Part shown: piece after piece, positions 1-64,000 of the stretch
How positions within the stretch are numbered: position 1 is the stretch's first letter
How the letters are laid out: every line of letters begins with the position of its first letter
Assembly: GCA_963844965.1 (NCBI GenBank)
Contig: CAWJQC010000009.1
Coordinates: 62,037-126,036 of the forward strand
Origin: an uncultured bacterium
GTDB lineage: Bacteria > Patescibacteriota > Minisyncoccia > UBA6257 > 2-01-FULL-56-20
Direction: 5' to 3'
DNA length: 64,000 nucleotides
Notes under the pieces: generated by a model
Database searches by the model: none
What the model was told of the DNA's origin: nothing
What the model saw: only the letters and a program-made list of their open reading frames with translations
Position numbers and translations under genes: made by a program

Positions 1-1487
1 TCGTCTTTTTTCCCTCAAAATTCAAGCGTGCAACGACTTCCGCCGCGCACTCGGCAAATTCCCTTACCTCGTTCCATTGGGGCAAAATAAAGTCATTCTG
101 GCGCTCTCCCGCCTCTGGCGGCTTTGGCATCCTGCTTTCCAGTAAAGCAACCCGTGCCCGTAAATCGCTCTTGTATTCCTTCAGCTTCTCCATGCCTATC
201 AGCCCCGCCCCGTATGCCCTGTCATAGCGAGCTTCCTCGTCTTTCAACTTCTCAACGTCCCTTTTGAAATTGAAAATGGATATATCGGGGCGCGCCGCGC
301 TTTCTTTCTTTTTCCCGATAAACTTCTGCGCGTTTTTCATCATCAGTTCCGGCGAAGTCATAATCCCTGCCGTCTTTTTCCATACGAGCGCATCGGCTAT
401 CCTCGCGTTTATTCCCCGCTCGGCGCACTTCGGAGGCAAGGGGAAGCTGTGAACCCTATCCGTGCAGCGATAATAAAGATGTTTCCCGCGCTGCGGGCCT
501 TCTCCGGCCCGCCTTCTCCCGCATCCGCAGTAAATCTTCCCGCTCAAAAGATACTCGTTTTTCCGGTTTCGCTGGCACTCCGCGAAATTTACCGCAAGTT
601 GCCGCGCCGCCCGCTCAAATAATTCTCGGCTGATGAGGGCGGGTGTCGTTATTTTTATCCACTCCTCCTCCGGCCTCACCTTGCGGCTCGTCTTTTTGAT
701 TCTCCGGTAGCCCTCTTTCTTAAACGGATTCTCCGGCACGACGGCATAAGAGCTTCCATAATGCCCTTCGCCTATGTAGGTTTTATTCCTCAAAAGCGTT
801 GAAAGGGTGCTGGTATTCCAAACGCCCCGCGCGCTCCAGCGCGGCGCTATGCCCGCTTTCATAAGCTCCTTCACAACCTGCCGCAAAGTAAGCCCGTCAT
901 CGGCAATCCACGAAAATATCTTTTTAACAACGGTTGCCTCTTGTTCGTTGATTTCATAGCAGCCATGTTTCCCATCCGTTTCTTTTTTCGGCTTAAAAAT
1001 ATAGCCGTAGGGAGCTTCGCTGGTAATAATATGCCCCTCTTTTGCCTTCCGCAGTTTCCCAAGCCGGAAGCGCTCGGCGATTTTCGCCCTCTCATACTCG
1101 GCAAAAAGCCCCCTAACACCGTGCAGGATTTTCTCCTCGCTATTTTTCGGACGGAATGGTAACGAACAATACTTCAACTCCCGCCTCCCGTAGTTCGTCC
1201 ATCACCAATTCCTGATAAGAGTAGCGGCGGGCCAACCTATCTGGGTCATAAATCAAAACCGCTTCCCATATCTTCTTTTTCACGTCCTGCCGGAGCTGGT
1301 CGAGTTGAGGCCGCACGAGCGTGTCCCCGCTCCAGCCGTTATCAATGTATTCCTGCACGATGGTGTAGCCATTTTTCACGGCAAACTCCCGAACGGCGAC
1401 AAGCTGGGTTTCAATAGTGCCTTCATCCGGCGAGGTGCTGACACGGGCGTATATGGCAATCAATTTTATGATGGCGGCTTCGTTCAT
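1..1487 (-). CDS. large serine recombinase (resolvase-type catalytic domain + recombinase domain + Zn ribbon + coiled coil); runs past window start; frame broken at an A5 run near 1140-1160
   Basis: ORF 1140..1487 is a resolvase N-terminal catalytic domain (IAIYARVSTS, catalytic Ser). My manual translation of minus strand 1..1160 in the neighbouring frame is stop-free. It reads ILHGVRGLFAEYERAKIAERFRLGKLRKAKEG...SEAPYGY...GKIYCGCG...HLYYRCTDR, which is a recombinase domain plus Zn ribbon. The frames meet at ccgaaaaatagc; one extra A would fuse them. Confidence 0.8.
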
Positions 1488-1711
1488 CGTTTCGTGTTCT
1501 TATGTTTGCTTAAAAACTTTTGATATTCGCTTTTCGGTATGCGCCAGAGCGCCGTCCCTTTGCCGAGTTTATACCCGACCAACAGCCCCTTTTGAAGCCA
1601 GCGTTGAACTGTGCGGGGATGTATCCGCAGATTTTTAGCGATTTCGTCTTTCGTGAGAAACTCCATGCTTTTAATTCTATTCCCAATAGTCGCAGTTGTC
1701 AAAATTGTCAA
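1484..1711 (-). CDS. excisionase-family helix-turn-helix DNA-binding protein (Xis-like)
   Basis: 75 aa. LTKDEIAKNLRIHPRTVQRWLQKGLL...YKLGKG..WRI fits the excisionase/MerR-like HTH pattern. Its stop overlaps the recombinase start as ATGA. Confidence 0.6.
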   Translation of the reverse strand: MTILTTATIGNRIKSMEFLTKDEIAKNLRIHPRTVQRWLQKGLLVGYKLGKGTALWRIPKSEYQKFLSKHKNTKR

Positions 1712-1771
1712 AAGTGGACATCTTACCCCACCACCCCACTCACTATATCGTAGGCGTAAAACAATAGTGAG

Positions 1772-3298
1772 TTAGAGGGTGGGGTAAATGAGCATCCTCC
1801 TTCTATCGTCAGGGTCTGCTTCTTGGGCTATCAGTCCGGCATTTTCCAGCATCGGGATAATCTGTTGTCGCAAAAGCCAATCTGGGAGCGGCCGTCCATA
1901 CACTTGGAAGTGTTTTTGCGTTATTTCCCGTCTTGTAAGCCCGCATGGGGCGCTCGCCATACCATCATCATTCCTGCTTTGGTTCTTCTCCTCCCATAGA
2001 GGAATAATCACTTCGTTGAAAATCTGGTATACATACGGCGGCAGGTTCAGCTCTTGGCTTTCAGATATAGCGTCCCACACTTTAAAGGCATTTTTGATGT
2101 CATCCTCATTCGCCACGATGGTTGAGCCGTCTCTCTCCCTGAACCAAACATTCAACAAGGCAAATGCCTTAATAAGTGATAAAATACGTCCGATGTCTCG
2201 CTGGTGGCGCGGCTTCAACCTCTTGTTTGCGCTGAAAAATCCCTCCCCCACTTTTTCCGGCGTGCCTATTTTTATGTCGCTTATATGCGCCTGCCTAATT
2301 GCCAGTATCCGCTCTTTAAGAAGTTTGCGCTCCGGCTTTTCGTCCAACGCCAGTTGGTATGCTTCATTGTCGGCTTCTTTTCGTATTTTCTCATAAATTG
2401 CCTCCCGTATCTTTTCTTGGTCTGTCTGGGGACTTAACAATATAAATCTCGTCGTTTCCTGCTCGTCTGCTTTTAGTCCCGCCGTGCAAAAAATAACGGA
2501 GGGAAACCCCCTTAAAAATATATTTTTCGTTTTTAGCCCGCCTCGCTGTGTCTTATCGGTAATCTTGAGCTTTATCTCTTTTCTATCGTGCGAAAGTAGC
2601 GGGCGGAGATGTTGGAGAAGCAAGGTATGTGGCTGGTCAAGAAAAATGAGAATCTTACGGGACAAATCAACGACAAGTTCATTCGTCTCTTTTCTATACT
2701 CTTTTGCCTTATCGTGGAAAAATGCCGTTGGTGAGCAGTAGCCAAGTTCAATAATATCTTCTTGCGGAAATAATTGAGCAATTTCTGTTGGGATATAAGA
2801 TTTACCAGTTGAAGAGGGGGCATTAAAACTGATATTGAGTTGTGCGTTCTCGGTATAGGCGGAAAGCTCGCAAAGGAAAGTAATGAGCTTATTCTCTTCG
2901 TCTTTTTTGATGGTTATGCCAAGTATTTTAAGAATCTCTTCGGATGAAAGCGGCTTGAATTGCGAGGTGTCAATCGGCATTTCCGGCGCTGGTTCGGAGT
3001 TTGTGTCCGCCAAAGGAGGTGTTTCGGCTGCATCTGCTATCGCCCTTCTCTCTTTAGGAATGGTCTCTTGGGTTTCCTCAATTCCCATTTCCTTCAGGAT
3101 TTCGGTCAGTTCTGCTTCTTTTCTACAAAACCAACAAGTGCCACGCCCAGTTTCTGTATTGATATGTAGCGCATCCTTCGTGCCAGAGACAGCATCGGCG
3201 CAATAAGGACAGCCGATTCTTAAGAAGTTGCCCACGACTTCATACTCTATCTTATTTTTGTTGAGTAGTTTCTTTAGGTCTATTAGATTTATTTTCAT
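1772..3298 (-). CDS. primase/replication-like protein with N-terminal CxxC...CxxC zinc finger and P-loop NTPase motif
   Basis: 508 aa. GCPYCAD...CWFCRK is a zinc-binding motif; NAPSSTGKSY is a Walker-A-like motif. This architecture is typical of plasmid/phage primase-helicase-like replication proteins. Confidence 0.45.
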   Translation of the reverse strand: MKINLIDLKKLLNKNKIEYEVVGNFLRIGCPYCADAVSGTKDALHINTETGRGTCWFCRKEAELTEILKEMGIEETQETIPKERRAIADAAETPPLADTNSEPAPEMPIDTSQFKPLSSEEILKILGITIKKDEENKLITFLCELSAYTENAQLNISFNAPSSTGKSYIPTEIAQLFPQEDIIELGYCSPTAFFHDKAKEYRKETNELVVDLSRKILIFLDQPHTLLLQHLRPLLSHDRKEIKLKITDKTQRGGLKTKNIFLRGFPSVIFCTAGLKADEQETTRFILLSPQTDQEKIREAIYEKIRKEADNEAYQLALDEKPERKLLKERILAIRQAHISDIKIGTPEKVGEGFFSANKRLKPRHQRDIGRILSLIKAFALLNVWFRERDGSTIVANEDDIKNAFKVWDAISESQELNLPPYVYQIFNEVIIPLWEEKNQSRNDDGMASAPCGLTRREITQKHFQVYGRPLPDWLLRQQIIPMLENAGLIAQEADPDDRRRMLIYPTL

Positions 3299-3466
3299 CT
3301 TAATTTTTGATTATTTTGTTAAAATCTTTCATCTTTCGCGCCCGCCACAACTCTAACGCCTTCTCAAACACCCGATTATAGGCCCGCTCCACTCTGCATC
3401 TGCGCTCCATATCCTCATCCTCCGTCATCCCTGCGGGCTCGTGATAAAATATTTTCAATGGCGTTC
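3299..3466 (-). CDS. small hypothetical protein (56 aa), translationally coupled on both sides
   Basis: Found by manual translation: MRTPLKIFYHEPAGMTEDEDMERRCRVERAYNRVFEKALELWRARKMKDFNKIIKN. Its ATG overlaps the upstream stop as ATGA, and its stop abuts the ATG of the primase-like gene. It is below the 60-aa cutoff of the ORF track. Confidence 0.35.
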
Positions 3467-3718
3467 TCATTGGCTTTCGTAGAGCCGCCCCTTAATAATC
3501 CGCATCGCGTTGAAGTAGGCCGCCGGCTCGACCTTTAGCTCCCCGCGCCAGTAGCCCGTAATCAGTTCGTCCAATTTGGCATCCCGCTTGAAAATGAACT
3601 GCGCCTTGCGTGGATTCTCGCGGTCTATTGCTTCGAGCGGATAGAAAAGCGAAAGTGCCGTCGCGAGGGCGAGGTCTTGTGTCTTTACCAAATCATTTTC
3701 GTTTAATCGCGGAATCAT
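3467..3718 (-). CDS. small conserved mobile-element-associated protein (DUF5659-like, recalled from memory)
   Basis: 83 aa. VKTQDLALATALSLFYPLEAIDRENPRKAQFIFKRD...YWRGELKV resembles small proteins often found beside integrases. Confidence 0.35.
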   Translation of the reverse strand: MIPRLNENDLVKTQDLALATALSLFYPLEAIDRENPRKAQFIFKRDAKLDELITGYWRGELKVEPAAYFNAMRIIKGRLYESQ

Positions 3719-3819
3719 TCATGGCGATGACTCCGGCGAAATTAAAAAGCCGAAGCTCATCATGCTTCGACTTTACTAAATCGTCAGGTGAGTCAATTAC
3801 GACTCAATTGCTTCACATC

Positions 3820-4596
3820 TTAATAATTCCGTTTTATTGTTTTTTCTTGCCAAGTAAATAATTCGTCATCTGTGTTGCACACTTCTTTTATCCGTTTGTT
3901 CAGGGCATCCATAGCGTCATAAACCACTCGCCAGTTTTCTCTGGTTGCTGGCGGTTTCCCGAAAAATGCTTTGTAATATCCGACTATTCCCTCATAAATT
4001 TTAGACCAATCTATGGGTTCGCTCGCTCTATACTCATACATCGCACGACAAAGAAAATGCTCATTTTTATAGGGTGGAATTTGGCAATTTTGAGTTCCAA
4101 TGTACAACAGCGCCTTATCATCGTCATATTTTATCCCCATAGATTTTAGGCTAATTTTTGGTTTTGTGGTATTTTCTATCGTTTCTTTTTCATCGCCATC
4201 CGGTTTTGGAGCGATGGCATCAAATTTTTCCGTGTCAATCTCCAAAATATAAACCGGCTTATCGTAATCCTTATCTGGAGAAGAAACGAAGTTTGGCCGC
4301 TTTGGATAGGTGGGTTGCGGCGCATGAGGCGCAAACATGTGTATCTTTTTAAGAACAACGCGACCTTGCGCCATCCTCTCAAATCCTAATTTTATATCTT
4401 GGTCATCTAAACCCTCACTTAAGAGTTTCTCATGATATATCGGAATGTGAAGCGTTTTAATGCCAAACGGCCTCCGGTATTCCAGCGCATCATCTATTAC
4501 TCCTAAAAGTATTTCATATTTATTCTTCATTTTCATTGTCATTATTGCCTTTATTTTACCACCTTTTCCGCGCTCCGGCAACATAAAATCAGACAA
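3820..4596 (-). CDS. hypothetical protein (element cargo)
   Basis: 258-aa ORF with no recognisable motifs. The start may be the internal MKMKNKYEI. Confidence 0.4.
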   Translation of the reverse strand: MSDFMLPERGKGGKIKAIMTMKMKNKYEILLGVIDDALEYRRPFGIKTLHIPIYHEKLLSEGLDDQDIKLGFERMAQGRVVLKKIHMFAPHAPQPTYPKRPNFVSSPDKDYDKPVYILEIDTEKFDAIAPKPDGDEKETIENTTKPKISLKSMGIKYDDDKALLYIGTQNCQIPPYKNEHFLCRAMYEYRASEPIDWSKIYEGIVGYYKAFFGKPPATRENWRVVYDAMDALNKRIKEVCNTDDELFTWQEKTIKRNY

Positions 4597-4791
4597 AAAA
4601 CCGCCCCTTGCCGGCGGAAAATTCTCCCATTACGGATTACAGAAGGGGGTGGCAGGAGGGGCTGGAGATACCCTTTTTAGCGCCCCCATCATATCACTGG
4701 TGCTCATACGCACGCATCCCCTTAATATCGGGGGCATTGATACATACCCGATCCGATACCTGACCCTATGCTGTTTCCTTATAAAACCGCA

Positions 4792-5067
4792 CTAACGCCA
4801 AACGAGGGGAAAAACCGCCATCGCGCCCTTTGAGGCCTGCTTTTTCTTTGGCTTTTTTCGCTCCTCCTTCGGAAGTTCGGGAATCCCATGCTCATCCGCC
4901 AGCATCACCTCGCTATGGTATATGCGCCATTTCCTGCCTATCTTAAAGCCCCGCAACTGCCCTCTTTCAAGGAAGCGGCGAATAGTTTTGATACTCACGG
5001 CCCAATGCCGCGCTAAATTTCTGGTCGTCCAAGAGCGTTGGACAATAAGCGCTTCGTCTCTGTCCAT
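4792..5067 (-). CDS. excisionase-family HTH DNA-binding protein
   Basis: WTTRNLARHWAVSIKTIRRFLERGQLRGFKIGRKWRI matches the helix-turn-helix / excisionase pattern. Confidence 0.5.
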   Translation of the reverse strand: MDRDEALIVQRSWTTRNLARHWAVSIKTIRRFLERGQLRGFKIGRKWRIYHSEVMLADEHGIPELPKEERKKPKKKQASKGAMAVFPLVWR

Positions 5068-5297
5068 GGATTGACTTCCTCCTTTGGGGCTTCGGCCAAG
5101 CCCTCGCGGGTTAATCGTAGCGCCTCCTCGTAGGGTATGCGGCGCAATTTTCCGAGCTTCACGCTTCTTATCTTCTGGCTTTTAATCCACCGGTTAATGG
5201 TCGCTATGCTGACGGAAAGCTGACGGGCGAGTTCCTTTGTTTTCCACGCGCGCTCCACAAAGTATTCGTTGTAGCTCATGGTATAATTATACTCCAT
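5013..5297 (-). CDS. excisionase-family HTH DNA-binding protein (second copy)
   Basis: WKTKELARQLSVSIATINRWIKSQKIRSVKLGKLRRI. It overlaps the previous ORF by 55 nt, so the downstream gene probably uses a later start. Confidence 0.5.
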   Translation of the reverse strand: MEYNYTMSYNEYFVERAWKTKELARQLSVSIATINRWIKSQKIRSVKLGKLRRIPYEEALRLTREGLAEAPKEEVNPWTETKRLLSNALGRPEI

Positions 5298-5369
5298 GCG
5301 AGCATCATCTTATCCCCATCCACATCCACAACGCTTTACTTTAGCCCACAGATTGCTATTATTCAAATC

Positions 5370-5957
5370 ATGGCAGAGCCAATATCGCAGGAGAAGGAGG
5401 TTGTTTACATCAATTATTTTGACGGAATTGATATGGAAAGGGTGCGCCTCTTGATGGGCGTTTGCACACAAATTTTAGGCCAACTCAAACCAAAAACTTT
5501 ATATTTTCTTTTCGCATCTCCTGGGGGACAGGTGGATGCAGGTATCGCTTTGTATAATTTTCTTAAAGCCATTCCTCCAAAAATCGTGATGCACAATATG
5601 AGTTCGGTGGATTCAATTGGAACTGTAGTTTTTCTTGCTGGGGATGAACGATACGCCTCTCCAAACACCACTTTCCTTTTCCATGGTGTGAGTACTCAAT
5701 TCCAGAAAGAAGCTGCCCTTAATTTAAGTCAAATCAAAGAAATAGAAAGCCGGCTCTCGGAAGACCAAAATAAAATAGCTGGTATCATTGCTGACAACAG
5801 CCAAATTACAAAAGAAGAGGTGCAAAGGTTATTCGCTCAAGGAGAAACTAAATCCTTGGACTTCGCCAAGCAAAAAGGGTTCATCACTGACATTAAATCC
5901 CTCCGCCTCTCTCACGAGGATGTTCTTATCAATGTTGGTTTCCAAAGTAAGGGATAG
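5370..5957 (+). CDS. ClpP-family (S14) serine peptidase-like protein
   Basis: 195 aa. LYFLFASPGGQVDAGIALYNFLKAIPPKIVMHNMSSVDSIGTVVFLAGDERYASPNTTFLFHGVS parallels the ClpP core (NSPGG...catalytic Ser...His). It is divergently transcribed from the HTH genes. Confidence 0.6.
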   Translation: MAEPISQEKEVVYINYFDGIDMERVRLLMGVCTQILGQLKPKTLYFLFASPGGQVDAGIALYNFLKAIPPKIVMHNMSSVDSIGTVVFLAGDERYASPNTTFLFHGVSTQFQKEAALNLSQIKEIESRLSEDQNKIAGIIADNSQITKEEVQRLFAQGETKSLDFAKQKGFITDIKSLRLSHEDVLINVGFQSKG

Positions 5958-6300
5958 CTTTTCCCGTTCTAAATAGGGAAATCCCGCATAGAAGTAATTG
6001 GTGTCAGACAACTTTTTTTCTTTTTCCGGCATAGTCATGTACCCAGTATACCAAATCTCCACAACGGTGCAAATGCGTCCACGGTTTTAATTTAATTGCG
6101 CTAATTACTGAAAAAACGATAGCAAACTCCATGTATTGTCTGGATACTTATCGTCTCGTTATATATGTTATTATCCCCTATACTGGCGCAATCTACCTCC
6201 TCAAATATGCCCGTAGAATAAGTCCCATTATTATCGTGAATGGTATTATACATAATTGTGTTTGCATCAAAAATACCATCGCCATTATTTTGAATATTGT

Positions 6301-8118
6301 TTAGCAGTACCTTGTCGCCGTCAAAAATTCCCGCATAATGGCGGCCTGTCCCACCGGACCCATCGGGAGCTTGCCATATACATACCCGCCTTTAGCTGAA
6401 TTTTGAATTGTTAAATATTGAATTGTGCTGTTTTTTGCCCCCACTACTGTATTCCCGGTATTACTACCGTCTATTATTGTTTTATTTTCATCTTCTCCGT
6501 AAATACTAACTCCATCTTTTAGCACAACATTTTCATAATAAGTACCGTCGGCTATTTTAATATTATCTCCGCTTTGAGCGGCGTTTATTGCCGCTTGAAT
6601 TGTTGGATAATCGGCTGGCACATTAATGACATTTTGCAATTGCGTAGAAAAAGATTTTTGATCGCTCGTAGCCGTATTACCACTTTTATCAGAAGCGTTT
6701 ATTTTATAATTATAAATTGTCCCCGGTAATAATCCTGTAACAGAAATACTGTGGCTCGTTGAAAGCGTGGAATCAGATAATACTAATACGTCATAATCTC
6801 CAAAGGGAGAATATGATAATTGGATGGTACTGGGTTCGTCTGTTGTGAGTGAAATCACCGCAGAATTTGTGGTTGTATTAGATGATTGGATATTAGATAT
6901 TACGGGTGGCATGCTATCGCAAGAGGTCGTCTCGTCAGGTTTTCCAGTAGTAATTCCACAATGCATCAAATCGTTGCAGGTTCGTGTTTGTTGAGAATTT
7001 GCACAAGTGCTCCATGAGCCACATTGCCAGTTAGGAGTACACGTACATGATTGCGTCAAAGCCGGTTCTCCGGTTGAAACGCCGCAACTGTTTGAATCGT
7101 TGCAGGTTCGTGTTTGCATAGAATTCAAGCAGGTGTTCCAATTTGTGCATTGCCAATTTGGGGTACAATTAACCGTTGTTGAACAACTGGTAGTTTGAGT
7201 TTGCCCGCCAAAATTAACAGTAAGATTGGCTGTTTTAGTACCTGCTTGAGAAAAAGAATTTGAACAGCTTGATTTAGACCCAACACAATCACCAGTCCAA
7301 GAATAAATATAAGTACCAGTTCCTCCTAAAATTGCGACAGAGGAAGAAAATGTTACCGATTGGTTTGTTTGGTATGAGTTTGAATTTGCCGAACAAGAAA
7401 CGGAAAGCGTTGCTGTGGGCGGAGTGCACGATTGAGTTAAAATTGGCTCTCCGGTTGCAACTCCACAATTATTTGAATTGCTACAAGTCCTCATTTGTTG
7501 GGAATTTGCACAAGTGCTCCATGAGCCACATTGCCAATTTGGAGTACATGCTGGTGGCGTAGTATTTTGTTGAATTTGCTGAAGCGTTTGATTTGTTTGC
7601 TGTTGGGCCGCTAACTGTTTTTGCAACAAGGCAACCTGCTGCAGAAGTGCGCTCAATTGCGACTGCAGTGAATTATTAATGTCATTCGTAGTTGCGGGCG
7701 GCGTTGGAGTTGGCGGCGTTGAACTGGTTTCCGCAATCGCCTGCGCGTTGGATGCCGAAAGCTGTTGCGACAATATCGCGTTTGCTGCCGTTCTTGTGAG
7801 CGGCCCGAAATATCCCGCGGGTGGCGTTATGTCTTGAGTAGTTTGGAATTGCTTGACCCCCGCGAGCGTCAAAGAAAAGAAATTGCCGCTGATTGGGCCG
7901 GAATATACGCCTTGAGATGTAAGAAATTCTTGGAGCTTGGTAACGTCGGAATCGCCCTGTATGCCGAAATATAAATCTTTTGTGAATAAGGTTTGCGCCT
8001 TGACCACTGGAATACCAAAGGAAGCCACGAGAAGAACTGCGATAACAAATTTTTTCATATTCATTTTCATTGTTTTCATGGCACTCTTTTTTCTAACGAA
8101 CAACATTAACCATCGCAC
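6301..8118 (-). CDS. secreted cell-surface protein: signal peptide, peptidoglycan-binding-like domain, Q-rich coiled coil, 4 tandem Cys-rich modules, right-handed beta-helix C-terminus; C-terminus probably extends to about 6060 through a frameshift
   Basis: The likely start is the internal MKKFVIAVLLVASF signal peptide. LQEFLTSQGVYSGPISGNFFSLTLAGVKQFQ is a PG-binding-like motif. CTPNWQC(G/T)(S/N)W(S/N)TC.NS.Q.RTC repeats four times. In another frame, rc of 6060..6300 reads NNIQNNGDGIFDANTIMYNTIHDNNGTYSTGIF, which is more beta-helix repeats. The N-terminal 200 aa are paralogous to 42233..44319. Confidence 0.6.
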   Translation of the reverse strand: MRWLMLFVRKKSAMKTMKMNMKKFVIAVLLVASFGIPVVKAQTLFTKDLYFGIQGDSDVTKLQEFLTSQGVYSGPISGNFFSLTLAGVKQFQTTQDITPPAGYFGPLTRTAANAILSQQLSASNAQAIAETSSTPPTPTPPATTNDINNSLQSQLSALLQQVALLQKQLAAQQQTNQTLQQIQQNTTPPACTPNWQCGSWSTCANSQQMRTCSNSNNCGVATGEPILTQSCTPPTATLSVSCSANSNSYQTNQSVTFSSSVAILGGTGTYIYSWTGDCVGSKSSCSNSFSQAGTKTANLTVNFGGQTQTTSCSTTVNCTPNWQCTNWNTCLNSMQTRTCNDSNSCGVSTGEPALTQSCTCTPNWQCGSWSTCANSQQTRTCNDLMHCGITTGKPDETTSCDSMPPVISNIQSSNTTTNSAVISLTTDEPSTIQLSYSPFGDYDVLVLSDSTLSTSHSISVTGLLPGTIYNYKINASDKSGNTATSDQKSFSTQLQNVINVPADYPTIQAAINAAQSGDNIKIADGTYYENVVLKDGVSIYGEDENKTIIDGSNTGNTVVGAKNSTIQYLTIQNSAKGGYVYGKLPMGPVGQAAIMREFLTATRYC

Positions 8119-8296
8119 AATCTCCTTCGTAACACTTTAGAAGGTCTAATATACTGCCTGCAGGGTTGTTGCTGTAAATATCGGATGTTGTTTTATAAAT
8201 CTTTTCCAACTGCGAGGAAATGCGAAACAGTAAAACAATCGCCACTATCAGCAAAGCGACTATTACCCATAGGGGGCTCGTAGATTTTAAATCCAT
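8093..8296 (-). CDS. small hypothetical membrane protein
   Basis: 67 aa with one hydrophobic helix (WVIVALLIVAIVLLF). Weak call. Confidence 0.25.
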   Translation of the reverse strand: MDLKSTSPLWVIVALLIVAIVLLFRISSQLEKIYKTTSDIYSNNPAGSILDLLKCYEGDCAMVNVVR

Positions 8297-8302
8297 AAAA
8301 AT

Positions 8303-8518
8303 TTATTTTTTATCAGCCCAAAGTTTGTAAAGAATGAAGGTAATAATTCCAAAGAAAATAAAGAAGAATGGAACAGTGATTAAGCTCCCAATTATAACTG
8401 TATAGCCGTTGAGAGAATATCTCCCATCAAGAACGCCCAGAAAATATGAAGAATAGAACCCAACAATCGGAGATAAAATTAAATAAATAGTGATGATTAT
8501 TTTTTGAGATTTATTCAT
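8303..8518 (-). CDS. small hypothetical membrane protein
   Basis: 71 aa with two hydrophobic helices. Weak call. Confidence 0.25.
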   Translation of the reverse strand: MNKSQKIIITIYLILSPIVGFYSSYFLGVLDGRYSLNGYTVIIGSLITVPFFFIFFGIITFILYKLWADKK

Positions 8519-8544
8519 ATAATTTTATTTTTCCATATTTTAAA

Positions 8545-8930
8545 TCTAACCAAAAAGGGACTAACCGCACCACCTTGCGTCCCACAGTTTCAGACACCAC
8601 GAGGGCATCTTTAGTGGAAGATGGGCGATTAGCCCCTTCCTGCACTAAAGAAAAACCCTCTGGCGACACAAAACCGTAGGACGCACCTTTACTATACCAC
8701 GATAGCCCCGCAAGGCAACAAAAGCAACCGCCCGTTCGTGGGGCGATGTCCCACTCTTTTTTGAAACTCCAAAGAAAACTAACCCTATGGGGTTAAATCA
8801 AAAAGCCGGCGCGGACTTTCCCGCCGGCCCGAAACCGCGCCGAAATTGAATCACCGCCCCGCCCCCGCCGTGCCGCTCAAAGCCGGTCTGCGCCCTCTCG
8901 CTGGAAACGGCATCCTAATCGTAAATTCAA
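8545..8930 (-). ncRNA. rnpB: candidate RNase P RNA (bacterial type)
   Basis: The minus strand reads ...GGCGGGAAAGUCCGCGCCGGC...ACCCCAUAGGGUUAG... This matches the universal P4 5'-strand GGAAAGUCCGGGC and the downstream CCAUAGGG motif. Near the 3' end, GGUGCGGUUAG can pair back to GUCCGCGCC as a P4 3' strand. The stretch is a 390-nt non-coding gap between genes. The only ORFs there, 8846..9049 on both strands, look spurious. Confidence 0.45.
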
Positions 8931-9059
8931 ATGGAATCAGTTTTAATCTGCCTTCGCTCTCAACCCCGTGTCGTGTTGTGTTCGCTCCATACCTATGGAT
9001 AGTTTCATTTGTGTTAATATTAAAGAAAAGTCGCGTAATTAACAAATAGTATAAACGAT

Positions 9060-10328
9060 ATGAATAAAAAAATTGTTTTTACGGCCGCTTCGGCCGCATT
9101 TCTGCTCGTAGTTTTATTGGCAAACGCCCAAATGCCGGTTCCTGCCGCTAATAACGCAGAAGCGTCTGGTGTCGGCACGGTGGCATCGAGCGCAACCGCA
9201 ACGGTTGTTCCTGGAGCCATGAATCCAACTTTTATCATCAACCCGGTATCTCCAACGCTTGGCGGAAGTAATTCTTCGGGAACACCGGTCATGAATCCGC
9301 CGATTATAGCAAGACCCATATTGCCGCCGACGCAGGGCAATAATATTATCCAATTCAACAACCTAACCGTACAAAGCGTTTCGGCAACCACCCCGCCGGC
9401 AGAAATTGTAGCCAATGGCGGTATCTATAACATTCAGAGCGGCGGCACAACACCGCCAACGATGCAGCCGATGAATGCGCAAGTTTTCCCGCAAGCCACG
9501 CAGACATCTTCAATGAATTATTTGCAATCCAAATGTTTGAGGTATGAAAGTTTAGAGTCAAATTCCCCGATGGTAATCGCCTGCCCTGTTCCTCAAACTT
9601 CCGCTCCCGCGAGTTCAACCGTCACTGTCTCGCCCGGAGCAACCGCAATAATGCCAGTAGTGCCACCGATATATCGCGGCGGACAATATCGTCTTGAGGT
9701 ATCCACAACGACCCACCTCATGTTTAATGACCGTACATCGGCGGCATTAACCGATTTCTCGCCCGGCGATCAAATAAACGTTTACGGCATATACAATGAG
9801 GACGGAACCGTAGACGCGCTTATCGTTCGCAATCTTTCCAAGCCGTTCACAAAGCAGTTTGTCCAGCTCAACAACGTTAATTTGGTTTCGGTCTCGGCGA
9901 CAACCACTCCGGCAACGCTTGTGGTCGCGCAGCAAATCGCCAATCCCTGTTACGGTTTCGGCACCGATGGTAACACTAGGCAGGGAGCCATAGCCTGCCC
10001 CACGGGACTGCAATCGTTATCCGACAATGCCGCGTCGCAGAATGTCACGGTGCCGCAAGCCATAATGCCCATTTTCAACCAATCGCGGAAGTATGTGATA
10101 CAAATCGACACGCAAACAATACTGATGGACCGTGAGCGGGGTACACTCGCGCTTGGTGATCTCAAGATTGGTGATCAATTGAATATTTACGGCGCGACGC
10201 TGGACACAAACGGCGCGACGATTAATGCGGATATCGTCCGCGACCTCACGCAACCTCCGGTGGCGCAGAACTACAGTGGCCGCGTTACTCAGGTGAACGC
10301 CGACGGCTCGTTCGTGATTCAGAACTGA
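9060..10328 (+). CDS. secreted repetitive protein with signal peptide; probably continues to about 10448 after a +1 frameshift
   Basis: It starts MNKKIVFTAASAAFLLVVLLANA. The second half shows internal repeats, for example QINVYGIYNEDGTVDALIVRNL and QLNIYGATLDTNGATINADIVRDL. After the stop, the +1 frame reads TDGGETYTVQNPIQVGATVQLKGLL. Confidence 0.5.
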   Translation: MNKKIVFTAASAAFLLVVLLANAQMPVPAANNAEASGVGTVASSATATVVPGAMNPTFIINPVSPTLGGSNSSGTPVMNPPIIARPILPPTQGNNIIQFNNLTVQSVSATTPPAEIVANGGIYNIQSGGTTPPTMQPMNAQVFPQATQTSSMNYLQSKCLRYESLESNSPMVIACPVPQTSAPASSTVTVSPGATAIMPVVPPIYRGGQYRLEVSTTTHLMFNDRTSAALTDFSPGDQINVYGIYNEDGTVDALIVRNLSKPFTKQFVQLNNVNLVSVSATTTPATLVVAQQIANPCYGFGTDGNTRQGAIACPTGLQSLSDNAASQNVTVPQAIMPIFNQSRKYVIQIDTQTILMDRERGTLALGDLKIGDQLNIYGATLDTNGATINADIVRDLTQPPVAQNYSGRVTQVNADGSFVIQN

Positions 10329-10515
10329 CGGCGGCGAAACGTACACGGTGCAAAATCCGATACAAGTCGGCGCGACGGTCCAGCTCAAGGGGTTATTGGA
10401 CCAGCTGCAAAAAATTATATCGCAGGTTTCTCAGATTATATTGCAGTGAATAACGGGCGAGAATCACCCAACCAAAAAAGAAGGCGGAAACTAGGCAACG
10501 TTTCCGCCTTTTGGC

Positions 10516-10683
10516 TTACACCGCCCAGCCATAGCCATCTTCCCATTGTTCACTGCCGTCTTCGAGCGGATTTATCACCCCGGTTTCTTCCGCTTCCAGC
10601 TTCTTCGTTTCTGGAGTTTCATTTTTTGGCCGTACTTCAACCGTCTTTCCATTCGATGTCGACTGATCGTAAGGTCTTGACAT
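10516..10683 (-). CDS. small acidic hypothetical protein (55 aa) with canonical Shine-Dalgarno
   Basis: Manual translation gives MSRPYDQSTSNGKTVEVRPKNETPETKKLEAEETGVINPLEDGSEQWEDGYGWAV. It is preceded by GGGAGGTGAACAATG. It is not in the ORF track because it is under 60 aa. Confidence 0.35.
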   Translation of the reverse strand: MSRPYDQSTSNGKTVEVRPKNETPETKKLEAEETGVINPLEDGSEQWEDGYGWAV

Positions 10684-11013
10684 TGTTCACCTCCCAAAGA
10701 GCTATCTGCGATTCAGACCGTTTTCTGGTCTGAAAATTGATTATTTTCCAAACAATCAATTTTCAGGCCGGCATTGATTTAAAAAACCTCCTTTGGCGGG
10801 GAGGTCTTTTGCATTTTGATTTTGATATTTTATCGGTTTTTTACATATATGCAAGACCCCCTCGCCGTTTTCGGAGAATAAGTACAAGCAGAAGGCCAAG
10901 AAGACTCCGGGAGGACAAGGGCAAACTTTGAATTGCGAGATATGGCGTGTTCATTGTCATTTAGGTTCAGTTTATAGTGTTTGTCGGCTATGTCAAGAGC
11001 GCCCTGTGGAAAA

Positions 11014-11379
11014 TTAAATGCCGCTGTTTTTCTTTACGCCTCGCGCCATTTCAAAAAGCGCGAGCGCTCCCATCAAAAGCCCGACGTCCCTGAACGTGAT
11101 GTCCAAGATGTTCAAATTCAGAACAACTATCGCCGCGAGCGTTATGGCGGCGAGGAGCGAAACCCAAACGAGCTTGCGGCCCCAGAAAAGAAAAGCTGCG
11201 AGTATTATCTCATAAACGGAAAATGCGGCGGAGAGTAAGTTTGAGAACGGCATGTTCTGCAAAAACTGGGGAAAATATCCGGCCCAGTCGTCGGATTTAA
11301 TAAGTCCGGCTATGGCGGCGTAGAAGAAAACAAATGCCAGTCCCCAGCGCAAAATAATCTCGGCGGAATTTCTGTTCAT
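11014..11379 (-). CDS. DoxX-family membrane protein
   Basis: 121 aa with 3-4 TM helices. The WGLAFVFFYAAIAGL...DWAGYF pattern matches DoxX-like proteins. Confidence 0.5.
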   Translation of the reverse strand: MNRNSAEIILRWGLAFVFFYAAIAGLIKSDDWAGYFPQFLQNMPFSNLLSAAFSVYEIILAAFLFWGRKLVWVSLLAAITLAAIVVLNLNILDITFRDVGLLMGALALFEMARGVKKNSGI

Positions 11380-11389
11380 CCGTTTGTAT

Positions 11390-12397
11390 TTACATTATAC
11401 CTTTCGGGGTCTTACTTATTCGCACCTCCGAACCTGGCACGGTCACCCACTCGTCGTTAACCAATTCCTGGGTTGCCTTGAAAGATACGACCGCTTCCTC
11501 TTTGGGATGAACTCGGTCTTCTCCTTTTACCATTCTACTAAAAATTACGTCGCGCAGTTCCCGTTTCTGGTCGTCTTCGTACTTGTGTAATATCTCGCAA
11601 TCGCTCAAGAAAATTTTATGCCAGCTGCCACTGGGGTAGCCTGGCTCCCCGATAATTTCTTCCTCAACTTCTTCAACGTCGTGTTCAGCTGGATTCGCGG
11701 GGGTGGAAGATATTTCCCTTATAAGACGACGTCGCTTATCGCCCTCACGCCATTCCCTGATGACTTGATATTCTTCTTTTTTCGGTTCATCCACGCCTGC
11801 TTGTTCCATGTTTTTTATTATCTTTGATACAGCCCGACAAGATACCGCTTGTGCAAGTAAATACCTATTTATCTCCGCCTCAAGAGATTTTTTGTCCGAA
11901 CCCGACTTTAAGTCAATTACAGCGCTTAGCGCGTAAATTGTAAAGTGATAGTGGTGAACTCCGGATGGCGGGCAGGGACCGACGTAAGAAATCGTACCCG
12001 AACCATTTTTCCCTTCAATACTGCCGGCCGGCAAATCGCCATCCTCAATAACGGACGTCTTCGGGTCAATGTTCCAAACCAGCCAGTGCGTGAAGCCGCC
12101 GGCCATCGGCGCGTCCGGATCGTGCATTATGAGCGCCAAGCTTTTTGCTCCGGCCGGCACGCCGGAAATATCCAACTCGGGAATTGTATTTTCCCCGTCG
12201 CAGGTGAATCTCCTTGGAATATAGCCGTTATTTTCAAATGAGGTGCTTGTGATAGTCATAGAATTATTTATTGGGTTATTGTTGATGGTTGATGTTGCTG
12301 GAGTCGTCGTTATCCGAGACGCACGAAAAATATAAGCCGATACGAAGATTATAGCAAAAATTATGAATATTACGGTAATTCTCCGCGTTTTAGACAT
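11390..12397 (-). CDS. membrane-anchored PEBP/YbhB-YbcL family (Raf-kinase-inhibitor-like) protein fused to an acidic C-terminal domain
   Basis: It has an N-terminal TM helix. FTCDGENTIPEL...ALIMHDPDAP..GGFTHWLVWNI...GPCPPSGVHHYHFTIYAL are PEBP hallmark motifs. The C-terminal 150 aa are of unknown function. Confidence 0.7.
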   Translation of the reverse strand: MSKTRRITVIFIIFAIIFVSAYIFRASRITTTPATSTINNNPINNSMTITSTSFENNGYIPRRFTCDGENTIPELDISGVPAGAKSLALIMHDPDAPMAGGFTHWLVWNIDPKTSVIEDGDLPAGSIEGKNGSGTISYVGPCPPSGVHHYHFTIYALSAVIDLKSGSDKKSLEAEINRYLLAQAVSCRAVSKIIKNMEQAGVDEPKKEEYQVIREWREGDKRRRLIREISSTPANPAEHDVEEVEEEIIGEPGYPSGSWHKIFLSDCEILHKYEDDQKRELRDVIFSRMVKGEDRVHPKEEAVVSFKATQELVNDEWVTVPGSEVRISKTPKGIM

Positions 12398-12486
12398 TGT
12401 TTTAGACTATCAATTTATCAGTATATTACCTTCAAAATTAATGTTAAGTGCCGAAAAATTCAGTAAAATCAGGAAAAAATCGGCTG

Positions 12487-12514
12487 TTGACAAATATATA
12501 GAATCTGCTACAAT
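12487..12514 (+). promoter_or_regulatory. sigma70-like promoter TTGACA-16nt-TACAAT
   Basis: TTGACAaatatatagaatctgcTACAAT, 85 nt upstream of the small ORF at 12600. Confidence 0.35.
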
Positions 12515-12599
12515 ATGAGCAGCACCACCGAGAAGATTCCGGTGGGCCAAAATCTGTAAACCGTCGCTTATCAAAGGCGACGGGACGAAGGAGGATGCC

Positions 12600-12806
12600 A
12601 TGGCGGCAAAAAAGGGAGTACCTGCTTTTCTGATTTCTTACGGCCAAGCTGGACGGGAACGGAACAATATCCGGACCGCAGAGGTTGTGGTGTGCGTGTT
12701 GGGTCGTTCCACTACCCACCACCTTGAACTTCGGGGTGGAAAGTGGCTTGGCAAGAACGGTGTGGAATACAAAATCAACGACCGCATCAGAAATCGTAAG
12801 AACTGA
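12600..12806 (+). CDS. small basic hypothetical protein (68 aa) with good SD; alternatively part of a structured non-coding transcript
   Basis: AGGAGGatgccATG precedes it. The protein is MAAKKGVPAFLISYGQAGRERNNIRTAEVVVCVLGRSTTHHLELRGGKWLGKNGVEYKINDRIRNRKN. It lies inside a promoter-to-terminator unit, 12487..13092. Confidence 0.3.
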   Translation: MAAKKGVPAFLISYGQAGRERNNIRTAEVVVCVLGRSTTHHLELRGGKWLGKNGVEYKINDRIRNRKN

Positions 12807-13063
12807 GAGGGTCCAAAAGCCCACCACCCAGGACCCTAATCGAGGAGAGTGAGCTGTGCCAAGTAGGTAGACCCGCCGCCGAGGCCTAAGTCGGGGGGTT
12901 GAGAGACCAAAAATTCAGTCAAAATAAAAACAAATCCCGCGCTGACCCCAGCCGGTTGTATCCAGGGTGATACCGGTCAAACAAAAATCCACACTGGCTC
13001 CGCGAAAGCGAGGCGAAGTCTGTAGAAGATAGCACTCTACAGAAGGCAGGGCGGCAGTGCCCC

Positions 13064-13092
13064 AGGAGAGTTGGAAGACTCTCCTTTTTTTA
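13064..13092 (+). terminator. rho-independent terminator
   Basis: The stem is GGAGAGT..ACTCTCC with loop TGGAAG, followed by TTTTTTT. Confidence 0.55.
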
Positions 13093-13165
13093 TTGTTCAC
13101 TCGCAAGAATACCCTATACCTTCTTGCAACGTGATGAGAAGGTGTAGGGATGAATTGCGATGTGT

Positions 13166-13350
13166 GAATAATAAACCCCTCCCCATTTGTGGCAGGGGTT
13201 TGGTGATAACACCCAGCGAGAGCCGTAAGGCGACTTCGTCTTTGTATGTCGTGTGCGCATAGTTTTTGCGGCAAATGGAGAGGGGTGAATAACCGCAAGA
13301 CCGCAGAGCGGCTTGGATACCGCACCGCTCTGCGGTGCGGTTATTCATTT
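13166..13350. repeat. structured intergenic repeat, family 1, copy A (about 185 nt, two long imperfect hairpins)
   Basis: gaataataaacccctccccatttg...caaatggagaggggtgaataaccgc...accgctctgcggtgcggttattcattt. Copy B is at 39175..39358. The hairpin arms are conserved and the interior has diverged. Confidence 0.6.
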
Positions 13351-13394
13351 TCTTTTCGGGAAAAAGGTGGCGATAGCAGGTTTAGTGGCCCAAA

Positions 13395-13730
13395 CTACGC
13401 CGCCGTTTTCATGTAATCGTTGTATGCCTGCCTGATCAAGTCGGTCGCAATCTCGCTCCTCGGTTTTGTCCGGCCCGGATACCGCCAGGCGCTGATAATC
13501 CTGCGGCGGGTTTTCGCGTCCTGGATCATCGTCCAGAGTTCATAGGGATGCTTTTTGCTGCCTCTGACCTGCATATAGGCGACCGTTCTCGGCGCGATCC
13601 CCTCTTCCACGCGCGCCGGTGAGTGGAGAATATTTTTCACCCGCTGTTCCGACAGACCGTAAAACCGCATCTTGGAACGCACGTGATTGGTCCAGTACAA
13701 AATTCTCGGCTTATTGATTATAAGCGGCAT
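13395..13730 (-). CDS. hypothetical protein; weak resemblance to BrnT/RelE-like toxin C-terminus (RRIISAWR)
   Basis: 111-aa ORF. The assignment is tentative and rests on memory of BrnT ...RIISAR.... Confidence 0.3.
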   Translation of the reverse strand: MPLIINKPRILYWTNHVRSKMRFYGLSEQRVKNILHSPARVEEGIAPRTVAYMQVRGSKKHPYELWTMIQDAKTRRRIISAWRYPGRTKPRSEIATDLIRQAYNDYMKTAA

Positions 13731-14165
13731 GGAGGGTTAGAAGTATTACCGCTTATTCATATTAACCTCAAATCCGCATCTTGGAAAACAAATAACTGCG
13801 GACATAAAAATGCCTGATGATTATGGATAGGCCCCCATAAGAATGGGGGCTGGGCCGCACCCGGAGGCGACTTATCGCGGCATATCTCCATTTTCAACTC
13901 TTCTGATCGCTGGTTGTTGGGCGCGGCGGCTGGGTCGCTACTCCACTTTTTCATTTTCATTAAATTTATTTGACTTGTTTGCTTGGCTGACCTTTGTTTT
14001 TGTTATTATTGCTTTCTTGACGAACTGGTTCTCATAAATTGTCGGCGATTTGTTTTTTATTATTATCATGAAAGAATTTTAGAATGCTGGCAGTGAATAT
14101 TGGATGAAAACACAAAAAAGGACCCCGTGATTGGATCCTTTTTTGATTTCCGATTTCCCGCACAA

Positions 14166-15254
14166 CTATGCGGCGTGCGGGAAAGTGACACGCACGATTG
14201 TGCCCTTATTAAGCTTGCTTTTTATGTTTATGCGCCCGCGGTGCAGTCGCACGATTTCGTTCACGAGCGCCAGGCCCAAGCCGGCGTGACCAGTGACTTT
14301 CGCGTCTTCTTTTTCGCTGCCTTCGCCCGTTCGGCCGGCGCGATAAAACGGTTCCATAATTTTGGGAAGGTCTTCGGGACTTATGCCCCTGCCGTTGTCT
14401 TTGACCGTCAATTCAACTTCGCCCTGATTATTTTTAACCACGGAAACCATGACGGAACCGCCGGCGGGAGTGTAAGAAATGGCGTTATCCAGTAGATTTT
14501 TGACCATTTGTTCCAGCGCTGCGGGATTCCCCCAGATCTGCACCCAGTCGTATTTCGCGGACGCCAGCCTTATTCTTTTCTCCTTTATCGTTTTTGACCA
14601 CTCCGTTTCTCTTTTTACCATCAACGAAACAAGCTCCGAAAAATTCAGCTTATAAAAAGGCGTCTGCGAGCGATTCGCGTATCTGGCGATGAACAGGAGA
14701 TTCTCAATGATCTTCGCCATCCTGTCCACTTCCTCCACGTTGCTCTTTACAAGCTTTACGGCGTCAGCAAGCGTCTCATCTGACGCGCCGCCGCGCAAAA
14801 AAATTTCCGAACTTGTTTTAATGATGCTGAGGGGCGTGCGGAGCTCGTGCGCGGCGTCCGCCATAAACCTTTTTTGGTCCTCCATCGTCTTTTTTACCGG
14901 CCGCAGAACCACGTTCGTGGCGAAATACAGGAGAACACTCGCTGCCGCACCGATAAAAACTTCAATGTAATTTTCCCTCCTGTCGATTTCGTTGAATTCC
15001 GCGGCCAACAGGCCCCTTTCTTCCTGACTGAGAGCGCGCGAATTTTCTATGGTTACCAGCGCCTGCTGCCTTTCGTAGCCGAACACGGCGTCCACGACGA
15101 GCGTGAAGACGATTATGCTCAAAATCGCCGCTATGACCAGCTTAAATCTTGCGGATTGCAAAACTTCTTCCCTGAAAAACCGCTCGCTCCCCCTCCAAGT
15201 CCTATCCTTTGAACTTGTAGCCCACGCCGTGAATTGTTTCCAGTAGGTCCTCAT
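14166..15254 (-). CDS. two-component sensor histidine kinase
   Basis: TM region. The HisKA motif is AAHELRTPL. The HATPase motifs are NLLDNAISYT...DNGRGI...GLGLALV. Confidence 0.85.
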   Translation of the reverse strand: MRTYWKQFTAWATSSKDRTWRGSERFFREEVLQSARFKLVIAAILSIIVFTLVVDAVFGYERQQALVTIENSRALSQEERGLLAAEFNEIDRRENYIEVFIGAAASVLLYFATNVVLRPVKKTMEDQKRFMADAAHELRTPLSIIKTSSEIFLRGGASDETLADAVKLVKSNVEEVDRMAKIIENLLFIARYANRSQTPFYKLNFSELVSLMVKRETEWSKTIKEKRIRLASAKYDWVQIWGNPAALEQMVKNLLDNAISYTPAGGSVMVSVVKNNQGEVELTVKDNGRGISPEDLPKIMEPFYRAGRTGEGSEKEDAKVTGHAGLGLALVNEIVRLHRGRINIKSKLNKGTIVRVTFPHAA

Positions 15255-15873
15255 GCCCCGCGAGTTTTTTCCTCAAATTTTTTATATGCACGTCTATCAC
15301 ATTGCTGAATGAACTGTCGGCGAAATCCCAAATATGGTCGTGAAGCTCCTCGCGATTTATCACGCGGTTAGGATTTCTCATAAAATATTCCAGAAGCGAA
15401 AATTCCTTGAGCGTCAGGGAAATTTTCTTCCCGCCCAGAACCACGTCGCGAGTCGCCGTGTTCAAGGCAAGGTCGCCCGCCGTAAGGGTCGTGGGCAGGA
15501 GAGATTTCTTCGGCCTGCGCAGAAGCGCTCTCACTCTCGCCACCAGCTCTTCAAAGGCGAACGGCTTCACGAGGTAATCGTCCGCGCCGCTATCAAGGGC
15601 AGTGGTCTTGTCCTCCACTGAGGGCCGCGCGGTAAGGACAAGAATGGGAATAGTTATCTCGCGTTCACGAATGCTCTTGCACACGGCAAACCCATCTTTT
15701 TTTGGAAGCATTAGGTCAAGAAGCACGAGGTCGTAATCATTGTGCGAAACGAGTATCCGCCGTTCCGCGGTTTGCCCGTCCGTCACGTAATCGGCCGCGT
15801 ATCCCTCTTTCTCCAAACCGCTTTTAATGGCTTGAGCTAATTTTTCTTCGTCCTCAACTATCAATATACGCAT
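15202..15873 (-). CDS. OmpR-family response regulator (REC + winged helix)
   Basis: MRILIVEDEEKLA...LVLLDLMLPKKDG...DDYLVKPF..LVARV.ALLRR is followed by a trans_reg_C-like C-terminus. Confidence 0.9.
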   Translation of the reverse strand: MRILIVEDEEKLAQAIKSGLEKEGYAADYVTDGQTAERRILVSHNDYDLVLLDLMLPKKDGFAVCKSIREREITIPILVLTARPSVEDKTTALDSGADDYLVKPFAFEELVARVRALLRRPKKSLLPTTLTAGDLALNTATRDVVLGGKKISLTLKEFSLLEYFMRNPNRVINREELHDHIWDFADSSFSNVIDVHIKNLRKKLAGHEDLLETIHGVGYKFKG

Positions 15874-15895
15874 GTTTTTTTCTGATGGATATATT

Positions 15896-15923
15896 TTAAT
15901 ATAATTTAAACCAATTGTGTCAA
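15896..15923 (-). promoter_or_regulatory. candidate promoter for the response regulator/kinase operon (TTGACA-16-TATTAA on minus strand)
   Basis: rc reads TTGACAcaattggtttaaattaTATTAA, about 22 nt upstream of the regulator ATG. Confidence 0.3.
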
Positions 15924-16013
15924 GGAGGGGGCCGTGCCGTAAACCACCCCATATTATTGCCCCAGCTCCACCTTAAATCAATTATGTAAAATAATCATGA
16001 ATTAATCATGAAT

Positions 16014-16082
16014 CCCACACCTAATTGAGGAGCAACGCCTTATGTGTTGTTACCAATACTCCTCGTTAGGTGTGGGGATAAA
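16014..16082. repeat. hairpin repeat family 3, copy 1 (CCCACACCTAA..N40..TTAGGTGTGGGG ATAAA), 40 nt 3' of pgi-like gene
   Basis: cccacacctaattgaggag...ctcctcgttaggtgtggggataaa. Copy 2 is at 33606..33665, 3' of uvrA. Confidence 0.5.
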
Positions 16083-16121
16083 TCTCTGCTTGGGGTCAGG
16101 AAGCTGATGGCTTCGCAACAT

Positions 16122-17123
16122 CTACCGCCCCGCAATTAATTTTTTGAATTCTTCCACCATCGGCACCTCCTCGGGTTCAACCCCATAAAGCTTGGCGGTA
16201 TAATACGCCGTCCAATCCGCCAAACTCAGGGACGAAAAGATTTTTTCCCAGACGTTTCCGCCACGCAGAGGCAGGATTTCTGACTTGAATCCGCGCTTGG
16301 CAAAGATTTTTCGCATCACACTCATCCTTTTCGCGATTCGCGGCCCATCTTCCTTATCTGTTAGAAATATAAAATGGAAATTCCGCGAGAGCCGCGCCGT
16401 GCTCCGTTTGGCGTCCCCGCCAGAGGCGGGTCCGCCTCTGGCGGAAAAGCCGGTCATCTCGTTGTGATTCGCCTCCGGCAAGACATTGCAAAACGCCGGA
16501 ATTTTCCCTGTCTCGTTGAATTTTATCTTCCAGTTGTAAGCGATCGCGCGGTTGCGGAAAGAGGCATAAATCACGGGCACGTTGCCCCTTAATCTCCTCG
16601 CAAGTTTTTTTCCTTCCTGCTCGCGGCGGGACGGATGAAACGTTTCGGCAAGCTCGCTCAAATCCGCGAGCGCCTTTTTCTCACCCATTATTTTCAAAAT
16701 TGCTTTCAAGCTGTAGCCAAGCGCCATTCTCGGCTGCATGTGCGAAGGCACGACAATGTGCGGCACTTTGAGCATATGCGCCATTGTTATCAATTTCCCG
16801 CCCGAAGCAACCGCGGCAACGTTCAGTTTCTTTTTTATCGCCATCTCAAACGCGTCAATCGTTTCTTCCGTGTTCCCCGAGTAAGAACTCGCTATAATCA
16901 AACGCTCTTTCAACTCCTTGAGCGACAATGGTGGCAAACCATAATTTGACCAGACAATCACATCAAAATCGGGCCGCCAGGTTTGTATTAAATCAGCCGC
17001 CAAATGCGACCCGCCCATACCGGCGACGATGAATTTTTTATACCCGCTCAATTTCTCGACGTTCTCAACCTGCGGTTCCCAAGCGAATTGCTTACTAAAA
17101 TTTTTTATGTCGTCGTAGATCAT
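16122..17123 (-). CDS. bifunctional phosphoglucose/phosphomannose isomerase-like SIS-domain protein
   Basis: FIVAGMGGSHLAAD...IIASSYSGNTEET are SIS-domain motifs of archaeal-type PGI/PMI. Confidence 0.55.
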   Translation of the reverse strand: MIYDDIKNFSKQFAWEPQVENVEKLSGYKKFIVAGMGGSHLAADLIQTWRPDFDVIVWSNYGLPPLSLKELKERLIIASSYSGNTEETIDAFEMAIKKKLNVAAVASGGKLITMAHMLKVPHIVVPSHMQPRMALGYSLKAILKIMGEKKALADLSELAETFHPSRREQEGKKLARRLRGNVPVIYASFRNRAIAYNWKIKFNETGKIPAFCNVLPEANHNEMTGFSARGGPASGGDAKRSTARLSRNFHFIFLTDKEDGPRIAKRMSVMRKIFAKRGFKSEILPLRGGNVWEKIFSSLSLADWTAYYTAKLYGVEPEEVPMVEEFKKLIAGR

Positions 17124-17161
17124 GGCTGCGGTTCAGATAAATTATAACAAAACTATGCGAA

Positions 17162-18361
17162 TCAGAAAACCGTTTTTCTTTTTCCAGAAGCTTTCAAAAC
17201 TTTTTCTTTCGCGATTTCCATTGCCACTTCGCGCGGATTTCTTTTGTCGGCCAGGCTCTTTTTCATCACTTTGCGAGTCGCTTTCGTCACTTTCTCTTCC
17301 ACCAACTCAAACATTTTTTCCGGCGAATAGCCTATATATTCAGCGTAGGAAGATATCACGCCGCCAGCGTTAGCGACGAAATCAGGTACGATAATAATCC
17401 CCTTCCTGAACAATTCGTCTTCAATATTTTCACGCATTGGAATATTCGCGCCTTCAACTATGATTTTCGCCCTTATCTTGTCTTTGTTTTTCTCGTTTAT
17501 AACATCGGTCACGGCCGCCGGTATCAGAATATCCACAGGTAGGGCGAACATTTCATCGCTCGTCAGTTTTTTCGCCTGTCCCGAGCCTTGTCGAGGGACG
17601 CCCTGATAATCGGCCACGGATTTTTTCCTTGCTTTCAGGTCATGTAGAACTTTTTCATCCAATCCAGATTCCAAATACGCCGCGCCGCGGCTGTCGGATA
17701 CCGCCACTATTCTCGCACCCATTTCCTTCAAGTACTTGAACGCAAAACTGCCGACATTGCCGAAACCTTCAATGGCGACGGTCGCTTGCCCTGAGCCTGT
17801 CGAATGGGCGCCTTTCATATTCACGCCCGCGAGTTCCGCGGCTATCTTCACCGAGTGCGCGACGCCAAAGCCGGTGCTGCCGAGTTCGTGGGGTAAGCCG
17901 CAACTCCTCGTCTCTCCTCCGCCGGTCACAACGCAAAAATTGGCCGGCTTTCCAGTTGCGGCACGCCTGTCACCCACCGCTTCGGCGAACCATTGCATTT
18001 CACGCTCGCCGGAATTGACGTCAGGTCCGGCAATATATTTTGACGGGATCAACGGTTTCAACGCACGCGCGAAACTCTGCACATGAAGCTTTTTTTCTTC
18101 ATCCGATTTCCACTTCGCGACCAGTCCCGCCTTTGCTCCGCCGAAGGGAATATCGGCAAGCGCGTTTTTCCACGTCATCGTTCTAGCGAGACGCCGCACT
18201 TCATCAATCGTAACGTTCGGCGTCATGCGAATGCCGCCTTTTCCCGGTCCGAGTGCGGTGTTGTCAATGACCAAAAAGCCCTCCATACCAACCTCCGCAT
18301 CGTACACATGAATCAAATACTCCGGCCCAAATTCGTCGTTTTTGCCCAAATTGGCGCTCAT
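17162..18361 (-). CDS. Glu/Leu/Phe/Val dehydrogenase family, probably glutamate dehydrogenase
   Basis: The protein is 399 aa. GPGKGGIRMTP is the ELFV dehydrogenase signature. A Rossmann motif, GFGNVG, is also present. Confidence 0.85.
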   Translation of the reverse strand: MSANLGKNDEFGPEYLIHVYDAEVGMEGFLVIDNTALGPGKGGIRMTPNVTIDEVRRLARTMTWKNALADIPFGGAKAGLVAKWKSDEEKKLHVQSFARALKPLIPSKYIAGPDVNSGEREMQWFAEAVGDRRAATGKPANFCVVTGGGETRSCGLPHELGSTGFGVAHSVKIAAELAGVNMKGAHSTGSGQATVAIEGFGNVGSFAFKYLKEMGARIVAVSDSRGAAYLESGLDEKVLHDLKARKKSVADYQGVPRQGSGQAKKLTSDEMFALPVDILIPAAVTDVINEKNKDKIRAKIIVEGANIPMRENIEDELFRKGIIIVPDFVANAGGVISSYAEYIGYSPEKMFELVEEKVTKATRKVMKKSLADKRNPREVAMEIAKEKVLKASGKRKTVF

Positions 18362-18484
18362 TTGGTTAATTATATACCAAACCTAATTCGCCCGAAACCC
18401 TACCGAAACCGTGTTTATACATCAATTTATGTGCACCTTTTGTAAACTTTACGCCGTATATATGTTAAAATCTAATAAGAAAAC

Positions 18485-19653
18485 ATGGCAGAGACCAAGA
18501 AGTCAAGAACGGTCAAGAAGAGGGTTGCGACAAGATCAAAGCGAAAGTCCCGAGTTTCCTCTGCGGCGAAGAGAACAAAAAAAACGGCTGGACGCCGACG
18601 TGTTTTGCCGCGCAAACATATTGAACATATCCTGGAGAGATTCCCCGGCAATCCGATCATTCAGCCAAACGCCGAGAACCAGTGGGAAAGCAAAGCGACC
18701 TTCAACCCGGCGGCTCTCCACGACAAAGGAAAAATCCACATCGTCTACAGAGCGATAGGCGACAATGACGTGTCCGTCCTGGGCTACGCCACAAGCACCG
18801 ACGGCACGAACATAGAAGAAAGATTGCCTCATCCAATTTACGCCAAAAAAGTGAGCGCCGCGGACAATTCGGAGCGGTGTCTTCGGGATTTACAATCGCC
18901 GATCTTTTACATTTCGGGGGGCGGCTGGAACGGCGGCTGCGAAGATCCGCGCCTCACGCGCATAGGTGACACCGTCTATATGCTCTACACGGCTTTTGAC
19001 GGCTGGGGGTCGCTCCGAATAGCGCTGACCTCAATAAAGACGAATGACTTCCGCAACAGAATTTGGAAATGGAAAGAACCGGTCCTGATTTCCCCGCCCG
19101 GAGAAATACACAAGAACTGGGTGATTTTCCCGGAGAAAATAAACGGCAAGTTCGCCATCCTGCACAGCATATCGCCGAAAATCATGATTGACTATTTTGA
19201 CGGTTTGGACGACTTAGATAACGGGATTTTCATTCGCAGCCGTTACGGCGGGGAAATGCGAAAAAATAAATGGGACAGCCACCCGCGAGGAGCCGGTCCC
19301 CGCCGATAAAAACGGGATATGGCTGGCTTCTCCTCTATCACGCGATAGACCATAAAGACCCCGGCAAATACAAGCTTGGGGCTATGATTTTAGACCTCAA
19401 AGATCCGACAAAAATCCTTTATCGCTCGAAAAAACCGGTTTTGGAACCGGATGAATATTATGAAAACGAAGGGTTCAAAGCCGGCGTGATATATTCCTGC
19501 GGCGCAGTCGTCGTCAACGGCCGGCTTATCGTTTACTACGGCGGAGCCGACTCGGTAAGCTGCGTGGCCACCGCCAAACTTGACGAATTCCTGAAAGGGC
19601 TCATTTCCGACAAAGAACCGAAACTTACGCGCCTGCAGCGATTAAAAAGCTAA
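18485..19653 (+). CDS. GH130-family glycoside phosphorylase-like protein (single domain) with K/R-rich N-terminal 50 aa; frameshift near 19270-19310
   Basis: PGNPIIQPNAENQWESKATFNPAA...CEDPRLTRIGDTVYMLYTAFDG in ORF 18485..19309 continues as PPIKTGYGWLLLYHAID...YYGGADSV in ORF 19270..19653. Confidence 0.7.
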
Positions 19654-19688
19654 GACCCCGCTTAATTTGTGCCTTCTCTAATTCCAAG

Positions 19689-21613
19689 ATGTTCGTCTTC
19701 AAACGTTCGGAGGAAAATCCGATATTAATACCGCAAACCGAAAATTTATGGGAAGCTGAGGCAACCTTCAACGGTTGCCCTGTTCCCGACGGGAAAAAAA
19801 CTCATCTCCTCTACCGGGCGGTTTCCTCGGGGCAAATAGTGGACGGAAAAGAAATCAAAATATCTTCCATCGGCTGCGCCCTGTCCGATGACGGCGTGCA
19901 TTTCAAAAACCGCAGGCAGTTTATCAAGCCGGAATACGAATGGGAACGCTTCGGCTGCGAAATCTGCGCGTGACCAAGCTCGGCGACAAATATTATATTT
20001 TCTACACAGCACTTTCCCAGTATCCCTTCAGGGCGGATGGGATAAAGATAGGCGTAGCGATAACGAAGGACTTCAAGAAAATAGACGCGAAGTACCCGGT
20101 GACAACTTTCAATTCAAAAGCGATGGCGCTTTTCCCCGAAAAAATCGGCGGGAAGATCACGGCGGTGCTCACAGTGAACACCGATAAGCCACCGGCCAGA
20201 ATTTGCCTTGCGCAATTCGACAGAGAAGAACAAATCTGGTCCAGCGAATACTGGGAAGAATGGTATGGTAAGCTTGATTACCATGTATTGCCGCTCGCGC
20301 GGAAGTCAACCGACCACACCGAAGTCGGCGCGCCGCCCATTAAAACCAAATATGGATGGCTTCTGATTCTACCATATATTTCCAACTATTTCTTGCCGCC
20401 GCCCATATTCGGCATAGAGGCGGCGCTTCTGGACCTGAAAAATCCGAGAAACATAATTGCCGCAACGACCAGCGCGCTGCTCTACTCGCGCGAAGAATAC
20501 GAGAAATTCGGGAACGTGCCCAATGTCATCTTTCCGTCGGGAGCTCTTGTCAGTCACGGCAATCTCAACTTATATTATGGCGCGGCGGACACAACTTGCG
20601 CTTTAGCCACCGGAAAATTAAACGAGCTGCTGGAAGACCTGCGCTCGAAGCGGCCGCGCGCGGCGCGGCTCAAACGCTTTGCCGGCAACCCGATAATCAA
20701 ACCGAAACCGGAAAGCGCGTGGCAGTCAAAAGCAACTTTCAATCCCGGAGCCATATACGCCGGTGACAAAATACACCTTCTCTACAGAGCCATGGACAAA
20801 GACAACACTTCAACCTTCGGATACGCGGCAAGTTCGGATGGTTACACGATGGATTACCGGCTGCCGCAACCGGTTTACACGCCGCAAGCCGATTTTGAAA
20901 AAAAACTGGTTCCCGGAGCGAATTCCGGCTGCGAAGACCCGCGACTCACGCTCATCGATAAAACGATCTATGTGTGTTACACCGCTTTTGACGGCAAAAA
21001 TCCATGGCGTATAGCTCTGACCTCCATATCGTTGGACGATTTCCTGAGCAGGCGCTGGAACTGGAAACGCCCGGTTCTCATTTCTCCGCCGGGAATTGAC
21101 GACAAAGACGCCGTTCTATTTCCCAAAAAAATTGGCGGCAAATATGTGTTTCTGCACCGCCTTGGCGCGGACATCTGGATAGATTTTGTTGACTCACTGG
21201 AATTTGACGGCAAGAGATGGCTGCAGGGGAAAATAATATTGACGCCGCAATCCGGACCACAGGCCTCAAAAAAAATAGGCACCGGCGGGCCGCCCATAGA
21301 AACAAAGTATGGCTGGCTTCTCATATACCACGGCATATCCAGAGATGAGGACAATCATTACCACCTCCGCGCCGCTCTTTTAGATAAAAAGGATCCTGCC
21401 AAGATTATCGCGAGGACCCACGAACCCATTCTGGAAACCACGGAATATTATGAAAAAGGCGGTAATGTGAACAACGTTGTCTTCACCTGCGGTTCCGTCG
21501 TCGTCAACAACACTCTTTTTGTCTATTACGGCGGCGCGGATACGGTCGTCGGCGTCGCCACGGCGAATTTTGATGATTTTATGAAAAAATTATCCCGCGA
21601 GAAATATGCTTAG
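19689..21613 (+). CDS. tandem double GH130-domain protein; single-nucleotide frameshift near 19945
   Basis: ORF 19689..19973 ends ...EWERFGCEICA*. The next frame continues LRVTKLGDKYYIFYTA. Restoring one nt gives the GH130 motif FGCEDLRVT. Two complete GH130 modules follow, each with GGPPI(K/E)TKYGWLLI and YYGGADT. Confidence 0.7.
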
Positions 21614-21666
21614 GGCCGGTTCCCCCAACCTACCTTGTTTCAAAATCAGTGAAGTTCTTAACTTCG

Positions 21667-21900
21667 TCACCGAACTCTTTTTCTAATCTTTCCACGTTGG
21701 CAAGCGCCGGTCCTTTGCGGCACCATCCCAAAAATTTCTCCAGTATCTTTTTCCTCGCCTTCGGCTTCAATATAAACCGAGCCGTCGGCCTCGTTGCGCA
21801 CAAATCCTTTTACGCCAAGTTTGTCGGCCGTAAGTTTCGCCTCAAAACGGAAGTTGACACCCTGCACATCGCCATAGATTTTGATTATCAGATTTTTCAT
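21667..21900 (-). CDS. acylphosphatase
   Basis: The start is the internal MKNLIIKIYGDVQGVNFRFEAKLTADKLGVKGFVRNEADGSVYIEAEGEE, which is the acylphosphatase signature. The ATG overlaps the stop of the upstream nuclease gene. The C-terminal tail looks odd and may be frameshifted. Confidence 0.55.
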   Translation of the reverse strand: MKNLIIKIYGDVQGVNFRFEAKLTADKLGVKGFVRNEADGSVYIEAEGEEKDTGEIFGMVPQRTGACQRGKIRKRVR

Positions 21901-22481
21901 TTCAAAGTTGATGTCGCCGGTGCTCCGAAAAACGGACAGGAGCCCCACAATCCCTTTTTGGCTTCGCGCGCTTCCTTCTCCGCAGTCACGAACTCTGCCG
22001 CATATTTTACATCCGGCGGAAAAGTTAACGCCGCCGCGTATCCTTCTTTGACCAATTCCAAATTAACGAAAGTGTCGTCTTGAAGGTAAACGTATCGCAG
22101 AAGCCGGCCATATTCGTCGCGTTCGCTCACATCTTTTACCAAGCGAACCGACCTTCCTTCCACCAATTCCTTGTTTCGCCGCGACGCCTCGGCTCCAAAA
22201 CATTCAACTGGCTTCCGAGGGTCAACGGTTTCCGGCGCGTCCATGCCGATGTAACGAACACGCTCGCCGCCCGCGAGTTCAATTGTGTCGCCGTCAATCA
22301 CGCGGGTAACCAAAGATAATGTTTGTTGACCGACTGCCGGCTCGGCAATTGAAACCGTGCTGCTCGCGCCCGATACAAAAACAGCGGATTGCGGCGCGCT
22401 CTTTGGCGATAAGAACCTTCCGGCAAAGAACCCGGCGATCGCCACGCCCGCGAACAACAGAAAAAATGGAACGCGCTTCAT
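21897..22481 (-). CDS. secreted thermonuclease (SNase / micrococcal nuclease family)
   Basis: It has a signal/TM N-terminus. VIDGDTIEL.GGERVRYIGMDAPE...FG.EA...LVEGRSVRL...RDEYGRLLRYVY are SNase motifs. Confidence 0.8.
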   Translation of the reverse strand: MKRVPFFLLFAGVAIAGFFAGRFLSPKSAPQSAVFVSGASSTVSIAEPAVGQQTLSLVTRVIDGDTIELAGGERVRYIGMDAPETVDPRKPVECFGAEASRRNKELVEGRSVRLVKDVSERDEYGRLLRYVYLQDDTFVNLELVKEGYAAALTFPPDVKYAAEFVTAEKEAREAKKGLWGSCPFFGAPATSTLK

Positions 22482-22749
22482 CTACCAGATTGTAAGCGAT
22501 TCAAACCACATTTCAAGTTTCCGCCAACCTTTTTACAAAGAAGGGTCTCGTGGCGAACAGAGAGCTATTGTGGGATTGAATGGGCCGGCGCGAGGGACGG
22601 AGAATATTTTTCTCGTAACTTCTGCCCAGATTTTACGTTTTCTCTGTTATAGAAATATTGCAAGCGACCATGGAGGTAAAAATTAAAAGTCGAGCCTCCT
22701 AAAGTCGTTGAGATAAACCGCCGAAAGGCAAAAATATCTCATCGGTTGT

Positions 22750-22914
22750 ATGTCTACACAATTATTTGGTCCGGAATTTGCCGCCGCCTTTATGAAGGCT
22801 ACTTGGGATGGTGTGCGGCTTGGTTTCGGTCTCGTTTGGCAAATCTTCGCTGCCGCCTGGCCGCTATGGCTAATCCTTATCGTCGTCACTGCCGTTGCTT
22901 ATCGTCTTAGGTAA
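22750..22914 (+). CDS. small hypothetical membrane protein (54 aa)
   Basis: Manual translation gives MSTQLFGPEFAAAFMKATWDGVRLGFGLVWQIFAAAWPLWLILIVVTAVAYRLR. A terminator follows at 23009. Confidence 0.3.
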   Translation: MSTQLFGPEFAAAFMKATWDGVRLGFGLVWQIFAAAWPLWLILIVVTAVAYRLR

Positions 22915-23008
22915 TTATTGAGCTTGGCACTATGCGAACTTGTCGAAAAAAGGTCGGGGAAAAATCTTGTTCGTGATAGACGATAATGAAATCTCTTGAG
23001 CGAAATTA

Positions 23009-23051
23009 GCCGCCAACGAAAATAAAAAACTGTTGGCGGCTTTTCGTTTTT
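23009..23051 (+). terminator. rho-independent terminator (also lies 3' of the minus-strand defense operon)
   Basis: GCCGCCAAC gaaaataaaaaactg TTGGCGGC TTTTCGTTTTT. Confidence 0.5.
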
Positions 23052-23071
23052 ATAAGGCGGGGAGGCGCGCT

Positions 23072-23461
23072 TTATTCTTTGGGAAAAGATTCCTTCACGA
23101 TAATGTCGTTCTTCTCGTATGGCCCAGAACTGGGCGGCTCAATTTCATTGCAGAGCTTAGTCTTGCCATGATTATTATACAAACCAAACTCTATATCCAA
23201 TCTATTGTTCTCATCTGAAACCTTGGCGTATCTATAATATGGCGACCTGCCACTTTTAAAAACCTTGTCTTTTATGCACTTATTGTTTTTATAATGATCT
23301 GATAATCTGTCCTTTATTAAGTCCTGACCGACATAAACAGGGAATCTCTTGTCTGTTTCTAGATTGCGGTAGCCAATCAAATAAACTCCATCAAAATTTA
23401 GATTGGCAAAATTGTCATCATTAAATTTTTTTGGACCAGACCAAGTAACGGTGAACTCCAT
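23072..23461 (-). CDS. hypothetical protein with GIY-YIG-like motif, last gene of the lexA-hsd operon
   Basis: DGVYLIGYRNLETDKRFPVYVGQDLIKDRLSDH fits GIY-(10-11)-YIG followed by R and H. It is separated from hsdS by 1 nt. Confidence 0.4.
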   Translation of the reverse strand: MEFTVTWSGPKKFNDDNFANLNFDGVYLIGYRNLETDKRFPVYVGQDLIKDRLSDHYKNNKCIKDKVFKSGRSPYYRYAKVSDENNRLDIEFGLYNNHGKTKLCNEIEPPSSGPYEKNDIIVKESFPKE

Positions 23462-23462
23462 C

Positions 23463-24833
23463 TTATTTTTTACTCTCTATCATTTCTTCGACCTTTAGCT
23501 TGGCTTCTTCTAATAATTCTTTTGCTTTTTTGCGGGCGGCGTGAGATTCGCGAATAAGTTCGGCGATTTTTTGCTGGGTTGGTTTGGGCAAAATTGGAAT
23601 TACAATATTCTCAACATCTTGATCGGTAATAGTTGGATAAGATGTGCCCGTTGTTGGTTTTTCCATTTGCAACTTACCGATGACGGACCGCAAAACAACC
23701 TGTAGATATTCGCGCGTCGGAGACGGGACTTCAAAAACCGAGAAGGCGCCACTCGCAACAAAGTTTTTGCTCCAGCTATCGGGCACGATTGCGATGGCAC
23801 CACGAGTGGGTCGAACTTTTGAAATCAACAGCTCGCCCCCGACAATTTTAATCTTGGCATTTGCGGGCAACTCTTTACCCAAGATCAAGTTACTAGAAAT
23901 TGCTCCGTTTCCAACGTTAACGTCGCTAATCTCGATATATTCGTATTGGACATCGGGCGCAAGCCCTGCCCGCCTTGCTGTTCGCTTAGCAATTTTGCCA
24001 AGAGGTTTTACATTTTCCCCCAAGAGTTTTATTAACTTTTGATACTTCGGCTGGAAAAATTCGGCGTCAATGCGATTCGCTTTTTTTGCTTCGGACAAAT
24101 TAACCACGCTCCATAATTCATTTTCCGATTCAAAATTCTTAAGCCCCAATTCTTCCAAAAGTAAATTTTCTGCTTGAGAGTATAGGGCATTTGCTTGATC
24201 CAAAGTGTTCTTGGCCCCAATCACCACATTGTTGATATCTTTGACGAATGCTTCTGATGGAATCGGATAAATCAAATCATAAACATCCTGGACATTTAAT
24301 TTGGGTTGAGCGTTCCCGCTAATTCTCCTCATAATCTGAGCAAAACCAAACCTAGAATTTAGAAAGGTTAACAGAAATATTTTTTGCTCCGGCATCACTT
24401 TCGAGTTTTTGAACTTGATACCGATGTTATTCTCACTTATATTACAAACTTCAAATTCTTCTGGCACGGCAGATACAATACCAATCGTGTTGCCAACTTT
24501 AGACATTATCAAGTCGAAGGGAGAAAGCTGAGATTGCTTTAGTCGGTCATTGTCCTTTTTTGAAATATATATGAGCTCGGTTTTATCAAGAAAAAAGTTT
24601 TGCAAATCAGAAATTCTCAAAAAAGGAATACCACTACTTACATAGGCACTACTTTTTAACGAGGAGCCGAAAGGGCCACTAACAACAACAGCGCTTTCTT
24701 TTAAGGTTTGTGTTCCGCCAGAAAATGATTTTATTTCGTTTATTAATTTCAAATACTCCGGCTGATAATATTCCGCATCCAGCCGGTACGCACCCTCCAG
24801 TTGAGATTTTTGGATGATAGAATAACTAACCAT
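23463..24833 (-). CDS. hsdS: type I restriction-modification specificity subunit HsdS (two target-recognition domains)
   Basis: 456 aa. The conserved RLDAEYYQPEY and IDAEFFQPKYQ repeats flank two variable TRDs. Confidence 0.85.
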   Translation of the reverse strand: MVSYSIIQKSQLEGAYRLDAEYYQPEYLKLINEIKSFSGGTQTLKESAVVVSGPFGSSLKSSAYVSSGIPFLRISDLQNFFLDKTELIYISKKDNDRLKQSQLSPFDLIMSKVGNTIGIVSAVPEEFEVCNISENNIGIKFKNSKVMPEQKIFLLTFLNSRFGFAQIMRRISGNAQPKLNVQDVYDLIYPIPSEAFVKDINNVVIGAKNTLDQANALYSQAENLLLEELGLKNFESENELWSVVNLSEAKKANRIDAEFFQPKYQKLIKLLGENVKPLGKIAKRTARRAGLAPDVQYEYIEISDVNVGNGAISSNLILGKELPANAKIKIVGGELLISKVRPTRGAIAIVPDSWSKNFVASGAFSVFEVPSPTREYLQVVLRSVIGKLQMEKPTTGTSYPTITDQDVENIVIPILPKPTQQKIAELIRESHAARKKAKELLEEAKLKVEEMIESKK

Positions 24834-25487
24834 TTATTTTCTATTCTCTTTTTTGAATTTAACCAGCTTGGCCATTATTGAATCATTTAAAACTATAGCT
24901 TTTTCAATAAATCTTTCGCAAAGCCTTATCTCTTTTCGCATTGTTTCCAGCCACGTCTTTTTGGTTAAAGATTTTTTTGATATTGGCCTAAAACTCCTGT
25001 CATAACCAGAAACAGCGGTGTCATAATAAATACGGTGAGTTAACATCTTTCGCTTTACTAATATCTCATGCATAACTTTGTCTTCGTTGAATTTCTCTAG
25101 ATCTTTTTTAACCGAAGATTTTCTGACCATAGAATCTTCAGTAAGTTTATTGAATAAAGAAGCTTTTTCTGAAAATTGCAGATCAAGAGAGGCGTTTATA
25201 AGTTGGCAAATTTTTTCCCTATACGAAAACGCTCTCAACCAAAAATTTTCCAGGTGGTAGCCCAGGGATTCAAAATCAGTTTCCTGATGAATCGGTGATA
25301 GCCAGCCCTTGCCTGTCATAATTATTTTCGCAGTCCTTTCACAAAGCAGGTACGTCCTGGCTGCCCTACTATAAACGTCAATCAAATCGGATATTTCTTG
25401 ACGGACCTCATTGTGATAGGCTTTCGCTTTCTTGGGAAACAATCGCCTATCAAAATCAAAAAATGGTTGCCCTTTTGTTTTTTTCAT
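24834..25487 (-). CDS. hypothetical protein inserted between hsdM and hsdS; HEPN-like Rx4H motif (candidate Abi-type effector)
   Basis: 217 aa. KRKMLTHRIYYD contains R-x4-H. Its position between hsdM and hsdS is typical of embedded defense genes such as PrrC or Abi. No protein-level match is recognised. Confidence 0.4.
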   Translation of the reverse strand: MKKTKGQPFFDFDRRLFPKKAKAYHNEVRQEISDLIDVYSRAARTYLLCERTAKIIMTGKGWLSPIHQETDFESLGYHLENFWLRAFSYREKICQLINASLDLQFSEKASLFNKLTEDSMVRKSSVKKDLEKFNEDKVMHEILVKRKMLTHRIYYDTAVSGYDRSFRPISKKSLTKKTWLETMRKEIRLCERFIEKAIVLNDSIMAKLVKFKKENRK

Positions 25488-25498
25488 TATTTTTTATC

Positions 25499-26806
25499 TC
25501 AAAAATCGAATTTTTGTTCCTTGGTAAATTTCACGAATGCCTCGGCGATTTCGTCCAAGTCGTGGTCAAGCACCTTACGGCCTTTAGAGCCGTGCACATA
25601 ACTACCGTTCGCGTCTTTTTTATAAATATAGTCACCAGAATTATCTTTGCTACCTTTTTTAGAGACCGCCATGAAAATTGGATAATCCTTTTGCGGTTTG
25701 CCAGTGTCGCCGCCCCATTTTTGTAAAAAGAGCACGCTTGTTTTTGTGCCGGTATGCGGCTTGAACGTGTTACCGTGAAGCCCGACGACGGCAAGAATAC
25801 GCGCTTTTTCAAAAAGCCACTCACGGATATATTCCATGTTGGTGTTGTTAAGCACGCCTTGCGGCAGAACGATTGCCAAGCGGCCGCCGGGACGGAGCAT
25901 GTCCAATGCGCGTTCAATAAATAAAATGTGTCGCTCAACGTTATTGCGAAGCTTACCTCCTTCTTTTTTTGCCAGTTCGTACTGGCGCAGAAGTCCCTGC
26001 TCCGGATTTTCTCCGGCGAAGGGCGGATTCGTGAGCAATATATCAAAATTCAAATGCCGATAGGTCAGATGATTTTCCTTGTCGCTTTCGCTATTATCCA
26101 AGGTTTGCAACAGAGGTTTAAGCGCCACGCGTGCTTCTTCCGCCTCCGGACCAGTCCACTCCCGCGAATCCAACGAATCACGTTTGAAAATATGGTGCTT
26201 GCCATCGCCAGCGATAAGCATTAATGCCTGCGATATCCGGCGCATGTTGTCGTCAAAGTCAATGCCAAAAAGATATTTTGCGGCGTAGGATTTTTTCGCC
26301 GCTTCGGTTTTTGAAAAATTGTCCCAGACATGATACATCGCGTGAAGGAGGAATCCGCCAGAGCCGCATGCCGGATCTACCACGTATTCGTTTTCTTTCG
26401 GGCTGAGCATCTTTACGCACATTTTAATGACATGCCGCGGCGTGAAATACTGCCCCTTTTTTCCCTTAGAAACTTCGGTGATGAGATGCTCAAACGCTCC
26501 ATCCACAATCTCGTATTCGCCCTGCCCAAGCTCAAATAAGCGAATATTTTCCACGAACGGCACGCAGATGTTAAGGCGTGCGGCGGTAAGCTTGATTTTA
26601 TCCGATGGTTCGAATGTGTCGGGCCACTCCTTGACCGCTTCCTTAAAAAGCCCGTTTACAACCTCGTAGGTTTTTTCGGCGTCTTTATATCTTCTAAACA
26701 ACACCTCCCTACTTTCCCTTTCTCGGATAGCCATTTGCTCATCGTAGAGCTTGGCGTAAATAAGCTTGAAGATTCTCTTCAAAAACATTACCGCCGGAGC
26801 CGGCAA
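25499..26806 (-). CDS. hsdM: type I restriction-modification N6-adenine DNA methyltransferase HsdM
   Basis: The protein is 435 aa. It has the AdoMet motif VVDPACGSGGFL and the catalytic motif LLTNPPFAG. Confidence 0.9.
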   Translation of the reverse strand: MPAPAVMFLKRIFKLIYAKLYDEQMAIRERESREVLFRRYKDAEKTYEVVNGLFKEAVKEWPDTFEPSDKIKLTAARLNICVPFVENIRLFELGQGEYEIVDGAFEHLITEVSKGKKGQYFTPRHVIKMCVKMLSPKENEYVVDPACGSGGFLLHAMYHVWDNFSKTEAAKKSYAAKYLFGIDFDDNMRRISQALMLIAGDGKHHIFKRDSLDSREWTGPEAEEARVALKPLLQTLDNSESDKENHLTYRHLNFDILLTNPPFAGENPEQGLLRQYELAKKEGGKLRNNVERHILFIERALDMLRPGGRLAIVLPQGVLNNTNMEYIREWLFEKARILAVVGLHGNTFKPHTGTKTSVLFLQKWGGDTGKPQKDYPIFMAVSKKGSKDNSGDYIYKKDANGSYVHGSKGRKVLDHDLDEIAEAFVKFTKEQKFDF

Positions 26807-27452
26807 GCGCTAATTCTTCTATACGCTTGACGACTTTTATGAAGTCAAACTTCGGGGTCAAATCGCTCCACGTTTTCTTAATTTCAAACAAATCGTCCAC
26901 TGTTTGATCGGCCGTTGGAATCTCGCTCAATGATTCATATTCTTTCGGATAGGGACGATATAAAATTACTTTATCCGTGCCGTTAGACCAGATGCCGATC
27001 TCCGACCCCTCCGCGCTCAAATACGCTTTTAATTGTTCCTGCCCTTTCTTTTCGCTGGGCGCCTTAACTTCGACAATAATGTACGGTGTGATTTTATCTT
27101 TCTTGTAAACAACGATGTCCGCGGCCTTTGCGTGAATTTCTCGTCCAAAGTGGATGCTTTTTTCTGTTTCCATTCGCTCAAACGGATATTTGTAGTTGGT
27201 GTGAAGTTTATATAACCAGAGTTGGCGGACGATTTCCTCCGGCCTGCCTGCGTTTTTCTTGGCATCAAAAACTAAACGTTTTTTACCGCTTTTCAGGTCG
27301 GCGATGAAAAAACGGCTTGGTTCGTCTTCGGTAATTTCGAGCGCCGCGTTAAATTCTACGCCCTCAAACTCTTTGAGACCGTAGAGCAGCTCGGTATCCT
27401 TAAAAATCTTTCCAATTATTTCCTCTGCTTTGTTTTGTTTTTTGGTGGGCAT
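26739..27452 (-). CDS. stand-alone HsdR N-terminal-like PD-(D/E)xK nuclease domain protein (HSDR_N family)
   Basis: 237 aa. KAADIVVYKKDKITPYIIVEVKAPS...QLKAYLSAEGSEIGIWSNGTDKV matches the HSDR_N pattern D..v...iivEvK...Q...Y...G..tNG. It overlaps the hsdM start. No helicase-type HsdR is present in the window. Confidence 0.6.
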   Translation of the reverse strand: MPTKKQNKAEEIIGKIFKDTELLYGLKEFEGVEFNAALEITEDEPSRFFIADLKSGKKRLVFDAKKNAGRPEEIVRQLWLYKLHTNYKYPFERMETEKSIHFGREIHAKAADIVVYKKDKITPYIIVEVKAPSEKKGQEQLKAYLSAEGSEIGIWSNGTDKVILYRPYPKEYESLSEIPTADQTVDDLFEIKKTWSDLTPKFDFIKVVKRIEELALAGSGGNVFEENLQAYLRQALR

Positions 27453-27453
27453 A

Positions 27454-28095
27454 TTATCTTATCGGTTGCCAATAGTTATTTTTAAGCACCGAGATAATTT
27501 TTCCTTTGAGTTCCATCTCGTGGGTAAAAGGAATCAGCTCGTACTTTGGGTTTTCGGGCTTAAGGTACACGTATGGCGGTTTGTCGTCGGACATGAATCG
27601 CTTTATCGTGCCCTCGTCGCCGATTTGGGCATAGACTATTTCACCGGATACGAATTCTTTTTTTGTTTGAACTAGCACGGCGTCGCCGTCGTCAATACCC
27701 GCGTTTATCATCGAATCGCCGGAGACTTTGAGCATAAACACCTCTTCCGCCAATCTGGAAATCTCTTGAGAAACTGGCTGCCATTCACCGGAAATTTCTA
27801 TCGACTGAATCGGAGCCCCGGCGCTTGTTATGCCAAGAAAGGCCGCGAGGGGCGGTCTACCGAGCATCTCATACCCCAAAGGCAATATGGCTAATCCTCT
27901 AGCAGCTCCTTCTTTTCTTTGTATTATTTTATTTTTCTCAAGCTTATTGAGAAGATCTAAAACTGATTGATTTGAGGAAACGCCTAGACTTTCTCGCATT
28001 TCATCAAAAGTCGGTGGATGGCCATCGCTCTTAATATATGAGTAAATAACCTCTAAAAGCTGCTTTTGTCTTGGTGTTGTTATATTTTTCATCAC
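27454..28095 (-). CDS. lexA: LexA repressor (S24 peptidase)
   Basis: N-terminal winged HTH. An AG site lies in the linker (TSAGAP). The C-terminus has GDSMINAGIDDGDAVLV...GTIKRF, which is the Ser-Lys dyad. Its stop is 1 nt from the next gene's ATG. Confidence 0.85.
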   Translation of the reverse strand: MMKNITTPRQKQLLEVIYSYIKSDGHPPTFDEMRESLGVSSNQSVLDLLNKLEKNKIIQRKEGAARGLAILPLGYEMLGRPPLAAFLGITSAGAPIQSIEISGEWQPVSQEISRLAEEVFMLKVSGDSMINAGIDDGDAVLVQTKKEFVSGEIVYAQIGDEGTIKRFMSDDKPPYVYLKPENPKYELIPFTHEMELKGKIISVLKNNYWQPIR

Positions 28096-28099
28096 TTAC

Positions 28100-28128
28100 A
28101 TTATACCCGACTATATATTCAGTTACAA
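28100..28128 (-). promoter_or_regulatory. candidate lexA promoter (TTGTAA-17-TATAAT) with near-palindromic AACTGAATATATAGTCG between the hexamers
   Basis: rc reads attgTAACtgaatatatagtcgggTATAATgtaagtgATG. The -10 ends only about 7 nt before the ATG. Confidence 0.35.
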
Positions 28129-28265
28129 TGCGGGTTTATGCACAACCCCTTTTTGGCTGTTTTTTCCAGTAACTCCCACTTTTCCGCGGATTTTTCCGGA
28201 GTAGTAGAAACTCGACAGGCTGGCGCTGGAAGAAAAAGTCGAGTTTCACCACCCCGCATAGCACC

Positions 28266-29006
28266 CTAGCGCACCCTTACCGCACCTTTGCGCAAAATTT
28301 TCAGATGCCCGTCATTAATCGCCACGAGCGTTGAGGGTTCGGAAACGCACCGGCCGGTGTCAATATAAAAATCCACCTTGTCTCCGAAATAGCGCCGTGC
28401 TTCGCGAACCGTCCGCGCCGGCTTCTCACCTTCCCAATTGGCACTCGGAGCCACAAGTGGCCCGACATTAACCAATAGTCGTCTTAGCCAATAGGGCTTA
28501 GGCAGACGGAATGCCAGAGTTTTAGTCCCGCGATGAAGGTATTTAAATTTTTTAATTTTTAATTTTGAATTTCCAATTTTCAATATCACGCTTACCTTGT
28601 TGGGCCAAACCCGATTCAAAATTTTCCTCTCTTTAGCTCCGATTTTCACGCCGAATTTTTTTGGGTCGGCCAGCGAAGCGATAAGAACGATCATCGGCTT
28701 CCGCGGATTCCGCCGCCTCAACTTGTAAATCCTTTCAACCGTTTTCTTGTTCAAGGCCGAGCCGACGATGCCATAAATGGTGTCGGTAGGCAAAATTCCC
28801 ACGCCGCCGGCAAGCAGTATATCTTTTGTTTTTTTATCTTTATCTAATGAACGGCTGATCTTGGGCATATTAGCTCTTGACCCGCAAAATTGCGGTTTGC
28901 TTGAAATTATCGTACAATACAAAGATGCAAAACACAAAACAAACGATAACCATTGCGGTCGTTTTGATAGTGGTCGTCGCGGTTCTCTGGTGGGTGTTCG
29001 GGACAC
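28266..29006 (-). CDS. tsaC: L-threonylcarbamoyladenylate synthase (Sua5/YrdC/TsaC family)
   Basis: LLAGGVGILPTDTIYGIVGSAL is the YrdC signature. The real start is probably the internal MPKISRS. Confidence 0.8.
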   Translation of the reverse strand: MSRTPTREPRRPLSKRPQWLSFVLCFASLYCTIISSKPQFCGSRANMPKISRSLDKDKKTKDILLAGGVGILPTDTIYGIVGSALNKKTVERIYKLRRRNPRKPMIVLIASLADPKKFGVKIGAKERKILNRVWPNKVSVILKIGNSKLKIKKFKYLHRGTKTLAFRLPKPYWLRRLLVNVGPLVAPSANWEGEKPARTVREARRYFGDKVDFYIDTGRCVSEPSTLVAINDGHLKILRKGAVRVR

Positions 29007-29752
29007 AGAACGGTGCCCAAAATACAGCCGCTCCGCCCGGAAACGGCTTGCCTACAGCCGGCGTTACCGTGGAAAGCTCGTCTACCGCCTCTTCTACGTC
29101 GCCGTCAGTACCAACGACGGCGACCCAACCGAAATCCCCGACTACAGCCGCACAACCCAAATCGTCAGCGTCAATTGCCATAATTCATCCCGCCTCCGGA
29201 GAAAAATTCGTCGTAGGCCAGAATAATCTCATCCAATGGAGCAAAGAGGGCGGGGTCAGCGGCAGTATCTACCTTGTGAACAGCGCCGACAAATCAACCG
29301 TTGGCTGGATAAATTCCGAAATTGCCGTACACCAGACATCGTATACTTGGGACACACGCGACGTTTTTTTGAGCCGTTCCAATCCGTCCAAGAAAGATAT
29401 CGTCCCGGGCACATATATAATAAAACTTCAGTTTGATTCCGCTCGTCTCGCCACGGTATCGAGCGCGCCCTTCCAGATAATTTATCCGAGCCAAGTGCAA
29501 ACGCCGTCTTACGCAATCAGCATCAAAAACTTCACATTTTCGCCGGACAATATCACCGTAACCAAGGGAACGCTCCTCGTTTTCACGAACAACGACGCGG
29601 TTACCCACCGGATAATTCTGCAAGGATTCAGTCCCTTCACCGTCACGCCCGGCGCAACTTTAACCTTTGACACCTCGGTTCTCGCGCCGAGCCCCTACAG
29701 TTTTTACTCCGACGTTTACTCCACGATGCGGCTCACGGTTACGGTGCAGTAA
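28877..29752 (+). CDS. membrane-anchored Ser/Thr/Pro-rich protein with C-terminal cupredoxin-like fold (no Cys ligand)
   Basis: The likely start is MQNTKQTITIAVVLIVVVAVLWW. The C-terminus ISIKNFTFSPDNITVTKGTLLVFTNNDAVTHRI resembles a plastocyanin-like domain. Confidence 0.45.
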   Translation: MTRKIAVCLKLSYNTKMQNTKQTITIAVVLIVVVAVLWWVFGTQNGAQNTAAPPGNGLPTAGVTVESSSTASSTSPSVPTTATQPKSPTTAAQPKSSASIAIIHPASGEKFVVGQNNLIQWSKEGGVSGSIYLVNSADKSTVGWINSEIAVHQTSYTWDTRDVFLSRSNPSKKDIVPGTYIIKLQFDSARLATVSSAPFQIIYPSQVQTPSYAISIKNFTFSPDNITVTKGTLLVFTNNDAVTHRIILQGFSPFTVTPGATLTFDTSVLAPSPYSFYSDVYSTMRLTVTVQ

Positions 29753-29767
29753 ATTATTTTCGTAAAA

Positions 29768-30370
29768 GTGAAATTACTGAAGAGGGTTGATTCGCTGGAA
29801 GTCAAACGCTGTTTTGTCGTATCGCAATACGGAAGGGGCAGGAAAGATAAAAGGGACATACCGACGTTCACCAAGCGAGCGTTCGCAAGAAGACTGAGTC
29901 GGGCGAAAAATTGGGCCAAAAAACTTTCCCAAAAACAACTGGATCGCATCATCGCCTCCGATTGGAAGCGCCGCCTCCGCGCTTACGATAGCGCCAGCTG
30001 GTGGCTAGGACAAGTAAATATAAACGAAGTCGGAGTATGGAGACGTGCCGGCGGCCTGCCGCTCTCCTGGACTAATTGCTCGCTTCAAGAAACGGCGAAA
30101 AAAGTCGCGAAAGCCCTTCCGGCTGGAGGCCGCTCAAGCGCCTTAAAAACGATACCAAAAATTTTGAAAACCTCAATTGGCTTCGTGCAAAAAGAAAAAT
30201 TACTGTTTCCGATCGTTTTTCAGGGTGGCACTGGCACGCGAGGCAGAAAGGGGTTGAAAAAAATGCGCGGCGACATTGATAACGGCTGCATGAGGGCTAT
30301 CGCGCTCGCTATGACGGGCAAAAAATCTTTTAAGGCGTATATCGGTGTCAAGCTTCAACCTCACAACTAA
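29768..30370 (+). CDS. hypothetical basic protein
   Basis: 200-aa ORF with no motif recognised. Confidence 0.35.
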   Translation: MKLLKRVDSLEVKRCFVVSQYGRGRKDKRDIPTFTKRAFARRLSRAKNWAKKLSQKQLDRIIASDWKRRLRAYDSASWWLGQVNINEVGVWRRAGGLPLSWTNCSLQETAKKVAKALPAGGRSSALKTIPKILKTSIGFVQKEKLLFPIVFQGGTGTRGRKGLKKMRGDIDNGCMRAIALAMTGKKSFKAYIGVKLQPHN

Positions 30371-31665
30371 AATCTGTCCCCGATAAACGCTCTGCCGCGC
30401 AGTTTTTTGTGATAGCTTATCGCAAAGCGGTGGGCTTCGTTCCTGACTCTTACGAGCGTGTTTTTGCTTACGCCGCGCGGGATTTCGCCGATTATGTCGT
30501 TGCGCTTGCGCTCTGGGCCCTTGGCGATGCCAACTATAGGAATTTTCAGTCCGAATTCCGCGAGCACGCTCTTCGCGGCGTTCACCTGTCCCCTGCCGCC
30601 GTCAATTAAAATCAAGGCGGGCAATGGCCAATTATTATGGAAGCGCCGGCGCAAAATTTCTTTGAGCATGCCAACATCGTCGGATTGAGTTATGGTTCTG
30701 ATTCTGAATTTACGGTATTCGTTACTGTCGGGTTCATTTCTGCTGAACACAACCATAGAGCCGACGGCCGAAGTGCCGGAGATATTGGAGATGTCATAAC
30801 CCTCGACTCTCGTGGGTGGTAGGTGGCGAGTAGTAGGTAGTAGGTCGGAATCAGAGATCAGGGCAACGTCGCGGATGTGCTGCAACGCGAAAATCTGGCG
30901 ACGGAATTTTTCGGCTTTTTCAAATTCAAGGTTTTTGCTTGCGGCGGTCATCTCTTTTTCCAGATTCCGCAGAATCTGTTTTTTCTTGCCCCCGAACAAC
31001 AATTTGAGATTTCTGATGTTTTTCATATAATCCCCGCGGCTTATCGCGCCGATGCACGTGCCAGGGCAAAGCCCCAGTTCGTATTCAAAACATGGACGCC
31101 TGCGGCTCAACCAACCCGAAGCAACAAATTTATCCGAATGCTCCGAATTTTTATTTGTAGATTCGGATGTAATCCGTAGTTTCGGATCGCACGCATCGGC
31201 ATGAGTGCTCCACGGAAAAATCCGCCGCAGGATTCGTAACGCCTCGCGGATGCTTGACGCCGAAGTAAACGGACCATACTGCTTCGCCGCTGACTTACGC
31301 GGACTAGACGCAGACTTAACTTCTCGTCCACGGACGAGCAGCACACGCGGGAATTTTTCTTTTGTAATTTCCACGTACAAAAAACTTTTATCATCCCGTT
31401 CGCGCACATTGAAGGGCGGCGAGTATTTTCTTATAAGCTCCGCCTCCAAAATCAACGCTTCAAGCGCCGTATCGGTTTTTCTATGGTCAATTTTTTTGAT
31501 TTTTCCGACCAATGTTTCAATGCGCGTGTCGTGCGCCCGCATGAAATAACTTGAAACCCGCCGGCGCAAATTTCCAGCCTTGCCGACATAGAGAATATGG
31601 CCGCCTCCGTCCCTGAACAAATAAACGCCCGGCTCGTCGGGCAGGTTTTTATACGAATTATCCAT
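30367..31665 (-). CDS. uvrC: excinuclease ABC subunit C (UvrC), short form lacking C-terminal HhH pair
   Basis: GIY-YIG N-terminus GVYLFRDGGGHILYVGKAGNLRRRVSSYF, then the UvrC homology region and the endonuclease region ...NEAHRFAISYH. Confidence 0.85.
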   Translation of the reverse strand: MDNSYKNLPDEPGVYLFRDGGGHILYVGKAGNLRRRVSSYFMRAHDTRIETLVGKIKKIDHRKTDTALEALILEAELIRKYSPPFNVRERDDKSFLYVEITKEKFPRVLLVRGREVKSASSPRKSAAKQYGPFTSASSIREALRILRRIFPWSTHADACDPKLRITSESTNKNSEHSDKFVASGWLSRRRPCFEYELGLCPGTCIGAISRGDYMKNIRNLKLLFGGKKKQILRNLEKEMTAASKNLEFEKAEKFRRQIFALQHIRDVALISDSDLLPTTRHLPPTRVEGYDISNISGTSAVGSMVVFSRNEPDSNEYRKFRIRTITQSDDVGMLKEILRRRFHNNWPLPALILIDGGRGQVNAAKSVLAEFGLKIPIVGIAKGPERKRNDIIGEIPRGVSKNTLVRVRNEAHRFAISYHKKLRGRAFIGDRF

Positions 31666-31674
31666 TAATTTATT

Positions 31675-32733
31675 TTAATCCTCTTTCTCGCTGTGAAACA
31701 GGAAATCCAGAAACTTTTCGCCAAACGTCTTGGGAAGTTCAGGGTAACCGGTCGCCCTCCTTATCTCGCGCAGATGCAGTCTTGTCTCTTCGGCCCCGAT
31801 GCCGATGATCTCCCGCGCGCTGCCGAAGCTGAAGGTGCCAAAACCAAAGATCTGCGGCTTAATGACCACGTCCGCCTGCTTCAGTATGTTCTTGGCGAGC
31901 TGATACTCAACGATGCCCAGCGAGCTTGAGATAGCGGCATACATGCTTTTTGTATCTATCGCCTCGTCCGGCGAATCAGCCCATCGCGAAGAAACGTCAA
32001 CGGCTATAACATATTCAGCACCCATTTCCCTCACAATGTCCGCCGGCACCGGATTCACGAGGCCGCCATCCATCAGTAATTTGCCGCCGGCTTCAACTGG
32101 ACTGAAAATCAACGGCAGGGCGATGCTCGCATCCACGGCATCCATCAACTTACCGCTCTTCAAGATCACCTCATCCCCATTTCTCGCGTCAGTGGCCACG
32201 GCCACGAAAGGAACTTTACAATCCTTAAAACTAAGGTTATGGAATGACGATTTCAGCAAGTGGCTCACGGAATCGCCCTTAAAGAGCGCGCCTTTTTTAT
32301 GCCTCAGCATCTCCGTAACCGGGAAAATCTCGCGTGGCTTGATCTTTAAAAACAAATCTTCCAGAAATTCTATGTCTTCCGTGGCTGCGTACCAGGCGCC
32401 AACGAGCGCGCCCATGCTGGTTCCCGCAATAAAATCAATGGAGATGCCGGCGTTTTTTAAAACCTTAATAACGCCGATGTGCGCCAGACCCTTGGCTCCG
32501 CCGCCGCCGAGAGCGAGCCCCGTAGTGAGCCGAGCACCTCTTTTTTCTTTGCGCACCCGCGACAAGTTCATGATTTTTTTATAGGAATACGCACGACACA
32601 AATTCCAAATAGAACAAAACTGGCCAGTGCTCGGTCTACTACGGGGCGAGACCGATTTTTTTCGTTTTGGGTGCTTTGGCCATGCCGACCGATGTTCAAT
32701 CGCCCAGAAGCACGTATACCGCGCATTTGCCAA
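31675..32733 (-). CDS. patatin-like phospholipase
   Basis: GLALGGGGAKGLAHIGV is the oxyanion motif. AGTSMG is the GxSxG motif. MDGGLVNPVP is the DGG motif. The likely start is the internal MNLSRVRKEK. Confidence 0.8.
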   Translation of the reverse strand: MANARYTCFWAIEHRSAWPKHPKRKKSVSPRSRPSTGQFCSIWNLCRAYSYKKIMNLSRVRKEKRGARLTTGLALGGGGAKGLAHIGVIKVLKNAGISIDFIAGTSMGALVGAWYAATEDIEFLEDLFLKIKPREIFPVTEMLRHKKGALFKGDSVSHLLKSSFHNLSFKDCKVPFVAVATDARNGDEVILKSGKLMDAVDASIALPLIFSPVEAGGKLLMDGGLVNPVPADIVREMGAEYVIAVDVSSRWADSPDEAIDTKSMYAAISSSLGIVEYQLAKNILKQADVVIKPQIFGFGTFSFGSAREIIGIGAEETRLHLREIRRATGYPELPKTFGEKFLDFLFHSEKED

Positions 32734-32977
32734 TCATGGGAAGCACGCCGCCTTCAATCTCCTCATCAACCTTATCCAGGGGAACGCTCACGCTGCCGCC
32801 GGCGGAAAATAAATGGTCGCCCACGATATAAGCAGTCTTATGCCCGTCTCTGTCGTAAATGAAATTTCCCGCAAAGTAGCCGAGTTTTTTGTCGTCGTGG
32901 GCGCGGATGTGGCTTCCATCAATCCAGCCGACTTTTTCCCCGCCCCGCCAGATATCCCTGCCAACTATTTTAAGCAT
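32696..32977 (-). CDS. hypothetical protein with 3 short internal repeats
   Basis: 93 aa. The repeats are KVGWIDGSHIR, KLGYFAGNFIY and KTAYIVGDHLF. Confidence 0.3.
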   Translation of the reverse strand: MLKIVGRDIWRGGEKVGWIDGSHIRAHDDKKLGYFAGNFIYDRDGHKTAYIVGDHLFSAGGSVSVPLDKVDEEIEGGVLPMIGKCAVYVLLGD

Positions 32978-33058
32978 GTCTTTTATGATTATTATAACAA
33001 AATCCTTTTAGAAAACAAGGCCGCGGTAAAATACTCCGCGGCCTGCGCATTTCGCGCG

Positions 33059-33481
33059 CTAAGACGTTTCAAGCCGGTTCTGGTCGTCAACAAGCGCGAG
33101 AAGAACTTTGTTGAGGCTTTTGCTAATGCCACGCTTGTTTTCACTCTCAACAACCCTTTCAATCTCGGCGCGATTTACGAGAACGATCCTCTTTACCCTA
33201 TTCATCAAGAAAAATACAGCAAATGCCATGCCAAATCTGAATCTTGAATCTTCAGAACCGATAACCGGCAAAATGTGGACTTCATCCGACCGGGCTATGT
33301 CGCCCAACTCATTCATGTAATTCTGCAAGCCAACCGGATCGTCCTGTTTCATGTCGCGCGCTGGCCAATAAACCTCATGACCGTCGCGTTCCAATTCATC
33401 AACGTGCTCCCTTGCGGCTGTATGTTCGAGACCTCTATCACAAATCAGAAAGATTTTTTTCTTTCTTTTCTCGTTTTTCAT
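33059..33481 (-). CDS. hypothetical protein, possibly nucleoside 2-deoxyribosyltransferase-like Rossmann fold
   Basis: KIFLICDRG...DGHEVYWPARD...GSEDSRFRFGMA is a weak pattern match. Confidence 0.3.
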   Translation of the reverse strand: MKNEKRKKKIFLICDRGLEHTAAREHVDELERDGHEVYWPARDMKQDDPVGLQNYMNELGDIARSDEVHILPVIGSEDSRFRFGMAFAVFFLMNRVKRIVLVNRAEIERVVESENKRGISKSLNKVLLALVDDQNRLETS

Positions 33482-33605
33482 AAGCTCCCAGCGGTAACTT
33501 TAAAACGGCTGAATATAATATAGGTTACCGCGGGAATTTTTGCAAATAAACAAAAGCGTTTCCCTACGCTATACCAGCACCTTCCTCAAATATTGCCCGG
33601 TAAAT

Positions 33606-33665
33606 CCCCACACCTAACAGCGAGCAGGTTTTACTCTGTTACTCGCCATTAGGTGTGGGGATAAA
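33606..33665. repeat. hairpin repeat family 3, copy 2, immediately 3' of uvrA
   Basis: ccccacacctaacagcgagc...gctcgccattaggtgtggggataaa. Confidence 0.5.
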
Positions 33666-33676
33666 ACTTCCCATCA

Positions 33677-36200
33677 TTAAACCAATACCTTCCTAAGATA
33701 CTGTCCGGTGAAGCTCCCTGCCCTGCGGCTGATTTGCTCCGGCGTGCCTAGGGCGACAATCTTGCCGCCCTTCTCGCCGCCTTCGGGACCGAGATCAACC
33801 ACCCAGTCGGCGCATTTAATAACGTCCAAGTTATGTTCAATCACAACGACCGTGTTGCCGCGGTCAACAAGCTTTTGCAGAACCAAAAGCAGTTTATCCA
33901 CGTCGTCAAAATGTAGGCCGGTCGTCGGCTCGTCCAAAAGATAAAGGGTGCGGCGCGTGTCACGTTTACCGAGCTCCGCCGACAAGTTTCATCCGCTGTG
34001 CCTCGCCGCCGGACAATGTCGTTGCCGACTGGCCAAGCGTCAAGATAGTCCCAAGCCGACCTCTTCCAAAATCAAGAGCTTGTCGTGGAGCCACGGGATA
34101 TCATTGAAGAAATCCACCGCTTCTTCAATCGTCATCTTTAAAATGTCATAAATATTTTTCCCTTTATATTCACACTTCCAGCGTTTCGCGGTCAAACGTT
34201 TTCCCTTGCAAACATCGCAGGTGACGATAGACCGTCGGCAGGAAATGCATTTCAATCGCAATCGTGCCGTGCCCTTCGCAATTTTCACACCGCCCGCCCG
34301 GCACGTTGAAACTGAACCGGCCCGGTTTATATCCGCGGACTCGAGCATCCTCCGTGGCCGCAAAAGATCGCGGATATAAGTCCACGCGCCTACATAAGTC
34401 GCGGGATTTGAACGCGGCGTCCTGCCGATCGGCGACTGGTCAATGTTGATAACACGATTAACATATTCCACGCCCGAGATCGCTTTTATGCCACCCGCTT
34501 TGTAATTGCGCGTGATAAAATTTATCGGCCAGATTTTTATAAAGCACGTCGTATACCAAGCTGATTTACCCGAACCGGAAACGCCGGTGACCGCCGTAAA
34601 ACGCCGGAGCGGGATATCCACGTCAATATTTTTCAGGTTATTCGCGCGTCGCGCCACGAATCTTCAGGAATTCATGCGCTTCGGAGATATTTCCGCTTCG
34701 CGTTTCTGGAACTTCAATGAATTTTTTGCCGCGAAGATATTGCAGCGTGAGCGAATCTTCTTCTTTATCCTTTATGATGTCTGGCAATCGGCCTGTCGGC
34801 TACGATTTTTCCGCCATGAATGCCCGCCCCCGGACCGATATCCACCAAATAATCCGATTCGCTGATTGTTTCCTCGTCGTGCTCAACGACGATGATCGTA
34901 TTCCCCAAATCGCGCAGATTGTGCAGGGTCGCGATCAATTTGGCGTTGTCCCGCTGATGGAGACCGATTGTCGGCTCGTCCAAAATATAGAGCGTGCCTA
35001 CGAGCCGCGAGCCGATCTGCGACGCCAAGCCGAATTCTCTGCGCCTCGCCGCCAGACAGCGTGCCCGCTTTCCTGTCAAGCGTCAGATAATCCAAACCGA
35101 CGTCCATCATGAATTTCAGCCGGCTTTTGATCTCGCGAAGCGGTGCTTCGGCAACGGCCTTCCGCTTTCGCTTTTCAGACTTAAACCTCCGAAAAAATTC
35201 ATAGTGCTTCGTCGATGGAGAAGCGCAGTGACGGAGTTAATATTTTTGTCGTTTACGAGTACGTTCAAGCTTTCTTCCTTGAGCCGCTTGCCTAGGCAGA
35301 CCGGACAGATTTCCTCCGACCAAATATCCTTCGTTCCCAAACCGTGGCAGGCGGGACAAGCGCCGTACGGGCTATTGAACGAAAAAAGTCGCGGCTCAAT
35401 TTCCGGGAAAGAAAAGCCGTCGTGCGGACAGGTGAATTGGGCGGAAAGCGAGACTTCCTTGTCGGTGATAACCGTAACGACGTCGTTGCCGTATTTGAGC
35501 GCCGATTCGATCGCTTCGGCAAGACGCAAACGATTATCCTTATCGCTGAAATCTATTTCCGCCGGCAACCGGTCGACGACAAGCTCAATCGTGTGCTGCT
35601 TATAGCGGCTGAGTTCAATGCGATCGCGCAGTGATTGAAATTTGCCATCTATGCGCACTTCGGAAAAACCGGCGTTCAGAAAATCGTAAAGCATTTGGTA
35701 ATATTCCCCTTTCCTGCCACGCACGACCGGCGCCAAAATCACCAGATTTTTCCCTTCTTTGTCGTTTTTCGCGATATCGATCGCCACATCAACGATTTCC
35801 TCGTTCGTAAGTTTCTTGATTTCCCTGCCGCAGCGCGGGCAGAAAGGTTTGCCGACACGCGCGAAAAGAACACGGAGATAATCATAGATCTCGGTGATGG
35901 TTGCTACCGTGGAGCGTGGATTGGAGGAATGGCTTTTCTGGTCAATGGAAATCGCCGGCGAAAGTCCCTCAATCTCGTCCACGTCAGGTTTGTCCAGACG
36001 TCCCAAAAACTGCCGCGCGTAGGCGGAAAGCGACTCAATGTAGCGCCTTTGTCCTTCGGCGAAAATCGTGTCAAAGGCCAAACTGGACTTGCCGGACCCG
36101 AAAGACCGGTGAAAACTATCATTTTGTCGCGCGGGAGCTCAAGATTAATATTCTTAAGGTTGTGTTCCCGCGCACCTTTTATGATAATTTTGTCATGCAT
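33677..36200 (-). CDS. uvrA: excinuclease ABC subunit A (UvrA), split into at least 5 ORFs by single-nucleotide frameshifts
   Basis: The five ORFs (35904..36200, 35116..36081, 34765..35110, 34040..34657, 33677..33985) together give a colinear UvrA with Walker A, CxxC Zn modules, ABC signature and the second ATPase domain. At Walker A, gggtccgg reads GLSGPAS; adding one t restores [23 protein letters not shown], so this is a homopolymer indel. Confidence 0.85.
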
Positions 36201-36363
36201 AGTAATGTAAATAAGAAAATTGCCCCCGTTCCCAGCTTGCAGGGGGGTCTATAGAGTCAAGTTTAATCTAATCTAATTGACCGAAAAAATCAAATTATCT
36301 ATACTAAGGGCGGCACATTAGCAACAGAAAAGTGGATTACCACCGTGCCAAAGGAGGCAATTT

Positions 36364-36888
36364 ATGGGTAAGAACGAAAAAAACACGGACGGATCTTGCG
36401 GATGGAGTTATCACAGAAAACTGGGTCAAATCGCAAAATTTATGAAAATTCTGGGTGTCCTGCTCCTTCTGACTCTGAGAACTATCCCCGCATGGGCAGC
36501 GCTCGGTCAGTACGAGTCGTCAGTAAGTGTGGACCAGCAGTATCTGCGCAGCGAGGACCGCGTCCAGAACTTCCAGGGTTACAAAATTCACCAGCTAACG
36601 ACTGCGAACGGCACAATAATTCGAGAGTACGTCTCGCCGAAAGGTCTGGTCTTTGGAGTCGCCTGGCAGGCGCCCTTTATGCCCAACATGCAGCAGTTGT
36701 TGGGGTCATACGTTACGAACCTCCAGACAGCCTCGCGAACTCAGACCCAGGTCCGGCACCTCAGGGGACTGATCGTGAAAATGAATGATTTCGTGTTCGT
36801 CAGCGGCGGTCACATGCGGTTTTGGAAGGGAAGCGCCTACGTGCCCAGCCTAGTTCCCAACAACGTCTCCGTGGAGGTGGTGCGATGA
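36364..36888 (+). CDS. secreted hypothetical protein (DUF2844-like, recalled), partner of the downstream lipoprotein
   Basis: The probable start is MKILGVLLLLTLRTIPAWA, a signal peptide. The GC content is visibly higher than the flanks. Its stop overlaps the next ATG as ATGA. Confidence 0.45.
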   Translation: MGKNEKNTDGSCGWSYHRKLGQIAKFMKILGVLLLLTLRTIPAWAALGQYESSVSVDQQYLRSEDRVQNFQGYKIHQLTTANGTIIREYVSPKGLVFGVAWQAPFMPNMQQLLGSYVTNLQTASRTQTQVRHLRGLIVKMNDFVFVSGGHMRFWKGSAYVPSLVPNNVSVEVVR

Positions 36889-38224
36889 CTCTGGTAAATT
36901 GTTCGAAAGCAACATTAGCCTGCTTTCTTGCAGTAGTCACGGGACTGATCCTTTTGGATGGTTGCGGCAACAATAATAGCAACAGCAACATTATCAGTAC
37001 ACCTCCTCCGCCTACGAGTAATACAGCGCCAGTAACGGTCGGCTTTGGGGTCTTGGGACCGTCGGGTGGATATGTGAATGGGATTTGGACGACGGTGACC
37101 ATCTGTGCACCCAGCAGTACCACCAATTGCCAGACGGTCAATGATGTACTCGTGGACACAGGTTCCTTCGGCCTACGCGTTCTCAACTCAGCGCTCACCA
37201 CCGTTCCAGCGAGCTCGCTGGGAACGATTACGAGCAACGGCAGTCAGTTGCAGGAATGTGTCCAGTATGGGGACACAGCCTATACTTGGGGACCTGTGAT
37301 GCTGGCGGATGTTGGGATTGAGGGAGAGAAGGCCTCCTCAATTCCTATTCAGGTCATTGGAGGCAATTCATTCGATGTCCCTGGTGCTTGCACCGCAATC
37401 CCAATTAACCCCGGTCTTCCAAATGCGGGCAACGACGATACCTTAGACGCGCTTGGCGCCAACGGGATCCTGGGTGTCGGCGGTTACGCATGGGACTGCG
37501 GCCCTACTGCGAGAACGTTGTTGCTGGTGACCCCTATTACCTTTGTCCCAGCGGCCAATGCGAGCAAGTCGGGGTTCCACTCCAGTATCAAGTCACAAGC
37601 CCGGTCGCAGCGTTTTCCTCGTCGGATAACAATGGAGTGTTAATCACCCTGACGTCCATTTCGGCGAGCGGAGCTGCCGATGGGACGGTTTCTGGCTCGT
37701 TGATTTTTGGAATCGGAACCCAAACTGACAACGCCCTCGCTGGTAGCGCCACGGTTTATGGGGTCGACGAGTACGGCAACATTCCAGAGATTACCTACAA
37801 CGATTTCCAATACACCCCTCCCAACAACACGAACATCTTAGATACCGGATCGAATGCGATCTATTTTCTGGACGCCAACACCCTGGCCTCGGCTGGAATT
37901 ATCGAGTGCGCGGATGCCCCGGGTTTCTATTGTCCAAACAATACTATTCCGTTCACTACAACCTTTTCGGGCGCGAACGGCACATCGGGGGCGATAACGT
38001 TCAGCATTGCGGATGCGAATATATTGTTCGCAAGCGGCAACGCGGCGTTCAACGACTTGGGAGGCGATGGTGGCACCAGCCCTTCTAATGATAGTTTGGA
38101 CTTCGGATTGCCATTTTTCTTCGGTAAGAGCGTGTACGTCGGAATGATGCCGGGATTGTTCACGGGTGAGAGCGCTGCGCCAAGCGCCGCGACAAGCGCG
38201 ACGTACGGATATTACGCGTTTTAG
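36885..38224 (+). CDS. pepsin-like (A1-type) aspartic peptidase lipoprotein; frameshift near 37500
   Basis: Lipobox LILLDGC. The first catalytic motif is VLVDTGSFGLRV. The flap is ECVQYGDTAY (Tyr-Gly). The second motif is NILDTGSNAIYF, found in ORF 37490..38224. The two ORFs join colinearly. Confidence 0.55.
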
Positions 38225-38328
38225 CACCTGCACCGGAATACCCTACTCGCTTCGGACTGACGGTAGAACAAGAAACTCTACTTTTCCGTTTCCGCCAAAC
38301 CAAGCACGCAGACAACTGCGTGCTTTTT

Positions 38329-38682
38329 CTATTTCAAATACAGCGCAACCAAGCCGAATTTCTTGATTTTTTCGCGGTAGCTGGAATAACCGAAATAAAT
38401 TTTTTCCGCGCCAGAGGTAGATTTAAGTAACGGAAATATTTTCCGATATGGAATGGCGCGGAGCATTGAGGCAATACTTCTGAAGTGTCTCACCCGCTTC
38501 ACGCGCTTCACAATAACCGCCCCGCCGCAGACGATGCGCAGCACATCTCCTGCTTTGATATTTTTATATTTCTCGGTTGCCGCGCGCGTTTCAACGGTTT
38601 TAACGCCATTTTTAATCAAATTAAAATTCGTCTTGTCTTTCGCACGGAAGCGGAGCGTCAAAACTTTCCGTGGCGTGTACAT
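38329..38682 (-). CDS. ASCH-domain protein
   Basis: LTLRFRAKDKTNFNLIKNGVKTVETRA...IKAGDVLRI shows the ASCH / PUA-like pattern. Confidence 0.55.
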   Translation of the reverse strand: MYTPRKVLTLRFRAKDKTNFNLIKNGVKTVETRAATEKYKNIKAGDVLRIVCGGAVIVKRVKRVRHFRSIASMLRAIPYRKIFPLLKSTSGAEKIYFGYSSYREKIKKFGLVALYLK

Positions 38683-39117
38683 TTAGCGTGAAAATTTCAC
38701 CGGTATCCGCACCTCCCTGTCATTTTGCGGCAAACCGGAAGGATTGTCGTTATGGAGAACAAGCGTGCCGGCCTCGGTTGTCGGCGCGGTGAAGGTCAGT
38801 GTCGCCTTGAACGGCACGAAGTCGTTAGTCGTCCATTCCGATTGGGCCTGCGCCTGCGCGCGCGCAATTTCGTTGCCGTTGCCATCCAAAAGCCACACCG
38901 GAAAAACCGCTTCAAAGTACCAGCTGCCACGCGCCTCGCCGACGACTTCCAGCGGACTTTCCACAACACCACCGATGAGTAGCGAAGTAATCTTTATTGT
39001 GTCGGAGACATACAGCTGGCCATCCGATCTTTCAACAAGAGGATTGTACTTCAAGGCGAAGATCGCAGCCGCGACCACTATCAACAAGACGACAATGATG
39101 ATTATGATCTTCTTCAT
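38683..39117 (-). CDS. membrane-anchored Gmad2 immunoglobulin-like domain protein
   Basis: N-terminal TM helix. VGEARGSWYFEAVFPVWLLDGNGNEI...FVPFKATLTF...GTLVLHNDNPSGLPQNDREVRIPV matches the Gmad2 pattern. Confidence 0.55.
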   Translation of the reverse strand: MKKIIIIIVVLLIVVAAAIFALKYNPLVERSDGQLYVSDTIKITSLLIGGVVESPLEVVGEARGSWYFEAVFPVWLLDGNGNEIARAQAQAQSEWTTNDFVPFKATLTFTAPTTEAGTLVLHNDNPSGLPQNDREVRIPVKFSR

Positions 39118-39174
39118 ATTATTATTTCTCCGCAGAATACCTCGCCGCTTTGCGGCGAGGATAAATGTGGCTAA

Positions 39175-39358
39175 GAAATAATAAACCCCTCCTCATTTGT
39201 GGCAAAAATTGCGCCATCGCAATATCAGAGCCGTAGGGCGACTTCGTCTTCGTATGGTGCATATGCATAGATTTTACAGCAAATGGGGAGGGGTGAATAA
39301 CCGCTTGACCACAGGGCGTTGCGGATATCACACCGCTCTGCGGTGCGGTTATTCATTT
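39175..39358. repeat. structured intergenic repeat, family 1, copy B
   Basis: gaaataataaacccctcctcatttg...caaatggggaggggtgaataaccgc...caccgctctgcggtgcggttattcattt, same orientation as copy A. Confidence 0.6.
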
Positions 39359-39475
39359 GTGTTTCCGCATTGCGTTCCTCGCTCCGGAGATCTTCAGATA
39401 TTTCCTGTAACGGAAACTGGACGGCGTGCGATATGCCGGTTTCCCTTGGCGATTCCCAACTTTGGCGTAATTTTT

Positions 39476-39596
39476 CATCCCGTTAGAAGCAGGTCACGGT
39501 CATACCGCTCCCGCATAAATTTGCTATTTTACCAAGTTTTATATAAAGCATCAGATAATCTCTTGCCGCAACGCGACCGCGGCTTCTAACGGGATT
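39476..39596. repeat. MITE-like element, family 2, copy 1 (about 121 bp, about 20-bp terminal inverted repeats ATCCCGTTAGAAGC...)
   Basis: catcccgttagaagcaggtcac ... gaccgcggcttctaacgggatt. Copy 2 is at 57419..57542. Confidence 0.55.
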
Positions 39597-39733
39597 TTGC
39601 TTTCAAATGTTTAAAGAATTCTATTTGTTTTAGGCGTTTTTTCGCCTCATCCAGCGTTTTGTATGTTCCGAATTTCCGGCTGGTTGTTTCCGACAACACT
39701 ACATATTTACCTTTAATTTTTTTAATCATTTAT

Positions 39734-39958
39734 CTAATGATATGCTATCTCAAAAATTTTATCACGCGATTTGTGGCCGGAAACGATGGCCACGCGGGAG
39801 AGCGAAATATGCAAATATTCGGCGATTTTCTTTCTTATGGCATAGTTGGCGCGACCTTCGCGCGGCGGCTCTTTTACCGCCACGACAAAGTGTGCTTCAT
39901 CAATTTTATGAATAAATTCTCCCCTTGCGCCTGGTTTTACTCTAACAGATATACGCAT
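39734..39958 (-). CDS. YggU/DUF167-family protein
   Basis: MRISVRVKPGARGEFIHKID...EPPREGRANYAIRKKIAEYLHISLSRVAIVSGHKSRDKI matches the UPF0235 pattern. Confidence 0.65.
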   Translation of the reverse strand: MRISVRVKPGARGEFIHKIDEAHFVVAVKEPPREGRANYAIRKKIAEYLHISLSRVAIVSGHKSRDKIFEIAYH

Positions 39959-39967
39959 CCGCGCGTT

Positions 39968-41100
39968 TTACTTCGCTTTTGGCAGATAATTTCTTAACGT
40001 CCGAATCGTATTATCATAAGTCGAGCGGTCAATCGGGTACGGCGTGGCGTCCTTACCGCCGAAGGCGAAACTATAGCGCGCCGGGTCTTCGTAGGACGGC
40101 TTCGCTCCATAAATCATTTCCGCGACGAGAGCCAAAGCACGCACCGTTTTCGGACCGACTCCTTCCGTTGCCAGAAACTTTTCGTAATTTTCCGGTTTCC
40201 CATCGCAAAGCTGCCAAAATATTTTCTGGAGATATTTGCTCTTCGCGAAATCCTCCGTCACAACCGGATGGGAATAAAATTCCTTATTTTCCAGATTCAA
40301 AAGCGAAAGTTGTCTACCATTTATGTCCCGTAAGCGGGCCATCTGTGAAACAGGCGTGTAATATTTTTCCAGCAATAAAATATCTTTCATCAGCGTTTTC
40401 CAGCCCTGCGACAGCAGGTCCACGCTGACTTCGCGCGTTTTACCGCTTTTCGCGGCGGTAAGATTCAAAACCGACGGCATTTTGAGCTGGCTCATGATCC
40501 CGGAGTGCGGTTCGTTTATCAAATCTTTGGAACTTGCGGAATGCCAGTGGTAGCGCCGCGCCGTCTGATTATTTTGATTCATCCCCTGCTGCACGACAGT
40601 CCAGGCACCACCACGAGTGAAAATAAAACTGTGATGGTAAATCTGAAATCCGTCCTGGATGAGCGAACTGTCAACCTTGGCCGTCATCCGCGAATTATAG
40701 ACCAGGTGCTCGGCTTGCGGCGCAGGCAGTCCCAGCCGGTCGCCCCACAAAAGAATTTCGTCGGGTGTTTTGCGCGACGTCTTTCCCTTGCCGCCGCAGA
40801 TAAAAATTCCCAAATCACGCTCCTCGCCGCGAATCGCTTCCTTGAGCGCCGCCGTGAGCACTGTCGTGAGCCCCGAGGCGTTCCAGTCAAATGCCAGAAC
40901 GGTTCCCAATGACTGGAACCAAACCGGGTCGCCGAGCCGCCGGACTAGCGCCTCCGTTCCTCTTCGGCAACAATCGCTCGCACCATAATCCGTCCCAGTT
41001 TCACCATCCGCTCAAAAAGCCAGCGGGGGCATTTGCCGTAATCAAGAGTAAAGGTTGCTATACCGCGATGAATCATAACTATATTCTAACAATTGTCCCC
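39968..41100 (-). CDS. DUF763-like protein; frameshift near 40960
   Basis: ORF 39968..40909 contains ATEGVGPKTVRALALVAEMIYGAKPSYEDPARYSFAFGGKDATPYPIDR. Manual translation upstream gives MIHRGIATFTLDYGKCPRWLFERMVKLGRIMVRAIVAEE in another frame. Confidence 0.5.
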
Positions 41101-41157
41101 GATAAAAAAAGTGGGCTTTCAAAAATAAAACGGCTGCGGTAAGGTTCGCGCAACCGT

Positions 41158-41427
41158 TTATTTATCGGCGTCTTTCTCCAAATCTTCCGGGTTTAAGTTT
41201 TCAACAAATTCGCGCATAGCTTCACATAAAGCAATTGCGCGTTCTCCTCTCGGCCAACCAAGACATTCAACGAATATATTTATAAGATTGCGCGTCTTTT
41301 TCCTTCTGAGTTCTTCCAATTTTTCCTGCGCATGCTTCTCGTTCTGACACCGCATCATCAGATCGACTTGCTCATCAGTAAAATGGTGCTCTTTAATCCC
41401 TCCCACCTTCAGGGTTTCTTTCCACAT
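41158..41427 (-). CDS. hypothetical protein (reading frame stays open upstream to about 41520)
   Basis: 89-aa ORF. The same frame continues upstream as WGPFWEDDECPDWETPEIEIVNLSIPDDDSL with no in-frame ATG. Confidence 0.3.
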   Translation of the reverse strand: MWKETLKVGGIKEHHFTDEQVDLMMRCQNEKHAQEKLEELRRKKTRNLINIFVECLGWPRGERAIALCEAMREFVENLNPEDLEKDADK

Positions 41428-41716
41428 GAGCGAATCGTCGTCGGGTATGCTGAGATTGACTATTTCTATCTCCGGCGTTTCCCAATCGGGACATTCGTCG
41501 TCTTCCCAAAAAGGACCCCATAGACCCGCCTCCTTGAAAATTGTTCTGAATTAATTTTAACGCCTACAACTCGTTTTGGCAAAAAAGCAAACAAAAACGC
41601 TTTTCGTCATTCCGAACTCTGTGAGGAATCTCATCGGACTCATATAGAATCGCTACCCAAGAGATCCTTCGCAAGCTCAGGATAACATTCCGAACAGTGT
41701 CAACAGTAAGGTCAAA

Positions 41717-42139
41717 TTACTTCTCCACCGCGCCGCCTATGGCTTGCCAATTAGCGAGTCCGCCGAGGTTAGTGACGTTGGTATATCCGTTTTGTTCCAG
41801 AATTGTTTTTGCCTGGCCGGCCCGGATGCCGGTGCGGCAGTAAACGTAAATCGCCGCATCTTTCGGAATGGGCGGCAATTCGCCGCTTTGGAGTTTTGCC
41901 AATTCAAAATGTATGGCGCCTAAAGCGTGGCCAGCGTTCCACTCATCGTCCGTGCGCACGTCAATCAGAACCGCCTTGCCTTCTCCCACCAACTCCACCG
42001 CCGATTGCGTGTTTTTTTCGTTCATTAAAATTTGTGCCGTGCTTGGCTGGGAAATTCCGCTGCCGAAGCTTAATATTGCCGCGCAAACCGCCGCCGCGAC
42101 AGTAATAATCGCCAAACCGATTGCTTCGCGCGATTTCAT
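41717..42139 (-). CDS. secreted rhodanese-domain protein
   Basis: Signal peptide, then VRTDDEWNAGHALGAIHFEL...IYVYCRTGIRAG, which carries the active-site Cys. Confidence 0.8.
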   Translation of the reverse strand: MKSREAIGLAIITVAAAVCAAILSFGSGISQPSTAQILMNEKNTQSAVELVGEGKAVLIDVRTDDEWNAGHALGAIHFELAKLQSGELPPIPKDAAIYVYCRTGIRAGQAKTILEQNGYTNVTNLGGLANWQAIGGAVEK

Positions 42140-42232
42140 AAGTTAATTTTATTTGTTTCCAGTATAATTACAAATCACCATCCATATTAATCAAAAAGAT
42201 GGCTACCCAACAGTGCGAAAGACAAAAAAGAA

Positions 42233-44319
42233 TTACTGACTCGCTGTGAGCGTGAGTACGTTTCCCGTCGCACCGCCCGATGAGGCTGACGTGCTCGAGG
42301 TCAGGCCCTGCAAGTTCGCCGTGCTCTCGGCGACAAGAGCGCCGACGACAGAAACGAAGCTGGCAGTTGACTTGATGTCGGCCTTAAGCGAGAGAACGCG
42401 GGTCGTGTTCGCCGGGAGTATGTAGTTGATCGGCGAAGTGTTCGTACCGAAACAGTCAACATAGACACCGCTCGTCGCGCCCGAAGCGCCGTTCGTCGTA
42501 CAAGTGTTGCCACTCGGAGGCGTATTGATGGTCGTGCCGAACTGGCCGCCAGCGTCGTCGATTATGGCGACGTTGCCGATCTGATAGGGCAACATCGCGC
42601 TCGTAAGCGTTGAGGAGCCGAAGGTGAGCTTGAAGTCAAGGAATTTGACTTTCACCGCTTCGCCGCCGGCGTAGAACGCGAACTTGGCGATAGTCACACC
42701 GGACTGACCCGGACCAAGTTTCCGGTCGGGGTGTCACCGGACTGCGAAATGGAAACCTGAAGAGCGAGCGGTCCGGCAATCGTGATGTTCTGACCGGAAA
42801 CCGCATTTGTGATTGCGATTATGCCAGAAGATATCGCGCCTATTCCCGAAAGGCCCGTAAGAATCGTCGCCGGAGAAACCGATGTGCTCATCGGTGCCGA
42901 GGATGAAATGTCCGCGTAAACATTCACGTAAACGGTACCACCAGCAGGAACCGTGAATGGCGTGCCTGAAAATGTATAACTCGTTCCCACGGCCACCGTA
43001 CCTTGCGTTAAACCAAACTGGACACCATTAACCGTAATCTTCAAGTTCTGAAACAGCGACCCAGAAAATACATTGGAATTGCCAGCTTGGATGCTCACAT
43101 TATTTATCTTTACGCTCTCAACAGAAGATGCCGTCAAAGCATATGAACCGATTTTAGCGTTAAATGATCCGGGGACGACGGTCAGCGACCCAAGACCGTT
43201 GTTCTGCGCAACCGTCAAGCTGCCAATTGGTGCGGCCTGCGTCGTGAACGAATACTCAACGCTTACCCCCTCGTTGCCGTTGTTGTCCGTTGAAGCGACT
43301 TTAAAGTAGTAGGTCGTGCTAAAGTTCAAATTCGATAGCGCAACGCTGTGCGTGTAGCTGCCGCCACTGGAAACCGTCCCCGCGTTACTGACCGGAGCGA
43401 AGTAAGACCCGGATATCGTTCCAAAATACACCTCGCTGTTCCCGTATTCATTTGTCGTCCACGTGATGGTTGCCGCATTTTGGGTGACATTTATCGCCTG
43501 CACATTTGTTATGACAGGCTGGTTGTTGCCCGTAGAAACAGGTTGCGTAACCGAGACGTTCACGGTTACGCTCGCCGACACGGAACCGCCCGCACCGGAA
43601 CACGAGAGGGAATATGTTTGCGAGGTAGTAAGATTGCCGGTGCTTTGATTACCCGAAGTGCCTGACCATCCAGAAGGAGAGACATTGCAGTAATTGGCGC
43701 TTGTCGAACTCCATGTGATTATAGCAGCGGTGTCATAGGGAATGGCGACCGAGCCTGCGGAGCTGTTCGCCATAATACTCGCCGTAGGTACTGGCGTCGA
43801 TTGCGGAGACGGCGTTGTATTCTGCTGAATCTGCTGGAGGGTCTGATTTGCCTGCTGTTGTGCCGCTAACTGCTTCTGTAATAGGGCGACTTGTTGCAGG
43901 AGCAAATTCAGTTGCGCCTGCAGAGAATTATTAATGTCATTCGTAGTTGCGGGCGGCGTTGGAGTTGGCGGCGTTGAACTGGTTTCCGAAATCGCCTGCG
44001 CGTTGGATGCCTGAAGCTGTTGCGACAATATCGCGTTCGCTTTTGCTCTTGTAAGCGGGCCGAAATATCCCGCGGCCGGGGTTATGCCTTGGGCAACCTG
44101 AAACTGTTTGACTCCCGCGAGCGTCAGGGAAAAGAAATTGCCGCTGATTGGTCCGGAGTATACGCCTTGAGACGTTAGAAATTCCTGGAGTTGCTTAACG
44201 TCCGAATCTCCTTGGATTCCATAGTAGAGGTCATAGTCAAATGTTTGCGCAAAAACCCGAACGCCGCCGCACAGAAAGAGTGTGACAGCCAACACCAAAA
44301 CCAAGTATCTTTTTTTCAT
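42233..44319 (-). CDS. secreted cell-surface protein, paralog of 6301..8118 (shared N-terminal 200 aa), Fn3/Ig-like Thr/Ser-rich repeats; two ORFs joined at a GTGA overlap
   Basis: MKKRYLVLVLAVTLFL signal peptide, the same PG-binding-like and Q-rich coiled-coil region, then a variable C-terminus. ORF 42233..42697 starts at a GTG that overlaps the TGA of 42694..44319. Confidence 0.6.
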
Positions 44320-44420
44320 TATAATTTTTGGGTTTAGTTCGGCTTTGACTGGAAGCTATTTTTTCAGTATAACATTTCAATCTCAGTAATTCAATCCCCC
44401 ATTAAACTACTTCAGTTCAA

Positions 44421-45504
44421 TTACCACGATTTCCGATTTGTTCCGAAGCGCGTTGGCGGGCCCCATGTTCCCGCGCCGCTTGAAGTGTAAATAGTCATAT
44501 CTCCGGACTTTCCGAAACCGTGATAATGCTTTCCGTATATCAGACGCGAAATAAGATTTATCGGAAACATCTGGCCCTGGTGCGTGTGCCCCGAAAGCGC
44601 GAACGAAATTCCCGCGCGCTCCGCGATATCCAGCTTTGTCGGCTCGTGCTTCAGTAAAATACTCGGCCGCGTTTTGTCTATTCCCAAATTATTCAAGATC
44701 CCCTCAAATCTCTTCCTATTCGTTGCATCCATATAATCCACGCCTACAAGCTCTAACCCGTCAAGCTCAACCTTTTCGTTGTACAGAACCCTGATTCCGG
44801 CGCGCCTCACCGCCTCTATATATTTTGTTTTATCGCTAAACTCCTCGTGATTGCCGGTAATGAAATAAATCCCCCGCGCAACAAGGACATCTCGAAGCGG
44901 CGAAATCAAATCGTCCAAGTCCGCAGCCACGCCGTCATAGAGATCGCCGCCGATTAAAACCGTCTCCGGCTTTAATGTCTGAATCAAGCTGGAAATTTTC
45001 CCGGCAAATTTTTTCCCGCGCACGTTACCAAGATGCAAGTCGCTCATAAAAACCACATGTTTTCCCTTCCAGAGGTCGGGTAAATTCTGAAGTTTAACGG
45101 AAAATCTGGTAATTTCCACATCATGCGCATGAAAAACGCCGTACAGATAAACAATGATCGAAATGCCGAAAACAATCGCGCCCCAGATTCTCACTGAAAT
45201 AGAACGCGAACAATCGGCTGACAGCGACGCCAGAAAAGAAAACCAGCGCGCCCAAAAACAGAAAATACGCCGCCGCAAGCCAATAAGCGCTCGCGGCGTA
45301 AAATTTCCGCACAAATGAATTTGAATATCTGGAAGCCAGGACAGACGCCGGCACAAAGGTGAGGGACAAAACCATGAACAATATCCTGAGCGGAGCCACG
45401 TTCTCCAAGGCGAAAGCTGAAGCCAGCGCGTTCCAAACAAAAAGATGCACCAAGCTCAGAAATATCTGCACTATGACAACGATTATAACGAAAATAACGG
45501 CCAT
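44421..45504 (-). CDS. membrane-anchored metallophosphoesterase (calcineurin-like); frameshift near 45150-45200
   Basis: FMSDLHLGN...LIGGDLYDG...ITGNHEE...SGHTHQGQ. The multi-TM N-terminus is in ORF 45121..45504 in another frame. Confidence 0.75.
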
Positions 45505-45542
45505 ATATTAAACATTTTAACACAAGGAGCGCGGAAAATCGC

Positions 45543-46088
45543 CTATCTTTTCTTCGCAAAACGCTGATGTTTTTTCCGCTCGTGATCCAAAAGCCCGAGC
45601 TGGATGAGATTGTGCCATCTGCCTTTGTAAAATATCCTCTCGCGTTTCACTCCCTCAATCTTAAAACCTAACTTCCTACACATCGCCAAAGAGCGCGGGT
45701 TATATTCAAACACGTCGGCCTCAATGCGGTGAAGTTTAAGCTTACCGAATCCAAAATTCAAGACACTTATCATGACGTCTGTGCCATAACCCTTACTCCA
45801 ATATTTCTTGTCGCCTATAAAAATGCCAGCGACCATATTCTTATCCCGCAGATTCTTCTCTCTTAAACCAACGCTTCCGATATGAATTCCGTCTTTGGTA
45901 TCAATGGCAAAATGATGCGCGCTCTTATCCTTGCGCAAACCGTGAATCCACTTCTTTTCTTCTTTCATAGAAATGCTCTTGCGCGTGGTAAATTTGTTGA
46001 CGTCGGGGTCGTTAAGCCACCGCGCAAAACGCGGCGCGTCGCTCATTCGTATAGGCCTCAAAATTGTTTTTTGACCGCGAAGTATCAC
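45543..46088 (-). CDS. GNAT-family N-acetyltransferase (RimJ/RimL-like)
   Basis: MVAGIFIGDKKYWSKGYGTDVMISVLNFGFGKLKLHRIEADVFEYNPRSLAMCRKLGF. Confidence 0.8.
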   Translation of the reverse strand: MILRGQKTILRPIRMSDAPRFARWLNDPDVNKFTTRKSISMKEEKKWIHGLRKDKSAHHFAIDTKDGIHIGSVGLREKNLRDKNMVAGIFIGDKKYWSKGYGTDVMISVLNFGFGKLKLHRIEADVFEYNPRSLAMCRKLGFKIEGVKRERIFYKGRWHNLIQLGLLDHERKKHQRFAKKR

Positions 46089-46155
46089 TTTATTATCTTA
46101 CCAGATTTCTTTGATAATTCCTTTATCTCGTCCCTCAGAAGCGCCGCCAATGTGC
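46084..46155 (-). repeat. uvrB 3'-end remnant copy 3 (encodes LAALLRDEIKELSKKSGKIIK* out of context)
   Basis: It shares the 27-bp direct repeat atctcgtccctcagaagcgccgccaat with 46689..46715. Confidence 0.55.
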
Positions 46156-46160
46156 AAATA

Positions 46161-46190
46161 TTGACAAAACAAGAACCGCTATGGTAGAAT
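46161..46190 (+). promoter_or_regulatory. sigma70-like promoter TTGACA-18-TAGAAT, with GAGGAGG SD before the ATG at 46221
   Basis: TTGACAaaacaagaaccgctatggTAGAAT. Confidence 0.4.
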
Positions 46191-46220
46191 AACCGCAGTT
46201 GCAGATGAGGAGGAATTGAC

Positions 46221-46619
46221 ATGCTATTTCTGGTAAAAGTTGAATTATTTTATAAGCCGTGTGTTTGCCCAATTAGTGGCTCGACTTCAAGGACTATTGG
46301 CATGATAAACGCCGACTCGGAAGAAGATGCTGCGCGACAGTTAGGGTTGACTCGTTGGCCGGGATGGGAAAGAATTCTGGCCGCAAATAAGGACAACCGG
46401 GAAAAGAAAAAGGGGGAATATTTTTTCCTGAAGGAAGATACCGAAAAAATTGACGCCAACCCGCAGATGCTCTGGGAAAAGAGGGGCGGCAGGCCGAACC
46501 TGCGCGGCGTTACTTTCGAACTGGTCGAGATGATCACAAAGTTAGACCCGACAAAAACTTTCATGGCAGATCTGGCAGACATTCCACTTCCACTTCCGCC
46601 AGCATGGCGCTCATCGTGA
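46221..46619 (+). CDS. hypothetical protein carried between duplicated uvrB 3' ends
   Basis: 132-aa ORF with its own promoter and SD. No motif recognised. Confidence 0.4.
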   Translation: MLFLVKVELFYKPCVCPISGSTSRTIGMINADSEEDAARQLGLTRWPGWERILAANKDNREKKKGEYFFLKEDTEKIDANPQMLWEKRGGRPNLRGVTFELVEMITKLDPTKTFMADLADIPLPLPPAWRSS

Positions 46620-46630
46620 GCGCCGTTTTT

Positions 46631-46760
46631 TTATCCACGTCTGTCCACAAATTTCTTCTTTTCGCCAGAACTCTTGGACAATTCACGCATCTCGTCCCTC
46701 AGAAGCGCCGCCAATTCAAAATCTAAGCGCTTGGCCGCCTCGCGCGTCGTCGCTTCGCTC
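46631..46760 (-). repeat. uvrB 3'-end remnant copy 2 ([37 protein letters not shown])
   Basis: This is a second UVR-motif coding remnant. It shares gccgccaattcaaaatctaagcgctt with the intact uvrB end at 46889..46914. Confidence 0.55.
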
Positions 46761-46780
46761 CTCCTTAAAACCCAGCGGTT

Positions 46781-48926
46781 TTAACTCGCGCTTTGCGCTT
46801 TTCCGCCACGGGAAAACTCCCGTTTTCCCGACCCCTTTCCCGCGCGAGTTAGCAGTAATTTCAATGATTTTATCTCATCGCGAAGGATTGCCGCCAATTC
46901 AAAATCTAAGCGCTTTGCCGCTTCGCGCATTTCCTTTTCTTTTTCGGCAATCAGTTTCTGCAACGCGGTCTTGGACTTCGGTATCGGCTTCAGTTCCAAC
47001 GCCAGCATCTCATCAACATTCGGCAGAATATCGGAGATTTTTTTCTCTATCGTCTTCGGCGTAATATGGTGTTTTTTATTGTATTCAAACTGAAGTTTGC
47101 GCCGGCGTTCGGTTTCGGCCACCGCGCGTTTGATTGAACCGGTGATGTAATCGGCATAGATCAAAACTTCGCCGTTAACATTACGCGACGCTCTGCCAAT
47201 CGTCTGTATAAGCGACGTTTCACTTCGCAAAAATCCTTCTTTGTCGGCGTCCAAAATCGCCACAAGCGAGACCTCCGGCAGGTCCAACCCTTCGCGCAGG
47301 AGGTTGACGCCTACGAGCACATCAAATCCGCCGCGCACGCCGGAACCTTTGCGCAAATTAGTCAGAATCCTTATACGGTCAAGCGTTTTTACGTCGCTAT
47401 GCAAGTAAGTCACGTTGATTTTCTTTTCCTCCAGATAGGCCGCGAGGTCTTCCGCCATTCTTTTGGTTAGTGTGGTCACGAGAACTCGTTCCTTGTTCCT
47501 AACCCGTTCCTCCATGCGCGGGATTAAGTCATCAATCTGTCCGCGCGCCGGCCGCATGGTAATTTTGGGGTCAACCAAACCGGTGGGACGGATGATTTGC
47601 TCCACCGTTTGCGCGCTTTTTTTGCGCTCGTCAGCGGTCCGGCGTCGCCGAAGTATAAACGACCTGCCTGACTTTCGCTTCAAATTCCGGGAATTTCAGC
47701 GGCCTGTTATCTATCGCGGACGGCAGGCGAAAACCGTATTCAACCAGCGTCTTTTTGCGCGATGCGTCGCCCTCGTACATCCCTTGAATTTGCGGAACGG
47801 TCATGTGCGATTCATCAATAACCGTCAAAAAGTCCGGCGCGCCCGAATCGGTCCGCGGAAAGTAGTCCAAAAGAGTGTCCGGCGGCTCGCCCGCGGCGCG
47901 GCCCGACAAATGCCGCGAATAATTTTCAATCCCGTGGCAGTAGCCGACTTCCCGCATCATGGCGATGTCAAACTTCGTGCGCCGTTCAAGACGCTCGGCT
48001 TCAAGCAATTTGCCGCTCTTTTCAAAATATGCGAGCCGTCCCTTCAATTCTTCCAAAATCGCGGCAATTGCCCGTTCACGTTCCGGCGCCTCGGTTATGA
48101 AGTGCTTTGCCGGCGCTACGTAAATCTCGCGCAGTGTCGGCATTTTGTCCGGCTGAAACCCTACGACGGGGTCAACTTCGTAGATTTTTTTGATTATTTT
48201 TTCGCTGGCCGATCCGGATTTTACCGAAGAATGTTCTAGTTCAAAATTGTAAACTACTTCCTTGTCCGGCGGCATAATTTCCCAGTTATCGCCGCGCAAA
48301 CGGTATGTCCCGCGTTTCAGGTCGGAATTAGTCCGCGTAAACTGAAGCGAAACGAGTTTCCGCGCGAACTCTTCGCGTTTTATTTTGTCGCCGACTTTAA
48401 AGTGAAAAATGTTCTGTGCGTAAACTTCGGGCGCGCCCAAGCCATAGATACAGGAAACAGAAGCGACAACAATCACATCGCGCCGCGTTAGGAGCGCTGT
48501 TGTCGCCGCGTGGCGGAGCTTGTCTATCTCGTCGTTAATCAGCGCCTCCTTGTCTATGTAGGTGTCGCTAGACGGAATATACGCTTCCGGCTGGTAATAA
48601 TCGTAATAGGAAACGAAATAATTGACGGAATTTTTCGGAAAAAGTTCACGGAATTCGTTCGTAAGCTGCGCCGCCAGGGTTTTGTTGTGAGCGATAACGA
48701 GCGTCGGCTTCTGGATTTCCGCGATAACGTTCGCCACGGTAAATGTCTTACCGCTCCCCGTAACACCCAAAAGCGTCTGGTCTCTGTACCCTCTTTGCAG
48801 ACCGGAAACAAGCGACTTAATCGCCTTTGGCTGGTCGCCTGACGACTTGTATTTGGATATGATTTGAAAATTGTTCATTGAAAATTGTGCGGTCTGAAAC
48901 CCAAACGCCCCTCGGTCCGTAGCCAT
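46781..48926 (-). CDS. uvrB: excinuclease ABC subunit B (UvrB); frameshift near 47631-47683
   Basis: ORF 47631..48926 holds the N-terminal helicase domain ([15 protein letters not shown]). ORF 46781..47683 holds helicase C and the UVR motif ([16 protein letters not shown]). They are colinear. Confidence 0.9.
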
Positions 48927-49062
48927 AGGGGTATCTCGTCAAGGAAATTCTATGTTTAAAAATGCCGTGTGTCAAAAAAAACGAGCCCGGGGCCCATCGT
49001 GCAAACCGTAGTTTGTAGAGAATGGGCCGCGAGCCGCGTTATGGGCCGTGTGGCCGCCGGTG

Positions 49063-49482
49063 TCAGTTATTAGATACCGAGATACCAAAGCTGGCCGCGA
49101 GCTCAGCCACTCTGGCATCCGCCTCTTTCTCGGCAGCGATACACTTCTCGGCTTCCGCGATGGAGTTCCGGAGTCTCAGAATCTCTTGCTCCCGGTACGC
49201 CATCTCCGCAGCGTGTTCACTGCGCTCCGTCGCAACCTCTTGGTGTAGAGTGAACGGGACCTTCAGGATCCCACAGAGAACCTGCGCAGTCCTTCCGTCC
49301 GTGCTAGTAAGTGTTCCCAGGGCTTCCCTGAGAGCATAGGCTGCACTCTTGCCGAACTTCGGCGGTAGCGGCGGCGCCACCGGTGGAGGCGGGGGCGGCA
49401 CAGATTCCACGCCAGCTTGGAAAGCGCTTGTCGCAGTTTTCTTGTTAATCAAGTAGGCCCCGATGACCACCGTGGCCAGCAA
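49063..49482 (-). CDS. membrane-anchored proline-rich coiled-coil protein, high GC, non-ATG start likely
   Basis: TM helix LLATVVIGAYLI, then PPPPPPVAPPLPP, then an alanine/glutamate-rich helix. The GC content is clearly above the neighbours. Confidence 0.4.
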   Translation of the reverse strand: MLATVVIGAYLINKKTATSAFQAGVESVPPPPPPVAPPLPPKFGKSAAYALREALGTLTSTDGRTAQVLCGILKVPFTLHQEVATERSEHAAEMAYREQEILRLRNSIAEAEKCIAAEKEADARVAELAASFGISVSNN

Positions 49483-49549
49483 AAATATCAGGATACCAAT
49501 ATGGTGTTACTCCTTCTCTTGGATTTACTACAACCGCGCATCCCGGGAC

Positions 49550-49608
49550 GCGCAGCGTTTTGGGGCCCGCTAATTAATTATTTTTAATTAGGCCCCAAAA
49601 CGCTGCGC
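49550..49608. repeat. perfect 59-nt palindrome (18-bp GC-rich stem, AT-palindromic loop), preceded by a second hairpin
   Basis: gcgcagcgttttggggcc cgctaattaattatttttaattag gccccaaaacgctgcgc. gcgcatcccgggacgcgc lies just upstream. Confidence 0.6.
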
Positions 49609-49762
49609 ACCTCAAAATCAACAAACTAAGATACATTATACACCTAGTTTAATATCATGTCAAGAGCACGTTTGGTAGCGGAAAAACCAGTGTTTTAGGC
49701 GCCCAAATGCTTAATAAAAACCCCGGCGCGCAATAATCGCCGGAGGCCGAAAAGAGCTATAC

Positions 49763-50188
49763 TCAAGCAGATACTTTCACTCTCATCTCAGCCAAAAAAT
49801 CTTTATCGTCCTGTGTGAGGCTCGCATCGTATTTTCTCGCTGGGTCAACGGGGGCAATAATTCCCATCCGCCCAACCAGATCATTGAATGTCACGCGATG
49901 GTCTACTTTGGAATGATTGCAGCTGCGCGGAAGGATTTCATTTGGAAATTCCATACCAAGTTCAATCAGTCGCCGACAAATAGCCGACTCATCACGCCCC
50001 ACAATGGAATAAAGAAGTTGGCGTTGCTTCTGCAGTAAGCTCAGTAAATTCCGCAACCGCTCTACCTCGTAGCCATATTTATACTCCATTTCCTCTATAG
50101 CGTTAACTATGTAGGGCTCGGGCGAATCAAAAATGCAAATAAGAAGGCAAATTACATCCTGCGTCAGTTTAATTGCGGAATTATCCAC
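49763..50188 (-). CDS. hypothetical protein
   Basis: 141-aa ORF with no motif recognised. Confidence 0.35.
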   Translation of the reverse strand: MDNSAIKLTQDVICLLICIFDSPEPYIVNAIEEMEYKYGYEVERLRNLLSLLQKQRQLLYSIVGRDESAICRRLIELGMEFPNEILPRSCNHSKVDHRVTFNDLVGRMGIIAPVDPARKYDASLTQDDKDFLAEMRVKVSA

Positions 50189-50270
50189 ACCGCCTCCTAC
50201 AGCCGACAGTTCAGTACAATTTTCTTAGAGCATTATAGCGAATCTAGAAAGCTTTGTAAATGCCGGGTGT

Positions 50271-50912
50271 TTACTTTTCAAGTCCAGAAAGTGGGCACAG
50301 ATTGTGCCTGTGAGGACGAGCCTGACAAAACTTTCTTCCATAATCGATCAGGAGATAGGTAAATTTGAACCAGTCCTTTTTGGGAATGATTTGCATAAGG
50401 TCACGCTCGATTTTAACCGGATCGTTGTGGCGCGTAAGGCCGAGCTGGCGAGACAAGCGCCGCACATGAGTGTCAACCGCTATCCCCTCTACCACGCCAT
50501 AGGCATTGCCCAAAATAACGTTCGCGCTTTTCCTGCCAATGCCGGGAATCGTGAGCATATCGGCCATTGTCCGCGGTAGTTTGCCGCCGAATTTCTCTTT
50601 CACGACTTTCGCCGCCCCCAGAATATTTTTTGCCTTCGCACGGTAGAATCCCGCTGATTTTATATCTTGCTCAAACTCGCGCGGTTTCGCACGGACGTAA
50701 TCCTCAAGCTTCCGGTATTTTTTGAAAAGACGCGCTGTTACCTCGTTAACTTTTTTGTCCGTGCACTGCGCCGAAAGCACAACGGCGACCAAAAGCTCCC
50801 AGTTGTTGCCGTAGTTCAAAACGATTTTCGCGTCCGGAAAAAGTTTCTTAAGGATTTTAATGATTCTCGCCGCGCGCTTTTTCAATTTTGGCAGTTCTTG
50901 TGGAGAAATCAT
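50271..50912 (-). CDS. nth: endonuclease III (HhH-GPD glycosylase with 4Fe-4S cluster)
   Basis: LTIPGIGRKSANVILGNAYG is the HhH-GPD motif. The C-terminus has C-x6-C-x2-C-x5-C (CQARPHRHNLCPL). Confidence 0.85.
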   Translation of the reverse strand: MISPQELPKLKKRAARIIKILKKLFPDAKIVLNYGNNWELLVAVVLSAQCTDKKVNEVTARLFKKYRKLEDYVRAKPREFEQDIKSAGFYRAKAKNILGAAKVVKEKFGGKLPRTMADMLTIPGIGRKSANVILGNAYGVVEGIAVDTHVRRLSRQLGLTRHNDPVKIERDLMQIIPKKDWFKFTYLLIDYGRKFCQARPHRHNLCPLSGLEK

Positions 50913-50941
50913 CGCATTATAACTATAATAAATAATAAACG

Positions 50942-51517
50942 ATGACGGAAGTGCTTTCTTCGTCCTTCTTTAATCGGCCGACGATTGCGGTAGCGCGCGA
51001 CCTGCTCGGGAAATTTATCGTACGCCGATGGCGCAGCCGTGACATTGCGCTTATGCTCACCGAAGTTGAGGCCTACGACGGGCCGAACGATCTGGCGTCA
51101 CACGCGAGCCACGGCAAAACGGAGCGAACAAAAATCATGTTCGGCGAAGCTGGACGGTTTTATGTCTATTTCACCTATGGAATGCACTGGCTTGCAAATG
51201 TCGTAACAGGCCCTAAAGGATACCCGGCGGCAATTCTGTTGCGAGCCGGACGAACCGCCGACAACAGGAATATTGTCGGCCCTGCGCGGCTGACGAAATA
51301 TTTGAAGATAAACGGGAAGTTCAACGGAAAAACAGCCGGCCGGAATACCGGTCTTTGGTTTGAAGACCGCGGCGTAAAAATAAAACCGCGGGATATTATC
51401 CGCGGCAAACGAATCGGCGTGGATTACGCCGGTGCGTGGGCGAATAAGTTATATAACTTTAAATTCGTCAAAGTTAAAGATAAAAATGCCGCCCGTTTGC
51501 GAGCGGCTATGAAGTGA
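50942..51517 (+). CDS. mpg: DNA-3-methyladenine glycosylase (Mpg/AAG family)
   Basis: ARDLLGKFIVRR...TEVEAYDGPNDLASHASHGKTERTKIMFGEAGRFYVYFTYGMHWLANVV is the Pur_DNA_glyco signature. Confidence 0.85.
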   Translation: MTEVLSSSFFNRPTIAVARDLLGKFIVRRWRSRDIALMLTEVEAYDGPNDLASHASHGKTERTKIMFGEAGRFYVYFTYGMHWLANVVTGPKGYPAAILLRAGRTADNRNIVGPARLTKYLKINGKFNGKTAGRNTGLWFEDRGVKIKPRDIIRGKRIGVDYAGAWANKLYNFKFVKVKDKNAARLRAAMK

Positions 51518-51528
51518 AACTTATTCGC

Positions 51529-51789
51529 TTAATCGCCGGTTACGCTCAAGAAATCTTCGGGGGCCTTGTCCCACTTCGGCAAAAAAATCCAAAACAGAAT
51601 ATATAATGGCACCAGCACATCAGGTAACCACAGTAAGCACAAAACCATAAAAATGAGTCTTAATACCCAGCAGGGCACCCCTAGATAGTATGCGAAACCG
51701 CTTAAAACACCGCCGAGCCAACATTCCGGAAATGGTATCTTTCTCAATTTCCGATCAAAATCCTCGAGTAAACCAAGCCCTCTCTGCAT
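51529..51789 (-). CDS. PspC-domain membrane protein
   Basis: CWLGGVLSGFAYYLGVPCWVLRLIFMVLCL matches the PspC pattern. Confidence 0.55.
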   Translation of the reverse strand: MQRGLGLLEDFDRKLRKIPFPECWLGGVLSGFAYYLGVPCWVLRLIFMVLCLLWLPDVLVPLYILFWIFLPKWDKAPEDFLSVTGD

Positions 51790-51844
51790 GGCAAAACCCC
51801 CTTTTCAATTCGTACTGTCGTGCTAAATAAATTCAAGCAAAAAC

Positions 51845-52336
51845 TTATGCTTTTTGCAAGCCTTCAAAGTCGGCGAAAACAGTTTCCACCTTGACCGAGC
51901 GCGGAAGCTTACCGCGCAGGAATTTTTTCGCGGCGCGGAGATATTTGGCGTGTTGTTTTCTTTCAATTTTCGGGTCGTTTTCAAACGCTTTAAGCCCTCC
52001 GTAGGCGCCGCAGTCGCTGTGGGTCATAAGAATAATTCGTCTTGTCGCGTGAACTTCGATCGATACCAAAATCTGCCTCAACACAAATTCGCGATCGACT
52101 TCATCGCCCCGAGGCCCGAGGGTCTTAGCCCCACCGGCGCATTTTATCTCATCAACCCGTTTGTATCCTCTCGCCTTCACCAAGCGGACAAGTACCGGTC
52201 TCCAACCATCGTCAAAACACCAAACAACGGCTGCGTTGGCCACGTAATGCTCGCCCAATTTCCGCGATGGCTTCGCTTTCAAGATAACTTTAGGCATTGC
52301 TCGTTCCCCCTTCTTCAATAATGAATTTCGCGTCAT
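51845..52336 (-). CDS. hypothetical protein
   Basis: 163-aa ORF. The weak, non-canonical beta-carbonic-anhydrase-like residues (WCFDDGWR, HSDCGAYGG) are not assigned. Confidence 0.3.
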   Translation of the reverse strand: MTRNSLLKKGERAMPKVILKAKPSRKLGEHYVANAAVVWCFDDGWRPVLVRLVKARGYKRVDEIKCAGGAKTLGPRGDEVDREFVLRQILVSIEVHATRRIILMTHSDCGAYGGLKAFENDPKIERKQHAKYLRAAKKFLRGKLPRSVKVETVFADFEGLQKA

Positions 52337-52547
52337 TCAAACGGACCTCCAAAAATCCGGAGCTTACAGGAATATAATGCTCTTTCCCCGAATTATCAAT
52401 GATTTTCATAATCCCCTCTTTCAAAACCGAAACCAGCGGCTCGTGGTCGTCCAAAACAGTGATCTCGCCGCTCTCGGTCTTGCAGTTCACTGACTGCGCT
52501 TCACCTTGGAAGAGAATCTTTTTTAAGGAATAAATGCCCAAACGCAT
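52290..52547 (-). CDS. atpC: F-type ATP synthase epsilon subunit
   Basis: 85 aa. LDDHEPLVSVLKEGIMKI...VSSGFLEV has the beta-sandwich pattern of epsilon. It sits directly downstream of atpD. Confidence 0.75.
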   Translation of the reverse strand: MRLGIYSLKKILFQGEAQSVNCKTESGEITVLDDHEPLVSVLKEGIMKIIDNSGKEHYIPVSSGFLEVRLNDAKFIIEEGGTSNA

Positions 52548-52636
52548 AAGAATTTCTAATATCTAATTTCTAATTGACCCAATCAAATCCGGTTGGCTAT
52601 TAATTAGAAATTAGGTTAATTAGGTTAATTAAAAAT

Positions 52637-54987
<2,351 letters not shown>

Positions 54988-55025
54988 AAAAAAATAATTT
55001 ACTAATTTACCAAGTTGTGCGAATG

Positions 55026-55502
55026 CTATTTTTTCTTAGTGATAAATCCATAAAGATTTCTAAGATATCCTCGATCTTGCCCAAAGGACATCTTTTTGCT
55101 TAATCCAAGAAACTTTATTATTTCCTTATCAGATTTGCCAGCTTCGCGCATTTTCCTTGTAATCTTAATTATATTTATCTGATCATATTTAGATTTCTTA
55201 TAAAGATTTACAATTCCCAAAATCACACAACCCATTCCGGAATGTTTAATTAGATTGCACATTCCACAAATTGTCTGCAGGTTTTTTTGTTTGTTATTAT
55301 TGGGATTGCCATCAATATGATCAACGATTTGCCCTTTGAAACTTTGGAAGCCGCAATACTGGCAGGTATACTCATCGCGATCTAAGATTTTCAACCGTAA
55401 AGATTTCCATTCCTTAAAATTCAATTTTTTCTTCTCTTCTTGATTGCGCCACGTTCTCGGAGGTGCAAATGAAGGAAAAAAGTTTTTGTTATTACTCGCC
55501 AT
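55026..55502 (-). CDS. HNH endonuclease inserted between atpA and atpG
   Basis: CQYCG...IVDHIDGNPNNN..NLQTICGMCNLIKH is the HNH motif set. Same strand as the operon, and 13 and 38 nt from the neighbouring genes. Confidence 0.8.
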   Translation of the reverse strand: MASNNKNFFPSFAPPRTWRNQEEKKKLNFKEWKSLRLKILDRDEYTCQYCGFQSFKGQIVDHIDGNPNNNKQKNLQTICGMCNLIKHSGMGCVILGIVNLYKKSKYDQINIIKITRKMREAGKSDKEIIKFLGLSKKMSFGQDRGYLRNLYGFITKKK

Positions 55503-55516
55503 AGCGCCTTTTAAAT

Positions 55517-57040
55517 TTATTTCAAAAAGTGCGTGATTGCCGCTTTTAGTTTTTCTTCTATCTCCGGCGTCAGTTCCCCTTTTGTTTTTATCGGATTCAA
55601 AACGTCTTCGGCGTGGAATTTCTTCATATATTCAAGAAAGTCGGCTTCCGTTTTTTTCACCTCGTCCGCGGAAAATTTCTCAAAGTAGCCGTTCAAAACA
55701 GCGTAGAAAACGACGACCTGTTCCTCTACCGGCAACGGCGCTTGGTCCTCCTGTTTCAGGATTTCCATGATTATCTGCCCCTCGTGGATGCGCTTCTTCG
55801 TCGCTTCATCAACGTCGGAAGCGAATTGCACGAAAGCCCGCAGTTCGCGGAATTGCGCGAGTGATAGCCGCAATTTGCCGGCGACTTTTTTCATCGCTTT
55901 TGTCTGTGCCGCCGAGCCCACGCGCGAAACGGAAAGTCCGACATTCACCGCCGGCCGGATACCTTGATAGAACAGATCGGACTCCAGATATATTTGGCCA
56001 TCGGTGATTGAAATGATATTTGTAGGAATATACGCCGTGACGTCGCCGAGCTGAGTTTCCACGATGGGCAGTGCCGTGAGCGAGCCGCCGCCTTTTTCCT
56101 TGGACATTTTCGCGGCACGTTCCAAAAGACGGGAGTGCAGGTAGAAAATATCTCCAGGATACGCCTCACGGCCTGGTGGACGGCGCAAGAGCAAGGAAAT
56201 CTGTCTGTAAGCCCAAGCATGCTTTGATAAATCGTCATAAATCACAAGCGCGTCATCGCCTTTATCCCGAAAATATTCCCCTATTGCCGCTCCGGCGAAA
56301 GGCGCGAGATACCACAACGCCGCCGGCGACGAAGCGGACGCGGAAACGACAATTGTATATTTCAAAGAATCAAATTTTTTCAGCGTCTCCACGATCTTCG
56401 CCACCTTGGATTCCTTCTGGCCGACAGCGACGTAAATGCAAACCGGCAATTTTCTGGCTTTGTCAGAACCTTGGTTGATAATTGCGTCAAGCGCGAGGGC
56501 AGTTTTACCGGTCTGCCTGTCGCCAATGATAAGCTCGCGCTGGCCGCGGCCGATGGGAATCATGGAATCAATGGATTTCAAGCCAGTGTGAAGCGGCGTG
56601 GAAACCGGCTCGCGCTCAAGAACCGACGGCGCTCTGTTTTCAAGAAATACCCGCGTGGACTTTGAGCCAGCCGAGAAGATAGGGCCGCGGCCGTCAAGCG
56701 GATTGCCCAAGGGATCAACAACTCTTCCAAAAAGTCCGTCACCGACCTCAAGAGAAAGCACCTGTCCCGTTCCCTTCACCACGTCGCCGCTCGCGACCGC
56801 GCCAGCGTCATCCAACACCAAGGCACCCACGGTGTCTTCCTCAAGATTCAGAACAAGAGCCCGGCGTTCGCCTTCCGTAGTTTCTATAGTCAATATCTCC
56901 TGGCTAAGCGCTTTCGCGAGACCGGTAATTTTCACGATGCCGTCTCCCGCCTCGGTCACGCGGCCAATATCTTCCCACTTCGCGGAGTCCTTGTAACCCT
57001 CAATTTCCTTTTTTAATTTTTCTATAATATCAAAACTCAT
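55517..57040 (-). CDS. atpA: F-type ATP synthase alpha subunit
   Basis: The protein is 507 aa. The Walker A motif is GDRQTGKTAL. The sequence is typical of alpha subunits throughout. Confidence 0.95.
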   Translation of the reverse strand: MSFDIIEKLKKEIEGYKDSAKWEDIGRVTEAGDGIVKITGLAKALSQEILTIETTEGERRALVLNLEEDTVGALVLDDAGAVASGDVVKGTGQVLSLEVGDGLFGRVVDPLGNPLDGRGPIFSAGSKSTRVFLENRAPSVLEREPVSTPLHTGLKSIDSMIPIGRGQRELIIGDRQTGKTALALDAIINQGSDKARKLPVCIYVAVGQKESKVAKIVETLKKFDSLKYTIVVSASASSPAALWYLAPFAGAAIGEYFRDKGDDALVIYDDLSKHAWAYRQISLLLRRPPGREAYPGDIFYLHSRLLERAAKMSKEKGGGSLTALPIVETQLGDVTAYIPTNIISITDGQIYLESDLFYQGIRPAVNVGLSVSRVGSAAQTKAMKKVAGKLRLSLAQFRELRAFVQFASDVDEATKKRIHEGQIIMEILKQEDQAPLPVEEQVVVFYAVLNGYFEKFSADEVKKTEADFLEYMKKFHAEDVLNPIKTKGELTPEIEEKLKAAITHFLK

Positions 57041-57046
57041 ATGAGA

Positions 57047-57421
57047 TTACGCGAATATTTTTTGAAGCTTGCACGCGAGCGAACCGTCGTATTGCCGTTC
57101 GCCATCCTTTATAATTTTCACGCCCGCAACCACCGAGGATATTATCTTCTCTTCCAGAACATCCGTGGACCCCACAAGATTGTTGAACAAGCCACGCGCG
57201 TCTTTGAGCGGCCTAGCCGACTCAAACGTCCATTTGCTGCGGCTGCTCTGCTTCAGCAAAAATTTTTCGGCGAGGACCGAAATCTTCCCGATTTGGCGCA
57301 TGTCGCCGTTTTTCGCGATAAGCGCGAGAAAATTTTTTATCACAAACTCCTCGCGCTCTTCCGGAGTCCGCGCGGCTACCTCGGCGAATGCTTTGGCATA
57401 TGTTTGTGGGGAATATTTCAT
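57047..57421 (-). CDS. atpH: F-type ATP synthase delta (OSCP) subunit, short
   Basis: MKYSPQTYAKAFAEVAAR is a typical delta N-terminus. The C-terminal pattern is ...GVKIIKDGERQYDGSL. Its ATG is formed by the terminal GGGATG of the MITE-like element. Confidence 0.7.
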   Translation of the reverse strand: MKYSPQTYAKAFAEVAARTPEEREEFVIKNFLALIAKNGDMRQIGKISVLAEKFLLKQSSRSKWTFESARPLKDARGLFNNLVGSTDVLEEKIISSVVAGVKIIKDGERQYDGSLACKLQKIFA

Positions 57422-57542
57422 CCCGTTAGAAGCAGATCGCAATCGGCGACCTGCACAAAAATTTGTTTGATTTGCGATGATTGTTTATTCATTTATAAAA
57501 ATTTCATAATTATTCTAAGCGATCGCGGCTTCTAACGGGATT
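57419..57542. repeat. MITE-like element, family 2, copy 2, inserted exactly between atpF stop and atpH start
   Basis: catcccgttagaagcagatcgc ... gatcgcggcttctaacgggatt. The last nt is the first nt of the atpF TGA, and the first three nt are the complement of the atpH ATG. Confidence 0.6.
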
Positions 57543-58036
57543 CATATGACTTCTTTGATTGCCTTTTGTATCAAAGCATCATCAATCTTATCCGGTGAGA
57601 GTTCCACGGTCTTTATAATCGCGTCTTTCACTAGTTTTGCCGCTTCTTTTTTCATCAAGAGCCGCGACTCCTCCTCTTTACTCCGTAAAAGCACTTCGGT
57701 TCGCTTCAGCTCTTCGGTCTCCTTTCTCTTGGCTTCGGCCAGAAGTTCCGCCTCCGTTTTTTTCGCCCTTTCCTCCGTGGCACGGAGGATATTCGTGGCC
57801 TCTCCCTCGGCCTCCTTCAATTTCTCCTTGCCGATCTCTTCTATCTGGTTCAGCCGCTCGTCCGCTTCCTTGGCTTTGGCCAACCCTTCTTCAACCTTTG
57901 CCTTGCGCTCCTTCAGGATTCGAACAACCGGTTTATAAACGAAGAAACGTAAAATCAGAAGAAGTATCAAAAAATTGACCGCCTGGCTCGCAAGCGATCG
58001 CCAATCAATACCAAGTTGACTGATAAGATCACTCAT
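57542..58036 (-). CDS. atpF: F-type ATP synthase b subunit
   Basis: N-terminal TM helix followed by a long charged E/K-rich coiled coil. It sits between atpE and atpH. Confidence 0.8.
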   Translation of the reverse strand: MSDLISQLGIDWRSLASQAVNFLILLLILRFFVYKPVVRILKERKAKVEEGLAKAKEADERLNQIEEIGKEKLKEAEGEATNILRATEERAKKTEAELLAEAKRKETEELKRTEVLLRSKEEESRLLMKKEAAKLVKDAIIKTVELSPDKIDDALIQKAIKEVI

Positions 58037-58136
58037 TAGAACGCGATCCGAAACTACGAATATATCCTAATGCTCCGAATTGGTTTTTGGAATTTTATTC
58101 GGGTCATTCGGATGAAATTCGGATTTTTCGGATTGC

Positions 58137-58367
58137 TTACTTTACGAACTTGATAATCAGAGCGACGACCAGGGCATAAATGGCGATGGCTTCCGCGAAG
58201 GCGATTGCCAGAATCATCGCTGTCTGGATTTTCGGCGCCGCTTCTGGATTCCTGCCGATGGCGTCGGCCGACTTGGGACCGATGAGTCCGATCGCGACAG
58301 CCGGGGCGATCGTGCCCACAGTGATCACGGCCATCGTGGCCAGCAATCTTATTGATTCAATATCCAT
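58137..58367 (-). CDS. atpE: F-type ATP synthase c subunit
   Basis: 76-aa two-helix hairpin. GRNPEA loop. The proton-carrying E is in FAEAIAIYALVVAL. Confidence 0.9.
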   Translation of the reverse strand: MDIESIRLLATMAVITVGTIAPAVAIGLIGPKSADAIGRNPEAAPKIQTAMILAIAFAEAIAIYALVVALIIKFVK

Positions 58368-58599
58368 ACTTTAATTAATTTCTAATTTCTAACATCTAAA
58401 CGACCCTACGACCTTTTGTATTTAATCCTAATTTTCTATTTTCTGCTTAGTGCGCCGCCTCGTGCCCAGTAGTAGACCGAGCACTGCAACGCTCCCACGC
58501 TTTCTTCTGCTACAAACTTGGCACTGGCAAATTCTTTGTTATTTCTCATAATTATTGGTTTTGCCCTGTAGCGTTGTAGAAAATGATGTGCTCGGCTCA

Positions 58600-59331
58600 C
58601 TACTGGGCGTGTTCCGTCGTCGCTATCGCCACGAATACAAGCGCGAGCATTGAAAATATAAATGCCTGAATGAAACCAACAAAAATCTCCAGAAACAAAA
58701 ATGGCAGGGGTACAACGAACGGGACGAGAAAGGCGATGATCGTAAGAAGTACCTCGCCGGCAAACACATTCCCAAACAACCTGAACGAGAACGATATAAT
58801 CTTAGCAAATTCGGAAATAAGCTCAAGTATGCCGATGAAGAATTCGATCGGCCCTTTAAAGTTGAAAAATTTGGAAAGGTGCGCTTTCGCACCCACGACC
58901 GCTATGCCGATGATATTCACGGTGAAAACCGTTATTAGCGCCAAAGCCAGCGTGAAGTTCAGGTCGCTAGCCGGAGAACGCAGAAACGGCACGAATTCAC
59001 CATTTTCCCGCAATCCCAGGGACCCCACGCCGGGCAGAAGACCCAACCAGTTGGATGTGATAATGAAGAGAAAAATCGTGGCAATAAGCGGCAGGTACCT
59101 CTCCGATTTTTCGCGTTTTATGAGCACCGAATCCATAATGCCGAGCATTCCCTCTATGATCATTTCAACAACGTTCTGCATTTTGCCGGGAACCAGCGCG
59201 AGGCGACGCCGCAAGGAAACGGAAATAACGGTCAAAAGCAGAACTGCGAGCATGGCCATGAAGACCGTGTTCGTGACCGGAAAACTACCTATATGAAAAA
59301 TTGGCTCGGCGCGCAATGAAATGTGGAGCAT
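58600..59331 (-). CDS. atpB: F-type ATP synthase a subunit
   Basis: 243 aa, polytopic. The conserved Arg region is ...SFSFRLFGNVFAGEVLL. It is the first gene of the operon. Confidence 0.8.
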   Translation of the reverse strand: MLHISLRAEPIFHIGSFPVTNTVFMAMLAVLLLTVISVSLRRRLALVPGKMQNVVEMIIEGMLGIMDSVLIKREKSERYLPLIATIFLFIITSNWLGLLPGVGSLGLRENGEFVPFLRSPASDLNFTLALALITVFTVNIIGIAVVGAKAHLSKFFNFKGPIEFFIGILELISEFAKIISFSFRLFGNVFAGEVLLTIIAFLVPFVVPLPFLFLEIFVGFIQAFIFSMLALVFVAIATTEHAQ

Positions 59332-59370
59332 CAGGTATAGGTTTAATTTAGAAAAAACGCTATATTCACT

Positions 59371-59800
59371 TTAAGCAATTGCGGCCAAATTTCCGTTTAG
59401 GCAAACAGCGTCCATGGCCTCGATCTCTTCCATATAAGGAAGCCCTGCGGGCATTCCATTCAATAAAAATATCTTTTTGTGATTTACGTATGCCTGCCCC
59501 ATTTCCATAAGAACGTTGCCGCCGATATAATTTTTGACGCCATTCTTGTTGTGGTTAACGATAAGAACTGCGTCGCTTGCCAGGATGTTTTTGTAATGGT
59601 CGTGAAAATAATTCCTTTCTCTCTTAATGGCGGCTTCTTCGCCCTTGCGCCAGCGGTCAATGATATCCGCTTTGTCGCCGCGGGCGAACGCTTCATAGTC
59701 TGGATGAATCCAGCCGTCATAACCCAGAGCGCACAATTGATCTTTACAATTGACCATTTCCTTATAGAAATGACTGCTGCCGAGAACATAGATTCTTCAT
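59371..59800 (-). CDS. hypothetical Rossmann-like protein (nucleoside 2-deoxyribosyltransferase-like?); start region frameshifted
   Basis: ORF 59371..59757, with upstream frame RIYVLGSSHFYKEM. Deleting one A from atgaagaatc gives ATG AGA ATC = MRIYVLGSS. Confidence 0.35.
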
Positions 59801-59966
59801 GGTTCATATCTTATAATATTTTTTTACATAAAACAATTGCGTGACGAATTGATTTTTATTTTACGGCTGCAATATGTCCGCTGTTCGGCCGTTTATGGAA
59901 ATCACGGTGTCTTTGACGCTCGGAAATTGCTTTAACGTGTTCACTTTTTGCCAACGTAATTAGCAA

Positions 59967-60224
59967 TTATTTCCGTATAGCGCCTTCTCTTTTGAGTATC
60001 TCGGCTTTTCGCCGCGTGCCTCGATTATAACCGCCGGGGCTTCCATCCGCGCGTATTACTCTATGGCAAGGAATTTGCGGGTTCCGATTTTTATTCAAAA
60101 TATTGCCAACGGCGCGGCAGGCGCGCGGATTACCGGTGCGTTTGGCAACTTCTTTGTAGGTCAAAACCCTCCCTTTTGGGATCGTCTCTACAATTTTCAA
60201 AACTTTTTCGGAAAAATTATTCAT
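59967..60224 (-). CDS. methylated-DNA-protein-cysteine methyltransferase DNA-binding domain protein (Ogt/MGMT C-terminal domain, active-site Cys present)
   Basis: The likely start is the internal MNNFSEKVLKIVETIPKGRVLTYKEVAKRTGNPRACRAVGNILNKNRNPQIPCHRVIRADGSPGGY, which carries the PCHRV motif. Confidence 0.75.
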   Translation of the reverse strand: MNNFSEKVLKIVETIPKGRVLTYKEVAKRTGNPRACRAVGNILNKNRNPQIPCHRVIRADGSPGGYNRGTRRKAEILKREGAIRK

Positions 60225-61109
60225 TGAGGCATTGGTTGAACGCGGCAACTTCGCCGTTATACGCCGATACATCATCCTTAACCTGGACCACAAGCGTATT
60301 GTAACTGGCAACCAGTTGATTGTATTGGTCAACATCTTGATCATAAGTTGTGCGTTCCCCGGACGTCTGGAGATTAATGTTATCAATCTCCGCTTTCAGC
60401 GTTTGTAAATTATTCTGCATACTTTGCAGCTCGTTTTGTCCGGCATCAATCTTCGCTTTGAGCGTATCGTCAACCGCCGGACAGGAAGACGCCGGCTTGC
60501 CGAAGATCCGCACCCGATCCAGGCGGAGTGGCCCGCGTAGTTTCCTTCCTTTACGGCCACACCGATTTCTTGATACTTAGTATTCAAGATGTTGGCGCGG
60601 TGGCCGGGACTGTTCATCCACGCCGTCACAAGGTCTTCGTCGCCGGAAAAATCGCCGAGCGCCAAATTCTCCCCGAGGGCGATATAATCATAGCCAACTT
60701 CTTTCGCAACGCTCTCGGCGCTGGAACCAGTCGGAGAAACGTGGGCGAAGTACTGGTTCTTGAACATATCGGCAAGCCGCAAAGCGGCGATCTCGTCCAG
60801 CTCCGAATTTTCGGCGAGCGGCGGCAGGGCTCCGTTATTTCTCCTCTCCGTGTTCGTCCACTTTATTGTTCCCGCAATCGTCAGCTTTGCCGCGACCGTC
60901 GCGGTCGACGTGGAAGTTTTCTTTGGGACAACAAGCGGAGGCGGTGTGTTTACCTGCTTCCTGACCTCTTCAACCGCAGTGTTAACGGCCGTTTTTTCAA
61001 AACTCGCGAGCCGCGGAGAAAAATAATTGAAAATGCTCGCGCGGTAGAAAAAAATGAGCGCGATTGCGAGAAGAAGCGACAAATAAAAAATAAACTTGAA
61101 CTTTTTCAT
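60217..61109 (-). CDS. secreted CAP/SCP/PR1-like (YkwD-type) protein with C-terminal coiled-coil extension; frameshift near 60400-60510
   Basis: Signal peptide. DEIAALRLADMFKNQYFAHVSP...GENLALG...WMNSPGHRANIL...EIGVAV are CAP-domain motifs. ORF 60217..60513 continues colinearly. Confidence 0.6.
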
Positions 61110-61147
61110 ACTCTAAAAGTATAGCACCATGACTTGCATTATTTTAT

Positions 61148-61176
61148 TTGACAGGATGCTGATAATGCGATATGCT
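61148..61176 (+). promoter_or_regulatory. sigma70-like promoter TTGACA-17-TATGCT
   Basis: TTGACAggatgctgataatgcgaTATGCT, 39 nt upstream of the ATG at 61215. Confidence 0.4.
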
Positions 61177-61214
61177 AACGAGTAGTTCTATCATCAATCC
61201 GGGAGGCGAAACAA

Positions 61215-61655
61215 GTGCTAAATTGGCTATTGAGGTTGTTACGGATAAAGCCGAATACGAATAAATGGCTCGGACTAGGGGGCGAGACATACGAGATAGA
61301 GGACCTTGGACGTTCTGCCATATTTCTGCTTCCATTAAACAAATTAGGGATAATGGTTGGCGGCGAAACGATTGAGAAAAATCTGCATCGTTTTCTTGAT
61401 GAAAAGTTCGGCGCATTCACAGCAATGACATCATCCAAGGCGGCTATGACGATAATGGGACCGTGTTTCGGATTTTGGCGCAATTCCCTTGCAGAACTCG
61501 TTTACGATGAATGCCGCCTCTACGAGGTATCATTTGCCGGCAAGGAAAGAATTCCCCTACTTTTAGAAAAACTTACTGAAGTCATGCGTGCCATCGGCGA
61601 GAAATGCATCTACTTCAAGGCCGGGCAATACGCCTGTTTAGTGTACCCAAAGTAA
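61215..61655 (+). CDS. hypothetical protein
   Basis: 146-aa ORF with a promoter upstream. No motif recognised. Confidence 0.4.
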   Translation: MLNWLLRLLRIKPNTNKWLGLGGETYEIEDLGRSAIFLLPLNKLGIMVGGETIEKNLHRFLDEKFGAFTAMTSSKAAMTIMGPCFGFWRNSLAELVYDECRLYEVSFAGKERIPLLLEKLTEVMRAIGEKCIYFKAGQYACLVYPK

Positions 61656-61720
61656 CGGCCTACAGGATACTCGCCGTTTTCAATAGCCTTCGGCATAAAA
61701 CCGGAGGTTTTTTTCGCAAA

Positions 61721-62771
61721 TTAAATCTTCACAACTTCCTCCCACGGCAGACCCGGTTTGCCGAAATGGCCGTAAGCGGCCGTTTGCAAATATATCGGTC
61801 TGCGCAGATTCAACCGTTCAATGATCGCCGCTGGACGAAAATCAAAATTTTTCTTAACGACGACGGCCAGGCTCTCCCCTTTCTCGTTCACCGCCTCCAC
61901 CATCAACGGCTCTGCTCTGCCGATGGCGTAAGCAACCGAAATCATGCATTCCTTCGCCAAACCGTTCGCCACGACATTTTTCGCGGCGAACCGCGCCATA
62001 TAGGCCGCCGAGCGGTCAACTTTTGTCGGGTCTTTGCCGGAAAAACAGCCGCCGCCGTGCGGAATCAGACCGCCGTAGGTGTCAACCATGATTTTCCTGC
62101 CAGTTAAGCCGGTATCGGCGTCAAAGCCGCCCTGCACGAAGCGTCCGGTGGGATTCACCAGTATTTCAATGCCGGAAATGTCTCCAACCGCCGGCGCTAT
62201 AAGGCCGCGGGTAAGTTCGTTTTTTATAAAGTCATGGCTAACCGACTCGTCGTGTTGAGCACCTACCAAAATCGTTCTGAACCGGCCATTCTCAACCGTC
62301 ACCTGGGTTTTTCCGTCCGGCCGCAACCAGGAGAATTTTTTGTCGGTTCTGCGCAATTTTTCCAGACCGGATGCGAGCTTATGAACGAGCACGACCGCTT
62401 TAGGCAGAAACTCCGGCGTCTCCTCGGTCGCATAGCCATACATTATTCCCTGGTCGCCGGTCTCCGCCAGTGTCAACTCCCATAGCGATATCGGGTGATT
62501 GCTTCGCGATATTCACTATGAATCTCAAAGCGCTTTCATAGCCGATATCGCGATACAATTTTTTTGCGATTGCCTCGGCGTTGAAATCCGCCGCGGTTGT
62601 CACCTCGCCTCCCACAACGAGCAAGCCGTGCGAGCCGAAAGATTCCACGGCGACGCGGGATTTCGGGTCCTGCCGCAGGCATTCATCCAGCACGGCGTCC
62701 GAAATCTGATCGCAAACTTTGTCCGGATGGCCGGAAGTAACGCTTTCCACCGTATATGTTTTGGAAGTCAT
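61721..62771 (-). CDS. metK: S-adenosylmethionine synthetase; frameshift near 62400-62476
   Basis: The N-terminus MTSKTYTVESVTSGHPDKVCDQISDAVLD is in ORF 62400..62876. ORF 61721..62476 carries GDQGIMYGYA...GGGCFSGKDPTKVDRSAAY... Confidence 0.9.
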
Positions 62772-63103
62772 GTCTTTATAATGGATCAATAATAATTTAT
62801 AACCGGGCGCCTGGTCAAGAGATAATCCCCAGAGAACAAAACTCCTTCCGTAAAGGAAAGAGCTCTGTCTTGACACTTATCTCTCCCCTTACAGGGCTGG
62901 ATTTGGCACCTTGCCCGCGTTCTCTTACCTCACATAAGAAAACCGGATAGGTTGTCGCCGGATTATGGGCCGGTTCCCTCCTGCTCCGCAAAAAATAAAC
63001 ATTTAATGATTCGGAGCCGCACCCGGACTCTTGATAGGTTATTTACTTGTCAAAAACAATTATAGCAAAAAACCGACGGACTGCAAATGTCACGGCCTGT
63101 GGA

Positions 63104-63613
63104 TTACTTACTGGTGGAAGAAGCGTTGACGGATAAGAGCTCCACCGTGAATTTCAACGTGGAATTCGGCGGAATAGCCGCCGAGTTCTGGTTGCCATAG
63201 CCAAGTTCGGGGATCACAATCGTCCGCTTGCCGCCGACTTTCATTCCCACAAGGCCCAAATCAAAACCAGGAATGACGTTGCCCGCGCCCAGCGTGAATT
63301 CAAACGGCTGGTTGCGTTTGTAGGAATTATCAAATTCTTTGCCGTCGTTCGTGCCGCCGACGAGCGTGCCGATATAGTTGATACTCACCACGTCCCCGTT
63401 TTTCGCCTCGGCTCCGCTGCCGACGGTAATGTCGGTTATTTTTAATTTCGCCATTTCATCCGAAATTAATTTTTGCTGCGCATCCGCCTGTTCTTGTCCT
63501 GCCAAAGCCGCTTCATGCTGCGATTGTTCGTCCATGCGCTGATTGTACCAAACACCGCCGCCTATGAGAGCAGCCACAATGACAATGAAAATCACTATTC
63601 TCACTATGCTCAT
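63104..63613 (-). CDS. membrane-anchored FKBP-type peptidyl-prolyl cis-trans isomerase
   Basis: TM helix, then VVSINYIGTLVGGTNDGKEFDNSYKRNQPFEFTLGAGNVIPGFDLGLVGMKVGGKRTIVIP. Confidence 0.85.
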   Translation of the reverse strand: MSIVRIVIFIVIVAALIGGGVWYNQRMDEQSQHEAALAGQEQADAQQKLISDEMAKLKITDITVGSGAEAKNGDVVSINYIGTLVGGTNDGKEFDNSYKRNQPFEFTLGAGNVIPGFDLGLVGMKVGGKRTIVIPELGYGNQNSAAIPPNSTLKFTVELLSVNASSTSK

Positions 63614-63656
63614 GTTTTTATTATGAAGATACCTATTAATACTTATCCGCGCCGCT

Positions 63657-63975
63657 TCATGTTATCCGCGAGCCGGGAGGAACTTCCCGTTCAACCGTCA
63701 GAACCACGGGCTTGCCGTCTTCATCGTGCGCCGCGAGCAGCATACCATTGGATTCCAGACCCATCAGCGCGCGCGGTTCCATGTTCGCCACGATTGCGAT
63801 TTCCTTTCCAACCAGCGCCTCCGGCTCGTAAACTTTGCCCACGCCGGCAACAAGCTGCCGCGTCTCGTCGCCCAAACTTATCTGGAGTTTAAGCAACTTT
63901 TCCACCCAGCTATGCGCTCCGCCGCGAGAACCTTCGCGACCCGCAGCTCAATTTTGTCAAAATCATCTATGGTCA
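63657..63975 (-). CDS. stand-alone tRNA-binding domain protein (CsaA / MetRS C-terminal OB-fold like); frameshift near 63905
   Basis: Manual translation from 63975 gives MTIDDFDKIELRVAKVLAAERIAGW. ORF 63657..63905 continues with VGKEIAIVANMEPRALMGLESNGMLLAA. Confidence 0.5.
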
Positions 63976-64000
63976 TATGATTATTATTTAAATCTATTTT

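Follow-up and report, generated by a model that had tools for sequence, protein, structure and literature searches.

MIRUs, which are short mobile repeats inserted at the start codons of genes within operons, are among the described elements that most resemble the one analysed here (Supply et al. 1997, cited in PMC12548453 and PMC3184786). They are accompanied by tetranucleotide direct repeats, the corresponding sites are empty in relatives, and a small ORF is coupled at its end to the host gene (spacing -4), so that host expression is little disturbed (PMC12548453, PMC3184786). The element found at the atpF-atpH junction of an uncultured member of the Patescibacteria likewise lies at a start codon with an ORF stop placed for coupling to the host start; the coupling is inferred from sequence statistics only. 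MIRUs are GC-rich units of 40-100 bp, often in tandem arrays and restricted to mycobacteria, whose terminal repeats are imperfect at most and which have no known coding partner. In contrast, the Patescibacteria family combines perfect, covarying hairpin arms of 14-20 bp with AT-rich interiors, extends across the superphylum and includes a full-length form encoding a GIY-YIG protein. Although no MIRU sequence was compared, homology is unlikely given the AT-rich interior, the host phylum and the mostly single-copy sites (tandems occur at loci L025 and L045).

Other small repeats, including Correia/NEMIS, RUP, Nezha and ERIC, possess terminal inverted repeats and a target-site duplication (TSD), lack a transposase and reach many copies; they are co-transcribed with their neighbours and form long RNA hairpins (PMC3184786). 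These families are descended from DDE insertion sequences and use TA or other short targets, mostly intergenic and in either orientation. Unlike such classical MITEs, the Patescibacteria family occupies nearly only start codons, in one orientation, and its own terminal base rebuilds the ATG.

Selfish nucleases wedged between host genes or fused to them, and expressed by the host, are represented by the phage T4 seg/mob genes and the fungal mitochondrial GIY-YIG ORFs. Free-standing GIY-YIG homing endonucleases contain a separate DNA-binding domain and home into one cognate allele, and their genes are devoid of terminal inverted repeats, TSDs and miniature derivatives. The Patescibacteria protein, by contrast, is a bare 94-aa domain whose element is present in hundreds of different genes. 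Palindromic mobile inserts compatible with translation also occur in expressed genes, as in the RPEs of Rickettsia and the yeast-mitochondrial "byp" elements. RPEs are read in frame and become part of the host protein, and ribosomes hop over byps, whereas the insert described here lies just upstream of an ORF and is apparently traversed by separate mini-ORFs. Literature searches, among them searches with the arm sequence, found no description of this large family of ultra-small Patescibacteria, which is apparently undescribed.

Structure of the element at the atpF-atpH junction

The window, that is, the whole stretch of 64,000 nucleotides that was analysed, contains two copies of the element (Table 1), and the minus-strand layout of the atp genes agreed with the original prediction. 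The window holds just four exact matches to the 14-mer ATCCCGTTAGAAGC, which form two inverted pairs (57420-57433 / 57528-57541 and 39477-39490 / 39582-39595), and the remaining matches carry three mismatches each, which is chance level. Both copies continue through an internal loop of 1 nt on one side and 3 nt on the other into a further 6-bp inner helix, GATCGC/GCGATC in the atp copy versus GGTC.C/G.GACC in the second copy, the two differing by a compensatory change from G-C to A-T. The two copies with terminal inverted repeats that had been reported are accordingly borne out as perfect 14-nt arms followed by a covarying 6-bp inner helix. On the coding strand, the arm on the atpF side presents a TAG in one frame.

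Table 1. Coordinates of the two copies of the element, their parts and the adjoining genes in the window.
Feature	Position	Strand	Description
atpF, upstream host gene	57542..58036	-	ATP synthase b subunit, 164 aa; operon annotation of relatives
atpH, host gene with the targeted start codon	57047..57421	-	delta/OSCP, 124 aa; Pfam OSCP
Family-A element, atp copy	57421..57540	-	120 bp; T-CCCGTTAGAAGC ... GCTTCTAACGGG-A; sense strand is the atp gene strand
Arm adjoining atpF (mRNA 5' arm)	57519..57541		inner helix GCGATC 57519-57524, 3-nt loop 57525-57527, outer helix 57528-57541
Arm adjoining atpH (mRNA 3' arm)	57420..57440		outer helix strand 57420-57433 (14 nt), 1-nt loop 57434, inner helix GATCGC 57435-57440
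Upstream TSD copy	57541..57544	-	TGAA on coding strand (TTCA forward); holds native atpF stop TGA
Downstream TSD copy	57417..57420	-	TGAA on coding strand (TTCA forward)
Mini-ORF 1, MNPVRSRDRLE*	57510..57545	-	start is the duplicated ATG overlapping the atpF stop (ATGA); runs across 5' arm
Mini-ORF 2, MKFL*	57493..57507	-	start 2 nt past the mini-ORF 1 stop
Mini-ORF 3, MNKQSSQIKQIFVQVADCDLLLTG*	57418..57492	-	start directly after the mini-ORF 2 stop; runs across 3' arm
Family-A element, second copy	39478..39594	-	117 bp; between a 47-aa ORF and a 41-aa ORF

The long mRNA stem that had been anticipated is predicted for both copies, with a folding energy of -40.2 kcal/mol for the atp copy (z = -5.0, none of 200 shuffles folding equally well) and -49.0 kcal/mol for the second copy (z = -5.3). 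No tRNAs were found in the window. The AT-rich interiors, originally described as unrelated, are indeed unalignable, with a global identity of 61% compared to a mean of 57% and a maximum of 65% in shuffles, but they are not featureless, as they have a conserved translational design in common. The only ORFs inside the two copies are mini-ORFs of at most 24 aa, and neither copy contains a GIY-YIG ORF.

At the boundaries, the atpH start codon consists of the terminal A of the element (57421) and the TG of the downstream TSD copy, and the upstream TSD copy together with the preceding A forms a duplicated "decoy" ATG. Under this boundary model, the atpH ATG receives a single base, its A, from the element, and the atpF stop TGA is native and lies wholly inside the upstream repeat. 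The donation of bases originally proposed is retained for the atpH start, limited to that single A, and withdrawn for the last base of the atpF stop.

Empty sites in relatives

The atpF-atpH junction lacks the element in relatives L146, L120, L121, L122/123 and L147. In L146, atpF and atpH overlap as ATGA (empty site ...GCAAAATGAAATATTCTCC / ...AAAATGAAATATTCTCC), and spacers of 5 nt (L120), 22 nt (L147) and 47 nt (L122/123) separate the two genes elsewhere. Among the closest relatives, the genes either overlap as ATGA or stand 5 nt apart, and MKYSPQ, the N-terminus encoded by atpH, is matched in alignments by MKYSPK or MKYKAQ of the relatives. As read from these junctions, the comparison demonstrates that the hairpin between atpF and atpH is an insertion into a former ATGA stop/start overlap. 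The empty-site DNA is written as ...GGAATGAAA...; a metagenome scan for a strain-level empty allele, restricted to the exact sequence GAAGTCATATGAAATATTCCCC, returned no matches.

The second copy separates two short reading frames. The upstream 47-aa ORF (39586-39729) stops at the TAG within the 5' arm, and the ATG of the downstream 41-aa ORF (39353-39478) adjoins the 3' arm. Its mini-ORF MLYIKLGKIANLCGSGMTVTCF* (39483-39551) ends at the TAA of the 3' arm, 4 nt short of the host ATG, and its TSD is imperfect (TTCA at 39474-39477 versus TTTT at 39595-39598). The region beside this copy has a paralogous repeat at 13150-13620, but on alignment the part common to both proved to be another repeat lying downstream and not an empty site.

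A separate observation concerns an unrelated repeat family in the window, family B, whose 4-bp TSDs are clean and arbitrary in sequence and whose CCC...GGG termini resemble those of family A.

Distribution of the family and target-site duplication

A scan of species-representative genomes revealed identical arms at no fewer than 119 loci in many Patescibacteria lineages, and the MAGs with copies bear the lineage labels Saccharibacteria, Paceibacterota, Nomura, Kaiser, Levy and Microgenomates. A scan of viral contigs for the element gave no matches. The termini and geometry of the atp copy recur in 123 copies from other genomes. Sampling required exact arms of 12+12 nt and may favour conserved, selected copies, which would inflate the association with start codons.

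The ATG of a long ORF adjoins the element, on one side only, in 101 of the 125 copies listed. All but one (L003) of these 101 copies have the same orientation with respect to the host gene. The downstream ORFs have a median length of 212 aa, and 95 of their proteins match 115 Pfam families of unrelated functions. Within operons, 14 of 35 copies have an upstream ORF that ends at the TAG of the 5' arm. Up to 4 copies were observed in 8 kb; nested copies also occur, and where copies stand in tandem a single ATGAAT or GTTGAC spacer lies between them.

A duplication of at least 4 nt beginning with the start codon was present in 70 of 101 copies, and the two bases following the ATG agreed in 51 of 57 cases, with permuted pairs agreeing far less often. 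The TSD is most often 4 bp long (TGNN) and varies from 3 to 5, clearly exceeding permuted controls, and the TGAA of the atp copy conforms to this pattern. Copies that are not located at an ATG are likewise flanked by clean 4-bp repeats, such as TCTG, TAAA, CATA and CATG, and five copies (L003, L046, L051, L056 and L142) have GTG or TTG on the left and ATG on the right. The conserved termini read T-CCCGTTAGA...TCTAACGGG-A, and the next arm positions vary only in a complementary fashion: of the 41 non-AGC copies, 38 have a complementary variable triplet, and position 2 of the inner helix (73 copies) is G-C in 36, A-T in 36 and G-T in 1. The last base of the element, A, together with the duplicated TG, restores the ATG of the host gene.

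The MITE-like reading of the original prediction is supported by the other copies, the TSDs, the empty junctions in relatives and the predicted stem. The family to which the atp element belongs, as one arm-variant, spans the superphylum and includes a full-length form that encodes a protein. With a probability of about 0.68, we interpret it as a non-autonomous, MITE-type member of a large Patescibacteria family of palindrome-flanked mobile elements of start codons, whose mobilising chemistry and translational relay are inferred and not shown.

Mini-ORFs and a proposed translational relay

In the atp copy, three mini-ORFs form a relay that links the atpF stop with the atpH start, and the TGA of mini-ORF 3 overlaps the atpH ATG (ATGA). 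Across the family, such mini-ORFs run from the duplicated start codon and/or an internal ATG and stop 4 nt before the host ATG or overlap it. They were observed on the sense strand in 52 of 101 copies versus 6 of 101 on the antisense strand, compared to 6.3 in shuffles (maximum 13). A relay reaching the host ATG was detected in 33 of 78 copies (42%) versus 9.05 in shuffles (maximum 15), and a single ORF spanning the whole element in 17 copies versus 4.2 (maximum 9). About 40% of the copies have no obvious mini-ORF.

The element appears to be built for ribosome read-through to the host gene, and the relay lends support to the suggestion that b-delta translational coupling is reshaped; both statements are inferences from sequence statistics, without expression or ribosome data. 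In the proposed mechanism, ribosomes terminating on atpF would re-initiate on the three mini-ORFs in turn, open the 14+6-bp stem as they proceed and then re-initiate on atpH. Coupling between the b and delta subunits may survive the insertion because of this last re-initiation following the mini-ORF relay. The bias towards start codons and the sense orientation could reflect the need of the element for a host RBS and start, in addition to the purging of other insertions. A leaderless promoter in the 3' arm was also considered and dropped, as its sequence contains no acceptable -10 box.

Full-length relatives encoding a GIY-YIG nuclease

Relatives of 275 bp with common termini and geometry were found to contain a single ORF, which encodes a 94-aa UPF0213/Slx1-like GIY-YIG nuclease (Pfam PF01541; fold family UPF0213/SLX1). 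These forms were identified at L038 and L050. Lacking its own start codon, the ORF uses the duplicated host start, and its stop overlaps the host ATG as ATGA, an overlap observed in L138-L145 and L148-150. GIY-YIG proteins were represented by 2295 clusters, and the best 120 of the 2295 begin with MNPVR. and end with FL.LTG. Residue 6 and residue -4 covary as predicted from base pairing in 98 of 101 cases. The 275-bp and short forms have 9-nt termini and the TSD geometry in common, and for the GAC and GGC arms the whole arm is common to both. Among the relatives found, no full-length GIY-YIG element with the AGC/GCT arm variant of the window was seen. Comparison of the MITE interiors with the GIY-YIG interiors by blastn yielded only chance-level matches of 11-15 nt (11 on the plus strand versus 7 on the minus strand). 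One protein, P0030 (204 index blocks), was sought in identical form at several loci and was located at the same locus in every sample read.

We tentatively propose, at somewhat less than even confidence, that a bare 94-aa GIY-YIG nuclease of the UPF0213/Slx1 type mobilises an unrecognised class of element. Such an element would have hairpin-forming repeats, a 4-bp duplication and no promoter, RBS or start of its own; it would enter host start codons, borrow host initiation and return the ribosome, with ORF-less miniatures in hundreds of essential genes across the Patescibacteria. The GIY-YIG protein would be the mobilising enzyme, and the short forms would be mobilised in trans. No GIY-YIG nuclease is known to us to serve as a transposase, nor is a 4-nt stagger typical of this fold.

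Alternative origins of the element

The combination of terminal inverted repeats and a 4-bp duplication is the classical signature of DDE transposases, and the element could be an ordinary MITE moved by an unseen insertion sequence (e.g., IS5- or IS1380-like) that carries identical terminal repeats, makes the 4-bp duplication and moves both the short and the 275-bp forms, with the GIY-YIG ORF as a passenger. Short and long forms without interior homology would be in keeping with such an origin, as would family B, whose duplications in the same window are clean and arbitrary and whose termini are similar. We nevertheless regard it as unlikely, since in thousands of proteins the arms form part of the GIY-YIG reading frame, with which they covary, and the 275-bp form leaves no space for anything besides this ORF. 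Copies keep one orientation towards the host gene, and no transposase-sized element was found between distant matches to these arms in about 1 Mb of loci. The candidates of that size that were examined, the best being L089 2091-3567, were rejected as chance matches with 1-3 mismatches inside ordinary genes.

When circularised, the ends of the element would form GCTTCTAACGGG-ATGNAT-CCCGTTAGAAGC, resembling a dif/lox-like core with 12-nt arms and a 6-bp spacer. A host tyrosine recombinase could join this core to start-codon regions, in which case the apparent TSD would be the overlap, by analogy to IMEX/integron cassettes. The single spacer of the tandem copies and the conservation of the arms across deep lineages, which fits a conserved host enzyme, both agree with this origin. 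The folded arms with an internal loop and a second box are also attC-like; the likeness extends to imperfect inverted repeats, an AAC/GTT core, an unpaired spacer, a variable loop and a similar total size. Nevertheless, the element reads GTTAGA...TCTAAC on both strands, opposite in box order to attC (RYYYAAC...GTTRRRY), lacks an integrase or array context and has flanking duplications. Identity with an integron attC was rejected on the reversed order and on the absence of an integrase among the window ORFs examined. We consider a recombinase cassette improbable, as the duplicated segment varies in sequence and length (3-5 nt), the T and A proximal to the arms do not vary, the elements have no linked integrase and the sole encoded protein is a GIY-YIG nuclease.

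A strong fold far beyond shuffles, compensatory stem changes and a start codon at the stem base are also features expected of a host regulatory RNA (RNase III site, thermometer or translational operator) that was placed by selection and is not mobile. This explanation was already disfavoured and retains very little weight. Rfam gave no match at gathering score over the whole window, and even at E <= 10 a permissive search of 57380-57580 returned only chance-level matches. The host genes are functionally unrelated, target duplications flank the elements, orthologous sites are empty in relatives, and tandem, nested and nuclease-coding full-length forms exist. Finally, an inverton in which an invertase acts on the inverted repeats to flip an AT-rich promoter segment can be practically discounted, as its conserved repeats and divergent AT-rich interiors do resemble invertons with a common invertase but about 100 of 101 copies keep one orientation relative to the host gene, the interior consists of sense-strand ORFs and not promoter boxes, and the insertion site is an operon-internal junction that formerly had zero length.

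Implications for Patescibacteria genomes

Many small genes of Patescibacteria genomes are annotated as "GIY-YIG nuclease family protein"; a family of start-codon mobile elements would account for a large proportion of them, and also for unexplained hairpin spacers within the operons of these genomes. The inserts also affect annotation, yielding false small ORFs, seemingly long intergenic spacers and false N-terminal extensions, such as a TTG-start atpH ORF at 57442. If the GIY-YIG protein is indeed the mobilising enzyme, its nuclease fold would join the short list of enzymes that move prokaryotic DNA transposons, in a very small insertion module that seeks start codons. The inserts additionally provide natural test cases of termination-reinitiation across a stable stem. 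The family would represent a second, independent and much more widespread instance of the MIRU strategy, namely survival in gene-dense genomes by preserving translational coupling, and, unlike the MIRU case, it offers a candidate enzyme.

Insertion between atpF and atpH

Within the atp operon (see table), atpF and atpH are separated by a 120-bp segment whose ends form a perfect 14-nt inverted repeat. A second segment is bounded by identical arms, and the arm 14-mer occurs exactly four times in the 64 kb, the remaining near-matches being at chance level. Both copies of this palindrome-ended mobile element (family A) carry a further 6-bp helix inside a 1-nt/3-nt internal loop, and one G-C pair of the inner helix is swapped for A-T between them. 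The interiors of the two copies aligned no better than shuffled sequences (61% identity versus a mean of 57% and a maximum of 65%), and the coding-strand RNA is predicted to fold into a long stem, with z-scores near -5. The original prediction of inverted arms, two copies, unalignable interiors and an RNA stem was therefore correct. Because the 3' arm (in mRNA sense) contains no stop in the reading frame of the host gene, the gene whose ATG adjoins it, position 57442 is an annotation trap: mechanical ORF calling lengthens atpH (57047-57442) to a TTG inside the element, giving MRSASNG-MKYSPQ...

Related atp operons from other genomes and metagenomes (L numbers) were reached via AtpH and AtpA homologues. 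The closest of these (L146, AtpA 83% identical) has an ATGA overlap of atpF with atpH (...GCAAAATGAAATATTCTCC); the spacer is 5 nt in L120 (...AAATAATAATTATGAAATAT), 22 nt in L147 and 47 nt in L122/123, and the element is absent from the junction in all of these operons. The window flanks read ...GTCATATGAA / T-CCCG...CGGG-A / TGAAATATTCC on the coding strand, and deletion of the element plus one TGAA yields ...CATATGAAATATTCC, a junction identical to that of L146. Judged from this comparison, the segment is an insertion into a zero-length junction, as had been proposed, and not an ancestral spacer, which would have been present in the relatives. The same relatives also lack two further inverted-repeat elements of the window operon, at the atpB end and in the atpE-atpF spacer.

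Coordinates of the atp operon, the family A copies and other features of the window
Feature	Position	Strand	Remarks
atpB	58600-59331	minus	
atpE	58137-58367	minus	
atpF	57542-58036	minus	
atpH	57047-57421	minus	
atpA	55517-57040	minus	
Family A, atp copy (under the 4-bp duplication model)	57421-57540		repeats 57417-57420 and 57541-57544
Arm of atp copy	57420-57433		ATCCCGTTAGAAGC
Arm of atp copy	57528-57541		GCTTCTAACGGGAT
Family A, second segment	39477-39595		
Mini-ORF 1	57545-57510		MNPVRSRDRLE, stop; ATG overlaps atpF stop
Mini-ORF 2	57507-57493		MKFL, stop; begins two nt after mini-ORF 1
Mini-ORF 3	57492-57418		MNKQSSQIKQIFVQVADCDLLLTG, stop; directly after mini-ORF 2; TGA overlaps atpH ATG
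Family B	32518-32646		splits N-terminus of patatin-like gene
Family B	58465-58607		cuts atpB four codons upstream of inferred stop
Element C	58046-58136		occupies atpE-atpF spacer
Element C, second copy	31116-31190		within uvrC ORF (30367-31665), between GIY-YIG and UVR domains
HNH-type endonuclease ORF	55026-55502		158 aa; between atpA and atpG
atpD-atpC spacer	52536-52690		~95 nt, AT-rich, AATTAGAAATTAG repeats
~190-nt repeat	13219-13357 and 39227-39365		
300-nt direct repeat	7556-7855 and 43811-44110		84% identity

Distribution and target site of family A

Species-representative genomes were scanned with CCCGTTAGAAGC-N75-105-GCTTCTAACGGG, and at least 119 loci outside the window match this arm pattern. 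Nearly all of the matches listed are MAGs labelled Patescibacteria, Saccharibacteria, Paceibacterota or Microgenomatus, or Nomura-, Kaiser-, Levy-, Jorgensen-, Taylor-, Zambryski-, Lipton-, Sung-, Terry- or Moranbacteria, and a few belong to other phyla. AtpA relatives group the window with these hosts (Patescibacteria, Minisyncoccia, Paceibacterota and Liptonbacteria by name). No element was found in the viral contigs scanned.

Among the matches listed, an ATG immediately follows ...CGGG on one side only in 101 of 125 copies and opens a long ORF, with a median length of 212 aa. The scan of 95 host ORFs gave hits to 115 different Pfam families, among them SSB, trigger factor, aminoacyl-tRNA synthetases, DnaA, topoisomerase, PGK and MraW; the host genes are not a regulon. 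The element is internally asymmetric, its loop measuring 3 nt on the 5' arm and 1 nt on the 3' arm, and among the same matches this asymmetry faces the host gene in the same way in every copy but one. The base 5' of CCCG is T in 100/101 and that 3' of CGGG is A, and the first bases of the ORF recur upstream of the element; in 70/101 this repeat begins at the start codon and is 4 nt or longer. Where the upstream copy has an ATG, the following two bases are identical in 51/57 (AA/AA, GA/GA, AG/AG, TA/TA, CG/CG), and permuted flank pairs agree far less often. In L003, L046, L051, L056 and L142 a GTGNN or TTGNN repeat upstream is paired with ATGNN downstream, and copies away from an ATG have clean 4-bp repeats such as TCTG, TAAA, CATA and CATG. 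Target-site duplications are thus present, mostly TGNN. The simplest model is that T-CCCG...CGGG-A constitutes the element, that 4 bp of target (usually TGNN) are duplicated, and that the element's terminal A completes the new ATG. Tandem and nested copies have one spacer in common (L025, L045, L056).

A sub-family with identical arms and C...G terminal bases was observed in L006, L019, L036, L066, L077, L044, L045, L090, L091 and L093, usually away from an ATG, with duplications TTGA, TTCA, TTTA or TCAA. The first five (99-103 nt) have a common GC-rich interior, AGAAYGYCCCGCGGC...CGGGGTYTAATGC, and could be a distinct structured form.

Stem covariation and arm variants

Among the 73 copies in canonical register, the second position of the inner helix is G-C in 36, A-T in 36 and G-T in 1, and positions 3 and 4 also show compensatory switches; the stem is under selection for pairing. 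Rescanning the collected loci with the 8-nt core CCGTTAGA...TCTAACGG identified 168 elements, in which the triplet after the core varies (AGC, AGT, AAT, GAC, GGC, GAT, GAA, GAG, TAT, GGT, AAG). This triplet is complementary between arms in 38/41 non-AGC copies, most of which are likewise located at ATG or CAT.

A coding form with a GIY-YIG nuclease

Two 275-bp elements lie near family copies (L038 2986-3260; L050 6655-6929), with arms CCCGTTAGAGAC...GTCTCTAACGGG and flanks like those of the short forms (ATGAAT/.../ATGAAA and ATGGT/.../ATGGAC). Each holds a single ORF, which opens at the duplicated start codon of the host gene and closes at a TGA that overlaps the host ATG; it starts MNPVRDDEYYYVYVL... 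and ends ...KNRLKRFLSLTG before the stop. A protein search returned 2295 clusters (E <= 1e-8). The best 120 have a length of 93-95 aa, a Pfam GIY-YIG domain and the name 'GIY-YIG nuclease family protein', and come from Patescibacteria, Minisyncoccia or Parcubacteria; nearly all begin MNPVR. and finish FL.LTG. The element arms are thus the first and last codons of the nuclease ORF. The pairs of residue 6 and residue -4 (D/S 84, A/A 11, G/P 2, E/S 1; three exceptions) covary as base-pairing predicts. In all genomic contexts examined there is a 4-nt overlap between the nuclease stop and the start of the following gene, and in L142 the upstream gene's stop additionally overlaps the nuclease GTG. 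The nearest solved structures are the UPF0213 proteins BH0048 and EF2693, and SLX1.

Short forms with GAC and GGC arms co-exist with GAC/GGC long forms. Since short and long interiors show no significant similarity and no long form with AGC arms, the variant of the window copies, was seen among the forms examined, the relationship is based on termini, geometry and host range. Further small GIY-YIG ORFs of UPF0213 type that lack the arms (L057 5541-5783, L058 2993-3223) terminate at, or run into, tRNA genes, suggesting a sister nuclease group that prefers this different target.

Mini-ORFs and inferred translational coupling

Among the matches listed, 52/101 copies contain a sense-strand ATG-ORF of 15-28 codons ending at the 3'-arm TAA (GCTTC-TAA-CGGG-ATG), 4 nt upstream of the host ATG, versus 6/101 in antisense and 6.3 (maximum 13) in shuffled interiors. 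In seven additional copies the mini-ORF ends at a TGA overlapping the host ATG. When ORFs were chained from the duplicated upstream ATG, with re-initiation permitted within 12 nt of each stop, the chain reached the host ATG in 33/78 copies (shuffles 9.05, maximum 15), 17 of them by one ORF across the entire element (shuffles 4.2, maximum 9). The chain is complete in the atp copy. Upstream, the 5'-arm TAG terminates the preceding host ORF in 14 of 35 operon-internal copies, and in 15 others this ORF stops at the TGA of the old ATGA.

Termination-reinitiation coupling is described as requiring overlaps or very short spacing (PMC6728339, PMC10666635). Because atpH lacks a Shine-Dalgarno sequence, as it also does in the relatives, where it sits 0-5 nt from atpF, it is probably translated by termination-reinitiation. 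We infer that the mini-ORF relay preserves atpF-atpH coupling.

Other elements in the window

A second MITE family (B, termini CCC[C/A]GTAGTAGACCGAGCAC...GTGCTCGGCTCACTAC[G/T]GGG) has two window copies and 14 more in metagenomes (L124-L137), some in tandem; the duplications are clean, 4 bp long and arbitrary in sequence (CGAG and CGTG for the two window copies). In the patatin-like gene, reading from the old start (32683) is now halted by an arm TAG, and a new ATG (32571) within the element is in frame through the arm. Element C, an inverted-repeat sequence rich in CGGAT/ATCCG, is possibly an in-frame insert in uvrC; L120 lacks it between atpE and atpF. In addition to the HNH-type ORF, related operons contain a PD-(D/E)XK ORF between atpG/atpD or an unannotated 189-aa ORF after atpA (L146 3696-4097; L147 3057-3626); selfish nuclease genes seem to have landed repeatedly in the atp operon in these bacteria. 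The atpD-atpC spacer is bounded by an inverted repeat (AGAATTTCTA/TAGAAATTCT) with arms in the last atpD codons and just 5' of the atpC ATG, and may be another element with the life-style of family A. The ~190-nt repeat comprises a strong palindrome (GAATAACCGCACCGCAGAGCGG...GCGGTTATTC) and, after it, a leader-like stretch ending GGGGAGGGG, just downstream of a 41-aa ORF beside the second family A copy.

Inferred mobilisation and relation to known systems

Insertion, duplication, start-codon site, fixed orientation, covarying stem, coupled mini-ORF enrichment and a start-less nuclease relative are established; mobilisation of both short and long forms by the GIY-YIG protein is an inference. 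Slx1-type enzymes cleave branched or hairpin DNA, so it is plausible that the protein cuts the target or the foot of the extruded arms. The variable 3-5-nt repeats would be explained by microhomology-templated copying into a break at a different start codon, and their 4-nt mode by a staggered cut. A near-exclusive sense location at start codons is expected if the autonomous form is expressible only there and other insertions are lost; this bias could also partly be an ascertainment effect of the exact-arm search.

Identity with attC sites or invertons was rejected, as was membership of an Rfam family. The closest published analogue is the mycobacterial MIRU. MIRUs are apparently mobile and insert at start codons with an ORF coupled to the host gene at -4 spacing (PMC12548453), which minimises the effect on expression according to this 2025 review; an earlier review describes tetranucleotide direct repeats and empty sites (PMC3184786). 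Family A has the same logic of start-codon insertion and coupled ORF but differs in sequence, long covarying hairpin arms, host range and the GIY-YIG coding form. Structurally it qualifies as a MITE in all but a conventional transposase partner, and the MITE-like interpretation was right in substance, the finding being real. No description of the family, arm sequence included, was found in the open-access literature (subscription literature was outside the scope). We rate it as MITE/MIRU-like with a homing-endonuclease-like partner. The family is very large, widespread in Patescibacteria and parasitic on start codons, and the atp element is one of its miniatures.
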